Part shown: positions 1-64,000 of the stretch, one piece after another
Layout of the letters: the number at the start of each line of letters is the position of its first letter
Numbering within the stretch: the first letter of the stretch is position 1
Assembly (NCBI GenBank): GCA_944387125.1
Contig: CALXDT010000105.1
Coordinates: forward strand, 220 to 64,219
Direction of reading: 5' to 3'
DNA from: an uncultured Oscillospiraceae bacterium
GTDB lineage: Bacteria; Bacillota; Clostridia; Oscillospirales; Oscillospiraceae
DNA length: 64,000 nt
Notes under the pieces: model-generated
Told to the model about the DNA's origin: nothing
What the model saw: only the letters and a program-made list of their open reading frames with translations
Databases searched by the model: none
Position numbers and translations under genes: made by a program

Positions 1-969
1 GACAGGGTGTCTTCCGCCCCCTTCCGCCGGATCCCCTTTCACGAGGCCATGGAGCGCTACGGCTCCGACAAGCCGGATCTGCGCATTGATCTGGAAATTC
101 AGGACATTACCGGGGAGGTTCAGGGCTGCGGCTTCGGCCCCTTCCAGGACGCTGTGGTCAAGGCCGTGGCAGTGGACAACTTCACCCAGGCGCGGAAGTG
201 GATCGACAAGCTGCTGGCGGACGTGGAAATGCAGACCGGCAGCAAGGCCTGCTGGGTGAAGGTGGATGAAAACGGAAACCTCACCGGCGGCGTCTCCAAG
301 TTCCTGACCCCCTGCCAGGAAGCCCTTACCGCCAAGCTGAACCTGAAGCCCGGCTCTTTTGTGTGCATGGCCGCGGGTAAAAAGGCCGCGGCGCAGAAAA
401 CCGCCGGGGTTATCCGCACCCTTTTGGGCAAACGGGTGCCCGGCCACTTTGACGAAGCGCAGTACGCCCTGTGCTGGATCGTGGACTTCCCCATGTACGA
501 GGTGGGCGAGGAATCCGGCCAGCTGGAATTCTGCCACAACCCCTTCTCCATGCCCCAGGGCGGCCTGAAGGCTCTGGAGGAAGCGGAAGGCAATACCGAG
601 AAGCTCCTGGCCATCAAGGCCGACCAGTACGACCTGGTGTGCAACGGCTACGAAAGCGCCTCCGGCGCGGTTCGGAACCACGATCCGGAAATTATGGTCA
701 AAGCCTTCCAGATGGTGGGGCTGGGGGAAGCGGACGTGAAGGCCAAGTTCCCTGCCATGTACAACGCCTTTACCTACGGCGCGCCTCCCCACGCAGGCGC
801 CGCCCCCGGCGTTGACCGGCTGATCATGCTGCTTACCGGCGAAGAGTCTATCCGGGAGGTCATCACCTTCCCCATGAATAAGAACGCCCAGGATCTGATG
901 ATGGGCGCGCCCACTGCCGTAGATCAGAGCCAGCTGGACACCGTCCACATTGCCCTGGCTGAGAAATAA
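1..969 (+). CDS. aspS: Aspartate--tRNA ligase, 5'-truncated by window edge
   Basis: [37 protein letters not shown] and motif-3-like GVDR; frame is open from base 1. Confidence 0.95.
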
Positions 970-974
970 GCGTT

Positions 975-1006
975 TCGCCCTGCGGTGCTGCCGCAGGGCG
1001 ATTTTT
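975..1006 (+). terminator. Intrinsic terminator after aspS
   Basis: TCGCCCTGCGG/CCGCAGGGCGA stem followed by TTTTT. Confidence 0.8.
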
Positions 1007-1025
1007 CAAAAAAATCCGCCGGAAC

Positions 1026-1052
1026 TGCAACCGGCGGAAGGATTTGTCGAGT
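1026..1052 (+). promoter_or_regulatory. Putative ECF-type (autoregulatory) promoter
   Basis: TGCAAC-N16-CGAGT just upstream of an ECF sigma gene; resembles the AAC...CGT ECF consensus. Confidence 0.45.
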
Positions 1053-1078
1053 AATTTTAGTAGAGAGGAGGGATCCCT

Positions 1079-1636
1079 GTGGAGGATGCCCAGATTGTGG
1101 CGCTGTACTGGCAGCGGGACGAGTCCGCCATCCGGGAGACGGAACACAAGTACGACCAGTATTTGCTGAAGGTGGCCAGGAATATTCTGGCCGACCTGGA
1201 AGACAGCCGGGAAAGTGTCAACGATACATATCTGGCCGCCTGGAATTCCATGCCCCCCCAGAAGCCCAATGTGCTGTCTGCCTACCTGGCCAAACTCACC
1301 CGCCGGATTTCCATTGACCTGTTCCGATACCGTACCCGCCAGAAACGCCAGGGTTCGGAGTATGCCCTGTCCTTAAGCGAGCTGGAGGACTGCCTGTCCG
1401 GAGGGAACAGCACCGAGGAACAGGTGGATGCCAAGCTCCTGGCGGAGGCCATAGCCGCCTACCTTCGCACCCTGCCGGAGACCTCCCGGCGTGCCTTTGT
1501 GGGCAGGTACTATTTTTTGGATCCGCTGAAGGAGGTCGCCGCCTACTGCGGCATCAGTGAGAGCAATGCCAAGTCCCTGCTGTACCGGATCCGGCTGGGG
1601 CTGAAAGACCATTTGACGCAGGAGGGGTATCTATGA
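1079..1636 (+). CDS. ECF sigma-70 factor
   Basis: MEDAQIVALYWQRDESAI N-terminus, ESVNDTYLAAW region 2, C-terminal region 4 HTH; GGAGG SD and GTG start. Confidence 0.9.
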   Translation: MEDAQIVALYWQRDESAIRETEHKYDQYLLKVARNILADLEDSRESVNDTYLAAWNSMPPQKPNVLSAYLAKLTRRISIDLFRYRTRQKRQGSEYALSLSELEDCLSGGNSTEEQVDAKLLAEAIAAYLRTLPETSRRAFVGRYYFLDPLKEVAAYCGISESNAKSLLYRIRLGLKDHLTQEGYL

Positions 1637-2439
1637 CAGCGGAAACCTTGCACGACGCACTGACCCTGCTGCCGGAGGATCTGGTGGCGGAAACGGATCA
1701 GGCGCGGCAGCGCCCCCGGGTGATTCAATGGAAGCGTTGGGCGGTCATGGCGGCCTGCGCGGCGCTGGTTTTGTGCGGAGGCCGGGTCGCCTGGGACTTT
1801 TTCACCCCCAAAGGCGGCACGGAAGCCGCGGTGGAGGCGGTTTTGCAGGGAACCGACAGCATCCGGATGGAGGATCAGGAATCTGCCGCGAATGCGGCGG
1901 CGGGCACGTACAAAACGGAAGAGGCAGGTCCGGAAAGCCCCATGGCGCAGAACCGCGCGCCGGACGCCTTTGCGCCGGCGGAGGATCTTCCGGAAGAAGA
2001 GGCTCAGATGGATGCCGCCGCCCAGGAGACAGAGGCGGAAGTCAGTACCTTCCTGGGGAAGCTCTGGAAGGATGAAGCAACCATCTGCTTCTGCCCCGAG
2101 GGTACCGGTGAACCCCTGGAAAAGTACCAAACCGCCCTGCTGCGCACCAGGGAAGCGCTGGATCAGCAGCTGGCCGAGCTGGAAGGTGCTTACAACCTGA
2201 GCGGCCTGAATCTGGAAGTTTATGATGAAAGCTGGTTCGAAGAAAACGACCTGCTGCTGGTGCGGCTGCCCGTCAGCGGCTGGTATCCGGACAGTATCAT
2301 CCCATCCGGGAACGGCTGGACATTGCGGCTGAATGCGGATTCCAGTTGGGAAGCTCCGGGAGAACAGTGGATTTTCCTGGATCTGAACCCCGATGTGATT
2401 TGGCCGGAGGATGCCATCGGCCTGGAACTGCTGCCCTAA
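1633..2439 (+). CDS. Putative membrane anti-sigma factor
   Basis: ATGA overlap with sigma; LHDAL..LPEDLV N-terminus, one TM helix, acidic external part. Confidence 0.7.
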   Translation: MTAETLHDALTLLPEDLVAETDQARQRPRVIQWKRWAVMAACAALVLCGGRVAWDFFTPKGGTEAAVEAVLQGTDSIRMEDQESAANAAAGTYKTEEAGPESPMAQNRAPDAFAPAEDLPEEEAQMDAAAQETEAEVSTFLGKLWKDEATICFCPEGTGEPLEKYQTALLRTREALDQQLAELEGAYNLSGLNLEVYDESWFEENDLLLVRLPVSGWYPDSIIPSGNGWTLRLNADSSWEAPGEQWIFLDLNPDVIWPEDAIGLELLP

Positions 2440-2444
2440 GAAAC

Positions 2445-2478
2445 AACCCCCCTTGGCGAAAAAGCCAAGGGGGGCTGT
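2445..2478. terminator. Hairpin between convergent genes
   Basis: CCCCCCTTGGC/GCCAAGGGGGG inverted repeat. Confidence 0.75.
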
Positions 2479-2518
2479 GTGCATTTTAGAAAACGGCCAA
2501 TGATTGTTCCGGCGTTCC

Positions 2519-3349
2519 TTACCAGTTCCGAAGGATGCAGGCGTCGGAAGGACAGTTGTTGAACATGTAGGCGGTATTGGTTTTGGAGGTGACGGTGAAG
2601 GAGGTCAGATCCAGGAATACCAGGCTTTCACAGTGCATAAACATACTGCCCATGTCCCGGACGCTGCAGGTGTCGAAGCTGGTCAGATCCAGGGAGGTGA
2701 GGGCTTTGCACCAGGCGAACATACACTGCATCTGGGTGACGTCGGTGGTGACGAAGTCCGAAACGTCCAGATCCTCCAGGGCGTAGCAGGCGTAGAACAT
2801 ATACTGCATCTGGGTTGTATAATCTGTGTGGAAGTTGCCGTCAAAGTTGATTTCCTCCACATGATCGTATCCGGCGAAAAGACCGCAGGCGTTTTCCGGG
2901 GCGCAGACGCCGCCTTCGCCGGCGATGTACAGGTCATAGAGCCTGCCGTTTTTTTCTGTCCAGGCCAGCACGGAACCGTCTTCCGCTTCCGATACGCACC
3001 AGCTGTCCCCGGGAGCGTCTTCCAGGGTGTCCAGGAAGGTGATGGTTTTGATCTGATCCCGGTATAGGTCGGAACCCAGCACCCGGCCGCCGGTGCGGTT
3101 GCGCAGGCGCTTCATGTCATAGAACACGTCCTCCATGAGCACGTTGTCCTCCCAGGAGGAGTCGGAGATTTGCTTCCGGTACCTGTCGAGGATGGCCTGG
3201 TAAGGGCTTTTTGTTTTGACGGAAGTTTCGGCGGGTTTCCAGGCGGAAGCGGACAAAAACATCGAGGATGCGGCAATGAGGGCGATCAGCATACACTTCC
3301 AAAAGCGGTGGGTAAGACCTTTGATCCGGGGGGACGGTAAAGATTTCAT
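2519..3349 (-). CDS. BspA/DUF285-like leucine-rich-repeat surface protein
   Basis: Hydrophobic signal-like N-terminus; about four 26-aa repeats of type MFxxCxxLxxLDLxxFxT; 78-bp DNA periodicity. Confidence 0.8.
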   Translation of the reverse strand: MKSLPSPRIKGLTHRFWKCMLIALIAASSMFLSASAWKPAETSVKTKSPYQAILDRYRKQISDSSWEDNVLMEDVFYDMKRLRNRTGGRVLGSDLYRDQIKTITFLDTLEDAPGDSWCVSEAEDGSVLAWTEKNGRLYDLYIAGEGGVCAPENACGLFAGYDHVEEINFDGNFHTDYTTQMQYMFYACYALEDLDVSDFVTTDVTQMQCMFAWCKALTSLDLTSFDTCSVRDMGSMFMHCESLVFLDLTSFTVTSKTNTAYMFNNCPSDACILRNW

Positions 3350-3598
3350 TGTGGCTCAGCTCCTTTTTCTGTGTAGGGATCCGGCAGCGGCGCTGACCGG
3401 AATCCGTACATATAGTATAGCACACCGGGAGACGATGGCGGCGAAGTGTTTTCCGCGGGGAATCAGAGGGCTCCCTGCTTTTTGCTGTCAGGAAGTATGG
3501 ATGTGACGCCGCGGGAAAGAACCGCCGGCAATGGGAAGGGAAGATCCGCTGTGATGGCTCCGGGCGGTATGCCGATGGCGGATCAGAGATTCGGCGGC

Positions 3599-4456
3599 TC
3601 AGCCCCAGAGGGTGGTGCAGCCGGTGTAGTCATAGAACTCCTGGAGCACCGCGTCCTGGATGGCTTTCAAGGTCTTGGGATCCCTGCCGCCCACAGGCTG
3701 GCCGTTGAGGGCGTTGGCGTGCAGGCAGAAGTTGGAGGAAGAGGTGACGATGATTTCGTCGGCGTTCTTTAAAAAGTCCATGGTAAAGGGCTTTTCCACC
3801 ACCGGGATTCCCAAGCGCCAGCAGGCTTGGATCATATGGGTTTTGGCGATGCCCCGGAGAATCAGCTGGTCATTGGGATGGGAATAGAATACCCCGTCCT
3901 TCAGCACGGATACGTTGGAATGGGCGCACTCGGTTACGATGTCTCCCCGGTGGAAAATCGTCTCCTGGCACCCGGCCAGTTTTGCCCGCTGAGAGGCGAG
4001 GACATTGGGAAGCAGGTTCAGGGTCTTGATATTGCAGTGGAAGAAGCGGGTGTCTTCCTCGTCATTGAGCTGGATGGGCTTGTTGGGATCGTTCAGATTC
4101 TGGGGACGGATCAGCACCCACAGCTTTCCCGGCAGCTCCGGGTCGTAAGCGTGGCTACGCGCTTCCACGCCCCGGGTCACTTGCCAATAGACGAAATTGA
4201 TTTTGCTGTCCACCCGGCTCAGAAGATCCGTCAGCAGCCTGCCCAGCTCCGCTTTTTCCATGGGGATCCTGATGTCCAGCACCCTGGCGGTGGTATAGAA
4301 TCGATCCAGATGATCCTGGAGAAGATAAACCTTTCCGTTGGCGCCCACAGTGGCGTCGTAGCAGCCGTCTCCAAAAAAGTGCACCCGGTCGTTAAAGGGA
4401 ACCATCAGCTCCTCGGGGGCGGCGATTCTGCCATCGTAATATGCCAGTGCTTTCAT
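3599..4456 (-). CDS. dat: Class IV PLP aminotransferase, D-amino-acid aminotransferase-like
   Basis: DRVHFFGDGCY, YWQVTRG..R.H, IKTLNLL (PLP Lys), ECAHSN, ILRGI. Confidence 0.8.
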   Translation of the reverse strand: MKALAYYDGRIAAPEELMVPFNDRVHFFGDGCYDATVGANGKVYLLQDHLDRFYTTARVLDIRIPMEKAELGRLLTDLLSRVDSKINFVYWQVTRGVEARSHAYDPELPGKLWVLIRPQNLNDPNKPIQLNDEEDTRFFHCNIKTLNLLPNVLASQRAKLAGCQETIFHRGDIVTECAHSNVSVLKDGVFYSHPNDQLILRGIAKTHMIQACWRLGIPVVEKPFTMDFLKNADEIIVTSSSNFCLHANALNGQPVGGRDPKTLKAIQDAVLQEFYDYTGCTTLWG

Positions 4457-4470
4457 GTTTCCTACACTCC

Positions 4471-4586
4471 TTAAGGAATTTCCAAATCCATCGTCTTCGG
4501 CGGAATGCCGGATCCGTGCAGCGGAAAAAAGTGGGAAACCATACAGGATTCCTCCGCTTTTGCCGATTTCATTGGAGCTTCCTTGA
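4471..4586 (-). repeat. Dispersed TIR-bounded element, copy A, in the dat 5' leader
   Basis: Ends TTAAGGAATTTCCAA / TTGGAGCTTCCTTGA; internal AATCCTGTATGG and CGGCATTCCGCCG shared with copies at 10822 and 57543. Confidence 0.75.
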
Positions 4587-4672
4587 TTTTGTGACTGAGC
4601 ATCCGGGGAACCGTTCCGCCGGCGCCGTTATGCCCAACGCCGATTCCACGGTGTTTGGATCAGTTCCACCCT

Positions 4673-4701
4673 ATTATCCAATGCCAACCCCGCCGTGTCA
4701 A
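4673..4701 (-). promoter_or_regulatory. SigA promoter of dat
   Basis: TTGACA-17-GATAAT on the minus strand. Confidence 0.7.
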
Positions 4702-4804
4702 TACAATGATCATAATTTTTGTTTCTCCACGGGCGGCCGGTGTACCGGCTATCCCCGCGCGCTCCTTCATTTTCCCGGAGGTTTCAGGGCTGTTCCCGGA
4801 AAGC

Positions 4805-4843
4805 ACCGGGTCTGCCTCCCGTTCACGGGAAGCAGACCCGGTT
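4805..4843 (-). terminator. Hairpin downstream of the blaR-like gene
   Basis: ACCGGGTCTGC-TCCCG / CGGGA-GCAGACCCGGT inverted repeat. Confidence 0.55.
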
Positions 4844-4916
4844 GTTCAAAACCATCCGCCGCGGCCGGGAGCCTGACGACAGGCGATCCCCCCATGGGAA
4901 AGGGATGCACCGCTGC

Positions 4917-7076
4917 CTATCCCAGCACGGCATTCAGCAGCTGGCACATTTCCTCAAAGTTTCCGTAGGATTCCAGCTGCCATCCGTTTTCTTGGAATTT
5001 CCGCTCCGCCCCCAGAATGACGCACAGGACGTCCTTTCCATCCTGCCGGGCGGTGCAGATACAGCTTGCCGTCCCCCGGAAGAAGGCGAAGCCGCCGGTT
5101 ACGCGGACATCGTAGAATTCCGGAATGGTAGCATTGTCAAGGATATAGTTGGCTGTATAGACGGTGTATTCCTCGCCATTGTCCGGGAACCGGCAGGTAT
5201 ACGACCGGGTTGACCAGATTCTGGACAGACAGTCGTTTTGCAGCATCCGGCTTACAAGGCGCATGGTATCCGCTCCGGTGGTATACTGCCCCTCTGCATG
5301 GCCGTAAAGGTCGGTATAGAATGTATCCTGGCAGAGGGATTCTGCGTACTGGTTCATCTTCGATACCATGGCTTCCTCGCTGCCGGCGTCGAACCGGGCC
5401 AGGGCGTAGGCCGCATCATCGCAGCCCCGGATCAGCATCAGGGTCAGAAGATCCTCCACGGTCATCTGCTCCATGCGCTCCAGGGACAGCCGGGGCTCTG
5501 AGAACGGGAAGGCTGTCTGGTAAACTTCCCGGTTGTTCAAATAGGCCGGGAGGGCGGTGGTGTCCACCAGTTCCTCCGGGTCATGGTTTTCCAGTACCAC
5601 CAGTGCCAATGCCAGCTTGTTCAGATGGCCGGGGGCGACGGTTTCCAGACGCTGATAGCTGTACAGCAGCTCCCCGGAAGCAAGATCGTAAGCACTGGCG
5701 TCCGCCGCGGTTGCCGGGACGTAGGCGGCAGGATCCTCCGCCCGCCGCTTCAGAAGCAAAACCCTGCGGGAATCGGAACGGACATCTTCCAGGTAATATT
5801 CATTATGGCTCAGAACCAGATTTGCGGAGGCCAAAGTATCTGTGACGGGAATCGACCCCAGGGCGCCGGTAGCCTCACACAGCTGCCAGGTTTCCCGTCC
5901 GTCTGACAGATCCGGGTTGACGATGGTCATCACAGCCCCCGGCTCCGTCAGAAGAATGGTCTGGGTATATTCCTGTCCCGCCGCATCCTGCGTCGTTTGG
6001 GTTTTCACACCGGATACCTTTGTGAATTCCAGATGCAGCGCTCCGTTGGTATAGGTGTAGAAGCCGTCCAGCGGTGTAAAGCCGGTTTCCTCCGATGCGG
6101 CGCTTTCCGCCGATGCCGATTGTGTCCCGGCGGCGTCTTCTTCCCTCGGATTGGTCAGAAAGAAAACTGCCGCCGCTGCGGTAATCACCAGCACGGCCGC
6201 CGCCGCCCAAAGACTGGCCTTTTTGAAGCGCAGCACATTCCGGATCCGGGATTTTACACTGCTCTCGCCAAAGGCTACCGGGCATGCCGCCATGGCGCGT
6301 CTGGGAGCGGCACAGGCCAGAAGGGCGCTGGAATAGGCTTTCTTCTCTTCGATGTCCAGACCCGTAACCGCGCGCTCGTCGCAGGCCATCTCCAAATCCC
6401 GGCAGAACAGCGCATACCCGATCCAGACCAGGGGGTTAAACCAGTACACCGAAAGCAGGAGAAAGCCCAGGGGCTTCCACAGATTGTCGTGATTGCGCAG
6501 GTGGGCGCGTTCGTGCCGCAGGACATAGGTTTGGTGTTCCGGATCCAGACCGGAAGGCAGATAGATTTTGGGATTCCAGATTCCCAGAATAAAGGGAGTG
6601 GCAATGGCATCGCACAGATAGAGATTGCCCTCCAGGCGCAGGGAGGCGCGCACCTGCCTTGCCAGCCGGAAATAGCTGAAAACTGTGTACAGCAGCATTG
6701 CCGCCAAGCCTGCAAGCCACAGGGCAGAGGCGGCAGTCAGGACAATCTGCATGGGATTGACGCTTGCCGCGGCGGCTGGGGCGAAACGCTCCCCGATAAT
6801 GGGATTGACGGTGCTGTCAATCACCGGAACGCCGCTGTCAATGGCAGGGGCGGGGGAAAGGGCAATATCCGCGGGAATCGGATCGCTTTTCGGAATCAGG
6901 CTCAGGGAGCTTTCCAAAGAAACCGGCAGCGCCAGACGAATCCCCACCAGGGCCCACAGCCACAGAAGCAGGCTCTTCGGAACCTTCCGCAGGATCAGCC
7001 GCAGCACCAGAACCGCCAGAATCAGGTAGCTGGCGGTAATGCTCAGATTGGCAAAATGCAAAAACACATCACACAT
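4917..7076 (-). CDS. BlaR1/MecR1-like M56 metallopeptidase fused to a degenerate S11 DD-carboxypeptidase domain
   Basis: HERAH zinc motif, WFNPLVW, EMACDE; C-terminal S11-like fold; GGAGG SD before ATG 7076. Confidence 0.85.
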   Translation of the reverse strand: MCDVFLHFANLSITASYLILAVLVLRLILRKVPKSLLLWLWALVGIRLALPVSLESSLSLIPKSDPIPADIALSPAPAIDSGVPVIDSTVNPIIGERFAPAAAASVNPMQIVLTAASALWLAGLAAMLLYTVFSYFRLARQVRASLRLEGNLYLCDAIATPFILGIWNPKIYLPSGLDPEHQTYVLRHERAHLRNHDNLWKPLGFLLLSVYWFNPLVWIGYALFCRDLEMACDERAVTGLDIEEKKAYSSALLACAAPRRAMAACPVAFGESSVKSRIRNVLRFKKASLWAAAAVLVITAAAAVFFLTNPREEDAAGTQSASAESAASEETGFTPLDGFYTYTNGALHLEFTKVSGVKTQTTQDAAGQEYTQTILLTEPGAVMTIVNPDLSDGRETWQLCEATGALGSIPVTDTLASANLVLSHNEYYLEDVRSDSRRVLLLKRRAEDPAAYVPATAADASAYDLASGELLYSYQRLETVAPGHLNKLALALVVLENHDPEELVDTTALPAYLNNREVYQTAFPFSEPRLSLERMEQMTVEDLLTLMLIRGCDDAAYALARFDAGSEEAMVSKMNQYAESLCQDTFYTDLYGHAEGQYTTGADTMRLVSRMLQNDCLSRIWSTRSYTCRFPDNGEEYTVYTANYILDNATIPEFYDVRVTGGFAFFRGTASCICTARQDGKDVLCVILGAERKFQENGWQLESYGNFEEMCQLLNAVLG

Positions 7077-7443
7077 GTTCGTTCCTCCCGTCGTATTCCG
7101 CAATCATCTTCCGGATTTCGGAAATATCCCTGTCAGACAAACCGCCGCTTTCCGCGAAGGCGGCAATGAACGCGGGCAGGGAGCCGGAAAAGACATCCTC
7201 CACAAACCCTTTGCTCTGCCGCGCCTGGAATTCCCTTTGGGACAGAATGGATGTTACCATACCGTTGACATTCTGGAAAATTCCCTTTTCGCAGAGCTTC
7301 TTCAGCACCGTGTAGGTGGTGGATTTCTTCCATTCCAGTTCCTTCGCGCAGAGCTTTACCAGATCGCCGGAGCGGATGGGCTCATTAGCCCAAATCAAAT
7401 CCGCAAATCGCGCCTCTACCACGCCCAGCCGCAAATCATCCAT
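7069..7443 (-). CDS. BlaI/MecI/CopY family repressor
   Basis: WKKSTTYTVLKKLCEKG and FSGSLPAFIAAF; overlaps the M56 gene. Confidence 0.93.
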   Translation of the reverse strand: MDDLRLGVVEARFADLIWANEPIRSGDLVKLCAKELEWKKSTTYTVLKKLCEKGIFQNVNGMVTSILSQREFQARQSKGFVEDVFSGSLPAFIAAFAESGGLSDRDISEIRKMIAEYDGRNEHV

Positions 7444-7460
7444 AACAGCACCTCCTGTTT

Positions 7461-7520
7461 GGTCTATTGACTATAGACCTTTCTTGCAGTTTATCACCAA
7501 TAGACCATTTTGTCAATAGG
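7461..7520 (-). promoter_or_regulatory. blaI promoter with putative operator
   Basis: TTGACA(7511-16)-17-TAAACT with extended TG; GGTCTA-N7-TAGACC palindrome (7461-79) and extra CAATAG half-sites. Confidence 0.7.
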
Positions 7521-8002
7521 AAGTTATGTCGCCATCGGATGGCGCGGCTGCGGAGCGGATCTGCTTTTGGGGGTTTTGGTTCTTCCTGCTCAAAAACAAA
7601 CACCTCCAAACCTGCCGCAAGACAACAAAGCCGGTAGGATTATGAATCATGTGTACGGAACAACGCAAAAGTCCTTGCAAGCCAAGGCTTTCCGGACTTT
7701 TTTGCGTTGCACCTGTTTGGATGATGCGGTGCGCCGCATCATCCAAACTACACATGGATACACGCCTGAATTAAAAAAATGCTGGAAAGAGCCGCTTTTA
7801 TGGAATGACACACCGAAGGTGTGTGAATCAGGCGTGATAACGACTGATTCAGCAGACATGAATTGTAGAATCCGGTCATTATGATTTCAAAATCTGCGAC
7901 CATAAAAGGCGGATAAAAGGTGACATCATTTTCGCTTCATATGGTTCCATGAAACTTCATTTGATTTCTGCATTTTACAAAACATGAAAAAAGCAAGAAA
8001 AA

Positions 8003-8039
8003 GCACCGAAAATCAGGTGAAACTCCTGATTTTCGGTGC
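8003..8039 (-). terminator. Terminator of tRNA-Arg
   Basis: GCACCGAAAATCAGG/CCTGATTTTCGGTGC 15-bp stem with a T-run on the minus strand. Confidence 0.85.
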
Positions 8040-8047
8040 AAATTCCA

Positions 8048-8123
8048 TGGTACGCCGGAAGGGACTCGAACCCCCAACCCTCGGAACCGGAATCCGATGC
8101 TCTATCCATTGAGCCACCGGCGC
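8048..8123 (-). tRNA. tRNA-Arg (anticodon CCG)
   Basis: 76-nt cloverleaf GCGCCGG...TTCCGGT...GTTCGAGTCC...CCA; TTTACA-17-TATAAT promoter at 8145-8173. Confidence 0.97.
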
Positions 8124-8353
8124 GTGCTTTTTTGTAGCTTGCCTATTATAACAGCCTTTTTTCAATTTGTAAAGAGGGGAAATGAAAAAAATTCGAAAAT
8201 CCCACCGGGGAGCGGCGGGGCAGTGGAAGCGCGTTTCCGGAAGGCAGCGCTGGGAAAAAGGTCATTTTTGACGAAAACAGTTGTTTTTCCCGGGGATCTG
8301 TGATATACTTCAAATGATAAGGAACCCAATGGGGGAGCAAGGAGAGATACGTT

Positions 8354-8926
8354 ATGAGCGTGCCGCAGAATTTTCGCAGTGCCTTCCACGGATTCAACCG
8401 GGAGGATGTGGCCAGCTACCTGGAATATCTCAATAAGAAATACCAGAACCAGATCAACCAGCTCACCGCTGAGATAGAAGAGCTGCGCAGCCATGGGGCG
8501 GATCCCCAGCTGCCCCAGACCCGGGAAGCGCTGGAGGAATATGTCCGTGAGGCGACTGCCCAGCTGGCCGCGCAGCTGAAAGAGGAGCAGGACGCCCGGG
8601 CGGAGCTGGAAGCCCGGTGCGCCGAATTGGAAGCGGCCGGGGAGGAAGCGGCAGAGCAGGAAACGCCAGGCCGGGAGCTGGAAGCCTATCGCCGGGCGGA
8701 GCGGATTGAGCGCAGCGCCCAGGAGCACTCCCAGCTGGTGTACTACCGGGCCAACGGCGTGCTTGCGGAGGCTGCGGGGAAGGTGGAAAGCGCCGCCGCG
8801 GAGCTGACCCGGCTTGCCGACGAGACGTCGGATCATCTGACCCGGCTTCAGGTGGCGGTCAGCGCCAGCAAGCAGGTTTTGCAGGAGACGGCTTCCCTGA
8901 TGAATACCATTCGACCCAACAATTGA
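8354..8926 (+). CDS. DivIVA-domain coiled-coil protein
   Basis: FRSAFHGFNREDVASYL N-terminus followed by coiled coil; TTGTTT-17-TATACT promoter. Confidence 0.8.
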   Translation: MSVPQNFRSAFHGFNREDVASYLEYLNKKYQNQINQLTAEIEELRSHGADPQLPQTREALEEYVREATAQLAAQLKEEQDARAELEARCAELEAAGEEAAEQETPGRELEAYRRAERIERSAQEHSQLVYYRANGVLAEAAGKVESAAAELTRLADETSDHLTRLQVAVSASKQVLQETASLMNTIRPNN

Positions 8927-8931
8927 TGATC

Positions 8932-8967
8932 GGGAGCGTATGCCCATGGGGATGCGCTCCTTTTTTT
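8932..8967 (+). terminator. Terminator between divIVA-like gene and fliB
   Basis: GGAGCGTAT..ATGCGCTCC stem plus T7 immediately before the fliB SD. Confidence 0.65.
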
Positions 8968-8980
8968 GAGGAGGTTTGCC

Positions 8981-9982
8981 ATGCGTATCAGCAGACCGGC
9001 GTATTTTGACCGGTTCCGCTGTCTGGGCGGCAGCTGCCCGGACAGCTGCTGCAAGGACTGGGAGGTTCAGATCGACGAAGACACTGCCCGGCAGTACCGG
9101 GCGCTTCCCGGGGAACTGGGTGAGCGGCTTCGGCAGGCGATGGTTCGGGAGGACGGCCGGACGGTGATGGCCAACTGTCATGGACGCTGCCCCATGTGGC
9201 GGGCGGACGGCCTGTGCCGGATCCAGGCGGAGCTGGGAGAACAGGCGCTGAGCCGGGTGTGCCGGGAATTTCCCCGGCTGACCCACGACTATGGAGATTT
9301 TGTGGAGCTGGGGCTGGAGCTTAGCTGCCCGGAGGTGGCCAGGTGGATTCTGACCGAACCTGCCCAGCCGGAGCTGTACCGGGAAGTGCCCGGTACGGAG
9401 ACTGGGGATTACGACCCGCTGGATATGGCGGTATTGCGGCGAACCCGTGCCCGGGCGCTGGCGCTTCTGGAGGATCGAACCTATGGGGTGGGGGAGACCC
9501 TGGCGCTGCTGCTGCTCTATGGCTGTCAGGCCCAGGCAGAGCTGGACGGCGGGGAGGAAATGCCCTTTCAGCCGGAAAAAGCCCTTAAGGAGGCGGCGGA
9601 GCTGGCCGGACCCGGCACCTGGGAGGGGCTTTTGGAGGTGTTCCGGGGGCTGGAGATTCTGACGAAGGCCTGGGAACAGCGGCTGAATGCCCCCGAGCCG
9701 GGAGACTGGCAGGAGGAATACCGCGCCCTGGCCGGGTATTTTGTCCGGCGGTACTGGCTTCAGGCGGTTTCGGATTACGATCTGTACAGCCGGGTAAAGC
9801 TGGCGGTGATCAGCTGCCTGACCGTCCGGGCTTTGGGAGGGGATCTGCCGGGCACGGCGCAGCTGTATTCCAAGGAGATCGAGAACAGCCCGGACAACGT
9901 GGAGGCGCTGCTGGACGGCGCCTGCACCTGCCCCGCCTTCCGGGATGATCTTCTGCTGGGTCTTCTGCTGGAGAACCGCTGA
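8981..9982 (+). CDS. fliB: Flagellin lysine-N-methylase family (Cys-rich) protein
   Basis: FRCLGGSCPDSCC..W, CPM, LCRIQ, CREFPR, SCPE, YSKEIENS. Confidence 0.85.
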   Translation: MRISRPAYFDRFRCLGGSCPDSCCKDWEVQIDEDTARQYRALPGELGERLRQAMVREDGRTVMANCHGRCPMWRADGLCRIQAELGEQALSRVCREFPRLTHDYGDFVELGLELSCPEVARWILTEPAQPELYREVPGTETGDYDPLDMAVLRRTRARALALLEDRTYGVGETLALLLLYGCQAQAELDGGEEMPFQPEKALKEAAELAGPGTWEGLLEVFRGLEILTKAWEQRLNAPEPGDWQEEYRALAGYFVRRYWLQAVSDYDLYSRVKLAVISCLTVRALGGDLPGTAQLYSKEIENSPDNVEALLDGACTCPAFRDDLLLGLLLENR

Positions 9983-9989
9983 ATAAACA

Positions 9990-10016
9990 CCGGGCGTTCC
10001 CATTGGGAACGCCCGG
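9990..10016. terminator. Hairpin between convergent fliB and dapH
   Basis: CCGGGCGTTCC/GGAACGCCCGG. Confidence 0.75.
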
Positions 10017-10021
10017 ATTTG

Positions 10022-10714
10022 TTATAAAGTCCGCAGGGCATCTACCAGGGCGGTTTTGCCGGCGGTTTTTTCGTCCTTCTCCTTGATGATCCGGGCGGGA
10101 CATCCCGCTGCCACGGTATTGGGGGGCACGTCGGAAACCACCACCGCGCCGGCGGCGACCACAGCGCCTCTGCCCACCCGGCAGCCTTCAATGACCACGG
10201 CATTTGCGCCGATGAGCACCTCGTCCTCAATGACCACGGGCACAGCGGAGGCCGGCTCCACCACACCGGCCAGCACCGCGCCGGCACCGATGTGGCAGTT
10301 TTTTCCCACGGTGGCCCGGCCGCCCAGCACGGCGCCCATGTCGATCATGGTGCCGTCGCCCACCACGGCGCCGATGTTCAAAATAGCGCCCATCATAATC
10401 ACGGCGTTTTTCCCGATCTGCACCTGCTCCCGGATGATGGCGCCCGGCTCGATCCGGGCGGGCAGATCCTTCAGATCCAGCAGAGGGATGGCGGAGTTGC
10501 GGCAGCTGCTCTCCACCTCCAGGTGGGCAAATTCGTTGTGCTGCAATACCGGGGAGATATCCTTCCAGTCGCCGAAGACGATTTTGCAGCCGGGGGCGGC
10601 GGGGAACTCATGGCAGCCCGGGAATGGCACAGGGGTCTTTTCCCAGACATAGAGCTTTACAGGGGTTTTCTTTTCCGCGGTGCGGATGTATTCAATGATT
10701 TCTTGGGCGTTCAT
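10022..10714 (-). CDS. dapH: Tetrahydrodipicolinate N-acetyltransferase
   Basis: [25 protein letters not shown], hexapeptide repeats, LAGVVEP; real start is 10714, not 11974. Confidence 0.95.
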
Positions 10715-10746
10715 GACGGATCTCCTCTCGTTCTTTCTTTTGGTAC

Positions 10747-10813
10747 ATGCTATCATTTTTTCAGGGGAAATACAAGGGCTAAAATTGACAGCCGCGGGCT
10801 TTGGGGGTATAAT
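10747..10813. promoter_or_regulatory. Back-to-back SigA promoters
   Basis: Plus strand TTGACA(10785)-17-TATAAT(10808); minus strand TTGTAT-17-TAGCAT. Confidence 0.8.
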
Positions 10814-10821
10814 TGCCCCCA

Positions 10822-10949
10822 TAAGGGGAACGCTGACGCAATGGGCAGGGGCGCAGATCCGCAGAGCAATCCTGTATGGATTGGAATCGGCACGGACGGG
10901 ACTAAGAACCCGGCATTCCGCCGGAGGCCATTGCTTCTGAGGTTCCTGA
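10822..10949 (+). repeat. Dispersed TIR-bounded element, copy C, filling the leader of the DAP operon
   Basis: GGGAACGCTGACGCAATGG...CCATTGCTTCTGAGGTTCCT; AATCCTGTATGGATT and CCGGCATTCCGCCGG hairpins. Confidence 0.7.
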
Positions 10950-10969
10950 GAAAACAGGAGGGAACGGAT

Positions 10970-12055
10970 ATGCAGATCCAGGAAGACCGCCGCCGGCTTC
11001 ATGCGATCCCGGAACTGGATCGGGAGCTGCCGAAAACCATTGCCTATCTGCGGAAGGCGCTGGAGGGACGGAACTGTCAGGTATTTTCTCCCATTCCCGG
11101 GGCCTTGTGCGCCTGGTTTGACTTCGGCCGGGACAGCGCCATTGCCTTCCGGGCGGATGCCGACGCCCTGCCCATCCGGGAGAACACCGGGGCGGCCTAC
11201 GCCTCCACCCATCCGGGACGGATGCATGCCTGCGGCCATGACGGCCACATGGCCATTCTGCTGGAGCTGGCCCGGCGGCTGGATCAAAAGAAGGCCCTGG
11301 GGCACAATGTGCTTCTGGTGTTCCAGCCGGCGGAGGAGACCACCGGCGGAGCAAAGGACATCTGCCAGACCGGGCTGTTCCGGCAGCGGAACGTAAGGAG
11401 CATCTTCGGGCTGCACCTGTGGCCGGGGCTGCCCCAGGGGAAGCTGTACGCCAAGGCCGGCGCCATGATGGCCCGCTCCGGTGAGGTGACGGCGGATCTG
11501 TTCGGCGCTTCCGCCCACATTGCCAAGGGAGAGGGCGTTGACGCTTTGGCCGCCGGAGCGGAGCTGTACCGCCGGGCCCGGGAGCTGGAGCAAGGCTTTC
11601 CCGAGGGGATCCCCAGAGTTTTGAACTTCGGGCTGTTCCAAAGCGGGCAGGTGCGCAACGCCGTCTCCGCCCACACCCATATGGAAGGCTCCCTGCGGGC
11701 CTATGAGGATCGGGTGTTTTTTGCCCTGCGCCGGGGGCTGGAGGACATTGCCGCCCAGGTGGAGCGCCAATGGGGCTGCACGGTCAGCCTGTCTGTCAGC
11801 GAGGGGTATCCCGCGGTGTGGAACCCGGAGGATCTGCTGGAGCAGGTGAAGGCTCTGGCGCCGGTGGAGACGCTGCAGACCCCCTCCATGACCACCGAGG
11901 ATTTTGCCTGGTACCAGCGGTATCTTCCCGGGGTATTTTTCTTCCTTGGGCTGGGGGATGTGCCCGGGCTTCACGCGGACACCTTTGACTTTGACGATGG
12001 GATTTTAACGAAAGGCGCGGACTTCTTTGAATGTCTCGCGGAGAAACTGCCATGA
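10970..12055 (+). CDS. M20D amidohydrolase, likely N-acetyl-diaminopimelate deacetylase
   Basis: [33 protein letters not shown]; adjacent to dapH. Confidence 0.85.
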
Positions 12056-13182
12056 TCCAGCTGAATCAGAACTTATCTGCCCTGCGGCGCAGCGACATTC
12101 GGGTATATACAAACCTGGCCCGCCAAACGCCGGACTGCGCCATGCTGACCATCGGAGAACCGGATTTTGCCACTCCGGAACCCATCAAGCAGGCGGCCTG
12201 GGCGGCGCTGCGCGCCGATCAGACCCACTACGCGCCCAACCAGGGGACGGTTCGGCTGCGCCGGGCAGTGGCGGCGTATGAGACTGCCCGGGGAAATCCC
12301 ACCGGCGAAGATCAGGTGCTCATCACCCTGGGCGCCTGCCAGGCGCTGTTCACCGCCCTTCTGGGGATCCTGAACCCCGGGGAGGAGATCGTGGTTCCCA
12401 CCCCGGGCTTCGGACTGTATCAGACCATCGCCGCCATTGCCGGGGCGAAGACGGTGCCGCTGGATGTGAGCAAAACCGGCTTCCAGATCCGAAAGGAGGA
12501 TCTGGAAGCGGCCATTACGGGAAAAACCAAGGCCGTGATTCTCAATTCCCCCTGCAATCCCACAGGCACGGTGCTCAGCCGGGAGAGCCTGGAGACGGTG
12601 AAGCAGGCGGTTCTGGGCAGACCCATTTTCCTTGTCTGCGACAATGTATACGATCGGCTGGTTTATGGGAGCGGCTGCCCGGATCTGACGCTGGATCCGG
12701 AACTGAAGGAGCAGATCCTTCTGTGCCAGAGCTTTTCCAAGCCCTATGCCATGACCGGCTGGCGGGTGGGATATCTGGTGTGCCCGGAGTACGTGATGGA
12801 GCGGCTGCTGCTGCTCAGCGCCGCCCAGATCACTGCGGTGCCGACCTTTATCCAGGAGGCGGCGGTGACGGCGCTGGAAGTGGATCCGGAGCCTATGCGC
12901 CGGATTTACCAAAGCCGCCGGGACTATGTTTGCCAACGGCTGGAACAGATGGGACTGACCTTCCCCAGGCCGGAGGGGGCGTTCTATGTGTTCCCGGAGA
13001 TTTCCCGGTACGGCCTGACCAGCGCCCAGCTGTGCACCCGGATGATCCGGGAGGGGAAGGCGGCCGCGGTTCCCGGAAGCTGCTTCGGCACGGAAGGGTA
13101 CATCCGTCTTTCTTACTGCTATGAAGACCGGGAGCTGAAGCGGGGAATGGATCGGATGGAAGCCTTCTTGGGCAGTTTATAG
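12052..13182 (+). CDS. Class I/II PLP aminotransferase (PatA/DapX-like)
   Basis: IGEPDF, NSPCNPTG, SFSKPYAMTGWRVG; ATGA-coupled to the deacetylase. Confidence 0.88.
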   Translation: MIQLNQNLSALRRSDIRVYTNLARQTPDCAMLTIGEPDFATPEPIKQAAWAALRADQTHYAPNQGTVRLRRAVAAYETARGNPTGEDQVLITLGACQALFTALLGILNPGEEIVVPTPGFGLYQTIAAIAGAKTVPLDVSKTGFQIRKEDLEAAITGKTKAVILNSPCNPTGTVLSRESLETVKQAVLGRPIFLVCDNVYDRLVYGSGCPDLTLDPELKEQILLCQSFSKPYAMTGWRVGYLVCPEYVMERLLLLSAAQITAVPTFIQEAAVTALEVDPEPMRRIYQSRRDYVCQRLEQMGLTFPRPEGAFYVFPEISRYGLTSAQLCTRMIREGKAAAVPGSCFGTEGYIRLSYCYEDRELKRGMDRMEAFLGSL

Positions 13183-13246
13183 GGGAGTTGTTGGCGTTTT
13201 TCATAAATAGCAAAAGAATCTTTGCTGTGGATTTGGAGAGGATGAA

Positions 13247-13275
13247 TTGACAATACAGGCAGATTATGCTAAACT
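13247..13275 (+). promoter_or_regulatory. SigA promoter of P-type ATPase
   Basis: TTGACA-17-TAAACT with extended TG. Confidence 0.75.
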
Positions 13276-13389
13276 AATAACAGTTTGTCCACGAAAATCC
13301 CGCAACCCGGGATTTTCGGCAGGAAGGTCTTCCTGCCGGGCACTGCGCTTGTCACAACGAAACTATATGACAGGGAAGGAAGGAATTTT

Positions 13390-16071
<2,682 letters not shown>

Positions 16072-16087
16072 TCCCCGATTTGCCGAC

Positions 16088-16116
16088 CCTCCGGGCATCT
16101 GCCCGGAGGGTTTTTC
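16088..16116 (+). terminator. Intrinsic terminator
   Basis: CCCTCCGGGCA/TGCCCGGAGGG followed by TTTTT. Confidence 0.85.
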
Positions 16117-16447
16117 CGTGTGAATAGAAACTATAAATATACAGGCAATATTCAAACCGCCGGGTAATCCGCCGGGACATTGGGAATGGAAAATGTATGG
16201 CCCGGGGAAAATAATTTCATTTCTCTCCTTTACTTCAATACACAAACGTGCTAAAATGTAACTATTCTTTTATTTCCCGGAGCGCAGCCTTCTCCGGATG
16301 GGATTTCCCGGGAAATGAACCGTTTTTCCCTTCGTCCCGGGGAAAGCCCGGGGCGCCGGCGCTGCTATAATCTGGTTCCGGCCATGTTATAGACGGATCC
16401 CCGCCTGCGGAGATCCGGGAAGACAATAACAAGAAAGGAAGATCCAC

Positions 16448-18439
16448 ATGAAAGCAACGAAACGATTGCTGGCCCTCTTGCTGGCCGTGACCATGGTTCT
16501 GGCAATGGCCGCCTGCGGCGGCGAGCCTGCCGCTGCGGATACGCCCACCACGGGAAGCAGCACAACACCCGCGGCCACTGCCGCGCCGGTGACGGAAAAC
16601 GCTGTCTATCGGACGCTGTACGCCGCGGAGGTAACGACCCTGAACTACCTGACCACCGGCAACGCCAATGAGTTCGGCATTGCCGCCAATCTGGTGGACT
16701 GCCTGGTGGAGTACGATTCCTACGGCAATGTGGAGCCGGCCCTGGCTGTGAGCTGGGAGCAGAATGAGGACGCCACTGTCTGGACCTTCAAGATCCGGGA
16801 AGGGGTCATGTGGGTGGACAAGGACGGCAAGGAAGTCGCTCCCGTTACCGCCCATGACTGGGTCTCCTCTGCCCACTACGCCTGCGACGCCAACAACGAC
16901 TCCGGGGTGTTCTACACCATGAGCGGCGTCATTGCCGGCGCGGATGCGTATTATAACTGGACCGCCTACCAGCTGGCGCTGACCACCGCCACCGACGGCA
17001 CCGATGAAAACGGCAACCCTGTGAAGCTGATTACCAACGAAGACGGTGAGCAGGAAGTGCTGGAGGAAGTGCCGGAGGCGGCTCTGGAGGATATCGGCGT
17101 GAAGGCGCTGGACGACTACACACTGGAGTTTACCCTGGAATCCTCCCGGCCCTACTTCCTGTCCATGGTTTCCTACGGCCCCTATATGCCCGTTTACGAA
17201 GCATTCCTGGAGCAGTGCGGAGACGCCTTCGGCACCAGCAACGACACCCTTCTGTACTGCGGCGCCTTTATCCTGTCCACCTTCGAGCCGCAGCAGCAGC
17301 GGATCATGACCAAGAACGAAAGCTACTGGGATAGGGACAATGTGTTCCTGGATGCGGTTCAGTCCACCTACAATGCCGAGGCTTCCTCCATTGCGGTGAC
17401 GATGTATCAGTCCGGGGAAGTGGATCAGGCGGACATCTCCTCCGACCTGCTCAGCGCCATGCTGGAAGATCCCGCCACCAAGGATCTGATCCATCCCACC
17501 CGTTCCGATACCTCCTATTCTTACTGGTATCTGTTCAACTTCGATCCCAACTTTGATGCGGAGTATGAGCCGGAGAACTGGGAGCTTGCCGTGAACAATG
17601 AAAACTTCCGGAAATCCATTGTCCACGCCTTTAACCGGATGCCGGCGCTGGCTACCAACGACCGGGTGGATCCGGAATCCCTGAAGAGCAACACCATTAC
17701 CCCCGCGGCCTTTGCCTCCGCCTCCAAGGATTACGCCTATTACGGCGACCTGGCCGGCTATACCGACGGGGATAACTTCGACCAGGAGAAGGCTCTGGCT
17801 TACAAGGAAACCGCCATGGAAGAGCTGACCGCCGCCGGCGCCACCTTCCCGGTGAAGATGCTCATGTGCTACAACCCCACCGTTGCCAACTGGGCCAACG
17901 AGTGCCAGGTGGTGGAGCAGACCATTGAGGGCATTCTGGGCGCCGACTATGTGGACATCATCATCCAGGCAGGCCCCGAAACCGGGTTCCTCTCCGCCGT
18001 CCGCCGCACCGGCAACTACGCCTTCATGAAGTGCAACTGGGGCGCCGACTATGCCGACCCGGAGACCTGGACCGAGCCCTTTGCCGAGGACTCCAACTAC
18101 AGCTTCATCTTCGCCAGCGAAGACGAGACCACCCAGGCGCTGTACGCGGAATATCTGGATCTGGTGGCCAAGGCCAAGTCCATCACCAACGACATGGACG
18201 CCCGGTATGAAGCCTTTGCCGAAGCGGAGGCCTTCCTGCTGGAGCATGCCTTTGCGATCCCCTTCTCCATCAGCAACCGCAGCTACCAGATGTCCGACCT
18301 GAACGTGTTTGAAGGCCAGTACGCCTCCTTCGGCGTGGCCAGCTTCCGGTATAAGGATCAGCATCTGTATGATACCTCCATGAGCATGGAGCAGTATCAG
18401 GCGGCCTATGCGGAATGGCTGGCCGAGCTGGCGCAGTAA
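16448..18439 (+). CDS. oppA: Oligopeptide ABC substrate-binding lipoprotein (AmiA/OppA-like)
   Basis: Lipobox MAAC, LVEYD..G...PALA, WTFKIR, WGADYADP. Confidence 0.9.
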   Translation: MKATKRLLALLLAVTMVLAMAACGGEPAAADTPTTGSSTTPAATAAPVTENAVYRTLYAAEVTTLNYLTTGNANEFGIAANLVDCLVEYDSYGNVEPALAVSWEQNEDATVWTFKIREGVMWVDKDGKEVAPVTAHDWVSSAHYACDANNDSGVFYTMSGVIAGADAYYNWTAYQLALTTATDGTDENGNPVKLITNEDGEQEVLEEVPEAALEDIGVKALDDYTLEFTLESSRPYFLSMVSYGPYMPVYEAFLEQCGDAFGTSNDTLLYCGAFILSTFEPQQQRIMTKNESYWDRDNVFLDAVQSTYNAEASSIAVTMYQSGEVDQADISSDLLSAMLEDPATKDLIHPTRSDTSYSYWYLFNFDPNFDAEYEPENWELAVNNENFRKSIVHAFNRMPALATNDRVDPESLKSNTITPAAFASASKDYAYYGDLAGYTDGDNFDQEKALAYKETAMEELTAAGATFPVKMLMCYNPTVANWANECQVVEQTIEGILGADYVDIIIQAGPETGFLSAVRRTGNYAFMKCNWGADYADPETWTEPFAEDSNYSFIFASEDETTQALYAEYLDLVAKAKSITNDMDARYEAFAEAEAFLLEHAFAIPFSISNRSYQMSDLNVFEGQYASFGVASFRYKDQHLYDTSMSMEQYQAAYAEWLAELAQ

Positions 18440-18589
18440 TCCGTTCTGCAAATCCAATTGTTTCCATGAGGGGCTGTGCATACAGCCCCTCACTGCGAAG
18501 TGTCCTTTCGGAGTCTGTATCCGTGTCCCCTGCCCAAAGGAGGCAGTGGTATGGACTTCGCTCCCATCAATGCCCCAGGAGGAACAACC

Positions 18590-19558
18590 ATGGCAAAATA
18601 TATCATCAAACGGGTTCTGCGATCCCTGCTCACCATGTTCATCATTATCACCATTCTCTTTGCCCTGCTGCGGCTGATGCCCATTGAAGGGTACTTTGAG
18701 AATTTCGACAAAATGAGCAGCACCCAGATTCAGGTCAAGCTCAACTCGCTGGGGCTGAACGATCCCCTGCCCAAGCAGCTGATGCGGTTTTATCAGCAGC
18801 TTCTCCAGGGAGATCTGGGGGTGTCCAATGTCTACCGCAGGGGCGTAGCCATTACCGAGATCATCGGAGAAAAGATCCCCATCTCCATCAAGCTGGGGCT
18901 GATTTCTCTGTGCATCTCCCTGGCTGTGGGACTGCCCCTGGGTATTTTGATGGCGCGCTCCACCCGTACCCGGTTCAAGATCGGGGATCGGCTGGGGACG
19001 GTGTTCATTGTGATCGTTCAGGCGGTACCCTCGGCGGTATACCACATTCTCATCCAGTTTGCCGGTTCCCAGACCTATATCGGCAAGGAGATTCTGGGGT
19101 TTCCCATGCTCTTTGACGCCGCCAATCCCAAAAGCTATATCCTGCCGGTGATCTCCCTGTCCATTGGCAGCATCGCCTACTACGCCATGTGGCTGCGCCG
19201 GTACATGGTTGACGAGTCCAACAAGGACTATATCCGTCTGGCGCGGGCCAAGGGCGTGCCCGGCGGCGCCATTTCCCGGCGCCATGTGTTCCGCAACGCC
19301 TTTGTGCCCATGGTGCAGTATATCCGCAACTCCATTTTGTTCACCCTGATGGGCTCTCTGTATGTGGAGTCGCTGTACTCCGTGCCCGGTATGGGCGGAC
19401 TGCTGGTCACGGCCATTAAGCGTCAGGACAACACCCTGGTGCAGGCGCTGGTGCTGATCTACGCAGTGATTTCCATCCTGGGTCTTCTCTTCGGAGATAT
19501 CCTCATGGGGATTGTGGATCCCCGGATCAGCTTTGCCAAGAAGGAGGGTGCCCGCTGA
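18590..19558 (+). CDS. oppB: Oligopeptide ABC permease
   Basis: MAKYIIKR, GDLG, EAA-like LARAKG motif. Confidence 0.9.
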   Translation: MAKYIIKRVLRSLLTMFIIITILFALLRLMPIEGYFENFDKMSSTQIQVKLNSLGLNDPLPKQLMRFYQQLLQGDLGVSNVYRRGVAITEIIGEKIPISIKLGLISLCISLAVGLPLGILMARSTRTRFKIGDRLGTVFIVIVQAVPSAVYHILIQFAGSQTYIGKEILGFPMLFDAANPKSYILPVISLSIGSIAYYAMWLRRYMVDESNKDYIRLARAKGVPGGAISRRHVFRNAFVPMVQYIRNSILFTLMGSLYVESLYSVPGMGGLLVTAIKRQDNTLVQALVLIYAVISILGLLFGDILMGIVDPRISFAKKEGAR

Positions 19559-20583
19559 TGAAACGACTTGGATTTCGTTCCCTTCGCAATGAAAAAACCG
19601 ACAAGCTGGGAGATTCCCTCAATGAAAAGCTGGCCGCGGAAGCGGCCATGACCGACGCGGAGAAGTTCTCCTTCGAGGAATTTGACCCCAGCGAAGCTGA
19701 GCGGGGAGGCTATTCCGGCTATTCCTACTGGCGGGCAACCCTGCGGGTGTTCTGGCAGAACAAGGTGGCGGTGTTCTTCCTGGTGGTGATGGCGGCGCTG
19801 CTGCTCTTTACCTTTATCCAGCCCTATCTTCCCGGGCAGAAGGATCCGCTGCTGATCCACAATGACCAGTGGGGACTGCCCCTGAACAATATGCCTCCCA
19901 GCGAGGAATTCTGGTTCGGCACCAATTCCATCGGCCAGGATCTGTGGGCGCGGATCTGGGCGGGCACCCGCACCAGCCTGTTCATCGGCTTTGCCGTGGC
20001 CGCGATAGAAGCGGTGGTGGGCATCCTGGTGGGCGTGCTCTGGGGCTATGTGCGCAAGCTGGACTTTTTCCTTACAGAGCTGTACAACGTCCTGGACAAC
20101 ATCCCCCAGACCCTGCTGCTGATTCTGATCTCCTATGTGATGAATCCCGGGGTTGATACCATCATTTTTGCCCTGTCCCTTACCGGGTGGCTGGGCATGG
20201 CCCGGTTTATCCGCAATCAGATCATCATCATCCGGGATCGGGACTATAACCTGGCTTCCCGGTGCCTGGGAGTCTCCACCGGGCGGATCATGGTGAAGAA
20301 TCTACTGCCCTACCTGGTGTCCGTGATCACCATGCGCATGGCGCTGGCCATTCCCTCCGCCATCGGCAACGAGGTGTTCGTCACCTATATCGGCATCGGC
20401 CTGCCGCTGGACACCCCCTCCCTGGGCAACCTGATCCAGACCGGCCGGTCGCTGATGACCGTGGCGTCTCTGCGGTATCAGCTGTACTTCCCGGTGGTGG
20501 TGCTGGCGCTGATCACCATTTCCTTCTATATCATCGGCAATGCCTTCGCGGACGCCGCCGATCCGAAAAATCACGTAAAGTAA
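19558..20583 (+). CDS. oppC: Oligopeptide ABC permease
   Basis: WFGTNSIGQDLW, PSLGNLI. Confidence 0.9.
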   Translation: MKRLGFRSLRNEKTDKLGDSLNEKLAAEAAMTDAEKFSFEEFDPSEAERGGYSGYSYWRATLRVFWQNKVAVFFLVVMAALLLFTFIQPYLPGQKDPLLIHNDQWGLPLNNMPPSEEFWFGTNSIGQDLWARIWAGTRTSLFIGFAVAAIEAVVGILVGVLWGYVRKLDFFLTELYNVLDNIPQTLLLILISYVMNPGVDTIIFALSLTGWLGMARFIRNQIIIIRDRDYNLASRCLGVSTGRIMVKNLLPYLVSVITMRMALAIPSAIGNEVFVTYIGIGLPLDTPSLGNLIQTGRSLMTVASLRYQLYFPVVVLALITISFYIIGNAFADAADPKNHVK

Positions 20584-20594
20584 GGAGGGTCGTT

Positions 20595-21647
20595 ATGGGT
20601 GAACAGCTGCAAAATCCCATCCTCTCCATTGAGGATTTGAATGTGAAATTTACCCTCCGGGGGCAGGTGCTCCACGCGATCCGGGGCGTGAGCCTGGATG
20701 TGCACCCCGGGGAGAGCATCGCCATTGTGGGCGAGTCCGGCTCCGGCAAATCCGTGTTTGTGAAATGCACCATGGGTCTGCTGGACGCCAACGGCCAGAT
20801 CACCGGCGGCGCCATCCGCTATAACGGCATGGATCTGACATCCTTCCGCACCGATGAGGACTGGCTGAAAATCCGGGGGCGGGAAATCGCCATGGTTTTC
20901 CAGGATCCCATGACCTCCCTGAATCCCCTGAAAACCATCGGCAAGCAGATCCAGGAAGCGGTGGAGCTGCACCAGGGGCTGAAGGGCGCCGCCGCCTACC
21001 GGGCGGTGCTGGAGGTGCTCTCGGACGTGGGCATTGACGACGCCCCCCGGCGGTACAAGCAGTACCCCCATGAATTCTCCGGCGGCATGCGCCAGCGGGT
21101 GGTCATTGCCATCGCCGTGGCCTGCCGCCCCAGGATCCTGATCTGCGACGAGCCGACCACGGCCCTGGATGTGACCATTCAGACGCAGATTCTGGAGCTG
21201 ATCAAGGCCATGCAGAAAAAGTACAACCTCACCACCATCTACATCACCCACGATCTGGGCGTGGTGGCCAACGTGGCCGACCGGATCGCGGTGATGTACG
21301 CAGGGGACATTGTGGAAGTGGGCACCTGCGAGGAGGTGTTCTACGATCCCCGGCATCCCTATACCTGGGCGCTGCTGTCCTCCCTGCCTCAGCTGGGGGT
21401 AAAGAATGAGCCGCTGTACGCCATTCAGGGCACGCCGCCCAATCTGTTCCATGAGATCCGGGGAGACGCCTTTGCCCCCCGGAACCCCAGGGCGCTGAAA
21501 ATCGACTTCCTGGAGCGCCCGCCCATGTTCGCGGTGACGCAGACCCATAAAGCCCGTACCTGGCTGCTGGATCCCCGGGCGCCCCAGGTGGCGCCGCCGG
21601 AGCATATCCGCGCCCTGAGAGAGAAGGGAGGGAATCCATATGCCTGA
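20595..21647 (+). CDS. oppD: Oligopeptide ABC ATPase
   Basis: [30 protein letters not shown]. Confidence 0.92.
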
Positions 21648-22575
21648 CCAGCGGAAAAAACTGGTGGAGGTTCAGGATCTGACGGTGCAATTCGGCTCCC
21701 GCCGGCATCCCTTCACCGCGGTGGATCACGCCTCCTTCCACATCTATCAGGGGGAGACCTTCGGCCTGGTGGGCGAGTCCGGTTCCGGCAAGACCACCAT
21801 CGGCCGCGCCATCATCCGCATCCATCCCACCGCTTCCGGCAAGGTGCTCTTTGACGGAAAGCAGATCAACGGTCCCATTTCCCGGGAGCTGGATCGGGAA
21901 GTGACCCGGCGGATTCAGATGATTTTCCAGGATCCCATGTCCTCCCTCAACGAGCGGGCCAAGGTGGACTATATTGTCAGCGAAGGGCTGTATGCCCCCG
22001 GCCGGAAGATCTCCGAGGCGCAGCGCCGGGAAATGGTGGACAAGGCGCTGTGCGATGTGGGGCTGCTTCCGGAGTTTGCCAGCCGGTTCCCCCATGAGTT
22101 TTCCGGAGGACAGCGCCAGCGCATCGGCATTGCCCGGGCGCTGATTATGGAGCCGGACTTCATCATTGCCGACGAGCCGATTTCCGCCCTGGACGTGTCC
22201 ATCCGGGCCCAGGTGCTGAACCTGCTGAGCCAGCTGCAAAAGGAGCGGGGGCTGACCTATTTGTTCATCGCCCACGACCTGTCTGTGGTGCGGTTCATCT
22301 GCGACCGGATCGCGGTGATCCACAAGGGGAAGATTGTGGAACTGGCGGAGAGTGAGGAGCTGTTTGCCCATCCCCTGCACCCCTACACCCGGGCGCTGCT
22401 GTCGGCCATTCCCCAGCCGGATCCCATTGCCGAGCGGAACAAGAAGCTGCTGGTCTACGATCCGGCCTGCCACCGCTACAGCGAAACGAACCGCCCCGGC
22501 TGGGAAGAGATCCTGCCCGGCCACTTTGTTCTGGCCAGCCGGGAGGAGCTGGAAGAATACCGCGAGCTTCTGTGA
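21640..22575 (+). CDS. oppF: Oligopeptide ABC ATPase
   Basis: [24 protein letters not shown]. Confidence 0.92.
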
Positions 22576-22594
22576 CGTTTTTTGAGGTGCCGTT

Positions 22595-23503
22595 ATGATC
22601 TGTCCAACCCCCCTTTCTCCCGGCGCCAAGGTGGCGCTGCTGGCGCCGGCCTCCCCGGCGGCGGAAACGGCTCTGGCGCCGGCGCTGGCGCTGGTGGAGC
22701 GGCTGGGACTTCAGCCGGTGGTCTATCCCTCCTGTTATGGGGAAACCCGCCGGGGTTATCTGGCAGCCGCGGACGCCCGGCGGGCGGAAGAGCTGCACAG
22801 CGCCTTCTCCGACCGGTCTGTTCAGGGCGTATGGTGCATCCGGGGCGGCTACGGCTGCCACCGGATCCTGCCGCTGCTGGAGGAAACGGTATTCCGGAAT
22901 AACCCCAAGTGGTTCGGCGGTTATTCGGATATCACTGCCCTGCACATCTATTTCAATCAGGTGTGCGGGTTTCAGACCTATCACTGCCCCATGCCCGCGG
23001 CCGAGCCGGAGCCAGACCCCTATACGCTGAATGGGCTGAAAAAAGCGCTGTTTGGAGGGCTTTCCGGGGAGGTTTCCAACCCGGCGGATCAGCCCTGGCA
23101 GGTGCTTGCTCCGGGATATGCCCGGGGTCCGCTCTGCGGGGGGAACCTGTCTCTGGCGGCGGCCTCCCTGGGCACCCCCTGGGAGATCGACACCCGGGGC
23201 AAGATCCTGTTTTTGGAGGACGTCGGGGAGAAGACCTACCGGATCGACGCCATGCTCACCCAGCTGCGCAACGCCGGGAAATTCCGTCAGTGCGCCGGGG
23301 TGCTGCTGGGAGGCTGGACAAACTGCCAGCCGGAGGATCCCGGAAAGAGCCTGAGCCTCCGGCAGATTTTTACGGAATTGATCCTTCCGGCGGGAAAGCC
23401 GGTAATGATGGATCTGGCCTGCGGCCACTGCACAACCACCCTGTCCCTGCCTATGGGCGGCGTCTGCGCCATGGGCAGCGGAACCATCACCCTGGAGGCA
23501 TGA
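22595..23503 (+). CDS. S66 LD-carboxypeptidase (LdcA/YkfA-like)
   Basis: RGGYG, GYSDIT (Ser), GGNLS, LEDVGE (Glu), CGH (His). Confidence 0.92.
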   Translation: MICPTPLSPGAKVALLAPASPAAETALAPALALVERLGLQPVVYPSCYGETRRGYLAAADARRAEELHSAFSDRSVQGVWCIRGGYGCHRILPLLEETVFRNNPKWFGGYSDITALHIYFNQVCGFQTYHCPMPAAEPEPDPYTLNGLKKALFGGLSGEVSNPADQPWQVLAPGYARGPLCGGNLSLAAASLGTPWEIDTRGKILFLEDVGEKTYRIDAMLTQLRNAGKFRQCAGVLLGGWTNCQPEDPGKSLSLRQIFTELILPAGKPVMMDLACGHCTTTLSLPMGGVCAMGSGTITLEA

Positions 23504-23506
23504 GCT

Positions 23507-24313
23507 ATGGATTCTTTTCTGCAAACCCGCCTGCGGGAACAAATGGAGGCCTTTCCCGCCAAATCCGCTCTGTACTGCGTGGATCTGCGCACCGGGGCGG
23601 AGCTGGCCGCCCTGGGGCAGGATATCCAGGTGATCTCCGCCTCGACCATCAAGCTGGCCATATTGCTCTATGCGCTGGATCGGGTGGGAGCGGGGGAGCT
23701 GTCCATGGAGCAGTTTGTACCCATCGAATCCCAGGACTACTGCGGAGACACCCAGGTGTTTGAAGCGGAGTACCGCCGGGACGGAGCCGGCCTGCGGGAG
23801 ATGCTCCACTGGATGATGGCCTTAAGCGACAACACCGCCACCAATGCCCTGATCACTCTGCTGGGCTTTGAGGCGATCAATGGCTACATTGCCGCCCTGG
23901 GGCTGAAATCCACCGCTTTGCAGCGGAAAATGCTGGACTTTCAGGCCGTTTCCTGGGGAAGGAACAACTACACCTCCCTGGAGGATCAGTACCGGATGTA
24001 TGAAGGACTGTACCGGGGAACGCTGCTGCCCCGGGAGCTGGGGCAATGGGCGCTGGATCTGCTGGGACGGTGCCGCAGCTTCAGCAGCCTGCAGCGGTAT
24101 CTGCCGGATCCGGTGCCGGTGCTGCACAAACCCGGGGAACTGGATCATCTGAGCCACGACGCGGGGATCGTCCTGCTGCCAAACCGCCCCTATTTCCTGG
24201 GGGTCTTTACCTGGGACGGCCCTGCACTGGACGGGCAGCCCCAGCAGAAGCGGCTCATCGGCCGCCTGTCCCGGATGGTATACGACTATATGAAAGAAGG
24301 AACATTGGAATGA
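23507..24313 (+). CDS. Cytoplasmic serine hydrolase of class A beta-lactamase fold
   Basis: ASTIK (SxxK), SDN, HKPG; no signal peptide. Confidence 0.85.
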   Translation: MDSFLQTRLREQMEAFPAKSALYCVDLRTGAELAALGQDIQVISASTIKLAILLYALDRVGAGELSMEQFVPIESQDYCGDTQVFEAEYRRDGAGLREMLHWMMALSDNTATNALITLLGFEAINGYIAALGLKSTALQRKMLDFQAVSWGRNNYTSLEDQYRMYEGLYRGTLLPRELGQWALDLLGRCRSFSSLQRYLPDPVPVLHKPGELDHLSHDAGIVLLPNRPYFLGVFTWDGPALDGQPQQKRLIGRLSRMVYDYMKEGTLE

Positions 24314-25161
24314 ACGCCATTGTCATTGCGCCCATCTGTCCACTGCATGCCGAACCCAGCCGGGAAAGCACCCTGCTGGACGAGGCGCTGTGCGGCATGG
24401 TGGTGGAGATTTTGGACGAGTCCGCCCCCGGCTGGTATCGGGTGCGCACCCACTACCGGTATGAGGGGATGGTTCCCGGCAGCTGCCTGGTGATCGGGGA
24501 CGATCTGGTGAACATCTGGCAATCCCAGCCCAAGCAGGTGGTGCTCCATAAGAATTTCTGTGATGTGCTCTCCCAGCCCAGGGTTCAGGGCAGCCGCCTG
24601 GCTACGCTGCCCCGGGGGGCATTGGTGTCTCCCGTGGGGCAGCCGGACAAGGGCTGGCAGCTGGTGCGCCTGGCCGACGGCCGGCTGGGCTATGTGCCCG
24701 CGGGGATTTTGGGCGCCTATCACACCCAGCCCCTTTCCCGGGAGGAAGGGGTTTTGCGGAAAGCGCTGACCGACGCGGCCATGCTGTACCGGGGCACCCA
24801 CTACCGCTGGGGGGGAAAATCTCCCCAGGGCATCGACTGCTCCGGCCTGGTGTCTATGGCTTATCTGCTCTGCGGCATTGTGATCTACCGGGATGCGGAC
24901 ATTCGGGAAGGGTTTCCCATCCATGAGATTCCCCGGGAGCAGCTTCAGCCGGGGGATCTGATCTTCCTGCCCGGCCATGTGATGATGTACCTGGGAGAAA
25001 ACCGCTACTGCCACAGCACCGGCCGTGCCGGGGACGACGGCTTTGCGGTAAACAGCTTTGACCCCGGCGCGCCGGACTACCGGGAAGACCTGAAGCTGGA
25101 GGAAGCCCGGGCAGGCTCTTACTTTTCCTATGAAAGCTCCGCATTCATAGGAAAACTTTAA
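24310..25161 (+). CDS. SH3b + NlpC/P60 gamma-D-Glu-diamino-acid endopeptidase (YkfC-like)
   Basis: YRWGG, GIDCSG, GHV, CHS; SH3-like N-terminus. Confidence 0.88.
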   Translation: MNAIVIAPICPLHAEPSRESTLLDEALCGMVVEILDESAPGWYRVRTHYRYEGMVPGSCLVIGDDLVNIWQSQPKQVVLHKNFCDVLSQPRVQGSRLATLPRGALVSPVGQPDKGWQLVRLADGRLGYVPAGILGAYHTQPLSREEGVLRKALTDAAMLYRGTHYRWGGKSPQGIDCSGLVSMAYLLCGIVIYRDADIREGFPIHEIPREQLQPGDLIFLPGHVMMYLGENRYCHSTGRAGDDGFAVNSFDPGAPDYREDLKLEEARAGSYFSYESSAFIGKL

Positions 25162-25293
25162 ACAAATGCCGCATCTCGCCCCTTACGGGGCAACCGATGC
25201 GGATGCATATCAATCCCCATGCACGTACTGCTTTCTTGGTTCGTGGCGTGATCGTATCCCATGGGGATTTAACCAGGAAACGGAGAAAGCCAT

Positions 25294-26100
25294 ATGAAAG
25301 TATATTTAAGCGCGGATATGGAAGGCACCTGCGGCATTGCCGCCTGGCCGGAGACCGAGCGTGCCGCGGCCATGGACTACACGCCGTATCAGAAGCAGAT
25401 GACCCGGGAAGTGGCGGCGGCTTGCCGGGGAGCGTTGGCCGCCGGCGCCCGGGAGGTGCTGGTGAAGGACGCCCACGACAGCGCCCGGAACATCGACCCC
25501 CGGGAGCTGCCCCGGAACACCCGGATGTTCCGGAATTGGGCGGGAGATCCCTTGAGCATGATGACGGGGCTGGATCAGGAGGCGTTTGACGCGGTGTTCT
25601 TCACCGGATATCATGCCTGGGCAGCCTGCTCCGGGAACCCTCTGAGCCACACCATGAATCTGCGGAACAACCGGGTGACGCTGAACGGCCGGCCCTGCAG
25701 CGAATTCCGCATCAACGCCTATACCGCCGGATACTTCGGCGTGCCGGTGGCGCTGGTGACGGGAGACGAAGACCTGTGCCGCAGCGCCCAGGCGCTGATT
25801 CCCGCCGTTACCACCGTGCCGGTGAACCGGGGGCGGGGCGGCGGCGTCTGTTCCATCCACCCGGACGCGGCGGTGGAGCGGATCGAGGCCGCAGCCAGGG
25901 AGGCGCTTTCTAAGGCCGGGGACTGCCGGGTGCCCATGCCGGAGCATTTCCGCATGGAGATCGAGTTTATCAAGCATGCCGAGGCCTATTCCAAGAGCTT
26001 CTACCCCGGAGCGGCTCTGGCGGACAGCAAGACCGTGGCCTTTGACAGCGGCTGCTGGTATGAGGTGCTCCGGTTCTGCCACTTTGTGCTCAGCGGCTGA
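25294..26100 (+). CDS. dppA: M55 D-aminopeptidase (B. subtilis DppA-like)
   Basis: SADMEG, DAHDS, GYHA, LSHT, VTGD. Confidence 0.9.
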   Translation: MKVYLSADMEGTCGIAAWPETERAAAMDYTPYQKQMTREVAAACRGALAAGAREVLVKDAHDSARNIDPRELPRNTRMFRNWAGDPLSMMTGLDQEAFDAVFFTGYHAWAACSGNPLSHTMNLRNNRVTLNGRPCSEFRINAYTAGYFGVPVALVTGDEDLCRSAQALIPAVTTVPVNRGRGGGVCSIHPDAAVERIEAAAREALSKAGDCRVPMPEHFRMEIEFIKHAEAYSKSFYPGAALADSKTVAFDSGCWYEVLRFCHFVLSG

Positions 26101-26143
26101 TTTCACCATCCCCGCCGCTGCGGTAATTATCAGGAGAGAAACG

Positions 26144-26869
26144 ATGCCCTATTTGTATGAAACCCACTGCCACTGCGCGCAGTGCAGCCGGTGCGCCCAT
26201 TCTGATTCCCGGGAGATGGTTCGCGCCTACCGGAAAGCCGGGTATGCCGGCCTGGTGCTGACGGATCACTTTATTTTCGGCAACACCGCGGTGAGCCGCA
26301 GCCTGCCCTGGGCAGACCGGATGCACAGGTACTACGACGCGTATCTGGAGGCTCGGGAGGAAGGGGAGAAGCTGGATTTTGACGTGATCTTCGGCTTTGA
26401 GCACTACTACGGCAGCGGCAAGGAGATGCTGGTGTACGGTGTGGGACTGGATTTCCTGCTGGCGCACCCGGAGATCCAAAGGATTCCCCTGGAGGAATTC
26501 GCGGCTCTGGTGCGGAGCGCCGGAGGACTGCTGATCCATGCCCATCCCTACCGGGATCGGTACTACATCGATCTGTCTGTGCAGCCCCGGATCGACCTGG
26601 TGGACGGCATTGAGGTATACAACGCCTGCAGCGCCCCGGGAGAGGATGTCCAGGCGCTGCGGCTCAGCCGGGAGCACCCGGCGTTCATCCTCACCAGCGG
26701 CGGCGACATTCACGACGCTTCGGATCCCCGGATCGGCAGCGGGGGGATTCTGCTGCCCCATCGGGTGCGCAATGAACGGGAGTTTGTCCAGGCTCTGCGG
26801 CAGAAGCGGTATCCCTGGATGGTTCACGGCCGCCTGCTGACGCAGATCCGGGAAGCGGATCTGCTATGA
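26144..26869 (+). CDS. PHP-domain metallophosphoesterase
   Basis: ETHCH, TDH, HAHP, EVYN, GGDIH. Confidence 0.85.
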   Translation: MPYLYETHCHCAQCSRCAHSDSREMVRAYRKAGYAGLVLTDHFIFGNTAVSRSLPWADRMHRYYDAYLEAREEGEKLDFDVIFGFEHYYGSGKEMLVYGVGLDFLLAHPEIQRIPLEEFAALVRSAGGLLIHAHPYRDRYYIDLSVQPRIDLVDGIEVYNACSAPGEDVQALRLSREHPAFILTSGGDIHDASDPRIGSGGILLPHRVRNEREFVQALRQKRYPWMVHGRLLTQIREADLL

Positions 26870-26882
26870 CCGGAGGACTGCC

Positions 26883-27593
26883 ATGAAACGAACCGGCCTT
26901 TCGCAGGAGGCGCTGAAGGGCATTGCCTGCCTGACCATGCTGATCGACCACATGGGGGCGGTGCTGTTCCCTTCGGTGATGGTGCTGCGGGTCATCGGGC
27001 GGACAGCCTTCCCCATCTACTGCTTTTTGCTGGCGGAAGGGGTCTGCCGCACCCGCAGTCCGAAAAAGTATGCCCTGCGGCTGGGGATCGGGGCACTGCT
27101 GTCTGAGATTCCCTTTGACCTTGCGCTGTTCGGCGGGATTACCCTTCGCCATCAGAGCGTTATGGTGACGCTGCTGCTGGGCTTTCTGGCGCTGGAAGCC
27201 ATCCGGGCCCTGGAAGGGAAGGGAAGAACCGGCCTGTCCCTGGCGGGGCAGGCTCTGGCGCTCTGGGGAGCCGTTGCCGCCGCCGACTGGCTCAGCACCG
27301 ACTACGGCGGGGCGGGGGTTCTGCTCATTGCCCTGTTCTATTTTACCCGGGAGCTGCCCCGGAAGCGGCTGATCCAGGCCCTGGGTCTGACAGCGTGGGT
27401 GTACGTGTTCTTTCCGGGCAGAATCACCCTGCTGGGACTGTCTTTCCCCATTGAGCTGCCGGCTCTGGGAGCCATGCTCCCCCTCTGCTTCTATTCCGGC
27501 AGGAAAGCCACTGGCAGCAAGGTGGTTCAGTGGGGATTCTACCTGTTCTACCCGGTGCACCTGATGGTGCTGTATCTGATACAAGCGGCATAA
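26883..27593 (+). CDS. TraX-family membrane protein (putative acyltransferase)
   Basis: LKGIA..TMLIDH, GRTAFPIY..AEG, DYG..G, FYLFYPVHL. Confidence 0.88.
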   Translation: MKRTGLSQEALKGIACLTMLIDHMGAVLFPSVMVLRVIGRTAFPIYCFLLAEGVCRTRSPKKYALRLGIGALLSEIPFDLALFGGITLRHQSVMVTLLLGFLALEAIRALEGKGRTGLSLAGQALALWGAVAAADWLSTDYGGAGVLLIALFYFTRELPRKRLIQALGLTAWVYVFFPGRITLLGLSFPIELPALGAMLPLCFYSGRKATGSKVVQWGFYLFYPVHLMVLYLIQAA

Positions 27594-27650
27594 GCGGCTG
27601 CCCGGCCTTTGCGCCGGGCAGTTGTTTTTTTGGAAGAATCGTGGTAAACT
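27594..27650 (+). terminator. Terminator overlapping a SigA promoter for DUF2156-GNAT
   Basis: CTGCCCGGC/GCCGGGCAG plus T-run; TTGTTT-17-TAAACT. Confidence 0.6.
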
Positions 27651-27671
27651 GTCATAGAAGGATGTGAAACC

Positions 27672-28592
27672 ATGATTGATTTTCAACCGCTGAGATTATC
27701 TCACAAAGCGCCTTATGAACAGATTCTCTTCGCCGGCCCCACCCGGGGGTGCGAATCCTCCTTTGCCAACCGTCTGCTCTGGGGCCGTCAGCAGGTGGCG
27801 TTTATCCGGGACTGCGTGGTATTTTTCTCCCACTTTAACGGAAGAACTCTCTACCCCTATCCCCTTGGTTCGGGAGACCGCCGGGCTGTGATTCAGGCGC
27901 TGCTGGAGGATGCCCGGGAGCGGGGGATTCCCTGCCGGATTACCAATCTGCTGGACGCGGATCGGGCGGAGCTGGAGGCGTGGTTCCCGGGAAAATTTGC
28001 CTTCCGGGCTGACCGGGACGGATTCGACTATGTCTACGCCATTGACGATCTGGCGGATCTGACGGGGCGCAGGTATCAGAAAAAGCGCAACCACTGCCAC
28101 CGGTTCTATACCATGCACCCGGATGCCCGGGCATTGCCGCTGGAAGGGGAACTGCTGGATCAGGCCAGGGAAATGGCGCGGCGCTGGTACAGCCGCCGGC
28201 TCCAGGCGGATCCCCACCAGGACTTTATGCTGGAGACGGTGGCGCTGGAAAAAGCCTTCCGGTATTTCCGGGAGCTGGAGATGGAAGGGCTGGCGCTGGT
28301 GGAGCAGGGACAGGTTCTGGCCATGACCATGGGCTCCCGGCTGTCCCGGGACACCTTTGACATTCACTTTGAAAAGGCCGACGAGCAGGCGCCGGAGGCC
28401 TATGCGGCCATTAACCAGGCCTTCGCCCGGTATCTTCGGGAAAAGCATCCGGAGGTTCGCTTTCTGGATCGGGAGGAGGATATGGGTCTGGAGGGACTGC
28501 GCAAGGCCAAGCTGTCCTACCACCCGGCTTTCCTGGTGGAAAAGGGCTGGGTCTGCTGTTCGGAGGATATTCATGGAGATTGTAAACCCTGA
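27672..28592 (+). CDS. Stand-alone DUF2156 (aminoacyl-PG synthase C-terminal-like) protein
   Basis: SFAN..LW, DYVY...LA.L.G.RYQKKRNH, IHFEKA, REEDMGLEGLRKAKLSYHP. Confidence 0.88.
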   Translation: MIDFQPLRLSHKAPYEQILFAGPTRGCESSFANRLLWGRQQVAFIRDCVVFFSHFNGRTLYPYPLGSGDRRAVIQALLEDARERGIPCRITNLLDADRAELEAWFPGKFAFRADRDGFDYVYAIDDLADLTGRRYQKKRNHCHRFYTMHPDARALPLEGELLDQAREMARRWYSRRLQADPHQDFMLETVALEKAFRYFRELEMEGLALVEQGQVLAMTMGSRLSRDTFDIHFEKADEQAPEAYAAINQAFARYLREKHPEVRFLDREEDMGLEGLRKAKLSYHPAFLVEKGWVCCSEDIHGDCKP

Positions 28593-29328
28593 GAATGCCC
28601 ATGTACCCCAGCTGATGGAGCTGTGGCAGCTGGCCTTTGGCGACGGGGAGGACTTTGTGCGGGGCTTTTTTCAAACCGGCTTTGATCCTCGCCGGTGCCG
28701 GTGCCTGGTGGCAGAGGGGAAGGTGCGTGCCGGGCTGTACTGGTTTCCCTGCGCCTGCCGGGGGCGGCGGCTCGCCTATCTGTATGCGGTGGCCACCCAC
28801 CCGGACTGCCGCCGCCGGGGATTGTGCCGTCTTTTGATGGAAGACGCCCGGCAGCAGCTGGGGCTTTTGGGGTATGCCGGGATTTTGCTGATGCCCGCGG
28901 GGGAGACCCAGCGGCGGATGTACGCCGCCATGGGCTACAAGACCTGCACCGGTGTCTCGGAGACGGCTTGGCAGGCCGGGAAGCCGCTGCCCTTGCGGAA
29001 GCTCCGGCCGGAGGAATATGCCGCCCTTCGCCGGGAGTATCTGCCCCAGGGCGGGGTGATTCAGGAGGGCGCTGCCCTTGCTTATCTGCACACCTTCGCG
29101 TCCTTTTATGCCGGAGAGGATTTTCTTCTGGCGGCGGCGCCCCGGGGGGAGATGCTCTGGGGCATGGAGCTGCTGGGGCGGCAGGAGGCCGCGCCGGGGA
29201 TCCTGGGGGCGCTGGGGTATGAAAAAGGGATCTTCCGCACCCCCGGCGAAAAGATCCCCTTTGCGATGTATTTGCCATTGATTCCCGGAGCCGTGCCGCC
29301 GGATTACTTCGGCCTGGCGTTGGATTAA
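28573..29328 (+). CDS. GNAT acetyltransferase (Eis-like N-terminus)
   Basis: LWQLAFGD, YLYAVATHPDCRRRGL (motif A), YAAMGY. Confidence 0.85.
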   Translation: MEIVNPENAHVPQLMELWQLAFGDGEDFVRGFFQTGFDPRRCRCLVAEGKVRAGLYWFPCACRGRRLAYLYAVATHPDCRRRGLCRLLMEDARQQLGLLGYAGILLMPAGETQRRMYAAMGYKTCTGVSETAWQAGKPLPLRKLRPEEYAALRREYLPQGGVIQEGAALAYLHTFASFYAGEDFLLAAAPRGEMLWGMELLGRQEAAPGILGALGYEKGIFRTPGEKIPFAMYLPLIPGAVPPDYFGLALD

Positions 29329-30017
29329 AGCCGCTGGAGCACCAGGGCGATCCCGCCGATCACCGCCAGATGTGCCGGATAATACCAATAGAACAGCCTG
29401 CCAATGGAGCGCCTGCCCCGACGGCCGTTGTACAGCCACAGCAGCGGCAGGGCGGCCAGGGCAAACCACTGGATGCCGCCGTAGGAAAGCGCCAGCATCA
29501 CCAGAACCAATGCCAGCAGCCCAAGCTGCTGGCTTTTTGTTTTCCCGAAATACACCGCCGCCGGCAGCAGCACCCCCCAAAGGCCGTAGTCGATGGCAAA
29601 GTCTGTGCCCCGGAGGATCCGGGGGAGGCCGAAGCATAAAAACCCGATCACCAGCAGGACGGCGGCGGTCAGAACCCGGGCGTGCCGGGGGTGTTCCGCC
29701 GCGCAGATCAGGCAGATGGACAATGTGAAGGTGACGAGAATGCTCTGATACAGCGACCCCAGCGCCAGAAAATAGACCACCTGGCAAAGCAGGGCCAGGG
29801 CGGCAATGCGCAGCAGATAGCGCCGCCGATCTCTGGTATGGCGGCAGCCTTCGGCGATCATGTAGCCGTAGATGGGCAGCGCCAGCCGCCCCAGGATCCG
29901 CAGCAACGGCACCTGGGGCAGCAGCTGCAAGCCCACATGATCCAAGGTCATGGAAACCATTGCCAGAATTTTCAATTGGTTGCCGGTCAGCCCCTGACGC
30001 TGCTGCAAAACCGCCAT
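29325..30017 (-). CDS. Second TraX-family membrane protein
   Basis: LKILA..SMTLDH, GRLALPIY..AEG, DYG..G, YNGRRG, FYWYYPAHL. Confidence 0.88.
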   Translation of the reverse strand: MAVLQQRQGLTGNQLKILAMVSMTLDHVGLQLLPQVPLLRILGRLALPIYGYMIAEGCRHTRDRRRYLLRIAALALLCQVVYFLALGSLYQSILVTFTLSICLICAAEHPRHARVLTAAVLLVIGFLCFGLPRILRGTDFAIDYGLWGVLLPAAVYFGKTKSQQLGLLALVLVMLALSYGGIQWFALAALPLLWLYNGRRGRRSIGRLFYWYYPAHLAVIGGIALVLQRL

Positions 30018-30105
30018 AGGATCCCTCCTTTTTGGGCATATCTTATCATCCGGAGCCGGAGCTTGTCAACTGCTCCCGAACAGCAAAAAATCCCCCTTTG
30101 GGGAC

Positions 30106-30159
30106 AAAAAAAGAAGTGACCCTTGACGGTAAATGCATCCTTCCGTCAAGGGTCACTTC
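30106..30159 (-). terminator. Strong orphan intrinsic terminator
   Basis: 17-bp stem GAAGTGACCCTTGACGG/CCGTCAAGGGTCACTTC plus T7 on the minus strand; no annotated gene upstream. Confidence 0.85.
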
Positions 30160-30630
30160 ATTGAATTCTTGGGCTCTATCATCAATGGTTACCTCGCTTT
30201 CTATTGGATCAGATTCCGCTTTTTTCCATTGACAAAAATTGAATCACTTCCGGGTATTGATTTTTTTGAAAAAAATGATATATAACGGAAGAGATAAAGC
30301 GGCAATCTGTTTGGCTCCTGATATTCTTTAAGGAGCCGAGGCTTACTGGATCATTGGTATCACCTCTTTGTGTCTATAGGATACCATGGGGCGCTGAAAA
30401 ATGCAAGATGCAATGTTGTATAAAATTTTAAAACGCAAATTTAGCAATTGGTAGAAAAAGGGGGAGTTTTTGGAATTTTTCTTGACAATTTCGGAGGGGA
30501 TGTGCTATTGTAAATATGTTGGGGCAAATGCGCCCCGTCCATGGAAAGCGCAAAGCCGATGGGCTTTGTCAATTGGTAACATTGACATTCCAAAGGGAAA
30601 ATTTACCAAGGAAATCGGCGTTTCCACGCC

Positions 30631-30660
30631 TTGACGGAAGTTCCCGGGAAATGGTATAAT
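30631..30660 (+). promoter_or_regulatory. SigA promoter of pur operon
   Basis: TTGACG-18-TATAAT with extended TG. Confidence 0.8.
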
Positions 30661-30678
30661 GATGCAGGACACCAGAAA

Positions 30679-30751
30679 CCCTTATGACTGACGGATCAGT
30701 GGAGCACCACATGGAGTAAGGGCATATTGTTTTTTGCCGGCCGTCTGGGCA
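30679..30751 (+). ncRNA. ZMP/ZTP (pfl) riboswitch
   Basis: CCCTTA-TGACTGACGGA, GTGG..CCAC, GGAGTAAGGG, linker, GCCGGCCGTCTGGGCA; GACGG/CCGTC pseudoknot; upstream of purE. Confidence 0.92.
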
Positions 30752-30790
30752 CACTTCCCAAGAAAGGGTAAGTGCGCCCTTTTTGTTTTT
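30747..30790 (+). terminator. Riboswitch-controlled terminator
   Basis: GGGCACACTT...AAGTGCGCCC plus T-run, overlapping aptamer P3. Confidence 0.85.
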
Positions 30791-30808
30791 CTAAAAGGAG
30801 GAACACGC

Positions 30809-31303
30809 ATGAAAAAAGTTGGTATCGTCATGGGCAGTGACAGCGATCTGCCCATCCTGCGCAAGGCCATGGACACCCTGGCCTCCTTGGACATTCCCTA
30901 CGAATGCCATATCTATTCCGCACACCGCACCCCGGAGGAGGCCCGCAGCTTCGCCGCATCTGCCCGGAAGAACGGCTTTGGCGTCATCATTGCAGCCGCC
31001 GGCATGGCTGCCCATCTGGCCGGCGCCATTGCAGCCAATACGACCCTTCCTGTCATTGGCATTCCCTGTAAATCTACCTGTCTCGACGGCATGGACGCGC
31101 TCCTGTCTACGGTGATGATGCCCTCCGGTATCCCGGTGGCCACTGTAGCCATTAACGGAGGCGTCAATGCCGCTTTGTTGTCTGCGCAGATTCTCTCTGT
31201 GGAGGATCCGGATCTGGCGAAAAGGCTGGAGGAAAAGCGTGCCGCGGACGCGGCAAAGGTGCTGCAAAAGGACGCTGCCCTGCAGACAGAGCTGACCGTC
31301 TGA
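30809..31303 (+). CDS. purE: N5-CAIR mutase
   Basis: [33 protein letters not shown]. Confidence 0.97.
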
Positions 31304-31410
31304 TACTGTTTCTTGATGAAAGGATTTCCCTTTCATCAAGAAGGCACCGCCTTACGGCGGAAAGCCCCGGCGGGGGAGCCTGCCGGAATCATAAGGAGGA
31401 ATAATCGTTT

Positions 31411-32832
31411 ATGGGTGGCTTTTTCGGAGTAATTTCCCACAAGAACTGTATTTACGACGTGTTTTTCGGCACGGACTATCACTCGCACCTGGGCACCCGC
31501 CGGGCGGGACTGGCCTTTTATGACCATAAGGCAGGCTTCCAGCGGCAGATCCACAGGATTGAGAACACCCCCTTCCGCACCAAATTTGAAAACGACCTGT
31601 CCAAATTCACCGGCCATTCCGGCATCGGCAGCATTTCCGACACGGATCCCCAGCCGCTGCTGGTGCGCTCCCACCTGGGAATGTTTGCCATCTCCACCGT
31701 TGGCATCATCAACAACGCCGAGTCCCTGGTGGAGAAGACCTTTTCGGGACCGGGCAAGCAGATGATGGCCATGTCTTCCGGCAGCGTCAACGCCAGCGAG
31801 CTCACCGCCGCTTTGATCAACCAGAAGGACAATCTGGTGGAGGGCATCCGCTTCGCCCAGGAGACCATCGACGGATCCTGCACCATTTTGCTGCTGATGA
31901 AGGATTGCATCATTGCCGCCCGGGACCGGCTGGGACGGCTGCCGGTGCTGGTGGGCAAAAGCCAGGATGGCTTCTGCGTCTCCTTTGAGTCCTTTGCCTA
32001 TCACAAGCTGGGCTATGAAGACCACTACGAGCTGGGTCCCGGCGAAATCGTGAAGATCACGGAAAACGAAGTGGAGCAGCTGCAGGCGCCCGGGGACAAG
32101 ATGAAAATCTGCGCCTTCCTGTGGACCTATTACGGCTACCCCAACTCCAACTATGAGGGCAAAAATGTAGAGCTGATGCGCTACCGCAACGGCGAAATCA
32201 TGGCCAGGGACGAGGAAAAGAACGGCACCATGCCCGAGGTGGATTATGTGGCCGGCGTGCCGGATTCCGGACTGCCCCATGCCATCGGCTATGCCAACTA
32301 TTCCCACAAGCCCTTTGCCCGCCCCTTTGTCAAATACACCCCCACCTGGCCCCGCTCCTTTACCCCGGCCGACCAGGAAATGCGCAACCTGGTGGCCCAG
32401 ATGAAGCAGATCCCGGTGCCGGAATTGATCCAGGACAAAAAGCTGATGTTCGTGGACGACTCCATTGTGCGGGGCACCCAGCTGCGGGAGACGGTGGAAT
32501 TCCTCTACAGCAACGGCGCCAAGGAAGTGCATATGCGCTCCGCCTGTCCGCCGATTATGTACGGATGCAAATACCTGAACTTCTCCCGGAGCAATTCGGA
32601 GATGGAGCTGCTGGCGCGCCGGACCATCCAGAATCTGGAAGGTCTGGAAGGCCAGAAGCATGTGGCGGAGTATGCCGACAGCTCCACCCACCGGGGCCAG
32701 TGCATGCTCAAGGCCATCTGTGAGGAGATGGGCTTCGACTCCCTGGGGTATCAGTCTCTGGACGGCCTGCTGGAAGCCATCGGGCTGGATCGGGACAAGG
32801 TCTGCACCTACTGCTGGAACGGGGAAGAATAA
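31411..32832 (+). CDS. purF: Amidophosphoribosyltransferase (MGGFFG variant)
   Basis: VPDSG, VDDSIVRGT PRPP loop, four Fe-S-type Cys (KICAF, SACPP, CTYCW). Confidence 0.93.
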   Translation: MGGFFGVISHKNCIYDVFFGTDYHSHLGTRRAGLAFYDHKAGFQRQIHRIENTPFRTKFENDLSKFTGHSGIGSISDTDPQPLLVRSHLGMFAISTVGIINNAESLVEKTFSGPGKQMMAMSSGSVNASELTAALINQKDNLVEGIRFAQETIDGSCTILLLMKDCIIAARDRLGRLPVLVGKSQDGFCVSFESFAYHKLGYEDHYELGPGEIVKITENEVEQLQAPGDKMKICAFLWTYYGYPNSNYEGKNVELMRYRNGEIMARDEEKNGTMPEVDYVAGVPDSGLPHAIGYANYSHKPFARPFVKYTPTWPRSFTPADQEMRNLVAQMKQIPVPELIQDKKLMFVDDSIVRGTQLRETVEFLYSNGAKEVHMRSACPPIMYGCKYLNFSRSNSEMELLARRTIQNLEGLEGQKHVAEYADSSTHRGQCMLKAICEEMGFDSLGYQSLDGLLEAIGLDRDKVCTYCWNGEE

Positions 32833-32865
32833 ATAATCTTGATCGAATAGATAAAGGAGAGCGCC

Positions 32866-33918
32866 ATGGATCACAAGAATTCCTATTCTGCCAGCTACGC
32901 CGCCGCCGGGGTGGACATCACCGCCGGCTATCAGGCGGTGGAGCTGATGAAAAAGCACGTGGCCCGCACCCGCAACGAAGGCTGCCTGGATGATGTGGGC
33001 GGCTTCGGCGGCTGCTTCGGCCTGAATACCGCCGGGATGGAAGCGCCGGTGCTGGTCTCCGGCACCGACGGCTGCGGCACCAAGGTCAAGCTGGCCATCC
33101 TCATGGACAAGCACGACACCATCGGCATTGACTGTGTGGCCATGTGTGTCAACGACATCATCTGCGTGGGCGCCAAGCCTCTGTTCTTCCTGGATTATAT
33201 CGCCTGCGGCAAGAACGTCCCCGAGAAGATCGCCCGGATTGTATCCGGCGTGGCGGAGGGCTGTGTGCAGGCCGGAGCCGCCCTCATCGGCGGCGAGACT
33301 GCCGAGCATCCGGGGATGATGCCTGCGGAAGACTACGACCTGGCGGGCTTTGCCGTGGGGATCGTGGACAAGAAAAAGATCATCGACAACAGCCGCATGG
33401 CGGCGGGGGACGTGGTCATCGCCCTGCCCTCCACCGGCATTCACTCCAACGGCTTCTCCTTGTGCCGGAAGGTGTTCAACATCGACAACAACGATCTCCT
33501 GCTTTATGTCCCCCGGGAGGAGCTGGCGGGAAAAACCATTGCTGAAGCGCTGCTCACCCCCACCAGGATCTATGTAAAGCCTGTGCTGGCGCTGTTGGAG
33601 CAGGTGGATGTGAAGGGCATCTCCCACATCACCGGCGGCGGCTTCTACGAGAACATTCCCCGCTCCATTCCCCACGGCCTGTGCGCCAGAATTGAGAAAA
33701 GCGCCGTGAAAATCCTGCCCATCTTCGACCTGATCGCCAGGTTCGGCAATATCCCGGAACGGGACATGTTCAACACCTATAACATGGGCGTGGGCATGAG
33801 CGTGGTGGTGCCCGCCGCCCAGGCGGAAACCGCGCTGGCCATTTTGCGGGAATACGGCATTGACGCCTACCCCATGGGCACCATTGTGGCCGGGGAAGAA
33901 AAGGTGATGCTGGTATGA
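32866..33918 (+). CDS. purM: AIR synthetase
   Basis: YAAAGVD, GTDGCGTK, GGETAEHPG, HSNG, HITGGG. Confidence 0.97.
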   Translation: MDHKNSYSASYAAAGVDITAGYQAVELMKKHVARTRNEGCLDDVGGFGGCFGLNTAGMEAPVLVSGTDGCGTKVKLAILMDKHDTIGIDCVAMCVNDIICVGAKPLFFLDYIACGKNVPEKIARIVSGVAEGCVQAGAALIGGETAEHPGMMPAEDYDLAGFAVGIVDKKKIIDNSRMAAGDVVIALPSTGIHSNGFSLCRKVFNIDNNDLLLYVPREELAGKTIAEALLTPTRIYVKPVLALLEQVDVKGISHITGGGFYENIPRSIPHGLCARIEKSAVKILPIFDLIARFGNIPERDMFNTYNMGVGMSVVVPAAQAETALAILREYGIDAYPMGTIVAGEEKVMLV

Positions 33919-34526
33919 GCGTGAACATTGCCGTGCTGGTCTCCGGGGGCGGCACCAATCTCCAGGCGCTGCTGGACGCCCGGGGAAGCGTCCTGAACAG
34001 CGGCAGGATTGCCCTGGTGATCTCCAACAATCCCACGGCCTATGCCCTGGAGCGGGCAAAGCGGGCGGGGATAGATACCGCTGTGGTGGTGAAGAAGGAT
34101 TTTCCCACCCAGGCCGCCTTTGAGGACCGGCTCCACGGCATTCTCCGGGAGCACGGGATCGACCTTTTGATTCTGGCGGGATTTATGACCATCCTGACGG
34201 AGGGGTTCACCAGCCGCTGGCCCCGGCGGATCCTGAACGTCCATCCCTCCCTGATCCCCAGCTTCTGCGGAGCGGGCTTCTATGGCCTGCGGGTGCATCA
34301 GGCGGCGCTGGAATACGGGGTAAAAGTCACCGGCGCTACGGTGCATTTTGTCAACGAAATTCCCGACGGCGGGGAGATCATCGCCCAGAAGGCGGTGGAC
34401 ATCCTTCCGGGCGATACTCCGGAGCGCTTACAGCGTCGGGTGATGGAACAGGCGGAGTGGATTCTGCTGCCCCAGGCGGCGGAACAGGTCTGCAGGGAAT
34501 TACTGTCCGCCAAGGCGGCCGATTGA
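33915..34526 (+). CDS. purN: GAR formyltransferase
   Basis: SGGGTNLQA, NVHPSL, GATVHFV. Confidence 0.97.
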   Translation: MSVNIAVLVSGGGTNLQALLDARGSVLNSGRIALVISNNPTAYALERAKRAGIDTAVVVKKDFPTQAAFEDRLHGILREHGIDLLILAGFMTILTEGFTSRWPRRILNVHPSLIPSFCGAGFYGLRVHQAALEYGVKVTGATVHFVNEIPDGGEIIAQKAVDILPGDTPERLQRRVMEQAEWILLPQAAEQVCRELLSAKAAD

Positions 34527-34542
34527 TAGGGGAGGAACCGGT

Positions 34543-35256
34543 ATGAACGTATATGAAACCAAAACGATGGAACAGCGGCTGGCGGGCAACCGCTACCCCG
34601 GGCGGGGCATCGTCCTGGGACTGACCCCCGACGGGAAAACCGCCGTGGCAGCCTACTTTATTATGGGGCGCAGCGTGAACAGCCGCAACCGGATCTTTGT
34701 GGAAGAGCCGGACGGCATCCGCACCCAGGCCTTTGACCCCGGCAAAATGGTGGATCCCAGCCTGATCATCTACCACCCGGTGCGGCAGCTGGGGCGGGGG
34801 CTGATCGTCACCAACGGCGACCAGACCGACACCATTCGGGAATTCCTGGAAAGGGGACAGCCCATGGAGCAGGCTCTGCGCACCCGGAAGTTTGAGCATG
34901 ACGGGCCCAACTGGACCCCCCGGATTTCCGGGCTGCTCAGCCCCGACGGCAGCTATAAGCTGTCCATTCTCAAATCCAACGACCCCGAGGGCAGCGGCTG
35001 CGCCCGGTTTACTTATGAATATCCCGGCAAGCCGGGGCTGGGTCACTTCCTGCACACCTATGTGTGCGACGGGGATCCGGTGATTCCCACCTTCCAGGGG
35101 GAGCCGGAGCGGATATGCATTCCTGAGAAACTGGATGATTTTACCGACGAACTGTGGAACAATCTGGACGCGGATAACAAAATTTCCCTGTTTGTCCGGT
35201 ACACGAATCTGGAAACCGGCGAATATGAACAGCGGATTATCAACAAGCACGGCTAA
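34543..35256 (+). CDS. Stand-alone IMP cyclohydrolase (PurO-like)
   Basis: YPGRGI, YFIMGRS.NSR, VTNGDQTD, TPRISG; precedes AICAR transformylase. Confidence 0.85.
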   Translation: MNVYETKTMEQRLAGNRYPGRGIVLGLTPDGKTAVAAYFIMGRSVNSRNRIFVEEPDGIRTQAFDPGKMVDPSLIIYHPVRQLGRGLIVTNGDQTDTIREFLERGQPMEQALRTRKFEHDGPNWTPRISGLLSPDGSYKLSILKSNDPEGSGCARFTYEYPGKPGLGHFLHTYVCDGDPVIPTFQGEPERICIPEKLDDFTDELWNNLDADNKISLFVRYTNLETGEYEQRIINKHG

Positions 35257-35269
35257 GGAGGAGATTATT

Positions 35270-36454
35270 ATGAAGGAATTTCAGCTGAAGTACGGATGCA
35301 ACCCCAACCAGAAGCCCTCCCGGATCTACATGGCCGACGGCTCTGACCTGCCTCTGACCATTCTCAACGGTCGTCCCGGCTACATCAACTTCCTGGACGC
35401 CCTGAACGCCTGGCAGCTGGTGAAGGAGCTGAAAGAGGCCACGGGCATGGCCGCCGCCACCTCCTTTAAGCACGTGTCGCCCACCTCCGCCGCCGTGGGC
35501 AAGCCCCTGTCGGAGGCTCAGAAGAAGGCCTGCTTTGTAGAGGATGTGCCGGGTCTGGACGCCAATCCCCTGGCCTGCGCCTACGCCCGAGCCAGAGGCA
35601 CCGACCGGCTGTGCTCCTTCGGGGACTGGGTGGCCCTGTCCGATACCTGCGACGCCCTCACCGCCAGCCTCATTGCCAGGGAAGTGTCCGACGGCGTCAT
35701 CGCCCCGGGCTATACCGACGAAGCCCTGGCCATCCTGAAGACCAAGCGCAAGGGCGGCTACAACGTGGTGGCCATTGACCCCGGGTATGTTCCTGCCGAG
35801 CAGGAGACCAAGCAGGTTTTCGGCATCACCTTCCAGCAGGGGCGCAACAACTTTACCATTGACCGGGATCTGCTGGGGAATCTGGTGACGGAAAACAAGG
35901 AACTGCCGGAAAGCGCGAAAATTGATCTGATCGTGGCGCTGATCACCCTGAAATACACCCAGAGCAACTCCGTCTGCTACGCCTGGGACGGCCAGGCCAT
36001 CGGCGTGGGAGCCGGTCAGCAGTCCCGGATCCACTGCACCCGGCTGGCCGGGAGCAAGGCGGACACCTTCTTCCTGCGGATGCATCCCAAGACCCTGAAC
36101 CTGCCCTTCCGGGAGGATCTGGGACGTCCCGGCCGGGATAACGTCATCGACGGCTATATCAACGGAAACGAAGAGGACGTATGCGCCGAGGGCATCTGGC
36201 AGAACTACTTCACCACCCGTCCGGAGCCTTTGACCCAGGAGGAAAAGCGCGCGTACCTGGACGGCATCACCGGGGTGGCCCTTGGCTCCGACGCCTTCTT
36301 CCCCTTCCCGGACAACGTAAAGCGTGCCAAGGCCTCCGGCGTCTGCTACATTGCCCAGCCCGGCGGCTCCATCCGGGACGATCTGGTGATTGAACAGTGC
36401 AACAAAATGGGCATTGCCATGTGCTTCACCGGTATGCGGCTGTTCCACCATTGA
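35270..36454 (+). CDS. purH: AICAR formyltransferase (PurH lacking the IMPCH domain)
   Basis: LKYGCNPNQ, FKHVSP, SFGD, GAGQQSR, SDAFFPF, QPGGS. Confidence 0.9.
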   Translation: MKEFQLKYGCNPNQKPSRIYMADGSDLPLTILNGRPGYINFLDALNAWQLVKELKEATGMAAATSFKHVSPTSAAVGKPLSEAQKKACFVEDVPGLDANPLACAYARARGTDRLCSFGDWVALSDTCDALTASLIAREVSDGVIAPGYTDEALAILKTKRKGGYNVVAIDPGYVPAEQETKQVFGITFQQGRNNFTIDRDLLGNLVTENKELPESAKIDLIVALITLKYTQSNSVCYAWDGQAIGVGAGQQSRIHCTRLAGSKADTFFLRMHPKTLNLPFREDLGRPGRDNVIDGYINGNEEDVCAEGIWQNYFTTRPEPLTQEEKRAYLDGITGVALGSDAFFPFPDNVKRAKASGVCYIAQPGGSIRDDLVIEQCNKMGIAMCFTGMRLFHH

Positions 36455-36492
36455 TCCGCTACATTTCACATACAGATAAGGAGAGGTGCCCT

Positions 36493-37758
36493 ATGCATAT
36501 TCTGGTTGTGGGCGGCGGCGGACGGGAACACGCCATCATCCGCTGCCTGAAAAAGAATCCCCAGGTGCAGACCGTATACGCCCTGCCGGGAAACGGCGGC
36601 ATTGCCGCCGACGCCCAGTGCGTCCCCATTGCCGCTACAGATATTGACGGCATCGCTGCCTTTGCCAAAAGCCACAGCGTGGACTACGCGGTGGTGGCGC
36701 CGGACGATCCCCTGGTGCTGGGCTGCGTGGATGTTCTGGAAAAGCTGGGAATTCCCTGCTTCGGCCCCCGGGCCAACGCCGCCATCATTGAAGGCAGCAA
36801 GGTCTTTGCCAAAAATCTCATGAAAAAGTACGGCATTCCCACCGCCGCCTATGAAGTATTTACGGAGCTGGACAAGGCGCTGGCTTACCTGGACACGGCC
36901 CCTGTCCCCACGGTGATTAAAGCCGACGGCCTGGCTTTGGGCAAGGGCGTGATCATCGCCCAGACCCGGGAGGAGGCAAAAGCCGCCGTCCGGGACATGA
37001 TGGAAGGCCATGTGTTCGGCAAATCCGGAGATCAGGTGGTCATTGAAGAGTTCCTCACCGGGCCGGAGGTGTCCGTGCTGGCCTTTACCGACGGAAAAAC
37101 CCTCAAGCCCATGGTCTCGTCCATGGATCATAAGCGCATCGGGGACAACGACACCGGCCTGAACACCGGCGGCATGGGCACTGTGGCGCCCAATCCCTAC
37201 TACACGGAAGAAATCGCCAAGGTCTGCATGGAAACCATTTTCCTGCCCACCATCCGGGCGATGAATGCCGAGGGACGCACCTTCAAAGGCTGCCTGTACT
37301 TCGGCCTGATGCTCACCCCCGCAGGCCCCAAGGTGATTGAGTACAACTGCCGCTTCGGAGATCCGGAGACCCAGGTGGTGCTGCCTCTGCTGGAAAGCGA
37401 TCTGCTGACGGTGATGCAGGCGGTAAGCAGCGGGACGCTGGAGCAGACGGAAGTGAAGTTTGCCACCAAGCACGCCTGCTGCGTGATTCTGGCATCCCAG
37501 GGCTATCCCGCCGGCTACCAAAAGGGCTGCGAGATCACCATGACGGAGGAGGCCGCCGCCCACACCTATGTGGCCGGTGCCAGGCTGGAAAACGGGAAGC
37601 TGCTGACCTCCGGCGGCCGAGTTACCGGCACCACCGCCGTGGCGGATTCCCTGGAGGAGGCCATCCGGGAGGCCTACCGGCTCAGCGACGGTGTTCGGTT
37701 TGAAAATGCCTACCGCAGAAGCGACATCGGCCGCCGTGCCCTCCAGGCCAACAGGTAA
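36493..37758 (+). CDS. purD: GAR synthetase
   Basis: GGGGREHA, KADGLALGKGV, NTGGMG, EYNCRFGDPE. Confidence 0.97.
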   Translation: MHILVVGGGGREHAIIRCLKKNPQVQTVYALPGNGGIAADAQCVPIAATDIDGIAAFAKSHSVDYAVVAPDDPLVLGCVDVLEKLGIPCFGPRANAAIIEGSKVFAKNLMKKYGIPTAAYEVFTELDKALAYLDTAPVPTVIKADGLALGKGVIIAQTREEAKAAVRDMMEGHVFGKSGDQVVIEEFLTGPEVSVLAFTDGKTLKPMVSSMDHKRIGDNDTGLNTGGMGTVAPNPYYTEEIAKVCMETIFLPTIRAMNAEGRTFKGCLYFGLMLTPAGPKVIEYNCRFGDPETQVVLPLLESDLLTVMQAVSSGTLEQTEVKFATKHACCVILASQGYPAGYQKGCEITMTEEAAAHTYVAGARLENGKLLTSGGRVTGTTAVADSLEEAIREAYRLSDGVRFENAYRRSDIGRRALQANR

Positions 37759-37773
37759 AGAAGGAGAGAACGT

Positions 37774-40700
37774 ATGGTATATCGGGTATTTGTAGAAAAG
37801 AGGGAAGGTCTTGACAACGAGGCCAGAGGACTGCTCAGCGAGGCAAAAAACCTGCTGGGGATTGACGCGCTGGAAAAGATCCGCCTGTTCAACCGCTACG
37901 ACGCGGAGAACATCTCCCGGGAGCTGTTCCGGTCCTGTGTGAAAACCGTCTTCTCCGAGCCGCAGCTGGACATCGCCTCGGAAACCGTGGAGCTGCCCGG
38001 GGCTTATGTGTTCGCGGTGGAATCTTTGCCCGGCCAGTTTGACCAGCGGGCGGACTCCGCCGCCCAGTGCATCCAGATCATCTCCCAGGGAGAGCGCCCG
38101 CTGATCCGCACGGCCAAGGTCTACGCCCTGTACGGCAAGCTCACGGACAGGGACATTGGGGAAATCAAAAAATACGTGATCAACCCGGTGGAGTGCCGGG
38201 AGGCTTCTCTGGAAATTCCGGAGACCCTGGCCATCCCCTACGAGGTGCCCAAGGATGTAGCCACCCTGGAGGGCTTCACCCGGCTGACCCGGGAGCAGCT
38301 TTCCGACTTCATCGGCCGGTACGGCCTGGCTATGGACTTAGACGACATCTGCTTCTGCCAGGACTATTTCCGCCGGGAGCGGCGGGATCCCACCATCACC
38401 GAGATCCGCATGATCGACACCTACTGGTCCGATCACTGCCGCCACACCACCTTCGGCACCATCATTGACCGGGTCAGCTTTGAAGACCCGCTGCTGCAGC
38501 AGACCTACCAGCTGTATCTGGACACCCGGAAGGCGCTGAACCGGGAGCACAAGCCCATCTGCCTGATGGATCTGGCCACCATTGCTGTCAAGCACCTGCG
38601 GGCTGCCGGAAAGCTCAACAAGCTGGACGAGTCCGAGGAGATCAACGCCTGCACGGTGAAGATGGACGTGACTGTGGATGGGGAGACCCAGCCCTGGCTG
38701 CTGCTGTTTAAAAACGAAACCCACAACCATCCTACGGAGATCGAGCCCTTCGGCGGCGCGGCCACCTGCATCGGCGGCGCCATCCGGGACCCCCTGTCCG
38801 GCCGCAGCTATGTCTACGGCGCCATGCGGGTTACAGGCGCGGCGGATCCCCTGACCCCCGTGTCCGAAACCATCCCCGGGAAGCTGCCCCAGCGGAAGAT
38901 CGTCACCACCGCCGCGGCGGGCTATTCCTCCTACGGCAACCAGATCGGCCTGGCCACCGGCATTGTGGATGAGATCTACCACCCGGGCTATGCCGCCAAG
39001 CGGATGGAAATCGGCGCGGTGATCGCCGCGGCGCCGGCGGAGAACGTCCGCCGGGAGCGTCCCGCCCCCGGGGATGTGGTGATCCTCCTGGGCGGCGCCA
39101 CCGGCCGGGACGGCATCGGCGGCGCCACCGGTTCCTCCAAAGCCCACAATATTTCCTCTGTGGAAACCTGCGGCTCCGAGGTTCAGAAGGGCAACGCTCC
39201 TGAGGAGCGGAAGCTGCAGCGGCTGTTCCGGAACCGGGAGGCGTCTCTGCTGATCAAGCGGTGCAACGACTTCGGCGCCGGCGGCGTGTCCGTAGCCATC
39301 GGCGAGCTGGCCGACGGCCTGACCATCAACCTCAACGCCGTGCCCAAGAAGTACGAGGGTCTGGACGGCACCGAGCTGGCCATTTCCGAATCCCAGGAAC
39401 GGATGGCTGTGGTGGTGGAGGCCAAGGATACGGCACGGTTCCTGGAGCTGGCGGAGTCGGAAAACCTCAACGCCGTGCCTGTGGCGGCGGTGACGGAGCT
39501 GCCCCGGCTGGTCATGACCTGGAACGGAAAGACCATCTGCGACATCAGCCGGGATTTCCTCAATTCCAACGGCGCGCCCAAACATACCGCCGCCGCCCCT
39601 GCCAAGGCGGAGCCCTATGAAAAGAAGGTCTCCGGCTCCTTCCGGGACAACTTCCTGAAGGCTGCCTCGGATCTGAACACCTGCTCCAAGCGGGGGCTTT
39701 CCGAGCGGTTCGACTCCACCATCGGCGCGGGCACGGTGCTGATGCCTTTCGGCGGCAAGCACCAGCTGACCCCCATCCAGGCCATGGTGCAGAAGATCAG
39801 CGTGGAAAAGCAGCATACCGACTGCTGCTCCTTCATGTCCTACGGCTACAACCCCTTCATCACCGAGAAAAGTCCCTACCACGGCGCCTACCTGGCGGTG
39901 GTGGAGTCGGTGTGCAAGCTCATTGCCACCGGCGCGTCCTTTGAAGATACCTACCTGACCTTCCAGGAATACTTCGAGCGGCTGGGCAAGGATCCTGCCC
40001 GGTGGGGCAAGCCCCTGGCGGCGCTGCTGGGCGCCTTCCAGGCCCAGATGGATCTGGGCATCGGCGCCATCGGCGGCAAGGACTCCATGTCCGGTTCCTT
40101 CGAGAATCTGGATGTGCCACCCACCCTGGTATCCTTCGCCGTGACCACCGGAAAAACCGCGGATGTGGTTTCCCCCGAGCTGAAGGAAGCCGGGCACACC
40201 CTCTGCCTGCTGAAGACCCAGTACGGCGAAAACGGCCTGCCGGACACCGCCTCTCTGCTGGAAAACTTCGCCGTGGTCACGGAGCTGCTGCGAACCGGCA
40301 AGGCGGCGGCCTGCTTCACCCCCGGCATGGGCGGTGTGGCGGAAGCGGCTATGAAAATGGGCTTCGGCAACGGCCTGGGGGTGGCCTTTGAAGACGGCCT
40401 GACCATGGAAGATCTGTTCGGCTATGCTTACGGCGCTTTTGTGCTGGAAATGACCCAGGGCACTGTGGGCACGGTTCTGGGAACCGTTACCCGGGACGGC
40501 AGCTTCTCCTACCGGGGAGAAGTCCTGGCGCACAGCCAGGTGCTGAGGGCCTATGAGGACAAGCTGGAACCGGTATTCCCCTGCAACATCCCCACCCGGG
40601 AACAGCCGATGGAAACCTTCTCCTTCCGGACGGAGAGCCGAAAGGCGCCGGCGGTGAAGTCCGCCCGCCCCAAGGTGCTGATTCCCGCCTTCCCGGGCAC

Positions 40701-41463
40701 CAACTGCGAATACGACTCCGCCAAGGCGGTGCGGGACGCCGGGGCAGAGCCGGAGATTATGGTGATCAACAACCTGTCCGCCCAGGGCATTGCCCGCAGC
40801 GTGGATCGGTTCGCGGAGGCTCTGAAAACCGCCCAGATGGTGTTTATCCCCGGCGGCTTCTCCGGAGGCGACGAGCCGGACGGCTCCGGCAAGTTCATCA
40901 CCGCCTTCTTCCGCAATGCCGCGGTGAAGGAAGGGGTTATGGAGCTGCTGGAGCGCCGGGACGGCCTGATGTGCGGCATCTGCAACGGCTTCCAGGCGCT
41001 GATCAAGCTGGGACTGGTGCCCTACGGAAAGATCATCGACACCGACGAAACCTGCCCGACCCTGACCTTCAACAACATCAGCCGCCACCAGAGCCGGATC
41101 GTCCGCACCCGGGTGGCCTCCAACAAGTCTCCCTGGCTGGCGCTGACCCAGGTGGGCGAGATTTACAACGTGCCCATCTCCCACGGGGAAGGCAAGTTCC
41201 TGGCCGGCGAGGAGCTGATCCGCTCGCTGGCGGCCAACGGCCAGATCGCCACCCAGTATGTGGATTTGGAAGGGAATCCCACCGCCGATGTGCGGTTCAA
41301 CCCCAACGGCTCCCTGTACGCCATTGAGGGCATCACCTCCCCTGACGGCCGTGTCTTCGGCAAAATGGGACACAGCGAACGGGTCGGCTCCGGGCTGTAC
41401 AGGAACGTTCCCGGAGAATATAACATCCGGATGTTCGAGGCCGCGGTGCAGTATTTTAAATAA
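37774..41463 (+). CDS. purL: Large FGAM synthase with fused glutaminase domain
   Basis: WSDHCRH, ETHNHPT, DFGAGG, SESQER, GICNGFQ, GHSER. Confidence 0.96.
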   Translation: MVYRVFVEKREGLDNEARGLLSEAKNLLGIDALEKIRLFNRYDAENISRELFRSCVKTVFSEPQLDIASETVELPGAYVFAVESLPGQFDQRADSAAQCIQIISQGERPLIRTAKVYALYGKLTDRDIGEIKKYVINPVECREASLEIPETLAIPYEVPKDVATLEGFTRLTREQLSDFIGRYGLAMDLDDICFCQDYFRRERRDPTITEIRMIDTYWSDHCRHTTFGTIIDRVSFEDPLLQQTYQLYLDTRKALNREHKPICLMDLATIAVKHLRAAGKLNKLDESEEINACTVKMDVTVDGETQPWLLLFKNETHNHPTEIEPFGGAATCIGGAIRDPLSGRSYVYGAMRVTGAADPLTPVSETIPGKLPQRKIVTTAAAGYSSYGNQIGLATGIVDEIYHPGYAAKRMEIGAVIAAAPAENVRRERPAPGDVVILLGGATGRDGIGGATGSSKAHNISSVETCGSEVQKGNAPEERKLQRLFRNREASLLIKRCNDFGAGGVSVAIGELADGLTINLNAVPKKYEGLDGTELAISESQERMAVVVEAKDTARFLELAESENLNAVPVAAVTELPRLVMTWNGKTICDISRDFLNSNGAPKHTAAAPAKAEPYEKKVSGSFRDNFLKAASDLNTCSKRGLSERFDSTIGAGTVLMPFGGKHQLTPIQAMVQKISVEKQHTDCCSFMSYGYNPFITEKSPYHGAYLAVVESVCKLIATGASFEDTYLTFQEYFERLGKDPARWGKPLAALLGAFQAQMDLGIGAIGGKDSMSGSFENLDVPPTLVSFAVTTGKTADVVSPELKEAGHTLCLLKTQYGENGLPDTASLLENFAVVTELLRTGKAAACFTPGMGGVAEAAMKMGFGNGLGVAFEDGLTMEDLFGYAYGAFVLEMTQGTVGTVLGTVTRDGSFSYRGEVLAHSQVLRAYEDKLEPVFPCNIPTREQPMETFSFRTESRKAPAVKSARPKVLIPAFPGTNCEYDSAKAVRDAGAEPEIMVINNLSAQGIARSVDRFAEALKTAQMVFIPGGFSGGDEPDGSGKFITAFFRNAAVKEGVMELLERRDGLMCGICNGFQALIKLGLVPYGKIIDTDETCPTLTFNNISRHQSRIVRTRVASNKSPWLALTQVGEIYNVPISHGEGKFLAGEELIRSLAANGQIATQYVDLEGNPTADVRFNPNGSLYAIEGITSPDGRVFGKMGHSERVGSGLYRNVPGEYNIRMFEAAVQYFK

Positions 41464-41472
41464 CTTACCCAT

Positions 41473-41512
41473 AAAAAAGCGCCTGGAAGGGAATCCTTCC
41501 AGGCACTTTTTT
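41473..41512. terminator. Bidirectional terminator purL/jag
   Basis: A6-GCCTGGAAGG..CCTTCCAGGC-T6. Confidence 0.88.
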
Positions 41513-41522
41513 GACGATCAGG

Positions 41523-42461
41523 TTATTTCACATACTCTATGACCACCCGGCGGTTGGGCTCCACGCCGGTGGAGTGGGTGGTGATGTTTTCCATATCCTG
41601 CAGGGCGGCGTGGATCACATGACGCTCGTAAGCGTTCATAGGCTCCAGGGCGGTGCGGCGGCGTGCCTTCAGCACCTGCTGCGCCTTTTTCCGGGCGTAC
41701 CGGCGCAGGCTTTCTTCCCGCTTTTCCCGGTAGCTCTCGGCATCCACGCTGATGCGGACGTGGCCTTCCACACCCCGGTTCACCGCATAGTTGGTCAGAT
41801 GCTGGATGGCGTCCAGGGTGTCTCCCCGGCGGCCGATCAGGTAGCCCAGATCCTCGCCCACCAGATCTACCTTGTAGCTGTTGCCCTCGGCGCTGTAGCA
41901 GTGGGGCTCAGCCTTGGAACCCATGTTCTGAAGCAGACCCTTCAGGAAGGTCTCGATTTTTTCCTCCACGGAACCGGCGGCGGGGGTGGTGTAGACCCTG
42001 ACCGGCTTGGGCTGCTTCGGCTCCCGGCGCTCTTTGGGCTGCTTGGGAGCCTCCGGCTTCTTTTCGGTCTTGGGAGCTTCGGGCTTCTTCTCCGGCTTGG
42101 GCTGTTTGGGCTTTTCGGCCTTGGGCTGGGGCGCGGCCTCTGCCTTGGGAGCCTCCGCCTTGGGAACCTCGGCTTTGGGCGGCTCCGCCTTGGGGGCTTC
42201 GGGCTTTTTCACAGGAGCGGCGGCCTTGGGCTTGGAGCGGGAGGCCGCGCCCAGAGCGGACTTGGGAGCGGTGGGGACCGGATCAGGGGCTTCGTAAGTC
42301 ACCTGAACTTTCGCGGGCTGGGCGCCGAAGCCCAGGAAACCGGACTTGGCCTGCTGAAGGACCAGAACGGATACGCTGTCCCGATCCAGACCCAGCTGAT
42401 TCAGCGCGGCCTCAATGGCAAGGTCAATGGTCTTGCCGGTGGTTACGATGGTTTTTTCCAT
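41523..42461 (-). CDS. jag: Jag/EloR (KhpB) RNA-binding protein
   Basis: Jag_N (GKTIDLAI, GFLGFG), KH (LIGRRGDTL), R3H (ERHVIH). Confidence 0.95.
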   Translation of the reverse strand: MEKTIVTTGKTIDLAIEAALNQLGLDRDSVSVLVLQQAKSGFLGFGAQPAKVQVTYEAPDPVPTAPKSALGAASRSKPKAAAPVKKPEAPKAEPPKAEVPKAEAPKAEAAPQPKAEKPKQPKPEKKPEAPKTEKKPEAPKQPKERREPKQPKPVRVYTTPAAGSVEEKIETFLKGLLQNMGSKAEPHCYSAEGNSYKVDLVGEDLGYLIGRRGDTLDAIQHLTNYAVNRGVEGHVRISVDAESYREKREESLRRYARKKAQQVLKARRRTALEPMNAYERHVIHAALQDMENITTHSTGVEPNRRVVIEYVK

Positions 42462-42464
42462 GGA

Positions 42465-43712
42465 TCATTCCTCCGTAGAATCACTGGCGTAGCGGTTGGG
42501 ATCGTAGCTGCGGCCCTTGCAGTAGGGACGGCTGGGGATGCCGGACATACAGCTTTCCTGGAGGGAATCCTCTTCCAGAATGCCCTTCCTGGCGGCATAG
42601 GCCCGGGCAGCGGCGGCACGCTCCGCCTGCTCCTGATCCCGCTGCTGCTTCTGCAGCTTCTTCTTGCTGGTGTTGGTGGTGATGCCGTCGGGGTTGGCGG
42701 CCCGGCGCTCAGCCCGGAGCCGTTCCTTTTCCGCTTCCAGCCGTTCCTCCTCCAGAGCCTTCTGCAGGCGGATGGCGTCTTCGGCGTCGTAGATCTTCCG
42801 GTAATGGCGGGTCATGATGGGGTCGGTGATCATGCTGACCACGCCGCCCACAAACCAGTACAAGGACAGTCCCGCGGATACGGTAAAGCCGATCCACAGA
42901 GACATCAGGGGCATCATCCACATCATGGTCTTCATGGACTGGTTCTGCTGGGACTTTTTGGCCGTCTCCTTATCCTGGATGCCCTTTTCGTTGGTGACAA
43001 CGGAATCGTTGGTTTTCTGGCTGATCCACATCTGCAGTACCTGGGAGGCGGCAGAGACTATGGGAATCAGGAAAGCGCCGATGTGAGCCCAGTCCCAGGC
43101 CCAGGAGGAGGAGAAGATATTAAACTGGGGAATGGCGCCCAGGTCAATGCCCAGGAAGATGAAGTTGATGCCTTCCAGGGTTCGTTCGCTGATGCCGGGG
43201 ATGGCGGCCTTCAGCTCCTCCACAAACCGGGGGATGGCCTGGGCGGCAACCACCTGATCGTAGACGGTATTGTTGGAAAAAATGCTGGGGTCGGCCTGCT
43301 TGATTACCGCCACAATCTGCTCAGCCACCTCGGCAGACTCCATGAGGATGTAGGTGATGGGCTGGCGGATCACCGCGAACAGGGGCCACAGAATCAGCAG
43401 AGGCACGAAGCTCCACAGGCAGCCGCCGCCCATGGAGACGCCTTCCTTTTGGTACAGCTCCTGGACGGCCTGATTCTGACGCTGGGGATCGTCGGCGTAG
43501 CGCTGCTGGATCTTTTGAATCTGGGGGGTGAGCCGGGACATCTTCATCATGCTCTTTTTGGACTTGGCCCGGATGGGAATGAGCACCAGCTGCACCAGAA
43601 CGGCAAACAGAATCATCGCAACGCCGTAGTTGCTGGTCAGCTGATACAGCTGTCCCAGAAGCCAGCCGAAGGGCACGGTGATAATGTCGGATAATTGAAA
43701 TGCGAGAAACAT
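42465..43712 (-). CDS. yidC: Membrane protein insertase YidC
   Basis: NYGVAMI, GGCL, FLGIDL, GLSLYW; position in the rnpA-yidD-yidC-jag cluster. Confidence 0.93.
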   Translation of the reverse strand: MFLAFQLSDIITVPFGWLLGQLYQLTSNYGVAMILFAVLVQLVLIPIRAKSKKSMMKMSRLTPQIQKIQQRYADDPQRQNQAVQELYQKEGVSMGGGCLWSFVPLLILWPLFAVIRQPITYILMESAEVAEQIVAVIKQADPSIFSNNTVYDQVVAAQAIPRFVEELKAAIPGISERTLEGINFIFLGIDLGAIPQFNIFSSSWAWDWAHIGAFLIPIVSAASQVLQMWISQKTNDSVVTNEKGIQDKETAKKSQQNQSMKTMMWMMPLMSLWIGFTVSAGLSLYWFVGGVVSMITDPIMTRHYRKIYDAEDAIRLQKALEEERLEAEKERLRAERRAANPDGITTNTSKKKLQKQQRDQEQAERAAAARAYAARKGILEEDSLQESCMSGIPSRPYCKGRSYDPNRYASDSTEE

Positions 43713-43745
43713 GGACTTGCCTCCTTAAAAATGGTGGAACGGAAG

Positions 43746-43958
43746 TCAGGGTACGGGATCGTAAATGTCTCCCTTGTAAAAGGGGTGGCAGCGCAGAAAA
43801 CGCCGGAGGGCCAGCCAGCCGCCTTTCCAGGCGCCGTAGCGGGTGATGGCCTCCAGAGCGTAAGCGCTGCAGGTGGGGCGGAACCGGCACCGAGCCGGAA
43901 AAGCCGGAGAGACGCTGCGCTGATAAAAGCGGATCAGGAATAATAGAAGCTGCTTCAT
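43746..43958 (-). CDS. yidD: Membrane protein insertion efficiency factor
   Basis: [21 protein letters not shown]. Confidence 0.95.
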
Positions 43959-44299
43959 GGCGTTTCCTCCCGCAGAACCCCGGCCTTCTGCGCCAGGGTC
44001 AGGTAGCTGCTGACCAGCCGGGAAAAGGGGGCGTCCACGCAGCGGCTGCGCGCCACCACCACAATGTCCCAGCCGGGCTGGAACCGCGCCTCATGGAGCC
44101 GGTAGACCTCCCGAAGACGGCGGCGGACACGGTTGCGCACGTGCGCCTTCCCCAGCTTTTTGCTGACGGTGACGCCGATGCGGTTGCCGCCTGTGCGGTT
44201 TTTCCGGGCGTACAGCACCAGATAGCCGTCTGCAAAGGCGGAAGTGTGGTAGAGCCTGCGGAATACGTGATTCAGCTTCAGGCTGGTGGAAAATTTCAT
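43955..44299 (-). CDS. rnpA: RNase P protein component
   Basis: [25 protein letters not shown]. Confidence 0.96.
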
Positions 44300-44312
44300 A
44301 GCCATTCCTCAC

Positions 44313-44359
44313 TAAAAAGGGAGCGGGGCGAATACTCCATTCACCCCGCTGTAGCTCCC
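44313..44359 (-). terminator. Terminator-like hairpin between rpmH and rnpA
   Basis: AGCGGGGTGAAT..ATTCGCCCCGCT plus T5 on the minus strand. Confidence 0.6.
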
Positions 44360-44411
44360 GTTTCGCTTATTCTGCGCGGTATCCCCATGGAGTGACCCAC
44401 CGGAGCGTGCA

Positions 44412-44546
44412 TTAAGCAGACAGAACTTTGCGACCCTTGGCGCGGCGGCGAGCCAGCACCTTGCGGCCATTGGAAGTAGCCATTCTCTGCCGGAAACCGT
44501 GAACCTTGGAACGGTGACGGCGACTGGGCTGATAGGTACGCTTCAT
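44412..44546 (-). CDS. rpmH: 50S ribosomal protein L34 (absent from the ORF track)
   Basis: [44 protein letters not shown]; GGAGG SD; TTGACC-17-TATAAT at 44642-44670. Confidence 0.97.
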
Positions 44547-44857
44547 ATTCGGATACACCTCCTGTCAAAAATCAATATGCTCAACAGCCAAAACGGCCGC
44601 AGCAACACAAAACCACGGACTGCGCACAGTCATGCTCGTACATTATAATCGAAAATCTGCATTTGGTCAATCTTTTTTTCAGAAATTATCAAGAATTCAC
44701 CCGGCTGCCGCGGAAAATGCCGGTTCGCCCATGCTCCCCGGGGGGAACATGGGCGGCGGAAGGGTTTGGCTCCGGAATCACCCCGGGGATTCTCTTTAAA
44801 AATGCCCCATGGGCTGCCCCGCAAGGGCAGCCCATGGGGATTTCATCAGAAATCGTA

Positions 44858-46693
44858 TTACAGCTGCTCCTGGGCGCGTTTCTTCATCAGATTGCGCATC
44901 CGCAGGCCGTGATCCAGCTCCCGCTTACGGATCCGCAGACTCTTGGGGGTGCACTCTAAGAGTTCGTCGTCGGCCAGGAATTCCAGGCACTGCTCCAAAG
45001 AGAAGATCCGGGGCGGCGTCAGCCGCAGGGCTTCGTCGGAACCGGCGGCGCGCATATTGGTCAGCTGCTTTCGCTTGCAGACATTGACGTTCATATCCTC
45101 GTTGCGGCTGCAGATGCCCACCACCATGCCGGCGTACACCGGGGTGCCGGGGGTGATAAACAGGCTGCCCCGCTCCTGGGCGGCGGCCAGACCGTAGGCC
45201 ACGGCCTCGCCGGTCTCAAAGGCCACCAGAGAGCCCACCTGGCGGCGCTCAATTTCCCCCTTCATGGGGGCGTAGGAATCCAGCACCGAGGACATGATGC
45301 CCTCGCCCCGGGTGTCCGTGAGGAACTCGTTGCGGTAGCCGAACAGACCCCGGGAGGGAACCAGGAATTCCAGCCGGTAGCGGCTGCCCATGGGGGTCAT
45401 GCCCAGAAGGTCCCCCTTCCGGCGCCCCATCTTTTCAATCACCGCGCCCATGGATTCTTCGGGCACGTCGGCCACCATCCGTTCGATGGGCTCGCAGAGC
45501 TTGCCGTCGATGGTCTTGGTAAGCACCCGGGGGGTGGATACGGAGAACTCGTAGCCCTCCCGGCGCATGGTCTCCATGAGGATGGACAGGTGCATTTCCC
45601 CCCGGCCGGCCACGTTGAAGGAATCGGTGCCCTGCTCGGTGACATGGAGGGACACATCCTTCAAAAGCTCCCGCTCCAGCCGATCCCGCAGGTTCCGGGA
45701 GGTGACATACTTGCCTTCCTTGCCGGCAAAGGGAGAGTCGTTGACCGCAAAGGTCATTTCAATGGTGGGATCGCTGATCTTTACAAAGGGCAGCGGCTCG
45801 ATTTGCTCCGGGGCGCAGAGGGTGCGGCCGATGGTAATGTCCGCCATGCCCGACAGCGCCACGATCTCGCCGGCGGAGGCCTCCTGGATGGGCTTCTTGC
45901 CCAGACCGTCGAATTCATACAGGGCAACCACCTTGCCCTTCTGCTTGATCTCGGGGTCGTGGTAGTCGCAGATGGTGACTTCCTGGTTCACCCGGATGGT
46001 GCCCCGCTCCACACGTCCCACGGCGATCCGGCCCACATATTCGTTATAATCGATGGAAGAGACCAGCAGCTGCAAAGGGGCTTCCACCTGCCCCTGGGGG
46101 GCGGGGATATAGTTGATGATGGTTTCAAACAGAGGCTTCAGATCCTTGCCCTCCTCGGTGGGGCCGTAGGCGGCAGTGCCCTGGCGGCCGGAGCAGAACA
46201 CCGTGGGGGAATTGAACTGCTCGTCGGTGGCGTCCAGATCCAGCAGCAGCTCCAGAACCTCGTCCATCACCTCTTCGATCCGGGCGTCGGGCTTGTCGAT
46301 TTTGTTCACCGCCACGATCACCTTGTGCCCCAGCTCCAGAGCCTTCTGCAGCACAAACCGGGTCTGGGGCATGGGGCCTTCCGCCGCGTCCACCAGCAGA
46401 ATGACGCCGTTGACCATTTTCAGGATCCGCTCCACCTCGCCGCCAAAGTCCGCGTGGCCGGGGGTATCCACAATGTTGATTTTATAATCCTTATAATAAA
46501 CAGAGGTGTTCTTTGCCAGAATGGTAATGCCCCGCTCCCGCTCCAGGTCGCCGGAGTCCATCACCCGCTCCACCGTGGCCTGATTCTCCCGGTAGATGCC
46601 GCCCTGCTTGAGCATTTCATCCACCAGGGTGGTTTTGCCATGGTCAACGTGGGCAATAATGGCAATGTTTCTGATCTTGTCCTGAGATACCAT
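44858..46693 (-). CDS. typA: Translational GTPase TypA/BipA
   Basis: AHVDHGKTT, DTPGHADF, NKID, GRGEMHL, LTNMRA. Confidence 0.97.
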   Translation of the reverse strand: MVSQDKIRNIAIIAHVDHGKTTLVDEMLKQGGIYRENQATVERVMDSGDLERERGITILAKNTSVYYKDYKINIVDTPGHADFGGEVERILKMVNGVILLVDAAEGPMPQTRFVLQKALELGHKVIVAVNKIDKPDARIEEVMDEVLELLLDLDATDEQFNSPTVFCSGRQGTAAYGPTEEGKDLKPLFETIINYIPAPQGQVEAPLQLLVSSIDYNEYVGRIAVGRVERGTIRVNQEVTICDYHDPEIKQKGKVVALYEFDGLGKKPIQEASAGEIVALSGMADITIGRTLCAPEQIEPLPFVKISDPTIEMTFAVNDSPFAGKEGKYVTSRNLRDRLERELLKDVSLHVTEQGTDSFNVAGRGEMHLSILMETMRREGYEFSVSTPRVLTKTIDGKLCEPIERMVADVPEESMGAVIEKMGRRKGDLLGMTPMGSRYRLEFLVPSRGLFGYRNEFLTDTRGEGIMSSVLDSYAPMKGEIERRQVGSLVAFETGEAVAYGLAAAQERGSLFITPGTPVYAGMVVGICSRNEDMNVNVCKRKQLTNMRAAGSDEALRLTPPRIFSLEQCLEFLADDELLECTPKSLRIRKRELDHGLRMRNLMKKRAQEQL

Positions 46694-47034
46694 GAAAATT
46701 GCGCTCCTTAAACAAAATTTACAATCATACAATACCAATCTAAAAATATAGCACATTGCCAAAAAAATTGCAATATATTTGGGTATAATCCCAAAAATAA
46801 ATTGTCCTTTCCCCGGAGATGCCGGTAAGGGGGAGGCGGGCGGTCTGCCTGCCCGCCGGAAAAAACAACCCCCCCGGGGGCTTCTGCCCCGGGGGAGACT
46901 GTGCTATAATGCCCATGGAAATCCCCGGCCTGGAGGGAAGCCAGACCGGGGCGGTACCGACCCGAAGAAAGAAAAAAGGCAGGTACGCTTACACAATAGC
47001 ACATCCTGCCGGAAAAGGAAAGGAAAAAATGCTT

Positions 47035-48681
47035 ATGAACAGAAAAAAATGGATCGCCCTGCTTTTGGCGGCGGTTATGGTTCTGAGCCTTGCCGCCTGC
47101 GGCGGGACAGCTTCACCGTCCCGGGAGACCCAGGAACAGCAAACCGCCGCTGCCCCGGAAGCGCCTGCCCGGGAGGCCAGGGACAGTGTGGTCATTGCCA
47201 TCGCCACGGAGATGGACACCCTGGATCCCACCAGGGGCTGGGGCCACGGCAACGCCCCGCTGCTGCAATCCACCCTGATCCGGTACACCGCGGACATGAC
47301 CTTTGAAAACGATCTGGCCACCGGCTATACCCTGTCGGAAGACGGCCTTGCCTACACCTTCACCCTCCGCCGGGATGCTTATTTCACCGACGGGGAGCAA
47401 GTCACCGCCGACGATGTGGTGTTCACCCTGAACAAGTGCATTGCCGATCAAACCTCCGCGGATCTGGCTTACGCGGAAAAGGCGGAGAAGGTGGATGATT
47501 TCACCGTGACCGTCACCCTGAAAAGCCCGGTGTCCTTCTTCCTGAACACCATCGCCTCCATCGGCATCGTGCCGGAGCATGCCTATGACCCGGAGACCTA
47601 CGGAACCAATCCCGCGGTATCCTCCAGCCCGTACAAGTTCGTGGAATGGAAGCAGCAGGAGCAGCTGATTCTGGAAGCCAATGAGAACTACTACGACGGG
47701 GCGCCTGCCATTAAGCATGTGACCATCGTGTTCATGGGTGAGGACGCCGCCCTGGCCGCGGTGAAGGCCGGTCAGGTGGACGCCGCCTGTTCCGCCGCCA
47801 CCCTGGCCGCCACCCAGGTGGAGGGCTATCACGTGGAGGCGGTGCCCTCCGCGGACAACCGAGGGTTCACCCTGCCCATGCTCCCCGACGAGGGGAAGAC
47901 CACAGAAAGCGGCTATCCCTACGGCAACAACGTCACCTGCAATCTGGAAATCCGCCAGGCCATTGCCTACTGCATCGACCGGGAACTGGTGGCGGAGGTG
48001 GCTCTGAACGGCTACGGCCGTCCCGCCTACTCAGAAAACGACGGCATGCCCTGGAACAACCCCGAGGGAGCCATTGACACCGATGTGGAATACGCCAAAC
48101 AGCTGCTGGCGGACAACGGCTGGGTGGATACCGATGGGGACGGCATTGTGGAAAAGGACGGCCTGAAGGCGGAATTCACCGTGCTCTATCCCTCCGGGGA
48201 CTCCGTCCGTCAGGCCATCGGCATGGCGGCCGCGGAGCAGGCCAAGGCCATCGGCATCCACATCATCATTGAAGGCACCAGCTGGGACGACCTGGCCAGG
48301 CGGATGTTCTCCTGCGGCGTGGTCATGGGCTGGGGCGCCGCCACTCCCTCGGAAACCTACTACCTGTACCGCAGCCAGGGGGCGCTGCTGGACGACTACT
48401 ACAACCCGGAAGGGTATATGAGCGAAATCACCGACGGCTACATGGAATCCGCCCTTCAGGCCAAAACGGTGGAGGAGGCCTACGCCTACTGGCAGAAGGT
48501 TCAGTGGGACGGTGAGACCGGCACGTCTATGCGGGGACAGTGCCCCTGGGTGTGGATTGTGAACCTGGATCACATCTACTTCCTCCGGGACGGCCTGTCC
48601 ATCGGCGAGCAGCCCATCCACCCCCACGGCCATTCCATCCCTCTGATCCAGAACCTGCAGAACTGGACCTGGGAGGAATAA
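47035..48681 (+). CDS. Family-5 ABC substrate-binding lipoprotein (Ni/peptide type)
   Basis: Lipobox LAAC, LDPTRGWG, C-terminal HPHGH. Confidence 0.88.
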   Translation: MNRKKWIALLLAAVMVLSLAACGGTASPSRETQEQQTAAAPEAPAREARDSVVIAIATEMDTLDPTRGWGHGNAPLLQSTLIRYTADMTFENDLATGYTLSEDGLAYTFTLRRDAYFTDGEQVTADDVVFTLNKCIADQTSADLAYAEKAEKVDDFTVTVTLKSPVSFFLNTIASIGIVPEHAYDPETYGTNPAVSSSPYKFVEWKQQEQLILEANENYYDGAPAIKHVTIVFMGEDAALAAVKAGQVDAACSAATLAATQVEGYHVEAVPSADNRGFTLPMLPDEGKTTESGYPYGNNVTCNLEIRQAIAYCIDRELVAEVALNGYGRPAYSENDGMPWNNPEGAIDTDVEYAKQLLADNGWVDTDGDGIVEKDGLKAEFTVLYPSGDSVRQAIGMAAAEQAKAIGIHIIIEGTSWDDLARRMFSCGVVMGWGAATPSETYYLYRSQGALLDDYYNPEGYMSEITDGYMESALQAKTVEEAYAYWQKVQWDGETGTSMRGQCPWVWIVNLDHIYFLRDGLSIGEQPIHPHGHSIPLIQNLQNWTWEE

Positions 48682-48800
48682 GAAACCCGGCCTGGGGCAT
48701 ACCGCCTTATGCCCCAGGCCCAGCCGGTGTTGGAAGCAGGAGAAATCCTTTCTCTTGCTTCCACTGCCGGTTGAACTGTGAGAAAGAGAGGAGGAACGGC

Positions 48801-49796
48801 ATGTTCCAATGGTTCATAAGACTTGTTCCCAGGGGGCTTCGCTATGGGCTGAAGGTGATTTCCCTGCTGCTGGCGGTGAGCATCATTGCCTTTGCCCTGG
48901 TGTGCGCCTCCCCCATCGATCCGGTGCAGCAGTACATCCTGGGGCTGGGCACCGCCGTGTCCCCGGAACGCCGGGCGGCCATTGAGGAATACTGGGGGGT
49001 CAACGACCCGCCGGTGGAGCGCTACCTGAATTGGCTGGGGAACCTGCTCCGGGGAGATTTGGGGGAGTCCGCCCTGTACCGCCGGCCGGTGGCGGAGATC
49101 ATTTCCCAGCGGTTTGCCAACTCCCTGGCGCTGATGATCTGCGCCTGGGTGCTCTCCGGTGTGATCGGATTTGCGCTCGGGTGTGTTATGGGCGTGTTCC
49201 GGGACCGGTGGCCGGACAAGCTGCTGAAAAAAATCTGCTACCTGCTGTCCTCGGTGCCCACCTTCTGGCTGGGACTGGTGCTGCTGCTGGTGTTTGCCGT
49301 GACCCTGGGCTGGTTCCCGGTGGGCTTTTCCAGCCCCATCGGGGTGCTGGAGGCGGATGTGACATTCTGGCAGCGGCTGCACCATCTGGCGCTGCCGGCC
49401 ATCACCCTGAGCATCGTGTCCTTTCCCGGCATTGCCCTGCACACCCGGCAGAAGCTGGTGGATGTGCTCAGCAGTGAATATGTGCTCTTTGCCCGGGCCA
49501 GGGGAGAGGGGACCTGGACGATCCTCCGGCGCCACGGCCTGCGGAATATTCTGCTGCCGGCTTTGACCTTGCAGTTTTCTTCCTTCGCGGAGCTGTTCGG
49601 CGGCTCGGTGCTGGCGGAAAATGTGTTCAGCTATCCGGGGCTGGGCAGCGCCGTATCCGCCGCGGGGCTGAACTCCGACGTGCCCCTGCTGCTGGGGATT
49701 ACCGTTTTCTCCGCCCTGTTTGTGTGTGTGGGCAATACCATTGCCAACCTGCTTTACGGGATTGTGGATCCCCGGATCCGGGAGGTGTCCCAATGA
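48801..49796 (+). CDS. ABC permease (DppB/NikB-like)
   Basis: GDLGES, FARARG, FSYPGLG. Confidence 0.9.
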   Translation: MFQWFIRLVPRGLRYGLKVISLLLAVSIIAFALVCASPIDPVQQYILGLGTAVSPERRAAIEEYWGVNDPPVERYLNWLGNLLRGDLGESALYRRPVAEIISQRFANSLALMICAWVLSGVIGFALGCVMGVFRDRWPDKLLKKICYLLSSVPTFWLGLVLLLVFAVTLGWFPVGFSSPIGVLEADVTFWQRLHHLALPAITLSIVSFPGIALHTRQKLVDVLSSEYVLFARARGEGTWTILRRHGLRNILLPALTLQFSSFAELFGGSVLAENVFSYPGLGSAVSAAGLNSDVPLLLGITVFSALFVCVGNTIANLLYGIVDPRIREVSQ

Positions 49797-50620
49797 ACAG
49801 AAGGCTGAACCGCCGCACCCGGACGCTGATTCTGACCGCGGCCATGGGGGTGCTGATCCTTGCCGTCTATGCCGCGGGGATCCTGGTGCCGGAGGAATGG
49901 ACCGCGTCCAGCTTCCTGGATGCCAAACAGCCCCCCAGCCTTCAGCACTGGTTCGGCACCGATTCCCTGGGGCGGGATCTGTTCTGGCGAACCGTCAAGG
50001 GATTGTCCGTGAGCATGACCGTGGGCATTGTGGCCAGCTGCGTCAGCGCCGTGATTGCGCTGCTGGTGGGCATTGCCGCTGCCGTCGGCTCCAAGGGCGT
50101 GGACGGGTTTATCAATTGGCTCATTGATCTGGTGATGGGCGTGCCCCATACCATTTTAATCATCCTCATCTCCTTCTGCCTGGGACGGGGGCTGAAAGGA
50201 CTGCTGGTGGGCATCGCCGCCACCCACTGGTGCAGCCTTGCCCGGCTGATCCGGGGAGAAGTGATGCAGCTGCGGTCGCAGCATTACATTGCCCTGTCCC
50301 GGCGCCTGGGGAAAAGCAGCGGCTGGATTCTGACCAACCACCTGCTGCCCCACCTGATCCCGCAGTTCTTCGTGGGGCTGATTCTGATGTTCCCCCATGC
50401 CATTTTGCACGAGGCGTCCGTATCCTTTTTGGGCTATGGCCTGCCTCCGGAGCAGCCGGCCATCGGCATCATATTGTCCGAGAGCATGAAATATCTGTCT
50501 GCCGGCATGTGGTGGCCGGCGGTATTCCCGGGGCTGACCCTGGTGCTGATTGTGCTGCTGATTGACCGGCTGGGGGAGAATCTGCGCATGATCCTGGATC
50601 CCTCCAGCGCCCAGGAATGA
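49793..50620 (+). CDS. ABC permease (DppC/NikC-like)
   Basis: HWFGTDSLGRD, ARLIRG, SFLGYG. Confidence 0.9.
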   Translation: MNRRLNRRTRTLILTAAMGVLILAVYAAGILVPEEWTASSFLDAKQPPSLQHWFGTDSLGRDLFWRTVKGLSVSMTVGIVASCVSAVIALLVGIAAAVGSKGVDGFINWLIDLVMGVPHTILIILISFCLGRGLKGLLVGIAATHWCSLARLIRGEVMQLRSQHYIALSRRLGKSSGWILTNHLLPHLIPQFFVGLILMFPHAILHEASVSFLGYGLPPEQPAIGIILSESMKYLSAGMWWPAVFPGLTLVLIVLLIDRLGENLRMILDPSSAQE

Positions 50621-50633
50621 AAGAGGTGTGATC

Positions 50634-51569
50634 ATGGAAGCAAAGAACGAATCTCTGCTGGAAATACACGATCTTTCTGTAGCCTTCCGGATGTATGACC
50701 AGGTTCTGGGACAGAAGGATCTGCAGGTGATCTCCGATCTGCATCTGACCGTCCGCCCCGGGGAGGTGGTGGCCGTCGCTGGATCCTCCGGCTCCGGCAA
50801 AAGCCTGCTGGCCTCGGCCATTTTGGGAATTCTGCCGGGAAATGCCACAGTGAAGGGGCACCTGCACTATCAGGGGCAGGAGCTGACCCCGGCGCGGCAG
50901 GCGGCGCTCCGGGGCACAGAAATCGCCCTGGTGCCCCAGTCGGTGGCCTACCTGGATCCGCTGATGAAAATCGGCGCCCAGGCCGACGGCCACCGCAGAC
51001 CCAAGCCAACAGAGAAGCGCCGGGAGCTGTTCCGGCGGCTGAGTCTGCCGGAGAAAACCGGAAAGCTCTACCCCTTCCAGCTGTCCGGGGGCATGGCCCG
51101 CCGGGTGCTGGTGTCCACGGCTCTGATCTCCGGCGCCCGGCTGATCATTGCCGACGAGCCGACCCCAGGCATGAGCCTGGATCAGGCCTTGGAGGCGCTG
51201 AAGCTGTTCCGGCAGATGGCGGATCAGGGCAAGGGCGTGGTGCTCATTACCCATGATATTGACCTGGCCTTTGCCTTTGCCGACCGGGTGGCGGTGTTCT
51301 ACGCCGGCACCACCGTAGAAACCGCCCCGGCGGCGGACTTCCGCGCCGGTCCCGAGGCCCTGCGCCATCCCTATTCCCGGGCGCTGTGGCGGGCGCTGCC
51401 CCAGAACGGCTTCCAGCCCATTGACGGCTTCCAGCCCTATGCCGGGGCGCTGCCCGGGGGCTGCCTGTTTGCGCCCCGGTGCCCCTATAAAACCGCCCAA
51501 TGCGAGCAATCGCCCCCGCCGGTGCGGGAGATCCGGGGGGGAGAAGTGAGGTGCTATCATGGCGCTTGA
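50634..51569 (+). CDS. ABC ATPase (DppD/NikD-like)
   Basis: GSSGSGKS, LSGGM, C-terminal GC.FAPRC...C. Confidence 0.9.
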   Translation: MEAKNESLLEIHDLSVAFRMYDQVLGQKDLQVISDLHLTVRPGEVVAVAGSSGSGKSLLASAILGILPGNATVKGHLHYQGQELTPARQAALRGTEIALVPQSVAYLDPLMKIGAQADGHRRPKPTEKRRELFRRLSLPEKTGKLYPFQLSGGMARRVLVSTALISGARLIIADEPTPGMSLDQALEALKLFRQMADQGKGVVLITHDIDLAFAFADRVAVFYAGTTVETAPAADFRAGPEALRHPYSRALWRALPQNGFQPIDGFQPYAGALPGGCLFAPRCPYKTAQCEQSPPPVREIRGGEVRCYHGA

Positions 51570-52164
51570 GGCAAAAAATCTCTGGTTCCGGTATGACCGG
51601 AGCCAGCCCTGGATTCTGGAAAATCGGAATCTGACCCTGGAACGGGGAGAGCGGGTGGCGCTGTTTGCCCCCAGCGGCTATGGAAAGAGCACCCTGTCCC
51701 TGCTGCTGGCGGGCTATTTGCAGCCCAGCCGGGGACAGGTGCTGCTGGAGGGCGCCCCTCTGCCCAGACGCGGCGTCTGCCCGGTGCAGCTGATCTACCA
51801 GCACCCGGAAAAGGCCATCAATCCCCGCTGGCGGCTGAAAAAGGTGCTGGAGGAAAGCGGAAAGCTGGACGAACAAGTGCTGGACGCCTTCGGCATTGAA
51901 AGCGCCTGGCTGGATCGGTTCCCCCGGGAGCTGTCCGGAGGGGAGCTGCAGCGGTTCTGTTTGGCCCGGGCGCTGATGAGCGGGGCGGACTATCTGATCT
52001 GCGACGAGATCAGCACCATGCTGGACGTGATCACCCAGGCGCAGATCTGGAACGTGGTTTTGGAACAGGCGGAAAAACGGAATATGGCCATTCTGGCAGT
52101 GACCCACAATCAGAACCTGGCCCGGCGGATCTGCAGCCGGGTGGTGGATCTGTCCCGGGAATAA
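51559..52164 (+). CDS. Short ABC ATPase (NikE-like)
   Basis: APSGYGKST, LSGGELQR, CDE. Confidence 0.88.
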   Translation: MALEAKNLWFRYDRSQPWILENRNLTLERGERVALFAPSGYGKSTLSLLLAGYLQPSRGQVLLEGAPLPRRGVCPVQLIYQHPEKAINPRWRLKKVLEESGKLDEQVLDAFGIESAWLDRFPRELSGGELQRFCLARALMSGADYLICDEISTMLDVITQAQIWNVVLEQAEKRNMAILAVTHNQNLARRICSRVVDLSRE

Positions 52165-52168
52165 GCAA

Positions 52169-52206
52169 CCGCCGCACCCCCAAAGGGAGTGCGGCGGTAT
52201 TTTTTG
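52169..52206 (+). terminator. Terminator of ABC operon
   Basis: CCGCCGCAC-CCC/GGG-GTGCGGCGG plus T-run. Confidence 0.8.
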
Positions 52207-52216
52207 AAGATCCGGA

Positions 52217-53728
52217 TCAGACCAGGTCGGCAAGACCCAGGGAGATGCTCTGGTAGGAGACTTCCATGGGGTGCTCTTCCAGAAGGGTCTGGAGCATCTG
52301 GCTGGTCTGCTCGTTGTGCCAGTCGCTTTCGGTGTAGTAGCGCCACATGGGGCGGCTTTCCACAAAGTACATGACGTGATAGCCGTATTCGGTTTTGACC
52401 AGACCGTAGTCTCCGGGACGGCGGCTTTCGTCAAAGCACCAGCTGTCAAAGGCCTCTACCATCTGACCGGTGTAGACGTTTTCATACAGGCCGCCGTTGG
52501 TATTGGAGCCGCCGTCCTGGGAGTGCTGATTGGCCAGTTCGGCGAAGCGCTCCTCGGTTTTATCCCCGGCCAGCCAGGTATCCAGAACCTCCTGAGCCTT
52601 GGCTTCACAGGCAGCCCACTCTTCCTGCGAGTAGGTGGTCACACCGTCTTCTCCTGTGGTGCCCCCTTCGGTGGTGATCAGAATGTGCCGCACATCCACC
52701 AGCAGGGCGTCCTTGGTAATGTTATTGGAAAGATAGTCCTCCTCATGGAGGGCGTAGAAGTCCTCCAGCTCCTGCTCCGTGGGAACCATCTGCTCCACCT
52801 GGTGCTCAAAGAACGCAAGCCCCTGGTGATACAGCTCCTGGTACCGGATAAATTCCGGCAGACCCGCGCCGGTGCCCACGTTTTTGATCATCAGCTCCTC
52901 CAGGGTCATGCCGTTGCTTTCGGCAGTCTGGGTAAGGGTCTGCTCCAGACCGTCCAGATAGACCTGATCCTCCGGGGAAATTTCCAGACCCGCCTCCTGG
53001 GCTTCCATGGCCATGGCCTGGATCTGCTGCCAGTTGCGCAGGGCGTTTTCCAGGAAGAACTGCTGCCAGGTGTTGTAGCCCTCCTCCATGGGAATCTGGG
53101 TGTCCAGGGGCTGGGTGTAGTCCAGACCGAAGTAGGGGGCGTAAGCGCCGTAGCTGTTCAGGAAATTGTACACCTGCATCCAGTAGTAGACCTGCAGCTG
53201 GCTGTTGGTCAGCTGGGCGCCGTCCATGGTGGCCACCACCGTATCGGCGTTGGCCTTGACCTCCGCGTCGGTGACGGTGTAGGTGCCCTTGCAGGTTACG
53301 TCGTCAGGGTTGCCGTCGGCGGGGACAGTGGCGGGGACGGTTTCCACCGCTTCCGTGGAGGCTTCCGTGGGGGCTTCCGTGGGCGCGGCCGAGAGGCTTT
53401 CCTTGTCCTGAAGCCCTGCCAGCACCAGTGCCACCAGCACCGCGATCAGCACCACCACCGCCGCAATGGCCATGGCCAGCTTGCCGGGCGTTACGGACTT
53501 TGCGGCGGGAGATGCTTCGGCGGCAGGAGCCGCTTCCCCGGGAACCGGTTCCCGGGCGGGAGCCTCCGGCATTTCCCCAACGGCGGATGCTTCCTCCGGG
53601 AGGGGCTGCCCAGCAGAGGGATCCTCCTGGGCGGGCGCCTCCGGGTGTTCTTCCTGGGATTTTCCGCAGACGGGACAGAACAGAAAATCCTCTTCCATCT
53701 CCGCCTGACAAAACTTGCATTGTTTCAT
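52217..53728 (-). CDS. PrsA-like parvulin PPIase with N-terminal zinc ribbon and TM anchor
   Basis: CKFC..CPVC, one TM helix, VRHILI, FAELA..HSQD..S..NGG, TEYGYHV. Confidence 0.88.
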   Translation of the reverse strand: MKQCKFCQAEMEEDFLFCPVCGKSQEEHPEAPAQEDPSAGQPLPEEASAVGEMPEAPAREPVPGEAAPAAEASPAAKSVTPGKLAMAIAAVVVLIAVLVALVLAGLQDKESLSAAPTEAPTEASTEAVETVPATVPADGNPDDVTCKGTYTVTDAEVKANADTVVATMDGAQLTNSQLQVYYWMQVYNFLNSYGAYAPYFGLDYTQPLDTQIPMEEGYNTWQQFFLENALRNWQQIQAMAMEAQEAGLEISPEDQVYLDGLEQTLTQTAESNGMTLEELMIKNVGTGAGLPEFIRYQELYHQGLAFFEHQVEQMVPTEQELEDFYALHEEDYLSNNITKDALLVDVRHILITTEGGTTGEDGVTTYSQEEWAACEAKAQEVLDTWLAGDKTEERFAELANQHSQDGGSNTNGGLYENVYTGQMVEAFDSWCFDESRRPGDYGLVKTEYGYHVMYFVESRPMWRYYTESDWHNEQTSQMLQTLLEEHPMEVSYQSISLGLADLV

Positions 53729-53815
53729 GGGTGTTCCTCGTTTCTTAAAGTGGAATAACGCTGTATATGTTACCACAGTTCCGCGGGAATTGCAACAAAT
53801 TCCGGGCTTCCCGCA

Positions 53816-54349
53816 TCACCGGTTCAGCACCTGCACCTGCAGCCCTTCCAGCACGTCCAGAACCTTTTGGTGGAGAGCCGGGTCAAAGGAGGCGGTGCAG
53901 AGGGCGTCTACCGAGATGGAGGCCTCGGGATAACGGCTCTGGAGCACCACCGCGTTGCTTACCACACAGATGTTGCTCACCAGTCCCACCAGCCGGATCT
54001 CATCCGCCCGGGGAGGAAGCAGGCGGCTGACCGCCGGATCGGACAGATCCATGCCGAAGGACAGCTTGTCGATGCCCACGGCCTCCACTTCCTCCAGAGC
54101 CCGGGCGGTCTCGCCGTACAGCTGCCAGCCGGGCGTGCCTTTGACACAGTGGATCACCGGCAGGTTCCGCCCCTCCCGGGTCTGAAGATAATTTTCAAAA
54201 TGGGTGTCCCGGGTGAAGAAGACCCGCCCCTTGCCGTAGGCGCGCACCGCTTGGGCGATGGCCGGATCCAGCGTTTCCGCGCCGGGAAAGCCCAGGGCGC
54301 CGTCAACAAAGTCCTTCTGATAATCGATAACGAACAAATACCGCTCCAT
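53816..54349 (-). CDS. Isochorismatase/nicotinamidase-family cysteine hydrolase
   Basis: VIDYQKDFV.G.L, DTH, HC, GLVSNICV. Confidence 0.85.
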   Translation of the reverse strand: MERYLFVIDYQKDFVDGALGFPGAETLDPAIAQAVRAYGKGRVFFTRDTHFENYLQTREGRNLPVIHCVKGTPGWQLYGETARALEEVEAVGIDKLSFGMDLSDPAVSRLLPPRADEIRLVGLVSNICVVSNAVVLQSRYPEASISVDALCTASFDPALHQKVLDVLEGLQVQVLNR

Positions 54350-54378
54350 AGCCATACCTCCTGATGTGTTCTGGAACC

Positions 54379-54443
54379 AGAATACCAATCTCCCGGGAAA
54401 AAGTCAAGAAACCATTGAAACCTGCGGCATGATTTGATAAAAT
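54379..54443. promoter_or_regulatory. Divergent SigA promoters
   Basis: Minus strand TTGACT-17-TATTCT; plus strand TTGAAA-17-TAAAAT. Confidence 0.65.
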
Positions 54444-54492
54444 ACTCTCGAACAGAGAGAACGACCCTCCGGGTCGGGAAGGAGGATCTGCC

Positions 54493-55131
54493 ATGAACCA
54501 TGGAATCCTGGTTATTGGCATCGCCGGAGGCTCCGGCAGCGGGAAAACCACCCTGATGAAGCGGCTTATTGATCAGTTCCGGGATCAGGTGACGGTGCTC
54601 AGCCACGACAACTACTATCGCCGTCACGATGAAATGACTTACGAGGAGCGGTGCCGGCTGAACTACGACGAGCCTGGGGCTTTGGAGACGGATCTGATGG
54701 CGCGGCATCTGGATCTTCTGCGCCGGGGCGAGGCGATCCGCTGCCCTGTTTATGACTTTGCCGTTCACAACCGGTCGGACGAGACCATTCTTATTGTACC
54801 CAAGAAAGTGATCATTGTAGAAGGAATTCTGATTTTTGAGAACAAGGCTCTGCGGGATCTGATGGATATCCGGATCTTTGTGGACACCGATGCGGATGTG
54901 CGCCTGTGCCGCCGGATCCGCCGGGACGTGAATAAGCGGGGACGCACCCTGGAAAGCGTGCTGAATCAATACCTGCAGACGGTGAAGCCCATGCACGAGC
55001 AGTATGTGGAGCCCAGCAAGCGCTTCGCGGACATTGTGGTTCCCGAGGGCGGGAAAAATCAGGTGGCGCTGGATATGATCATCGGCCGGATCCGGCATCA
55101 TTTGGAGGAAGCATGCGATACGAGAGCTTGA
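54493..55131 (+). CDS. udk: Uridine kinase
   Basis: IAGGSGSGKTT, VEGIL, RDVNKRGR, VKPMHEQYVEP. Confidence 0.96.
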   Translation: MNHGILVIGIAGGSGSGKTTLMKRLIDQFRDQVTVLSHDNYYRRHDEMTYEERCRLNYDEPGALETDLMARHLDLLRRGEAIRCPVYDFAVHNRSDETILIVPKKVIIVEGILIFENKALRDLMDIRIFVDTDADVRLCRRIRRDVNKRGRTLESVLNQYLQTVKPMHEQYVEPSKRFADIVVPEGGKNQVALDMIIGRIRHHLEEACDTRA

Positions 55132-55736
55132 TTTTTGATATTGACGGAACCCTGTGGGACTCCCGGGCGCTGGTGGCTGAGGGGTATAACCTCCAGCTGG
55201 AGCAGGAGGGGCTGAGCCGCCTGAAAGTGGATGCCCAGCGGCTGCGTTCCCTGTTCGGCAAGACCATGACGGAAATTGCCGACGAGCTATTTCCCTTCCT
55301 GGATCCGGCAGCGCGCTATGGCCTGATGGAGCGGTGCATGGAGCGGGAGAACCGGTTTTTGCGGGAGCAGCCCTGTCAGGTGGGATACCCGCTGGTAAAG
55401 CAGACCCTGGAGGAGCTGGGGAAGAAGCACCGGCTGTTCATCGTCAGCAACAGCCAGAAGGGCTATCCGGAGCTGTGCATGGAAAAGCTGGGGCTGGAGC
55501 ACTGCTTTCAGGGGCATCTCTGCTTCGGAGATACCGGCACCAGCAAGGGCAGGACGATCCGCGCGCTGATGGAGCGCTGGGGGATTGAAAACTGCGCCTA
55601 TGTGGGGGACACCCAGGGAGACTATGAGGCCGCCTCCCAGGCGGGGATCGACTTTATCTGGGCGTCCTACGGCTTTGGCACGCCCCGGGGCTATGCCCGG
55701 AAGATCACAGCCTTTGACCAGCTGCTGGAACTGTAA
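55113..55736 (+). CDS. HAD-family phosphatase
   Basis: FDIDGTL, VSN, YVGDT..D. Confidence 0.9.
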   Translation: MRYESLIFDIDGTLWDSRALVAEGYNLQLEQEGLSRLKVDAQRLRSLFGKTMTEIADELFPFLDPAARYGLMERCMERENRFLREQPCQVGYPLVKQTLEELGKKHRLFIVSNSQKGYPELCMEKLGLEHCFQGHLCFGDTGTSKGRTIRALMERWGIENCAYVGDTQGDYEAASQAGIDFIWASYGFGTPRGYARKITAFDQLLEL

Positions 55737-55776
55737 ACGGGCGGGCGCTGCCCGCTTGATATAAGGAGGTATCACT

Positions 55777-56217
55777 ATGATTGTTTGTGCTTATCGGGAT
55801 CTGGGGCGGTATGCCTCGATCATTCCCGGCCTGGAAGAGGCCATGGCCGCTGTGGAGGCGATGAAAACCTGGACGCCCGGCACCATCCAGCTGTCCGGCG
55901 GCAACCGGATTCTGGTGCAGGAGGGGACGACCAAGGCCGCTTCCGAAAAGCTCTGTGAAGCCCACCGCAATTATCTGGATGTGCAGTACATTGTGGAAGG
56001 GGAGGAAACAGTGGGCTGGGCGCCGCTGGATACCCTGACCCTCCAGGGGGAGTTCAACCAGGAAAAGGATGTGGGCATGTACAGCGGCGCTGTGGACTTT
56101 ATGCGCATCGCCGGGGGATATTGCTACGTGGTCTTCCCGGAAGACGCCCATATGCCCGGGGCGCATCTGGATCAGCCCAAGGCCTTTAAGAAGCTGGTGT
56201 TTAAGCTGAAGGTATGA
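55777..56217 (+). CDS. YhcH/YjgK/YiaL family protein
   Basis: EAHRNYLDVQY...GEE, FPEDAHMP. Confidence 0.9.
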   Translation: MIVCAYRDLGRYASIIPGLEEAMAAVEAMKTWTPGTIQLSGGNRILVQEGTTKAASEKLCEAHRNYLDVQYIVEGEETVGWAPLDTLTLQGEFNQEKDVGMYSGAVDFMRIAGGYCYVVFPEDAHMPGAHLDQPKAFKKLVFKLKV

Positions 56218-57092
56218 GATTTTCGATGAATCCCCATTGCCTGCAATGCCACCTGCGGCGGAATCTGGATCTGGCGTGCACCCTGGGCACCGATGAGCAG
56301 GCCATGGACTTTGCCAGAGATTTGATGGAGCTGTATCTCCGGGCGCCCAGGGAGGTGTCCTCCCCCTGGCTGGCGCCGGAGACGGCGCGGCTGCTGCAAA
56401 AGCACTACGGCCTGGATCTGGATCGGTACCGCCTGGAAAAGGAGGCGTCCAACCGGTTTGTGATGGAGCGGTTTGACCAGCTCCGGGAAAAGGCCGTTCA
56501 GGCGCCGGATCCGGTGCTGGCGGGTCTGCAGCTGGCGATTCTGGGGAACTATCTGGACTTTTCCGCTCTGGGAAAAAATGTCAGCTTTGAAAAGCTGGAT
56601 CAGATGCTGGATGACGCCCTGGGCATGGAGCTGGACGGAGAGGTCTACCGGCAGCTTTGCGGGCAGCTGGAAAAAGGCGGGAAGCTGCTGTACCTGACGG
56701 ACAACGCCGGGGAGATTGGCTTTGACCGGATCTTCGCGGAGATGCTTGCCCAGCGATACCCGCAGATGGCCATCACCTTCTGCGTTCGGGGCGGAAATGC
56801 CCTGAACGACGCCACCCGGGCGGACGCTGCCGCGGTGGGGCTCCCGTTTCCGGTGATCGACAACGGCAACTGCATCCCGGGCACCCAGCTGGATCAGCTG
56901 TCCCTGGAGGCGAAAACCGCCCTGGAGACTGCTGACGTGATCTTTGCCAAGGGCATGGCCAATGTGGAGACCATGTACGGGTGCGGATGGAATGTTTACT
57001 ATGCCTTCCTGGTAAAGTGCCAGCTGTTTGTCCAGCAGTTCGGCAAGCCCCTGCTCACCCCCATGCTGGTGCGGGAATTGCAGAACCCCTGA
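56214..57092 (+). CDS. DUF89/ARMT1-like damage-control phosphatase
   Basis: CxxC N-terminus, GNYLD, DNAGEI..D, NDAT, KGMAN.E. Confidence 0.9.
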   Translation: MRFSMNPHCLQCHLRRNLDLACTLGTDEQAMDFARDLMELYLRAPREVSSPWLAPETARLLQKHYGLDLDRYRLEKEASNRFVMERFDQLREKAVQAPDPVLAGLQLAILGNYLDFSALGKNVSFEKLDQMLDDALGMELDGEVYRQLCGQLEKGGKLLYLTDNAGEIGFDRIFAEMLAQRYPQMAITFCVRGGNALNDATRADAAAVGLPFPVIDNGNCIPGTQLDQLSLEAKTALETADVIFAKGMANVETMYGCGWNVYYAFLVKCQLFVQQFGKPLLTPMLVRELQNP

Positions 57093-57151
57093 GGAATCCA
57101 TTGCCTGCGGCGCGATGCCGGCGCTTGCCTTAAGAGACGCCTGAAAACAAA

Positions 57152-57459
57152 CGGCGCAGCCTCCGAAAGGGGGCTGCGCCGCAGACCGCCGAAAATGCTT
57201 CGCAGAATTTGCCGCTTCAGCGGCAAACAAAATTTGAATCATTTTCCGCCGGGGCGCACCCCAGGGTGGTCTCTCTTGCCCCTTCGGGGCAATTCACCTT
57301 CTGTACCTGGTGGAAAATACATCTCAGGCTGCAAGTGTGCGAGTTGTGCGCCCTGGGAGCACAAGGAGTGCGCGCAGCTTACCTGCAAAAACCTGTCGGA
57401 AAGCCCCAAAGGGGATTTTCGACAGCCAGCGGCGCAGCCTCCGAAAGGGGGCTGCGCCG
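57152..57459. mobile_element. Non-autonomous MITE-like insertion flanked by 30-bp direct repeats
   Basis: Identical CGGCGCAGCCTCCGAAAGGGGGCTGCGCCG at 57152-81 and 57430-59; imperfect 15-bp TIRs abut both copies. Confidence 0.75.
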
Positions 57460-57542
57460 TATTCCTTTGCCCGGGTCCCGGAAAGCGGAAGCCCCGGGGC
57501 GCGTTCCGTCGGCTTCCCTCTTTCCGTCCGGGGGCATATGCG

Positions 57543-57708
57543 TCAGGAAACGCTGCGGAAACCGGCCAGAGGGGACGGCAAGAGATTTTGCCCCGGCTGA
57601 ACGTTGGAAAAGGGGAGGAATCCTGTACGGACTTCCCGCTTTTTCCCATTCAGCCGGGACAAACGATCCGGCATGCTGCCGAAGACGATGGATTCAGAGG
57701 TTCCTTAA
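57543..57708 (+). repeat. Dispersed TIR-bounded element, copy B
   Basis: TCAGGAAACGCTG...TTCAGAGGTTCCTTA; GGAATCCTGTACGGA and CGGCATGCTGCCGAAGACGATGGATT shared with copy A. Confidence 0.75.
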
Positions 57709-58553
57709 AACCTTGCCTGAAGGGCGTCCGCGCCCCGGCGGAGCACCGCTTCCCAGCCGCTCCCAATGGCTTGCCGCAGCAGCGGGATTTCGCTTTGACT
57801 GCCGTGGGGGACGCCCCAGGCTCCGGCGTCGCTGCCCGGAGCCAGAAGCCCGCCCATGGCGGCAAAGGCGGACACATTTTCCAGGGCGGAGTCCAGAATC
57901 CGTGCCACAGCCGCCTCCGGGAAGCGGCCCTTCCCCCGGAGATTGCCAATGGTGGACAGGGTAGGCACCCAGATGGTTCCCGCCGCTCCCATGGCTTCCA
58001 GCGCCCGGGAAGTCAGATACGCCCCGTGCTCCACGGAATCCACCCCCGCCCGGGCGGCGGCTTCCACCGCGGCGTCTCCGTTGGCGTGGGCCATCACCGA
58101 AAGACCTTCCCCATGGGCAACGGCTACCAGCTCCCGGATCTCCTCCGGCGGGAGACTCTCCTGGGTAAGCACGCCGTATTGGTGAAAATCCATGAGGCCG
58201 GAGATCATGATCTTGATGAAGTCCGCTCCGGAATCCCGCTGAGCGGCTGCCAGCGCGGCGTATTCGGCCATATCCCCATAGCTCGTGCCGATGAAGCTGC
58301 CGTAGTGTCCCGCCCGGCACAGGGGGGACAGGGGGGTGCGGTAGGTGATGCCGTAGTCTGCCGCCAGCGCCCGGGCACGCTTTCCCACGCCCCAGCGGTC
58401 GCCCCCGTCCCGAAGGTATGTGACCCCCAGGGAACGGTAGGTTTCCAAAACCCGGCGGATCCACCGGTCATCCGGTCGCTCCCGGTGCCGTGCCAGGGCG
58501 GTTTTCCAGTCGGATCCGTCCAGAACCATGTGTATGTGACAATCCCAAAGCAT
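57705..58553 (-). CDS. Amidohydrolase-superfamily metallohydrolase
   Basis: DCHIH, KIMISG, AHAN, EHG, GSDAG. Confidence 0.85.
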   Translation of the reverse strand: MLWDCHIHMVLDGSDWKTALARHRERPDDRWIRRVLETYRSLGVTYLRDGGDRWGVGKRARALAADYGITYRTPLSPLCRAGHYGSFIGTSYGDMAEYAALAAAQRDSGADFIKIMISGLMDFHQYGVLTQESLPPEEIRELVAVAHGEGLSVMAHANGDAAVEAAARAGVDSVEHGAYLTSRALEAMGAAGTIWVPTLSTIGNLRGKGRFPEAAVARILDSALENVSAFAAMGGLLAPGSDAGAWGVPHGSQSEIPLLRQAIGSGWEAVLRRGADALQARF

Positions 58554-58617
58554 GGGAGAAGCCTCCTTCCGGCAAAAAATCGCCGCCGCAGATTCCTGCG
58601 GCGGCGAAGATGTAACC

Positions 58618-59025
58618 TTACAGATACTGTTTCATAAACTCAGAGGCCTGGGCAGGATCCTGGGAGATGGAAATGGTGATTTCCATATTGTTCTCCGCGG
58701 CGAACTTGGCACACCAAGCGACGAATTCCTCACCGGCGGCGGGGTCGGAGCCGATGGTCTTGTACAGATTGTCGATGAACACATCGGTAATGTCGAAATT
58801 ACCTGCATGCAGGCCGCTCAGGAAGCCCTTCAGCATATCGGGATTGCTGATGGCGTACTCCTTGGAGTTGACCAGGCGAACCTTATAGGAGACATCATAG
58901 GTCAGCTTTCTGCCGTATTCAATACAAACTACGTCGCCGTGCGCGTCCGCAACAGCACTGTTGATCGCGTCGATCAACTTCTTGGTCTTACCGGTGCCCT
59001 TCAGGCCCATGATAATATGAATCAT
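58618..59025 (-). CDS. Small P-loop protein of unknown function
   Basis: MIHIIMGLKGTGKT Walker A; AGGAGG SD; terminator hairpin at about 58573-58607. Confidence 0.75.
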   Translation of the reverse strand: MIHIIMGLKGTGKTKKLIDAINSAVADAHGDVVCIEYGRKLTYDVSYKVRLVNSKEYAISNPDMLKGFLSGLHAGNFDITDVFIDNLYKTIGSDPAAGEEFVAWCAKFAAENNMEITISISQDPAQASEFMKQYL

Positions 59026-59131
59026 CGGAATGTCCTCCTTTGCTTGCCAGTTTTGTGGCTTATGCACATTCTACCAGCAAATGCCGTAATTTGCAATATC
59101 TAATTTGTGAATTTTATAAAAGAAATTTCTT

Positions 59132-59158
59132 TGAAACGCTTTCGGGTCTCAGCCGTCA
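59132..59158 (+). promoter_or_regulatory. ECF (SigW/SigM-like) autoregulatory promoter
   Basis: TGAAAC-N16-CGTCA directly upstream of the sigma gene. Confidence 0.7.
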
Positions 59159-59177
59159 CATGGTTGGAGGTGAATGC

Positions 59178-59669
59178 ATGACGGACTTTGAAGCCATTTA
59201 CAGTACCTATTTCCGGGATGTATACCGGTTTTCCCTGTCTCTTTGCCAGAATGAGAGCCTGGCGGAGGAAGTGACCCAGGAGACCTTCTGCAAGGCCATG
59301 GAGCACCTGGATCGTTTCCGGGGGGATTGCAGCTACTTTGTCTGGCTGTGCCAGATCGCCAAGAATACCTACTATTCCCTGTGCCGGCGGCAAAGGCATA
59401 TGGCTTCAGAGCCGGACGCCCTTTCCAACATCCCCGGGGAGGGAGATCTGGAACAGGCTTTTCTGGACAGGGAGACCGGGAAGCGGCTGCTGCGGCGGCT
59501 GCACCGGCTGAAGGAGCCGTATAAGGAGGTGTTTCTTCTGCGTGTGTTCGGGGAACTGCCCTATGCCCAAATCGGGGAGCTGTTCGGGAAAACGGACAGC
59601 TGGGCGAGACTCATATACTATCGGGCAAAACAGGAGCTATGGAGGGAATTGCGTGATGATAACTTGTGA
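59178..59669 (+). CDS. ECF sigma-70 factor
   Basis: AEEVTQETF, WLCQIAKN, PYKEVF.LR..GEL...IG. Confidence 0.92.
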   Translation: MTDFEAIYSTYFRDVYRFSLSLCQNESLAEEVTQETFCKAMEHLDRFRGDCSYFVWLCQIAKNTYYSLCRRQRHMASEPDALSNIPGEGDLEQAFLDRETGKRLLRRLHRLKEPYKEVFLLRVFGELPYAQIGELFGKTDSWARLIYYRAKQELWRELRDDNL

Positions 59670-60336
59670 TGTGATTCGGGATCTGCTGCCGCTGTACCGG
59701 GATCAAGTATGCAGCGCAGACAGCAGGGAACTGGTGGAAGCGCACCTTGCCGGCTGTGAATGCTGCCGGGAGAAGCTGGCCGTAATGGAAAAGGAGATGG
59801 AACTGCCGCATATCGATCCGGAAAGCAAAAACCTGTTCCAAGCTCTGGAACGGGCATGGAAAAAGCGAAACCGGCAAGCCTTCCGCAAAGGGGTGCTTCT
59901 GTCGATATGGATATTCGCGCTGCTGGCGGGGCTGTTTGTCTTCCTGACCCAGTGGGACGGATACAGCATTCCGGTGGAGAAGATAAGCGTTTCCGATATC
60001 TGCTGTTCGGAGGATTATCTGGTGCGGTTCAACCTGACGGTGGACGATGATGTGAAGCAGATCCTCCACACGCTGACAGAGGATGGCAGCTTCTATATCA
60101 CGCCCCAGCGCTCCCTTATCACGCTGGCGGATTATCGCCACCAGGTCGATTCGCCCGTGGTGCTCTTTCCTCCGGGAACAGAGGTGGCAGCCGTTGCAGG
60201 CACCTGGGGAAGATTCCCGGTGCCGGAAGGCACCAAACGGATCTACGTGGGTCCTGTGGGAAATGGGATCCTGGTCTGGGAGGAAGGCATGGAGCAGTCC
60301 GCCAACCTGGGAGAAGGCGCAGGGACGCCCCAATAG
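59656..60336 (+). CDS. zf-HC2 (ZAS) anti-sigma factor
   Basis: CDVIRDLLPLY, HLAGCECC (HxxxCxxC), one TM helix. Confidence 0.9.
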   Translation: MITCDVIRDLLPLYRDQVCSADSRELVEAHLAGCECCREKLAVMEKEMELPHIDPESKNLFQALERAWKKRNRQAFRKGVLLSIWIFALLAGLFVFLTQWDGYSIPVEKISVSDICCSEDYLVRFNLTVDDDVKQILHTLTEDGSFYITPQRSLITLADYRHQVDSPVVLFPPGTEVAAVAGTWGRFPVPEGTKRIYVGPVGNGILVWEEGMEQSANLGEGAGTPQ

Positions 60337-60516
60337 CATCCGAACCGAAGGCAGCCCCGGAAAACTGCGGGTAAATGCGGATTGCGGGAATACGATCTTG
60401 TTGATGGAAATCAGCCGGAAACGTTCCGTAAAAAGACAAGAAAGGAACACCCCCGGCAGGGGTCGGGGAGCACTCCCGATAAGCAGAAAAAAGAATAACG
60501 CCATGGTAAGCGGAAC

Positions 60517-60547
60517 ACCCTGCAGGATGAGAAATCCTGCAGGGTGC
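60517..60547. terminator. Hairpin between convergent genes
   Basis: CACCCTGCAGGAT/ATCCTGCAGGGTG. Confidence 0.75.
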
Positions 60548-60566
60548 TTCTTATGTTGGGATATGC

Positions 60567-61871
60567 TTACTTTTCGTAGCCGGGCTTGCCCAGAAGCTGG
60601 AACATGTTCCGCTTATACAGCTCTACGCCGGGCTGGTTGAAGGGGTTGACCCCCAGGATGTAGGCGGAGACGCCGCAGCACAGCTCCAGGAAGTAGAACA
60701 GCTCGCCTACCTTCCGGTCGTTCAGCTCGCCTGCGTCGATGGTGATCACCGGCACGCCGCCGTCCACATGGGCGGCCACGGTGCCCAGATATGCCTTCTC
60801 GTCCACGAAGTCCAGGGTCTTGCCTTCCAGGTAGTTCAGGCCGTCCAGATTCTTCCAGTCGGAGCCGATGGTATAGGTCTGGGCGGGGGGATCGAACCGA
60901 ACCATGGTCTCGAAGATGTTCCGCTGACCCTGCTGGATCATCTGACCCAGGGAGTGCAGGTCGGCGGTGAACTCGGCGGTGGCGGGGAAGATGCCCTTGC
61001 CGTCCTTGCCCTCGGACTCGCCGAACAGCTGCTGCCACCAGCCGCCGAACATCTTGAACCCAGGCTCAAAGGACTCAAAGATCTCCAGCACCTTGCCGTT
61101 GCGGTACAGCAGGTTCCGCACGGCGGCATACTGCCAAACAGGGTTTTCAAAAGAACGCAGATCGTAGCTTTCCTTGGCGTCCGCGGCGCCGTTCATCATC
61201 TCCATGATGTCGATGCCGGCTACCGCCAGGGGCAGCAGCCCCACCGCGGTGAGAACCGAGTACCGGCCGCCTACGTTGGGGGGAATCACAAAGGTCTCCC
61301 AGCCCTCTTCCGTGGCCATCTGCCGCAGAGCGCCCTTGCAGGGATCGGTGATGGCGTAGATGCGGCTCTTGGCGCCGTCGGTGCCGTATTTCCGCTCCAG
61401 CATCCAGCGCAAAGCCCGGGTGGCAATGGCAGGCTCGGTGGTGGTGCCGGACTTGGAGATGATGGTGATGGAAAAGTCCTTGTCCTCCAGCAGCCGGGTC
61501 AGCTCGTTCCAGTGGCGGGTGCTCAGGCCGTTGCCCGCAAAGAAGATCTGGGGATTGCCCTTGCCCTTGCCGATGTTGTGGTTGGGACCCTGGAGCAGCT
61601 CGATGGCAGCCCGGGGGCCTAAGTAGGAACCGCCGATGCCGATGACCACAAACACATCGGAATCGCTGCGGATCTTCTTGGCGGCCTTCTGAATCCGGGT
61701 GATCTCGTCGGTAGCCTTCCGAACGGGCAGATCCAGCCAGCCCAGGAAATCATTGCCCGGGCCGTCCCCGTTGATCAGCGTGTCGTGGGCGGCGGCCACT
61801 TCCTTTTCCATAGCCAAAAGATCCGGTAGAGACAGCTGTCCCCATACATTGGAAATGTCAACTTTAATCAT
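60567..61871 (-). CDS. pgi: Glucose-6-phosphate isomerase
   Basis: GIGGSYLG, SKSGTTTE, GGRYSVLT, QLFGESEGK, FNQPGVELYK. Confidence 0.97.
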   Translation of the reverse strand: MIKVDISNVWGQLSLPDLLAMEKEVAAAHDTLINGDGPGNDFLGWLDLPVRKATDEITRIQKAAKKIRSDSDVFVVIGIGGSYLGPRAAIELLQGPNHNIGKGKGNPQIFFAGNGLSTRHWNELTRLLEDKDFSITIISKSGTTTEPAIATRALRWMLERKYGTDGAKSRIYAITDPCKGALRQMATEEGWETFVIPPNVGGRYSVLTAVGLLPLAVAGIDIMEMMNGAADAKESYDLRSFENPVWQYAAVRNLLYRNGKVLEIFESFEPGFKMFGGWWQQLFGESEGKDGKGIFPATAEFTADLHSLGQMIQQGQRNIFETMVRFDPPAQTYTIGSDWKNLDGLNYLEGKTLDFVDEKAYLGTVAAHVDGGVPVITIDAGELNDRKVGELFYFLELCCGVSAYILGVNPFNQPGVELYKRNMFQLLGKPGYEK

Positions 61872-62362
61872 TTTTCTGGAACACGTCCTTTCAATTTTGG
61901 TGAAGTGTCATATATAGTTTACCGCATAATGCCGCCAAACGCAAGCCCCAGTAATAAATTCCCCTGAGGAAAAATATCGCTTCCGGGGGGGAATGGAGGG
62001 GACGTTTTGCTTATTGGGGCTTTGACGAAGATTTCCGCCGGGACTGTCTGCCGGAACTGCATGGCTTTCCGCACAGCTCTTTCTGCGTTTCTTTATCTTC
62101 TGCCCGTTCCAGAGCCGCAGGCCGGGTCGGCGCGGTTAAGAAAGATTGTGATAACAAAGGATTTCTGCTATAATAGTACCTGCTGAATCAGCCGCAGGCG
62201 GGAAATGGAAGTAACGGCTCTTTTCAACCGGTTTTTCCATTCAGGCGCGCATCCAAACAGGCGCCAGGACGTTTGCGTTGCTCCGCACCCACTATAATAA
62301 TGGCTGCGGATCGAGTTGGGGAAAGATGACGAATCATAGAAAAATGTTGTAATTTCTACCGC

Positions 62363-62404
62363 TGCAACTGGTTGTTGCGAAGCTGCAACCGCAGTTTGGT
62401 TGCG
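62363..62404 (+). promoter_or_regulatory. Putative XRE operator palindromes
   Basis: Two GCAAC...GTTGC palindromes upstream of the HTH gene and a TATACT -10. Confidence 0.5.
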
Positions 62405-62451
62405 TGCTATGGGTAAAAGCTGTATACTGACAGCGAAAGGAGGACACCGAT

Positions 62452-63192
62452 ATGACCTTTGGGGAGAAAATTCAAAAGCTGCGGAAAGCAGCCGGGCTGT
62501 CACAGGAAGAACTGTCCGATCAGTTAGGCGTATCCAGGCAGGCTGTCAGCAAATGGGAGTGCGACAACGGGTATCCGGAAACAGAAAAGATTGTTCGCAT
62601 GAGCAAAATTTTCAATGTGACCCTTGACTATTTATTGAATGAGGAAGAAACAAAGGCACCGGAAACTGGGACGGAACAAGGAATATATGTAAGCCGGGAA
62701 ATGGCAGAGGGGTTTCTTTTGTATCAAAAGCGGAAATATCTTAAAATTGCCATTGCCGCAGGGATCATGGTTGGGAGCCTTGCGCTCTCGTTTCTGTTGT
62801 CCGATCTTTCCATGCTGCTTTTTATGCTGATATGGATTGCGGGAATTGTTCTTCTATTCTCTGTCAAATTAACAGAGAATCCATATGGAAAACTCTGGAA
62901 GGAACCGCTGGTGTTTGACAAGACTGTAAAGGCAGAACTCAATACGGCCTACGCGGAGAAAAAGAGATTCCTTCAACTGTTTCATTTAATCGGAATTGCA
63001 TTAATTGCCTTGGGCTTTCTGTTTTTTCCCTTAATGGTTCCGGCAGAATTACCCTTTGCAGATACCATTGCTTTGGCCGCGGGAATGATTGCAGCTGGAA
63101 TGGGAACATTTTTCTGTATTTATATGTCCGGCCTTATTCGTACCTATCGGTTGTTGATTCGGAATGAAGTCGATCAGCAGAAAGGAATGTGA
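62452..63192 (+). CDS. XRE HTH protein with C-terminal TM helices
   Basis: LSQEELS..LGVSRQAVSKWE...YPE; about 4 hydrophobic helices. Confidence 0.88.
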   Translation: MTFGEKIQKLRKAAGLSQEELSDQLGVSRQAVSKWECDNGYPETEKIVRMSKIFNVTLDYLLNEEETKAPETGTEQGIYVSREMAEGFLLYQKRKYLKIAIAAGIMVGSLALSFLLSDLSMLLFMLIWIAGIVLLFSVKLTENPYGKLWKEPLVFDKTVKAELNTAYAEKKRFLQLFHLIGIALIALGFLFFPLMVPAELPFADTIALAAGMIAAGMGTFFCIYMSGLIRTYRLLIRNEVDQQKGM

Positions 63193-63199
63193 AGATCGT

Positions 63200-63637
63200 A
63201 TGAAAAGATTCTGGATTACATTTGTGGCAATAGTGACACTGCTTTGCGGTTGCCAAGCCGACGGAAATGCAAATGCTTCCGATTATGGGGATGCAATTTC
63301 AAAGGCGCAGGAAATAGCCGTGATCTCTCCCGATGCGTCGGAAGTTATTGATACGATTACGGATGCGGAGGAAATCAAGGAGTTTCTTTCGGCGCTGAAT
63401 TTGGATCAATGGGAATTAAAACCACTGCCCGATGAAGCGTCAGAAATCGGTTCTTTTGGATTGGCACAAGAGGAAACAATCAAACTGGGGCAGAATGATA
63501 CCGATGGAACCCTATATGATATGGCTTCCATTACCCTATACAATGGAGATTATATCCGTTTTGAAGCCGGCGGGTTTGATATGACTTTTGAAGTGTGTGC
63601 GGAAACTGCCGATTTTTTAAAGGGATATTTCGGGTAA
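63200..63637 (+). CDS. Hypothetical acidic lipoprotein
   Basis: MKR plus hydrophobic core and LLCGC lipobox. Confidence 0.75.
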   Translation: MKRFWITFVAIVTLLCGCQADGNANASDYGDAISKAQEIAVISPDASEVIDTITDAEEIKEFLSALNLDQWELKPLPDEASEIGSFGLAQEETIKLGQNDTDGTLYDMASITLYNGDYIRFEAGGFDMTFEVCAETADFLKGYFG

Positions 63638-63878
63638 CTGGAGATAAACGCGGATGATAATTGCCGCTGCGCGCTTGAATGCGCTTCAGGCGCGCTCCCG
63701 GACAAAGCGGAAACGCACCCTGACAACGGGCGTTTCCGCTGTTTGTTTGGGAAGCGCCCCAACAAGCCGTTTCACTCCCTGCGGCCTGTGAAGCTCCCGG
63801 AGTGCGGCCATACCCGAATTGCTTGCCGAAGCGCGCAGCCCCGGAAGTGACGCGAAAAAACGGAGGTGCGTGTTTCTC

Positions 63879-63998
63879 TTACGCATTCTCCGTTTCATGG
63901 GCTTTTGCAGTCCCTCCGCTGTGTATTTCATTACGGTTAGTTCTTTTTCGTCCATTGTATTGATCCACGGAAATCTTCAGCAGGGTGACGAGCGGATA
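63879..63998 (-). CDS. Possible 3' end of a gene starting beyond the window
   Basis: Open frame ...YPLVTLLKISVDQYNGRKRT...ENA*. Confidence 0.3.
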   Translation of the reverse strand, partial: YPLVTLLKISVDQYNGRKRTNRNEIHSGGTAKAHETENA

Positions 63999-64000
63999 GA

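Follow-up and report, generated by a model that had tools for sequence, protein, structure and literature searches.

A beta-lactamase-fold protein without Glu166, most likely a cytoplasmic DD-peptidase, is linked to YkfC in a peptidoglycan stem-peptide operon of an uncultured Oscillospiraceae bacterium

Gut Clostridia are surrounded by shed cell-wall fragments, which are also ligands of host NOD1 and NOD2, and the consumption of such fragments by Firmicutes is known mainly through the ykf genes of Bacillus subtilis. The dppABCDE-ykfABCD system of that species, whose published gene order serves here for comparison (PMC3305447; PMC2954226), joins a peptide ABC importer to the M55 enzyme DppA, the S66 enzyme YkfA/LdcA, the SH3b-NlpC/P60 endopeptidase YkfC and the epimerase YkfB. 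Tri-, tetra- and pentapeptides are all substrates of B. subtilis YkfC (PMC2954226), so that DD-linked C-terminal fragments would arise from its activity. Three proteins outside such operons are also relevant here: PBP-A (Tll2115) from Thermosynechococcus elongatus, a DD-carboxy/endopeptidase assayed as a periplasmic enzyme on the sacculus (PMC11189452); the class A-like protein 4HES from Veillonella parvula, a structural-genomics entry for which a literature search found no paper; and LRA-5, a class A 'precursor' from Alaskan soil, which has Val at position 166 and gives no resistance as wild type (PMC12777564).

In the window, the whole stretch of 64,000 nt analysed here, a Pfam search found on the + strand all nine genes of the original prediction, at the positions where it had placed them: oppABCDF and the genes for an S66 carboxypeptidase, a serine hydrolase, an SH3-NlpC/P60 protein and an M55 peptidase. 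The substrate-binding protein OppA (16448..18439, 663 aa; SBP_bac_5, 4e-47) is a lipoprotein with the lipobox LAMAAC; its closest solved proteins are the pneumococcal AliD, AliB and AmiA (9e-57 to 9e-49), with MppA at merely 7e-19, and by sequence it is thus nearest to these and not to MppA or DppE. It is followed by the permeases OppB (18476..19558; BPD_transp_1) and OppC (19558..20583; OppC_N and BPD_transp_1) and by the ATPases OppD (20595..21647) and OppF (21640..22575), both with ABC_tran and oligo_HPY domains; OppD starts at ATG 20595, preceded by the Shine-Dalgarno sequence AAGGAGG. The LdcA/YkfA-type LD-carboxypeptidase (22595..23503; N and C domains of Peptidase_S66) shows the motifs GYSD, LEDxGE and CGH, and matches the NCBIfam muramoyltetrapeptide carboxypeptidase model at 1e-33, under its equivalog cut-off. 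Downstream of the serine hydrolase gene, which we call blaL, lies a YkfC-type gamma-D-Glu-diamino acid endopeptidase (24310..25161; SH3_16, SH3_3 and NLPC_P60), whose true start, ATG 24310, overlaps the blaL stop codon as ATGA, and whose Cys177, His223 and His235 are invariant among 28 orthologues. The last gene encodes a DppA-like M55 D-aminopeptidase (25294..26100; Peptidase_M55, 2e-85); in the close clade it is found 3′ of ykfC on the same strand, and in deeper relatives it is on the opposite strand or absent. The four hydrolases had been noted to lack signal peptides and do so, their Pfam domains beginning within residues 1–22. A nearby Dat had also been proposed to handle released D-amino acids; the gene in question, for a class IV aminotransferase, runs on the opposite strand and is separated from the operon by 12 kb and by unrelated genes, and we rejected it as a member of the system on these grounds.

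With a peptide ABC importer, an S66 LdcA and a Cys-His-His YkfC within one unit, and an L-Ala-D/L-Glu epimerase encoded elsewhere in the genome (see below), this operon is a variant of the dpp-ykf stem-peptide system, bearing out the predicted role in murein-peptide recycling as one of stem-peptide uptake and breakdown. As in B. subtilis, the enzymes are all cytoplasmic (PMC3305447; PMC2954226). However, the gene order differs: ykfB is unlinked here and lies upstream of oppA in relatives, the M55 gene is last instead of first, OppA belongs to the large Ali/Ami group, and an additional class-A-fold serine hydrolase, with no B. subtilis counterpart in that place, is encoded between ldcA and ykfC.

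A promoter-like site (TTTACT-17-TAAAAT, with an extended TG; 16229..16257, + strand) was located by sequence scan 3′ of the terminator hairpin (16082–16115) of a P-type ATPase gene, and its -35 and -10 elements are kept in 14 close relatives. The 5′ UTR of oppA also contains a hairpin, CTATAATCTGG-loop-CCATGTTATAG (16365..16392, + strand), which precedes oppA in all 14 close-clade loci that include the region and comprises 10 pairs by RNAalifold, maintained mostly via G-U wobble changes. An Rfam scan of positions 15900–27000 matched no family. The hairpin is a single copy in its own genome, and was not found before the unlinked ykfB, where it would have suggested a regulon. The oppA leader was also compared with a MITE of this genome and proved to be no copy of it, its sequence being unique there. 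Together with the proposal for BlaL made below, and at the same strength, we favour the view that the locus is transcribed as one unit and serves to scavenge stem peptides of peptidoglycan.

BlaL (23507..24313, + strand, 268 aa; Beta-lactamase2, PF13354, 7e-51) contains the class A motifs SxxK, SDN and KTG-type as S46-T-I-K49, S107-D-N109 and K208-P-G210. Residues Ser46, Lys49, Ser107, Asp108, Asn109, Lys208 and Gly210 are each conserved in 64–65 of 65 distinct linked orthologues, and position 209 is T or P. A hand alignment based on sequence equates R140, M142, D144 and Q146 with R164, E166, E168 and position 170 of TEM; BlaL therefore lacks the Glu166 general base that acts with Asn170 in class A enzymes, as had been predicted, and Met142 occupies its position in 64 of the 65 orthologues. 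The protein begins at helix 1, the N-terminal helix of the fold, leaving no export signal. An AF2 model built from a 69-row alignment reached a pLDDT of 96.3 (41 for the single-sequence model), and its best fold matches were PBP-A (2J7V/2JBF, TM 0.90) and 4HES (TM 0.90), PBP-A being the structurally nearest protein of class A fold without Glu166 (Foldseek ranks 1–6, TM 0.89–0.90).

BlaL and PBP-A are about 25% identical (E 1e-15) and share, in addition to SxxK, SxN and KTG motifs, the xDxG that follows the KTG. Unlike PBP-A, BlaL does not have the extracytoplasmic location of PBP-A-type DD-peptidases, it is encoded inside a catabolic operon, and in some lineages it is fused to YkfC. Its omega-like loop (R140-K-M-L-D144-F ... 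N154) is five residues longer, with the motif RKMLDF, and D81, F85, E86, D144, R197, Y198 and H217 are invariant in its clade, suggesting that its specificity may differ from that of PBP-A. By sequence, the top match among solved structures is 4HES (3e-21), a protein of about 270 aa that has the omega-loop motif R-x-M-x-D-F and the HD-G motif in common with BlaL; LRA-5 (8EO5) has the same fold (TM 0.87) and a residue other than Glu at 166 and is farther away in sequence (E 2e-10).

Related loci were collected using as query a closer alignment of BlaL relatives, since a single-protein query gave none. The order ldcA-blaL-ykfC, carried by Oscillospirales and Lachnospiraceae, is kept in about 50 of the 80 named loci, and blaL and ykfC are adjacent in 55 of them. 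The conserved order is opp-ldcA-blaL-ykfC, and among the genera represented are Faecousia, Pullichristensenella, Pseudoflavonifractor, Intestinimonas, Flavonifractor, Catabacter, Spyradocola and Anaerocolumna; a sample of the family supplied ten more loci besides the named ones. The blaL-ykfC pair is retained in loci without ldcA or opp (L020, L023, L024, L070, L071, L078 and L081). YkfC orthologues occur in 24 of 150 genomes of the family and BlaL in 11, which indicates that blaL is dispensable for the pathway.

An exhaustive search of representatives, combined with Pfam, identified natural fusions of Beta-lactamase2 with SH3b-NlpC/P60 (P0146, P0161, P0167, P0180 and P0257). Further fusions occur in Alkaliphilus metalliredigens QYMF, Anoxynatronum buryatiense and a Sericytochromatia MAG, and locus L088 contains a fused ORF of 525 aa. 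The fusion genes lie directly 3′ of opp genes and, once, behind a gene of the DAP-decarboxylase family. A word-index search for longer forms using the window BlaL had returned only one, unrelated, fusion (PF13354 with PF02190). Prediction of a BlaL-YkfC complex scored 0.32 against 0.01 for the best control, with at least 72% contact agreement among runs and partner pLDDT of at least 91; this lends weak support to a contact, considering that 58 of 80 solved complexes and 2 of 110 mismatched pairs attained the mark applied, but that those attaining it with scores of 0.60 or lower were only 7 of the 80 and both of the mismatches. The conservation of ldcA-blaL-ykfC together with BlaL-YkfC fusions is real and apparently has not been described before.

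We consider it somewhat more probable than an even chance that the locus is a stem-peptide scavenging unit in which BlaL is an optional module that is encoded between ldcA and ykfC and cooperates with YkfC as a cytoplasmic DD-peptidase of the PBP-A type. In such a pathway, free stem peptides, the predicted ligand, would be imported by the large OppA lipoprotein and OppBCDF; LdcA would cut off the L,D-linked terminal D-Ala in the cytoplasm, and the L-Ala-D-Glu product would pass to the YkfB epimerase encoded elsewhere in the genome. BlaL would act through an acyl-enzyme, taking the D-Ala-D-Ala end off pentapeptides or off the mDAP-D-Ala-D-Ala fragments derived from YkfC, and/or opening D-Ala-mDAP (4-3) cross-links, and would thereby broaden the range of wall fragments that the operon can digest. 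We infer that BlaL most likely works alongside YkfC, with pentapeptides or 4-3 cross-links as its substrates. If so, this conserved PBP-like enzyme of the cytoplasm, coupled as it is to YkfC, would add a step to the pathway, and BlaL would be a rare instance of a PBP-like fold functioning inside the cell. To our knowledge, all characterised PBP-type DD-peptidases work outside the cytoplasmic membrane, and it counts against our proposal that a cytoplasmic DD-peptidase would have to spare UDP-MurNAc-pentapeptide. The longer omega-like loop with the clade-invariant residues and the dispensability of blaL weigh against it as well. Only tentatively do we suggest that BlaL may be the first PBP-fold DD-peptidase to act inside the cytoplasm, dismantling pentapeptides and cross-linked peptides with YkfC while sparing the nucleotide precursor; the two enzymes, which are separate proteins here but a single one in Alkaliphilus and others, would then form a unit for a step in the salvage of peptidoglycan peptides by gut Clostridia that had not been recognised before.

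Alternatively, BlaL might cleave some other bond of the imported wall peptides and so condition substrates for YkfC, either as an amidase for amidated mDAP or D-isoglutamine or as a D-aminoacyl-peptide hydrolase. Amidases and glutaminases are among the members of the beta-lactamase clan (PMC5324141), and PBP-A has a high specificity for muropeptides that are amidated (PMC11189452). Moreover, it is to YkfC and not to LdcA that BlaL is most tightly linked and in places fused, and its clade has invariant residues of its own near the active site. However, the closest fold match that has been characterised is a DD-peptidase, and the motifs SxxK, SDN and KTG typify the DD-peptidase and class A group. 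We know of no class-A-fold amidase of this kind, and on balance regard such an activity as rather unlikely.

Decidedly less probable is a role for BlaL as a YkfC partner that has no catalytic activity or serves as a sensor, or as a regulator akin to the class-A-like protein BlaB of Streptomyces. The fold of BlaB (2WUQ) does match that of BlaL (TM 0.84), and the fusions and the weakly predicted contact would suit a partner of YkfC; nevertheless, the catalytic residues are all invariant or nearly so in 64–65 of 65 orthologues, blaL is placed within a run of genes for catabolic enzymes, and a search of the operon for a regulator gene found none.

The original prediction had interpreted BlaL as a D-stereospecific peptidase that stands in place of the epimerase, giving an epimerase-free route. 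On such a model BlaL might, for instance, hydrolyse L-Ala-D-Glu or otherwise make epimerisation unnecessary. In keeping with this, an L-Ala-D-Glu peptidase had not yet been described as of 2012 (PMC3305447), the operon contains no ykfB in the window or in its closest clade (60–73% identity), and YkfB was not found in two of the five close-clade genomes searched, which are MAGs whose completeness is not established. However, the genome search for ykfB that the prediction had proposed as a check, once run, returned on another contig of the same genome (G000:C135:8228-9334) a homologue of 368 aa that matches B. subtilis YkfB (1JPM) with an E value of 6.6e-104 and scores 262 bits against the NCBIfam L-Ala-D/L-Glu epimerase model. 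Orthologues with 80–81% identity are present on other contigs in the remaining three of the five genomes, and in 20 related loci ykfB immediately precedes oppA, so that one operon carries both ykfB and blaL. Additionally, there are sister operons with ldcA-ykfC and no blaL, and operons with ykfB and no blaL or with neither gene (L113, L115). This search largely refutes the replacement model, which we now hold very improbable: blaL is an optional insert, and its product adds to the epimerase step and does not replace it. Thus, of the original interpretation, the stem-peptide operon and a hydrolase distinct from bona fide beta-lactamases stand, whereas the replacement of the epimerase and the role of Dat do not.

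Finally, a true beta-lactamase conferring resistance, in spite of the class A fold, three of the four class A motifs and the Beta-lactamase2 match, is scarcely credible for a protein that, like nearly all of its orthologues (64 of 65), has Met where Glu166 would be, scores 84.6 bits with the NCBIfam model bla_class_A, whose cut-off is 200, lacks a signal peptide and is thus not at the site of drug action, and has Glu166-less relatives, LRA-5 and PBP-A, that as wild type give no resistance (PMC12777564; PMC11189452). The PF13354 genes of the BlaL clade are probably not beta-lactamases, and resistome surveys should not count them as resistance genes. The absence of a signal peptide extends to the Firmicutes BlaL clade, whereas distant homologues from Bacteroidota carry one (L099).

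The window contig C105 belongs to a MAG of 2.13 Mb (~60% GC, 85% complete), and the MAGs that hold close homologues are gut Oscillospirales labelled Faecousia, Oscillospiraceae or Clostridiales. Analysis with Pfam, NCBIfam and translation found all the genes of the original prediction at their assigned positions, closely packed on the + strand: oppA (16448–18439), whose product carries a lipoprotein signal, oppB, oppC, oppD (start corrected to 20595), oppF, ldcA (22595–23503), blaL (23507–24313), a ykfC-like gene (24310–25161) and an M55 gene (25294–26100). The ldcA stop and the blaL start are 3 nt apart, and the blaL stop overlaps the ykfC start as ATGA. A terminator hairpin (16082–16115) marks the end of the upstream P-type ATPase gene, and a promoter-like site (16229–16257) precedes oppA. 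The catalytic domains of the four hydrolases begin directly at the protein starts, in agreement with their predicted lack of signal peptides. Bacillus subtilis imports free stem peptides and breaks them down in the cytoplasm (PMC3305447; PMC2954226); the window operon would likewise take up free stem peptides for cytoplasmic degradation, and its assignment to this pathway is supported. A PHP-domain metallohydrolase-like gene (26141–26869, + strand) begins 40 nt past the M55 stop and is kept behind M55 in only one relative (locus L031). Elsewhere in the window, a BlaR1-type M56 protein (4917–7103, − strand) carries Peptidase_S11 at its C terminus (Pfam 5e-51 and 5e-19).

Comparison of relatives gives good support for BlaL as a conserved, probable accessory enzyme within this known pathway; the open-access literature searched gave no description of a ykf-type operon with such a class-A-fold gene. 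Its most persistent neighbour is ykfC, and the blaL-ykfC pair is kept without ldcA and opp in loci L020, L023, L024, L070, L071, L078 and L081. An exhaustive representative search, with Pfam analysis of the longer matches, revealed Beta-lactamase2-SH3b-NlpC/P60 fusions (P0146, P0161, P0167, P0180 and P0257), and the P0257 query retrieved more, including those from Alkaliphilus metalliredigens QYMF, Anoxynatronum buryatiense and a Sericytochromatia MAG. A 525-aa fused ORF adjoins ykfB in L088, and the two fusion genes viewed in context both directly follow opp genes. In L126 (Logan SRR9330144 contig), an Orn/DAP/Arg-decarboxylase-family gene (4517–5881) lies between oppF and the fusion gene, which fits use of the released diaminopimelate. 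The case for BlaL and YkfC acting together rests mainly on these fusions rather than on a predicted complex. A complex prediction with the separate window proteins scored 0.32 versus 0.01 for the best control (contact agreement of at least 72%, partner pLDDT of at least 91) and is weakly suggestive of contact: of 80 solved complexes 58 attained this mark, as did 2 of 110 mismatched pairs, but with scores of 0.60 or less only 7 of those 80 and both mismatches did so. Other Beta-lactamase2 architectures (P0128, P0194, P0148 and P0261) were BlaL-NUDIX, GNAT-BlaL, a secreted tandem with SLH domains and VWA-BlaL.

YkfC from B. subtilis takes tri-, tetra- and pentapeptides as substrates, provided that their N-terminal L-Ala is free (PMC2954226), so that longer or cross-linked peptides should yield DD-linked C-terminal fragments. 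These would not obviously be cleared by LdcA, which is L,D-specific, or by M55, which acts on an N-terminal D-residue; a PBP-A-like DD-peptidase attached to YkfC could fill this gap, and UDP-MurNAc-pentapeptide would be spared if BlaL acts on YkfC products or free peptides. We infer such a step for BlaL with roughly even confidence.

The AlphaFold model of BlaL (69-row alignment, pLDDT 96.3) retrieved with Foldseek first PBP-A (Tll2115; TM 0.90), then 4HES, a Veillonella class-A-like structure (0.90), and the class A 'precursor' LRA-5 (0.87). PBP-A is a DD-carboxypeptidase/endopeptidase without the omega-loop glutamate (PMC11189452). The omega-like loop of BlaL is 5 residues longer than that of PBP-A and resembles that of 4HES (motif R-x-M-x-D-F), for which no function was found in the open-access literature. 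The motifs S46TIK49, S107DN109 and K208PG210 are present, with Ser46, Lys49, Asp108 and Gly210 invariant in 65 distinct orthologues and Ser107, Asn109 and Lys208 kept in 64; D81, F85, E86, R140, D144, N154, D160, R197, Y198, H217 and D218 are also kept across the clade. An alternative hydrolytic role, e.g., as an amidase, is a secondary possibility, and a non-catalytic BlaL is improbable given the invariant Ser46 and Lys49. Firmicutes members (253–273 aa) begin at helix 1; distant Bacteroidota homologues have signal peptides. A true beta-lactamase, suggested by the Pfam match (Beta-lactamase2, 7e-51), is very unlikely, as originally predicted: BlaL scores 84.6 with the NCBIfam class A model, far under the cut-off of 200; its closest solved sequence relatives are 4HES (3e-21), 4EWF and PBP-A (1e-15), with true beta-lactamases ranking lower (1e-8 or weaker); and 64 of the 65 distinct operon-linked orthologues have Met (Met142) at the position aligned to Glu166. 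In LRA-5 this position is Val166, and the wild type confers no resistance (PMC12777564).

The central claim of the original prediction, that BlaL stands in place of the epimerase YkfB in an epimerase-free route, did not hold, and we give it hardly any weight. A genome search for ykfB found one MR_MLE protein (contig C135, 8228–9334), whose top NCBIfam model is L-Ala-D/L-Glu epimerase (262 bits) and whose top solved relative is B. subtilis YkfB (1JPM, E 6.6e-104), ahead of other dipeptide epimerases. Orthologues with 80–81% identity occur on separate contigs in three of the five closest-clade genomes, so this gene is part of the lineage and a binning error is unlikely; judged from these sequences, the route is not epimerase-free. 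On C135, ykfB is immediately preceded by a HAD phosphatase gene, and a VanY-type D-Ala-D-Ala carboxypeptidase gene (G000:C135:2457–3446, − strand; L003) lies 5 kb from this unlinked ykfB.

Mapping of the window proteins by tblastn on 10 same-family loci and 80 named loci showed the order oppABCDF-ldcA-blaL-ykfC in about 50 loci, from Faecousia-like MAGs, Pullichristensenella, Pseudoflavonifractor, Intestinimonas, Flavonifractor, a Faecalibacterium-labelled MAG, Catabacter, Spyradocola and Anaerocolumna. Twenty of them have ykfB immediately before oppA and in the same orientation, so that blaL shares one operon with the epimerase gene; in the clade nearest the window (60–73% BlaL identity) ykfB is no longer part of the operon, and M55 comes after ykfC. 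Operons free of blaL exist in the same family (ykfB-opp-ldcA-ykfC in L113, opp-ldcA-ykfC in L115), and among 150 sampled genomes a YkfC orthologue occurs in 24 and BlaL in 11. Together, these distributions indicate that blaL, where it stands between ldcA and ykfC, is an optional insertion and not a replacement of ykfB. The complete genome of Anaerocolumna sedimenticola CBA3638 (L074; NZ_CP048000.1, 2640087–2660848) has a ykfB-oppABCDF-blaL-ykfC operon without ldcA, and two further BlaL-like paralogues within 20 kb.

The oppA leader, of ~190 nt after the promoter-like site, contains a 28-nt hairpin (CTATAATCTGG-loop-CCATGTTATAG; 16365–16392, + strand) that is single-copy in its own genome, has no Rfam match and is kept in sequence upstream of oppA in every close-clade locus covering this stretch (14/14). 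Nearly all its variation is G-U wobble, a pattern that fits a + strand RNA element, and the hairpin might act in cis to regulate the operon. It is followed by a second, sequence-variable hairpin.

Follow-up and report, generated by a model that had tools for sequence, protein, structure and literature searches.

A putative small-RNA gene cassette with two micro-ORFs between traX and the purine operon of an uncultured Oscillospiraceae bacterium

The minus-strand unit between traX and the purine genes

The window, i.e., the whole stretch of 64,000 nucleotides that was analyzed, contains a divergent intergenic region between traX and the purine genes. On one side, traX (29325–30017, Pfam TraX) lies on the minus strand and points leftward, and the consensus promoter scan found its promoter, TTGACA-18-TAAGAT, at 30040–30069 of the same strand, where the sequence-only reading had placed it. 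On the other side, the plus strand carries a promoter found by the promoter scan (TTGACG-18-TATAAT, 30631–30660), a ZMP/ZTP riboswitch (30674–30757; Rfam match of 59.5 bits), the terminator of this riboswitch (30761–30784), purE (30734–31303) and a purF-like gene (31411–32832). The riboswitch, purE and the purF-like gene constitute a standard purine-operon layout. The gap contains one copy of a minus-strand unit (window positions 30085–30536), which is the only copy found in the window genome (85% complete).

The 5′ half of the unit begins with a promoter, recognized by sequence reading and motif look-up, that consists of TTGCAT (30401–30406), a 17-nt spacer and TGg-TATCCT (30378–30383). It is proposed to be of the sigma-A type and to give an RNA of ~265–273 nt that would start near 30371. 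A conserved, partly palindromic box abuts the −35 element (30408–30423) and is a candidate operator; other copies of the unit read ATGGAATATTCCAT or TGTACAATATTACA at this place. The first Shine-Dalgarno sequence (SD1), GAGGTGAT, occupies 30359–30366, and its 8 nt are complementary to the 3′ end of the 16S rRNA. It is followed by ORF1 (ATG ATC CAG TAA, MIQ*, 30343–30354) and by helix P1, in which GGCTCCT (30331–30337) pairs with AGGAGCC (30313–30319). The 5′ strand of P1 begins 6 nt past the ORF1 stop codon.

The middle domain (30210–30309) was recognized by folding and covariation. It contains the long-range helix P3 (30296–30309 with 30210–30222), the pairing of CUCUUCCG (30286–30293) with CGGAAG (30247–30252) and the small hairpin P2b (30258–30262 with 30242–30246), in the loop of which CGGAAG sits. 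The second Shine-Dalgarno sequence (SD2), GAGGT, is at 30191–30195, and the nine-codon ORF2 (ATG..TGA, MIEPKNSMK*) at 30153–30182. ORF2 runs into the R hairpin, an intrinsic terminator with a perfect 17-bp stem (30143–30159 with 30113–30129), a 13-nt loop and a run of seven T residues (30106–30112). The final two sense codons of ORF2 and its stop codon are part of the hairpin, and the TGA (30153–30155) lies inside its 5′ arm. The consensus terminator scan missed the R hairpin because its loop is 13 nt long. The same scan found a back-up terminator directly past the R hairpin (GTCCCC-AAA-GGGGGA followed by six T residues, 30085–30105). The 273-nt RNA folded at −80.7 kcal/mol, with a z-score of −5.5 relative to shuffled sequences. 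In the 3′ modules of many other copies (e.g., L032, L066, L083, and L126), the alignment also showed a covarying 5-bp upper R stem and a conserved loop, GUGRUYAG, which resembles a tRNA D-loop and is complementary to GAUCAC in the 16S 3′ tail; the window copy has a different loop.

Recurrence, covariation and codon-level selection

In a DNA search of 40 relatives, the SD1 stretch and the SD2/terminator stretch matched many other loci, often on the same contig, and each of the related loci retrieved and read showed the same two-module unit. An exact-pattern scan with the 5′ module, using one genome per species, returned at least 119 stretches. Approximately 100 of them are genuine copies, nearly all from Faecousia or from Oscillospiraceae MAGs; the other stretches are ordinary ribosome-binding sites that belong to real genes. 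The promoter, SD1 with MIQ*, the GGCTCCT/AGGAGCC hairpin, the second SD, MIEPKNSMK* and a stop codon within a strong terminator had all been claimed by the sequence-only reading. All were found at the positions claimed for them, and since all recur in ~100 related loci, they are not chance assemblies of motifs. Conservation of the SDs and of the peptides, which had been suggested as a check, was found for both modules, as ORF1 and ORF2 accompany them at these loci.

The 5′ module, i.e., SD1 and ORF1, is invariant over ~25 nt. Behind the invariant SD, ORF1 has two to four codons in every genuine Faecousia copy. MI* and MYR* are the commonest ORF1 peptides, and MY, MF, MIS, MIQ, MIH, MQR, MNR, MYT, and MTS also occur, so codon 2 is variable (I, Y, F, T, Q, N). 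An ORF2 of 8–11 codons lies 125–640 nt after ORF1 in essentially every copy for which enough sequence is available. A covariance model built from the 3′ module and used for genome searches found one to eight copies in 92 of 107 Faecousia genomes that were at least 90% complete. Among ~150 other high-quality Oscillospirales genomes that were sampled, it found copies in 19, which belong to 10 families, including that of the window. Four of the five order-level loci that were read keep the full cassette layout; the fifth, L150, has no recognizable 5′ module. At gathering score, Rfam 15 gave only tRNA and ZTP in the whole window and nine related loci, and at E-values up to 10 it gave only chance matches inside 30085–30536. 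In the Rfam search, which had also been suggested, the unit thus matches no Rfam family, and our literature search found no published description of it. Taken together, the unit appears to be an uncatalogued small RNA gene that is conserved across gut Clostridia of the Oscillospirales.

Some copies depart from this layout. Tandem or clustered cassettes occur within a few kb at L054:4728–5420, L016, L095 (two copies 2.7 kb apart), G166:C15, and G216:C80, and the second copy of L054 has lost its ORF1 start (ATG to ATA). In the long forms at L019, L031, L036, L049, L122, L135, and L139, a purine-rich insert adds ~180 nt, and a conserved hairpin, ACAUAAGAGC-UCCCGCUGAUGGGA, is present. These forms usually lie just upstream of a gene for a tRNA-editing domain (YbaK/ProX-like); at L019 a C_GCAxxG_C_C protein takes its place. 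At L086, L120, L128, and L142, the adjacent downstream genes encode MerR/TipAS proteins and have a conserved CTTGACTCT..ACGTCATAGTGTAT promoter, the long spacer of which is typical of MerR-type autoregulation. Finally, in one genome of another family, the cassette is directly followed by a tRNA gene (L151:338–411) that has a promoter of its own.

The conserved part also continues ~175 nt upstream of SD1, to ~30536, which had been overlooked in the sequence-only reading. Drawn in the direction of the unit, with upstream to the left, it comprises an A-run with a GC-rich hairpin, the block CAACA..ATTTATCATATCACA, TGTCAAT, ATTTCTCC..TTTTGCAC, and the palindromic box at the −35 element. In the window, the left boundary hairpin (GGGGC-loop-GCCCC) is at 30521–30536 and the block next to it (CAACA..ATTTA..ATAGCACA) at 30501–30521. 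The sequence of the left hairpin varies among copies and its pairing is retained. In most copies it is GC-rich and follows an A-run, i.e., it is a terminator for leftward transcription; that of the window copy has a short stem and no A-run.

A divergent, leftward promoter with an extended TG (TTGACA-18-TATTGT, plus strand, 30482–30511; 10 of 12 matches in the scan) points into this hairpin. At the same place, ~120 nt upstream, 91 of 94 copies have a site that matches at 9 or more of 12 positions; it is TG-extended in 88 of the 94, its −35 element is exactly TTGACA in 71, and it is near consensus across the copies (TTGACA-17/18-TGnTATGAT). For the main, rightward promoter, sites with at least 8 of 12 matches were found in 68 of the 94 copies. 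A T-run follows the divergent promoter at 15–65 nt in 77 of 91 copies. Given that this promoter is followed by a terminator, the leftward product would be only ~30–50 nt long, and given the terminators on its left and right sides, the cassette is closed by outward-facing terminators. The window copy has no T-run, and its leftward transcripts could reach the ZTP-purE leader, for which the divergent promoter could be a second purine-operon promoter. By eye, no conserved complementarity of more than 5 nt was found that would let the tiny leftward RNA pair with the main one.

Helix P1 has compensatory changes in five of its six pairs. In the structure that comprises P1, CUUCCG/CGGAAG, P2b and the R stem, 92.6% of the cells were paired, compared with 30–59% when the partners were slid, and 16 pairs were compensatory, a number reached by none of 500 shuffles; as related genomes are not independent, these and our other counts and p-values overstate the support. 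In the R stem alone, 98.6% of the cells were paired and six pairs covaried. The ORF2 stop codon occupies R stem positions 5–7 in all aligned copies, and its middle base is one of the covarying positions (G-C in 19 sequences and A-U in 18). For P3, cognate halves paired at −15.5 kcal/mol and non-cognate halves at −11.3 kcal/mol (p = 4e-7, a value inflated by the kinship of the genomes).

ORF2 occurs in 81 distinct DNA versions that encode 62 distinct peptides. Its residues 1–4 (M-I/L-E/D-P/T) vary at synonymous positions only. In the MI(E/D)P class, codons 2–4 show only third-position changes (ATT/ATA/ATC, GAA/GAG/GAC, and CCC/CCT/CCG), and in the MLD class the Leu codon alternates synonymously between TTA and CTA. 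Residues 5–8 are nearly free, and the last codon and the stop are set by the stem. The codon-position pattern supports translation of ORF2, and by their sequence both ORF1 and ORF2 look translated. The ORF2 stretch UUAGAUACC is identical over 9 nt to the 16S 790 loop, which is within chance expectation.

Selection at the amino-acid level on the first four residues, together with an ORF2 that is intact in nearly all copies, would also be expected if the RNA were the mRNA of a functional nine-residue peptide (MIEPKNSMK or MLDTKSEQK), such as a signal, a precursor or an enzyme modulator, the synthesis of which is tuned by ORF1 and the fold. Examples exist of very short peptide genes whose ORF ends at a terminator. 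In microcin C operons, mccA is a seven-codon peptide gene of this kind, and ribosome binding to its transcript is linked to termination and RNA stability. Similar to mccA, the unit has a tiny ORF with a strong SD, and the end of the ORF abuts a terminator hairpin. Different from mccA, however, nearly all of the 62 peptides end with K, E or R and not with the Asn required by MccB-type enzymes. In the Pfam tallies, no MccB-type (ThiF/E1-like) or other modifying enzyme and no exporter or other transporter is a conserved neighbor; the unit stands alone and in multiple copies. In addition, the freedom of residues 5–8 and the dictation of the last residue by the stem do not suggest a functional peptide, nor does its composition, which is hydrophilic and has neither cysteine nor an export signal. 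A peptide gene is distinctly unlikely.

The single copy in the window genome would be compatible with an absence of function, i.e., with chance motifs, a decayed protein gene or the relic of a mobile element. Against this stand conservation at the level of the order with covariation and codon-type selection, and we regard it as extremely improbable. A decayed protein gene, which the sequence-only reading had named as one of the findings that would contradict it, is rejected: the micro-ORFs are retained in relatives, the syntenic copies have no longer ORF in common, and Pfam gave no match for the local ORFs. A high-copy mobile element is likewise rejected, on the low copy number (one here and one to eight per genome), the lack of terminal repeats (by eye) and the varying sequence of the left hairpin. 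Moreover, the pattern of the 3′ module had no match in 2.9 million viral contigs, and a phage-borne unit is rejected on this ground.

Gene context and independence from traX

For the context of the unit, real genes were called by a codon-usage log-likelihood trained on the window and cross-checked with the Pfam tallies. The next downstream gene is co-oriented with the unit in 41 of 72 loci and convergent in 31 (43%), and the upstream gene is co-directional in 47 loci and divergent in 43. The split is also near even when counted by the ~39 locus types. Convergent neighbors include clear genes, such as those for MetRS, PTS EIIC, and Spo0A, that end 8–100 nt from the terminator. The co-oriented downstream genes have their own promoters. 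Among the six syntenic copies, the traX promoter is TTGACA-17/18-TAAGAT in five, including the window, and TTGACA-TACAAT in the sixth. A second GC hairpin with a T-run lies at most 110 nt past the R hairpin in 37 of 76 copies. In two of the 40 relatives searched at the DNA level, the purE-traX gap is conserved. In genomes that share only the ZTP-purE side, another neighbor replaces traX.

Several of these features recall ribosome-mediated attenuators. The vmlR leader of Bacillus subtilis senses stalled ribosomes through a uORF of three codons (Met-Ile-Asn) that has an SD of its own (PMC9226507). Similar to the vmlR, lmo0919, erm and msr leaders, the unit places a 3-codon ORF with a strong SD close to its 5′ end, and hairpins and an intrinsic terminator come after it (PMC9226507). 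Its ORF1 peptides (MI, MIQ, MIS, and MYR) are of the same size as the vmlR uORF and often start with Met-Ile. An inhibitor of translation or a shortage of tRNA could stall the ORF1 or ORF2 ribosomes, the terminator would fail and read-through would raise traX expression. In the window and in no fewer than five syntenic genomes, a co-oriented traX follows the unit, and co-oriented neighbors at other loci include SpoU methylases, MerR/TipAS regulators, MatE pumps and tRNA-editing domains. The window copy also has a candidate antiterminator, a 7/8 match to the 3′ arm of the terminator (TTGTCAATGG, 30226–30235).

What the unit shares with attenuators is a short uORF, located in the 5′ part and preceded by an SD of its own, and a covarying intrinsic terminator downstream; what it lacks is a conserved antiterminator pairing and an uninterrupted leader position before a co-oriented gene. 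A copy of the terminator 3′ arm is present in only 4 of 61 unit copies, i.e., the candidate of the window is missing from 57. No conserved antiterminator was found when the upstream segment was paired with the 5′ arm of the terminator (−6.45 kcal/mol, compared with −6.58 kcal/mol for shuffled sequences); a switch, if present, could therefore only be the ribosome. In addition, different from attenuators, the unit has a second ORF of nine codons that ends inside the terminator, and it is not tied to a downstream gene: convergent genes lie right past the terminator in the 31 loci, co-oriented genes have their own promoters, and back-up terminators intervene. In the window, both the back-up terminator (30085–30105) and the conserved promoter of traX (30040–30069) lie in between. 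An obligate cis leader of traX is ruled out by the orientation counts, the own promoters and the back-up terminators, and attenuation of traX by stalled ribosomes is unlikely. Read-through into traX from the window copy may occur, but it would have to pass the two terminators in between. Given the near-even orientation, the own promoters and the lack of a conserved antiterminator, the unit is an autonomous gene rather than an obligate leader.

Similar to SR1/SR1P, RNAIII/hld, and SgrS/SgrT, the unit is a stand-alone stretch of a few hundred nucleotides from promoter to terminator, which is structured and predicted to be translated. As in such dual-function small RNAs, there are an independent promoter, a double terminator and no longer conserved ORF; a small ORF that appears to be translated is also present. 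Different from them, the ORFs of the unit have only 2–4 and 8–11 codons, compared with 26–43 or more; the unit is without a known base-pairing seed or target, and the end of its ORF is built into the terminator.

The sequence-only reading had offered a small RNA, a dual-function RNA or a sense/antisense pair. A self-contained minus-strand unit with two micro-ORFs, and with it a small RNA or a dual-function RNA, is supported by the conservation of the unit as a block, its occurrence in either orientation, its insulation by terminators and the codon pattern of ORF2. The sense/antisense pair is not supported. The letters of the plus-strand TTGATT/TATATA promoter postulated at about 30257–30284 are present, but the site fails an ordinary promoter criterion and sits in a non-conserved loop. 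Across the copies, promoter-like sites in antisense orientation were found in 8 of 62, with 8.9 expected from shuffled sequences, and are thus not above chance. A type I toxin-antitoxin system, in which a hydrophobic toxin of ~20 or more residues is accompanied by a complementary antisense RNA, is also rejected, as the peptides have 2–11 hydrophilic residues and antisense promoters do not exceed chance. So is a sponge of the CsrB/RsmZ type: no CsrA (PF02599) was found in the window genome, as far as this is complete (85%), and the RNA has only one GGA-containing loop. Thus, the unit is not placed as an attenuator would be, and it is without the partners of mccA, type I toxins and CsrA sponges.

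Predicted engagement of ribosomes

We consider it somewhat better than an even chance that 30085–30536 holds, in full, one copy of an insulated small-RNA gene cassette that is conserved in the Oscillospirales, is not a leader of traX and works by engaging ribosomes. The starting points are the observed conserved anatomy, the covariation, the codon-type selection on ORF2, the independence of orientation and the insulation of the unit. From the sequence we infer transcription, ribosome occupancy and each functional step as follows. Ribosomes would load at once on the very strong SD1, which lies ~5–10 nt from the predicted start of the RNA, and translate the 3-codon ORF. After two to three codons, the ORF1 ribosome would terminate while still covering the 5′ strand of P1, and it would thereby shield the 5′ end of the RNA and open helix P1. 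After the structured middle domain, SD2 would drive the nine-codon ORF2. The ORF2 ribosome would meet the base of the R stem when ~4 residues, i.e., the conserved ones, have been made. To reach the stop codon, it would have to melt the stem of the terminator, which could not form in the meantime; blocking of the terminator by ribosomes would explain the frequent back-up terminator. Translation would thus determine the stability of the RNA and its 3′ end, which would form at either the first hairpin or the back-up terminator. The conserved M-I/L-E/D-P/T residues with which ORF2 begins would sense the state of translation in cis, from inside the ribosome. In the model that we favor, the 3′ end and the stability of the RNA would record the ribosome traffic on the two micro-ORFs, and the output could be in trans. 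The tiny divergent transcript is left unexplained by this model.

In a wider form, the proposal is possible but doubtful: an order-wide class of insulated, strongly promoted, stand-alone "ribosome-engaging" RNAs, neither protein-coding nor target-pairing, the only invariant content of which would be two ribosome-binding sites with mini-ORFs. Such RNAs would report or modulate the state of the translation machinery, by capture of ribosomes or tRNAs or by sensing of a block in initiation or early elongation. In the gut of humans and animals, the Oscillospirales rank with the most abundant and the least cultured bacteria, and their RNA regulators are almost undescribed. The parts of the unit are those of antibiotic-sensing leaders, i.e., a 3-codon uORF and a leader peptide that ends in a terminator, but the unit is a stand-alone one. 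Should it sense or control the state of translation, it would be a new regulatory layer in the Oscillospirales and a natural case of minigenes and nascent tetrapeptides as sensors. At minimum, the unit is a new, well-defined RNA family that has clear boundaries, shows covariation and could now be entered into Rfam.

An RNA that engages ribosomes could also act on the whole translation apparatus. Strongly promoted and under the control of a repressor, it would, if induced, use its SD1 and mini-ORFs to trap ribosomes, or to tie up particular tRNAs as short peptidyl-tRNAs in the manner of the bar minigenes of phage lambda, and slow growth. Both SD1 and the GUGRUYAG motif of the R loop are complementary to the 16S 3′ tail, and two near-consensus promoters with a palindromic box suggest high and regulated expression. 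Similar to lambda bar, mg2 of axe-txe and the minigene in the LEE1 leader of EHEC, the unit has an SD, an AUG, one or two sense codons and a stop, and its two-codon forms (such as AUG-AUC-stop) with a strong SD match the layout of the bar type (PMC8708949, PMC3262186). Translation of such minigenes affects the expression of neighboring genes or the tRNA pools (PMC8708949, PMC3262186). The bar, mg2 and LEE1 minigenes, however, sit in operon leaders or phage regions, whereas the minigene of the unit is the invariant 5′ end of an independent structured RNA. With only one to eight copies per genome and two ribosome sites in each, stoichiometric trapping would need extreme expression; the variation of ORF1 codon 2 means that no single tRNA is targeted, and there is no evidence of toxicity. 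This alternative is very unlikely.

For the favored model, in which ribosomes would shield the RNA and set its 3′ end, SD1 can be compared with stabilizing SDs, which lie near the 5′ ends of Firmicute RNAs and protect these from RNase J1 (PMC12067863). In the yrzI mRNA, ribosomes on an exceptionally strong SD block RNase J1 (PMC12067863). Different from such elements, the unit invariably has a start codon and an immediate stop codon behind its SD, and its RNA encodes no protein that would gain from stabilization. Similar to the STAB-SD of the cry3A and yrzI/spyTA mRNAs, SD1 is exceptionally strong, lies near the 5′ end and would be able to hold a ribosome and block a 5′-exonuclease (PMC12067863).

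Follow-up and report, generated by a model that had tools for sequence, protein, structure and literature searches.

A PurF-type enzyme with neither the catalytic cysteine nor the canonical glutamine site, probably ammonia-dependent, in the purine operon of an uncultured Oscillospiraceae bacterium

PurF is a textbook Ntn glutamine amidotransferase equipped with an ammonia channel, and its hydrolysis of glutamine requires the N-terminal nucleophile Cys1. The window analysed here, a stretch of 64,000 nucleotides from an uncultured Oscillospiraceae bacterium (contig CALXDT010000105.1), contains a PurF-like gene whose product has glycine in place of this residue. From where, then, does its first purine enzyme take nitrogen? 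We argue that this enzyme is probably a PurF-type PRPP amidotransferase with a glutamine-incompetent Ntn domain, forming phosphoribosylamine (PRA) from PRPP and free ammonia. Formation of PRA is supported indirectly, by the operon slot of the gene, its interchangeability with canonical purF and its co-occurrence with purD; ammonia is reached as the nitrogen donor by exclusion.

Results

Reading frame and start codon

The PurF-like gene and its start signals were located as follows.

31393..31399, + strand: Shine-Dalgarno sequence AAGGAGG, read directly, 11 nt before the ATG
31411..32832, + strand: cysteine-less PurF-like gene (P0001, 473 aa), a single open reading frame
31414..31416, + strand: codon 2, GGT (Gly), site of the Ntn nucleophile Cys1, read directly and by alignment

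The frame opens with ATG GGT GGC TTT TTC GGA, encoding MGGFFG. Since an in-frame TAA lies at 31402-31404, three codons 5' of the ATG, the protein has no upstream extension or propeptide, and a longer frame or another start exposing a cysteine is ruled out. Cysteine first occurs at residue 13 of the protein, out of register with Cys1; in the HMMER alignment it is Gly2 that falls on Cys1 of mature Bacillus subtilis PurF. The original prediction, which described a protein starting with MGGFFG directly behind a strong Shine-Dalgarno sequence and devoid of a propeptide, was thus borne out when the frame, the ribosome-binding site and the upstream stop were read. On the opposite strand, a 907-codon open reading frame is a shadow frame of the kind commonly seen opposite G+C-rich genes.

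One base separates the codons of glycine and cysteine, and the unusual start could in principle mean that TGT was misread as GGT at 31414 or that the gene is decaying into a pseudogene. However, all 120 of the 120 closest homologs in public data, coming from many independent assemblies, begin with MGGFFG, and GGT at 31414 is therefore no base-calling error. The frame is intact with dN/dS of about 0.2, and many other residues have changed in concert, which leaves an artefact of either kind with a negligible probability. Similar N-termini in gut anaerobes, mentioned in the original prediction, are indeed found in these homologs, almost all of whose sources are gut or rumen, and the base error that would have overturned that prediction is contradicted by the same comparison.

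Relationship to canonical PurF

By sequence, the best match of the protein in the PDB is B. subtilis PurF (E 8e-38), the entries 1AO0 and 1GPH aligning to residues 3 to 400 with E of about 1e-37. Its score against the purF equivalog model TIGR01134 amounts to 181.5 bits, far under the cut-off of 350; canonical PurFs of its relatives score 440-545 bits. A Pfam scan gave no match above threshold, GATase_7 reaching 19.5 bits where the cut-off asks for 25.

An AlphaFold2 model derived from 37 clade members (pLDDT 92.3, pTM 0.90) matches B. subtilis PurF 1AO0 over its full length (TM 0.83/0.86). It superposes over the whole length on the B. subtilis, Arabidopsis and Escherichia coli enzymes with TM of 0.81-0.86, the values for E. 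coli PurF being 0.81-0.83. According to this model, the two-domain architecture, Ntn plus type I phosphoribosyltransferase (PRTase), is kept. Since a full-length fold match goes together with a score below the cut-off, we regard the protein as a PurF homolog having the full two-domain fold, not a typical one by sequence.

Loss of the glutamine site

We aligned 36 diverse members of the Cys-less clade with 10 canonical PurFs from the genomes of relatives. All ten canonical sequences carry a short propeptide ending ...HEECGVFG. At the Cys1 position, the clade members have serine (13), glycine (12), threonine (3), alanine (3), lysine (1), aspartate (1) or a gap (3), and never cysteine. Two further segments of the N-terminal domain stand out.

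31474..31488, + strand: DYHSH motif, residues 22-26, where canonical sequences have (Y/F)ALQH; by alignment, followed by Leu27 against canonical Arg26
31627..31656, + strand: shortened glutamine loop GSISDTDPQP, residues 73-82, with Ser76/Asp77 for Arg73/Tyr74 and 8 residues gone

The functions of several affected residues are established. In PurF, Cys1 is labelled by the glutamine analogue DON, Arg73 forms a salt bridge to glutamine, and the NH3 channel has a wall made of Tyr74 and Ile335 (PMC7953260). In the Cys-less protein, the canonical Arg26 is replaced by Leu27 and Tyr74 by Asp77, and Arg73 has become Ser76 in 34 of the 36 clade members. The equivalents of Asn101 and Asp127 (E. coli numbering; positions 97 and 128 here) vary among the 36 sequences, so that Gly98 alone is retained of the oxyanion pair Asn101-Gly102. 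All clade members lack 8 residues of the glutamine loop. Neither the residue set of a class II (Ntn) glutamine amidotransferase (Arg73, Asp127, Asn101-Gly102) nor the N-terminal cysteine nucleophile expected of PurF is therefore present in the protein. The original prediction correctly noted the missing Cys1, but it had the change confined to this residue, and in fact the entire glutamine site has been replaced.

The phosphoribosyltransferase half and selection

The other half of the protein looks very different in this respect. Its principal features, all identified by alignment (the cysteines by comparison with B. subtilis-type canonical enzymes from relatives), are listed below.

32110..32814, + strand: span of the four [4Fe-4S] ligand cysteines
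32110-32112, + strand: Fe-S ligand C234
32455..32478, + strand: PRPP-binding loop DDSIVRGT, residues 349-356, followed by a clade-specific Gln357
32566-32568, + strand: Fe-S ligand C386
32803-32805, + strand: Fe-S ligand C465
32812-32814, + strand: Fe-S ligand C468

The PRPP loop residues D349, D350, S351, I, V, R354, G355 and T356 are near-invariant across the clade; they comprise the acidic pair and the adjoining PRPP-binding loop of small residues that characterise a type I phosphoribosyltransferase. The turn D285-S286-G287 is common to the clade and to canonical PurFs, and so are K308, R315, S316, Q322, R325 and K332 of the flexible loop; among clade members, all of these positions vary little or not at all. 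Of the 36 clade members, 34-35 have the cysteines C234, C386, C465 and C468, as do all 10 canonical sequences. An intact PRPP loop and intact cluster cysteines had been predicted originally, and this description is confirmed by their being common to canonical enzymes.

Both halves of the Cys-less protein are under purifying selection. Overall dN/dS is 0.17-0.24, with dS near saturation for the more distant pairs; the N-terminal domain (residues 1-230) gives 0.19-0.35 against 0.12-0.22 for the remainder, dS again being high in distant pairs. Sequence identity within the clade is 36% for the N-terminal domain and 41% for the PRTase half.

In the N-terminal domain, Cys13, Asp22, Tyr23, His24, Ser76 and Asp79 are near-invariant polar residues specific to the clade, and they are not obviously needed by a mere scaffold, which weighs against a scaffold-only view of the domain. 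Some of them occupy, or adjoin, former glutamine-site positions, and the domain is nearly as conserved as the PRTase half. One might therefore suppose that it has been rebuilt for ammonium capture or deprotonation, for sensing of a metabolite or for a donor other than glutamine, by means of Asp-Tyr-His-x-His, Ser76 and Asp79. However, clade members differ in the residue that replaces the nucleophile, no known hydrolase motif was recognised, and GATase_7 is matched only below threshold. We consider such a rebuilt domain unlikely.

A bolder version of this idea would have Cys13, Asp22-Tyr23-His24-x-His26, Ser76 and Asp77/Asp79 gathered round the short loop as a new site where the old channel opens, capturing and deprotonating ammonium or using a non-glutamine donor, and would make the clade a mechanistically new class of PRA synthase. 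We rate it as a rather slim chance. A glutamine-incompetent domain combined with a PRTase site acting on free ammonia remains our preferred reading.

The purine operon and its control region

The gene is the second of a purine operon preceded by recognisable control elements.

30631..30660, + strand: promoter-like site TTGACG-18-TATAAT with TG extension (consensus scan, 11/12; a pattern match only)
30674..30757, + strand: ZMP/ZTP riboswitch aptamer RF01750 (59.5 bits, gathering score 39, matched over the whole model)
30761..30792, + strand: terminator-like hairpin (30761-30784) followed by a T run, GTTTTTCT
30810..31303, + strand: purE, N5-CAIR mutase (TIGR01162, 198.7 bits)
32866..33918, + strand: purM (TIGR00878, 428 bits)
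33915..34526, + strand: purN (TIGR00639, 202 bits)
34543..35256, + strand: PurO-like IMP cyclohydrolase, distant (NF003167, 54.5 bits, under the cut-off of 150)
35270..36454, + strand: purH, AICAR formyltransferase domain only, start approximate (NF005492, 655 bits, from residue 46 of the frame at 35135)
36493..37758, + strand: purD, start approximate (TIGR00877, 512 bits, from residue 33 of the frame at 36397)
37774..41463, + strand: fused purL, FGAM synthase including a glutaminase domain (TIGR01857, 1819 bits, full length)

The gene order is thus purE, the Cys-less PurF gene, purM, purN, purO-like, purH, purD and purL. The hairpin is likely the expression platform of the ZTP riboswitch, and the presence of this riboswitch at the operon head ties expression to the purine/folate signal ZMP/ZTP. 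The start of purE was placed at ATG 30810 instead of TTG 30734, because the model matches the longer frame only from residue 29 onwards and a Shine-Dalgarno sequence precedes 30810. The TTG at 30734 that opens this longer frame overlaps the riboswitch.

The same arrangement recurs elsewhere. A Cys-less gene lies between purE or purC and purM in genomes G007, G008, G021, G028, G112, G031 and G039. In G212, a member of the family that also includes G112, a canonical PurF occupies the exact slot held by the Cys-less type elsewhere. The Cys-less gene is thus interchangeable with canonical purF in the operon.

Gene neighbourhood also bears on a possible indirect use of glutamine. Split amidotransferases with separate glutaminase subunits exist, and glutamine might still be the ultimate donor if a separate glutaminase (the PurL-fused domain or another class I subunit) docked onto the Cys-less protein and delivered ammonia. 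The operon does encode a PurL with a glutaminase domain, and the conserved N-terminal domain could be a docking surface. Against this, no non-pur gene is conserved beside the Cys-less gene in the operons, and four stand-alone copies share no neighbour, so that no adjoining partner glutaminase was found in either setting. PurL itself is here the usual full-length fused FGAM synthase, showing no sign of an extra role. Feeding by PurL or some other glutaminase, which the original prediction had offered as an alternative, hence gains no support from operons or stand-alone settings, and we regard it as quite improbable.

A separate clade of Cys-less PurFs

An exhaustive HMMER search retrieved 709 cluster representatives at E < 1e-30. 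Among these clusters, full-length representatives begin with MGG, MSG, MTG or MAG, and cysteine never appears there. In a quick maximum-likelihood tree, a single branch (SH-aLRT 98) splits Cys-less from Cys-bearing rows; as distant canonical PurFs (E. coli type, archaeal) were outside this tree, it fixes neither a root nor the number of cysteine losses. Near the split lie P0251 and P0268, which bear the cysteine and have a short glutamine loop (342 and 290 bits to purF), and P0244, which has alanine at position 2 and still contains LQHRG. On sequence grounds, Cys-less PurFs appear as a deep, separate clade rather than as normal PurFs with one substitution.

Close copies are found in Oscillospiraceae, Ruminococcus, Lachnospiraceae and Acutalibacteraceae. 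Coriobacteriia (Adlercreutzia, Thermophilibacter, Enorma) have copies with 67-71% identity, a hint that the gene has moved between phyla. Carriers that are in culture include Lawsonibacter sp. LCP25S3_E2, Adlercreutzia equolifaciens DFI.6.87 and Thermophilibacter mediterraneus. Almost all Cys-less homologs originate from gut or rumen samples. One clade member, P0137, is archaeal: it begins with MSGIVG, is 42% identical and lies beside an archaeal PolD gene.

Co-occurrence with purD

We surveyed 200 Oscillospirales genomes at least 95% complete for both PurF types and for purD. The Cys-less type is the only PurF in 59 genomes, 58 of which have purD. Canonical PurF is present in 126 (purD in 123), and one genome, which has purD, contains a canonical copy truncated at a contig edge. 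Fourteen genomes have no PurF of either type; purD is missing from 12 of these and present in 2. Viewed from the other side, only one of the 16 purD-less genomes carries the Cys-less gene. In G209, a genome assembled as a single contig, the Cys-less type is again the only one and lies about 3.5 kb from purD.

These counts bear on the objection that the protein makes no PRA at all but is a pseudoenzyme, a regulator or a PRTase with a different acceptor, with PRA coming from elsewhere. In enterobacteria, PRA can indeed form non-enzymatically and by side routes (PMC7668255). Moreover, a survey published in 2011 noted a PurF-like protein of the archaeon Methanocorpusculum labreanum, Mlab_0150, with serine for the active-site cysteine, and dismissed it as a recent duplicate, probably not PurF, coexisting with a canonical copy (PMC3261824). 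Like the protein studied here, Mlab_0150 is a natural PurF homolog without Cys1, and the score of our protein under the purF equivalog cut-off would agree with such a verdict. On the other hand, every catalytic and PRPP-binding residue of the PRTase is kept, the gene swaps with canonical purF in its operon slot, and 59 near-complete genomes have no other PurF type, nearly all of them with purD, in company with which it is lost. It is very improbable that a protein with such a distribution has no part in making PRA, and we continue to treat it as the probable PRA-forming enzyme.

The only PurF of this genome?

The metagenome-assembled genome from which the window derives comprises 2.13 Mb in 164 contigs and is 85% complete. 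Within this assembly, searches with TIGR01134 and with the canonical PurF of one congener revealed no canonical PurF. The other class II matches are GlmS (MCGIVG), AsnB (MCSIMG) and weaker ones, GlmS and AsnB both keeping Cys1. Where congeners have canonical PurF, its gene sits in a purC-purF-carA-carB cluster. Here, the genes after purC are purA and purB, and those before carA are asnB and pyrG; the assembly covers the purC as well as the carA neighbourhood, and neither contains a canonical purF. A canonical copy hidden in an assembly gap is thus contradicted by two assembled and empty slots, with some residual doubt at 85% completeness, and canonical purF is likely absent from this genome.

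PurL, CarA, PyrG, GlmS and AsnB all look intact here. The change is specific to the PurF step, and glutamine chemistry has not been abandoned in general.

Several congeners carry the Cys-less type together with canonical PurF. This co-carriage indicates a second enzyme type instead of a local mutation, and since both are kept in many relatives, the two types are not simply redundant.

Discussion

The evidence presented above brings together clade-wide conservation, preserved PRTase chemistry and a seat in the purine operon, and the most likely explanation of this combination is direct use of ammonia. The ammonia-dependent PurF envisaged by the original prediction fits the genomic, sequence and fold evidence well; the enzyme is not, however, a PurF with a single substitution but a member of a separate clade.

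We propose the following course of events. The intact type I PRTase site would make phosphoribosylamine from PRPP and free ammonia, and glutamine would be neither bound nor hydrolysed by the N-terminal Ntn domain. This dead domain may be retained as a scaffold that packs on the flexible loop of the PRTase and forms part of the Fe-S two-domain fold. The short glutamine loop, together with the loss of the channel wall provided by the Tyr74 equivalent, plausibly opens the old pocket for entry of ammonia. Expression of the operon would be set by purine/folate status through the ZTP riboswitch.

A precedent for ammonia-only behaviour comes from engineered enzymes. E. coli PurF mutated at Cys1 loses use of glutamine and keeps use of ammonia (Mei and Zalkin 1989, as reported in PMC3261824). 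These mutants share with our protein the lack of the nucleophile, and their behaviour is the one proposed here; they are, however, laboratory products with one substitution each and a glutamine site that is intact in all other respects, whereas here the whole site has been replaced in nature, in a form fixed throughout a large clade.

Compared with B. subtilis PurF (1AO0, 1GPH; TIGR01134; EC 2.4.2.14), the present protein has the same fold, the four cluster cysteines and the PRPP loop, and it shares flexible-loop residues and the purine-operon position with enzymes of this type. It differs in having neither Cys1 nor a propeptide, in replacement of the equivalents of Arg26, Arg73, Tyr74, Asn101 and Asp127, and in the glutamine loop shortened by 8 residues.

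Ammonia-dependent counterparts of amidotransferases are familiar from other pathways, AsnA as opposed to AsnB and the single-domain NH3-dependent NadE being examples. The logic is the same: a step is served either by a glutamine-hydrolysing or by an ammonia-using enzyme, and some organisms hold both. The ammonia-using forms AsnA and NadE, however, either have no glutaminase domain or are unrelated proteins, and Cys-less PurF retains a dead one. By analogy with AsnA and AsnB, it is a reasonable guess that, where both PurF types coexist, they divide labour according to ammonium supply.

Retention of a dead domain has parallels as well. Beta-lactam synthetase and carbapenam synthetase are AsnB homologs with a non-functional Ntn domain, i.e. 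class II homologs that kept the N-terminal domain after the catalytic cysteine had been lost. Their chemistry has turned to a new reaction, whereas genomic context indicates that the PRA-forming step is kept in the present case.

In our full-text literature search, we found no paper describing or assaying the Cys-less clade, the remark on Mlab_0150 being the nearest. Cys-less PurF is thus a variant of PurF lacking any description that we could find in the literature.

The Cys-less type is the only PurF in about 30% of the near-complete Oscillospirales genomes sampled. If our interpretation is true, purine synthesis draws directly on ammonium in many abundant anaerobes of gut and rumen. This would bear on models of nitrogen flow in the gut, on metabolic reconstructions in which glutamine is the substrate of the PurF step, and on the dependence of rumen bacteria on ammonia, a classical observation. 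The clade also offers a natural experiment on the role of a glutaminase domain and channel in an enzyme without glutamine hydrolysis.

Finally, the name amidophosphoribosyltransferase, under which these proteins are deposited in databases, deserves a comment. Since both TIGR01134 and the Pfam models miss the clade, its members are named by weak similarity only.

Clade-specific residues and possible intermediates

Comparison of 36 diverse members of the Cys-less clade with 10 canonical PurFs revealed two residues that are conserved, specific to the clade and located outside the former glutamine site.

31447-31449, + strand: Cys13 of the Cys-less ORF, conserved in 28 of 36 clade members
32479-32481, + strand: Gln357 of the Cys-less ORF, conserved in 35 of 36 clade members

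At position 357, canonical PurFs carry Thr (DDSIVRGTT), whereas the Cys-less clade has Gln.

Three public PurF-like proteins may represent intermediates between the canonical and Cys-less forms. P0251 and P0268 retain Cys1 and LQHRGQ, with a glutamine loop that is already short and equivalents of Arg73 and Tyr74 (E. coli numbering) that are absent; P0244 has Ala at the Cys position and retains LQHRG.

Spread of the Cys-less clade

Homologs from Coriobacteriia (loci L070, L074, L075, L076 and L099), carried by Adlercreutzia equolifaciens, Atopobiaceae, Enorma and Thermophilibacter mediterraneus, are 67-71% identical to the Clostridia gene of the window. Since this identity far exceeds the relatedness of the two phyla, the Cys-less gene has likely moved between these gut phyla. 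A 42% identical clade member starting with MSGIVG (L126:4882-6297) adjoins a gene for the large subunit of archaeal DNA polymerase D, so the clade extends into Archaea.

Genomic context

In genomes carrying both types, canonical purF usually adjoins carA-carB (L020:2846-9261 in G007, L043 in G008, L045 in G021, L037 in G152), forming a purine-pyrimidine gene cluster apart from the main pur operon. In G007, purC heads this cluster.

The pur operon of the window is preceded by a riboswitch.

30631-30809 (match within), + strand: ZTP riboswitch RF01750, 59.5 bits

Within this stretch, a promoter-like site precedes the aptamer and a terminator-like hairpin follows it. The mechanically called purE ORF starts at TTG 30734, inside the aptamer; the true purE start is ATG 30810. 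Further downstream (34543-36454), the final two purine steps are divided between separate genes: PurH is an AICAR-formyltransferase only (NF005492, 655 bits), and the 237-aa PurO-like product distantly resembles archaeal PurO IMP cyclohydrolase (54 bits against a cut-off of 150).

Elsewhere, on contig C108 of genome G000 (1-3331, L031), a 381-aa ORF interrupted by the contig end contains a weak class II amidotransferase-like stretch. It adjoins a 705-aa protein of type III-like size with a weak glutamine synthetase match.
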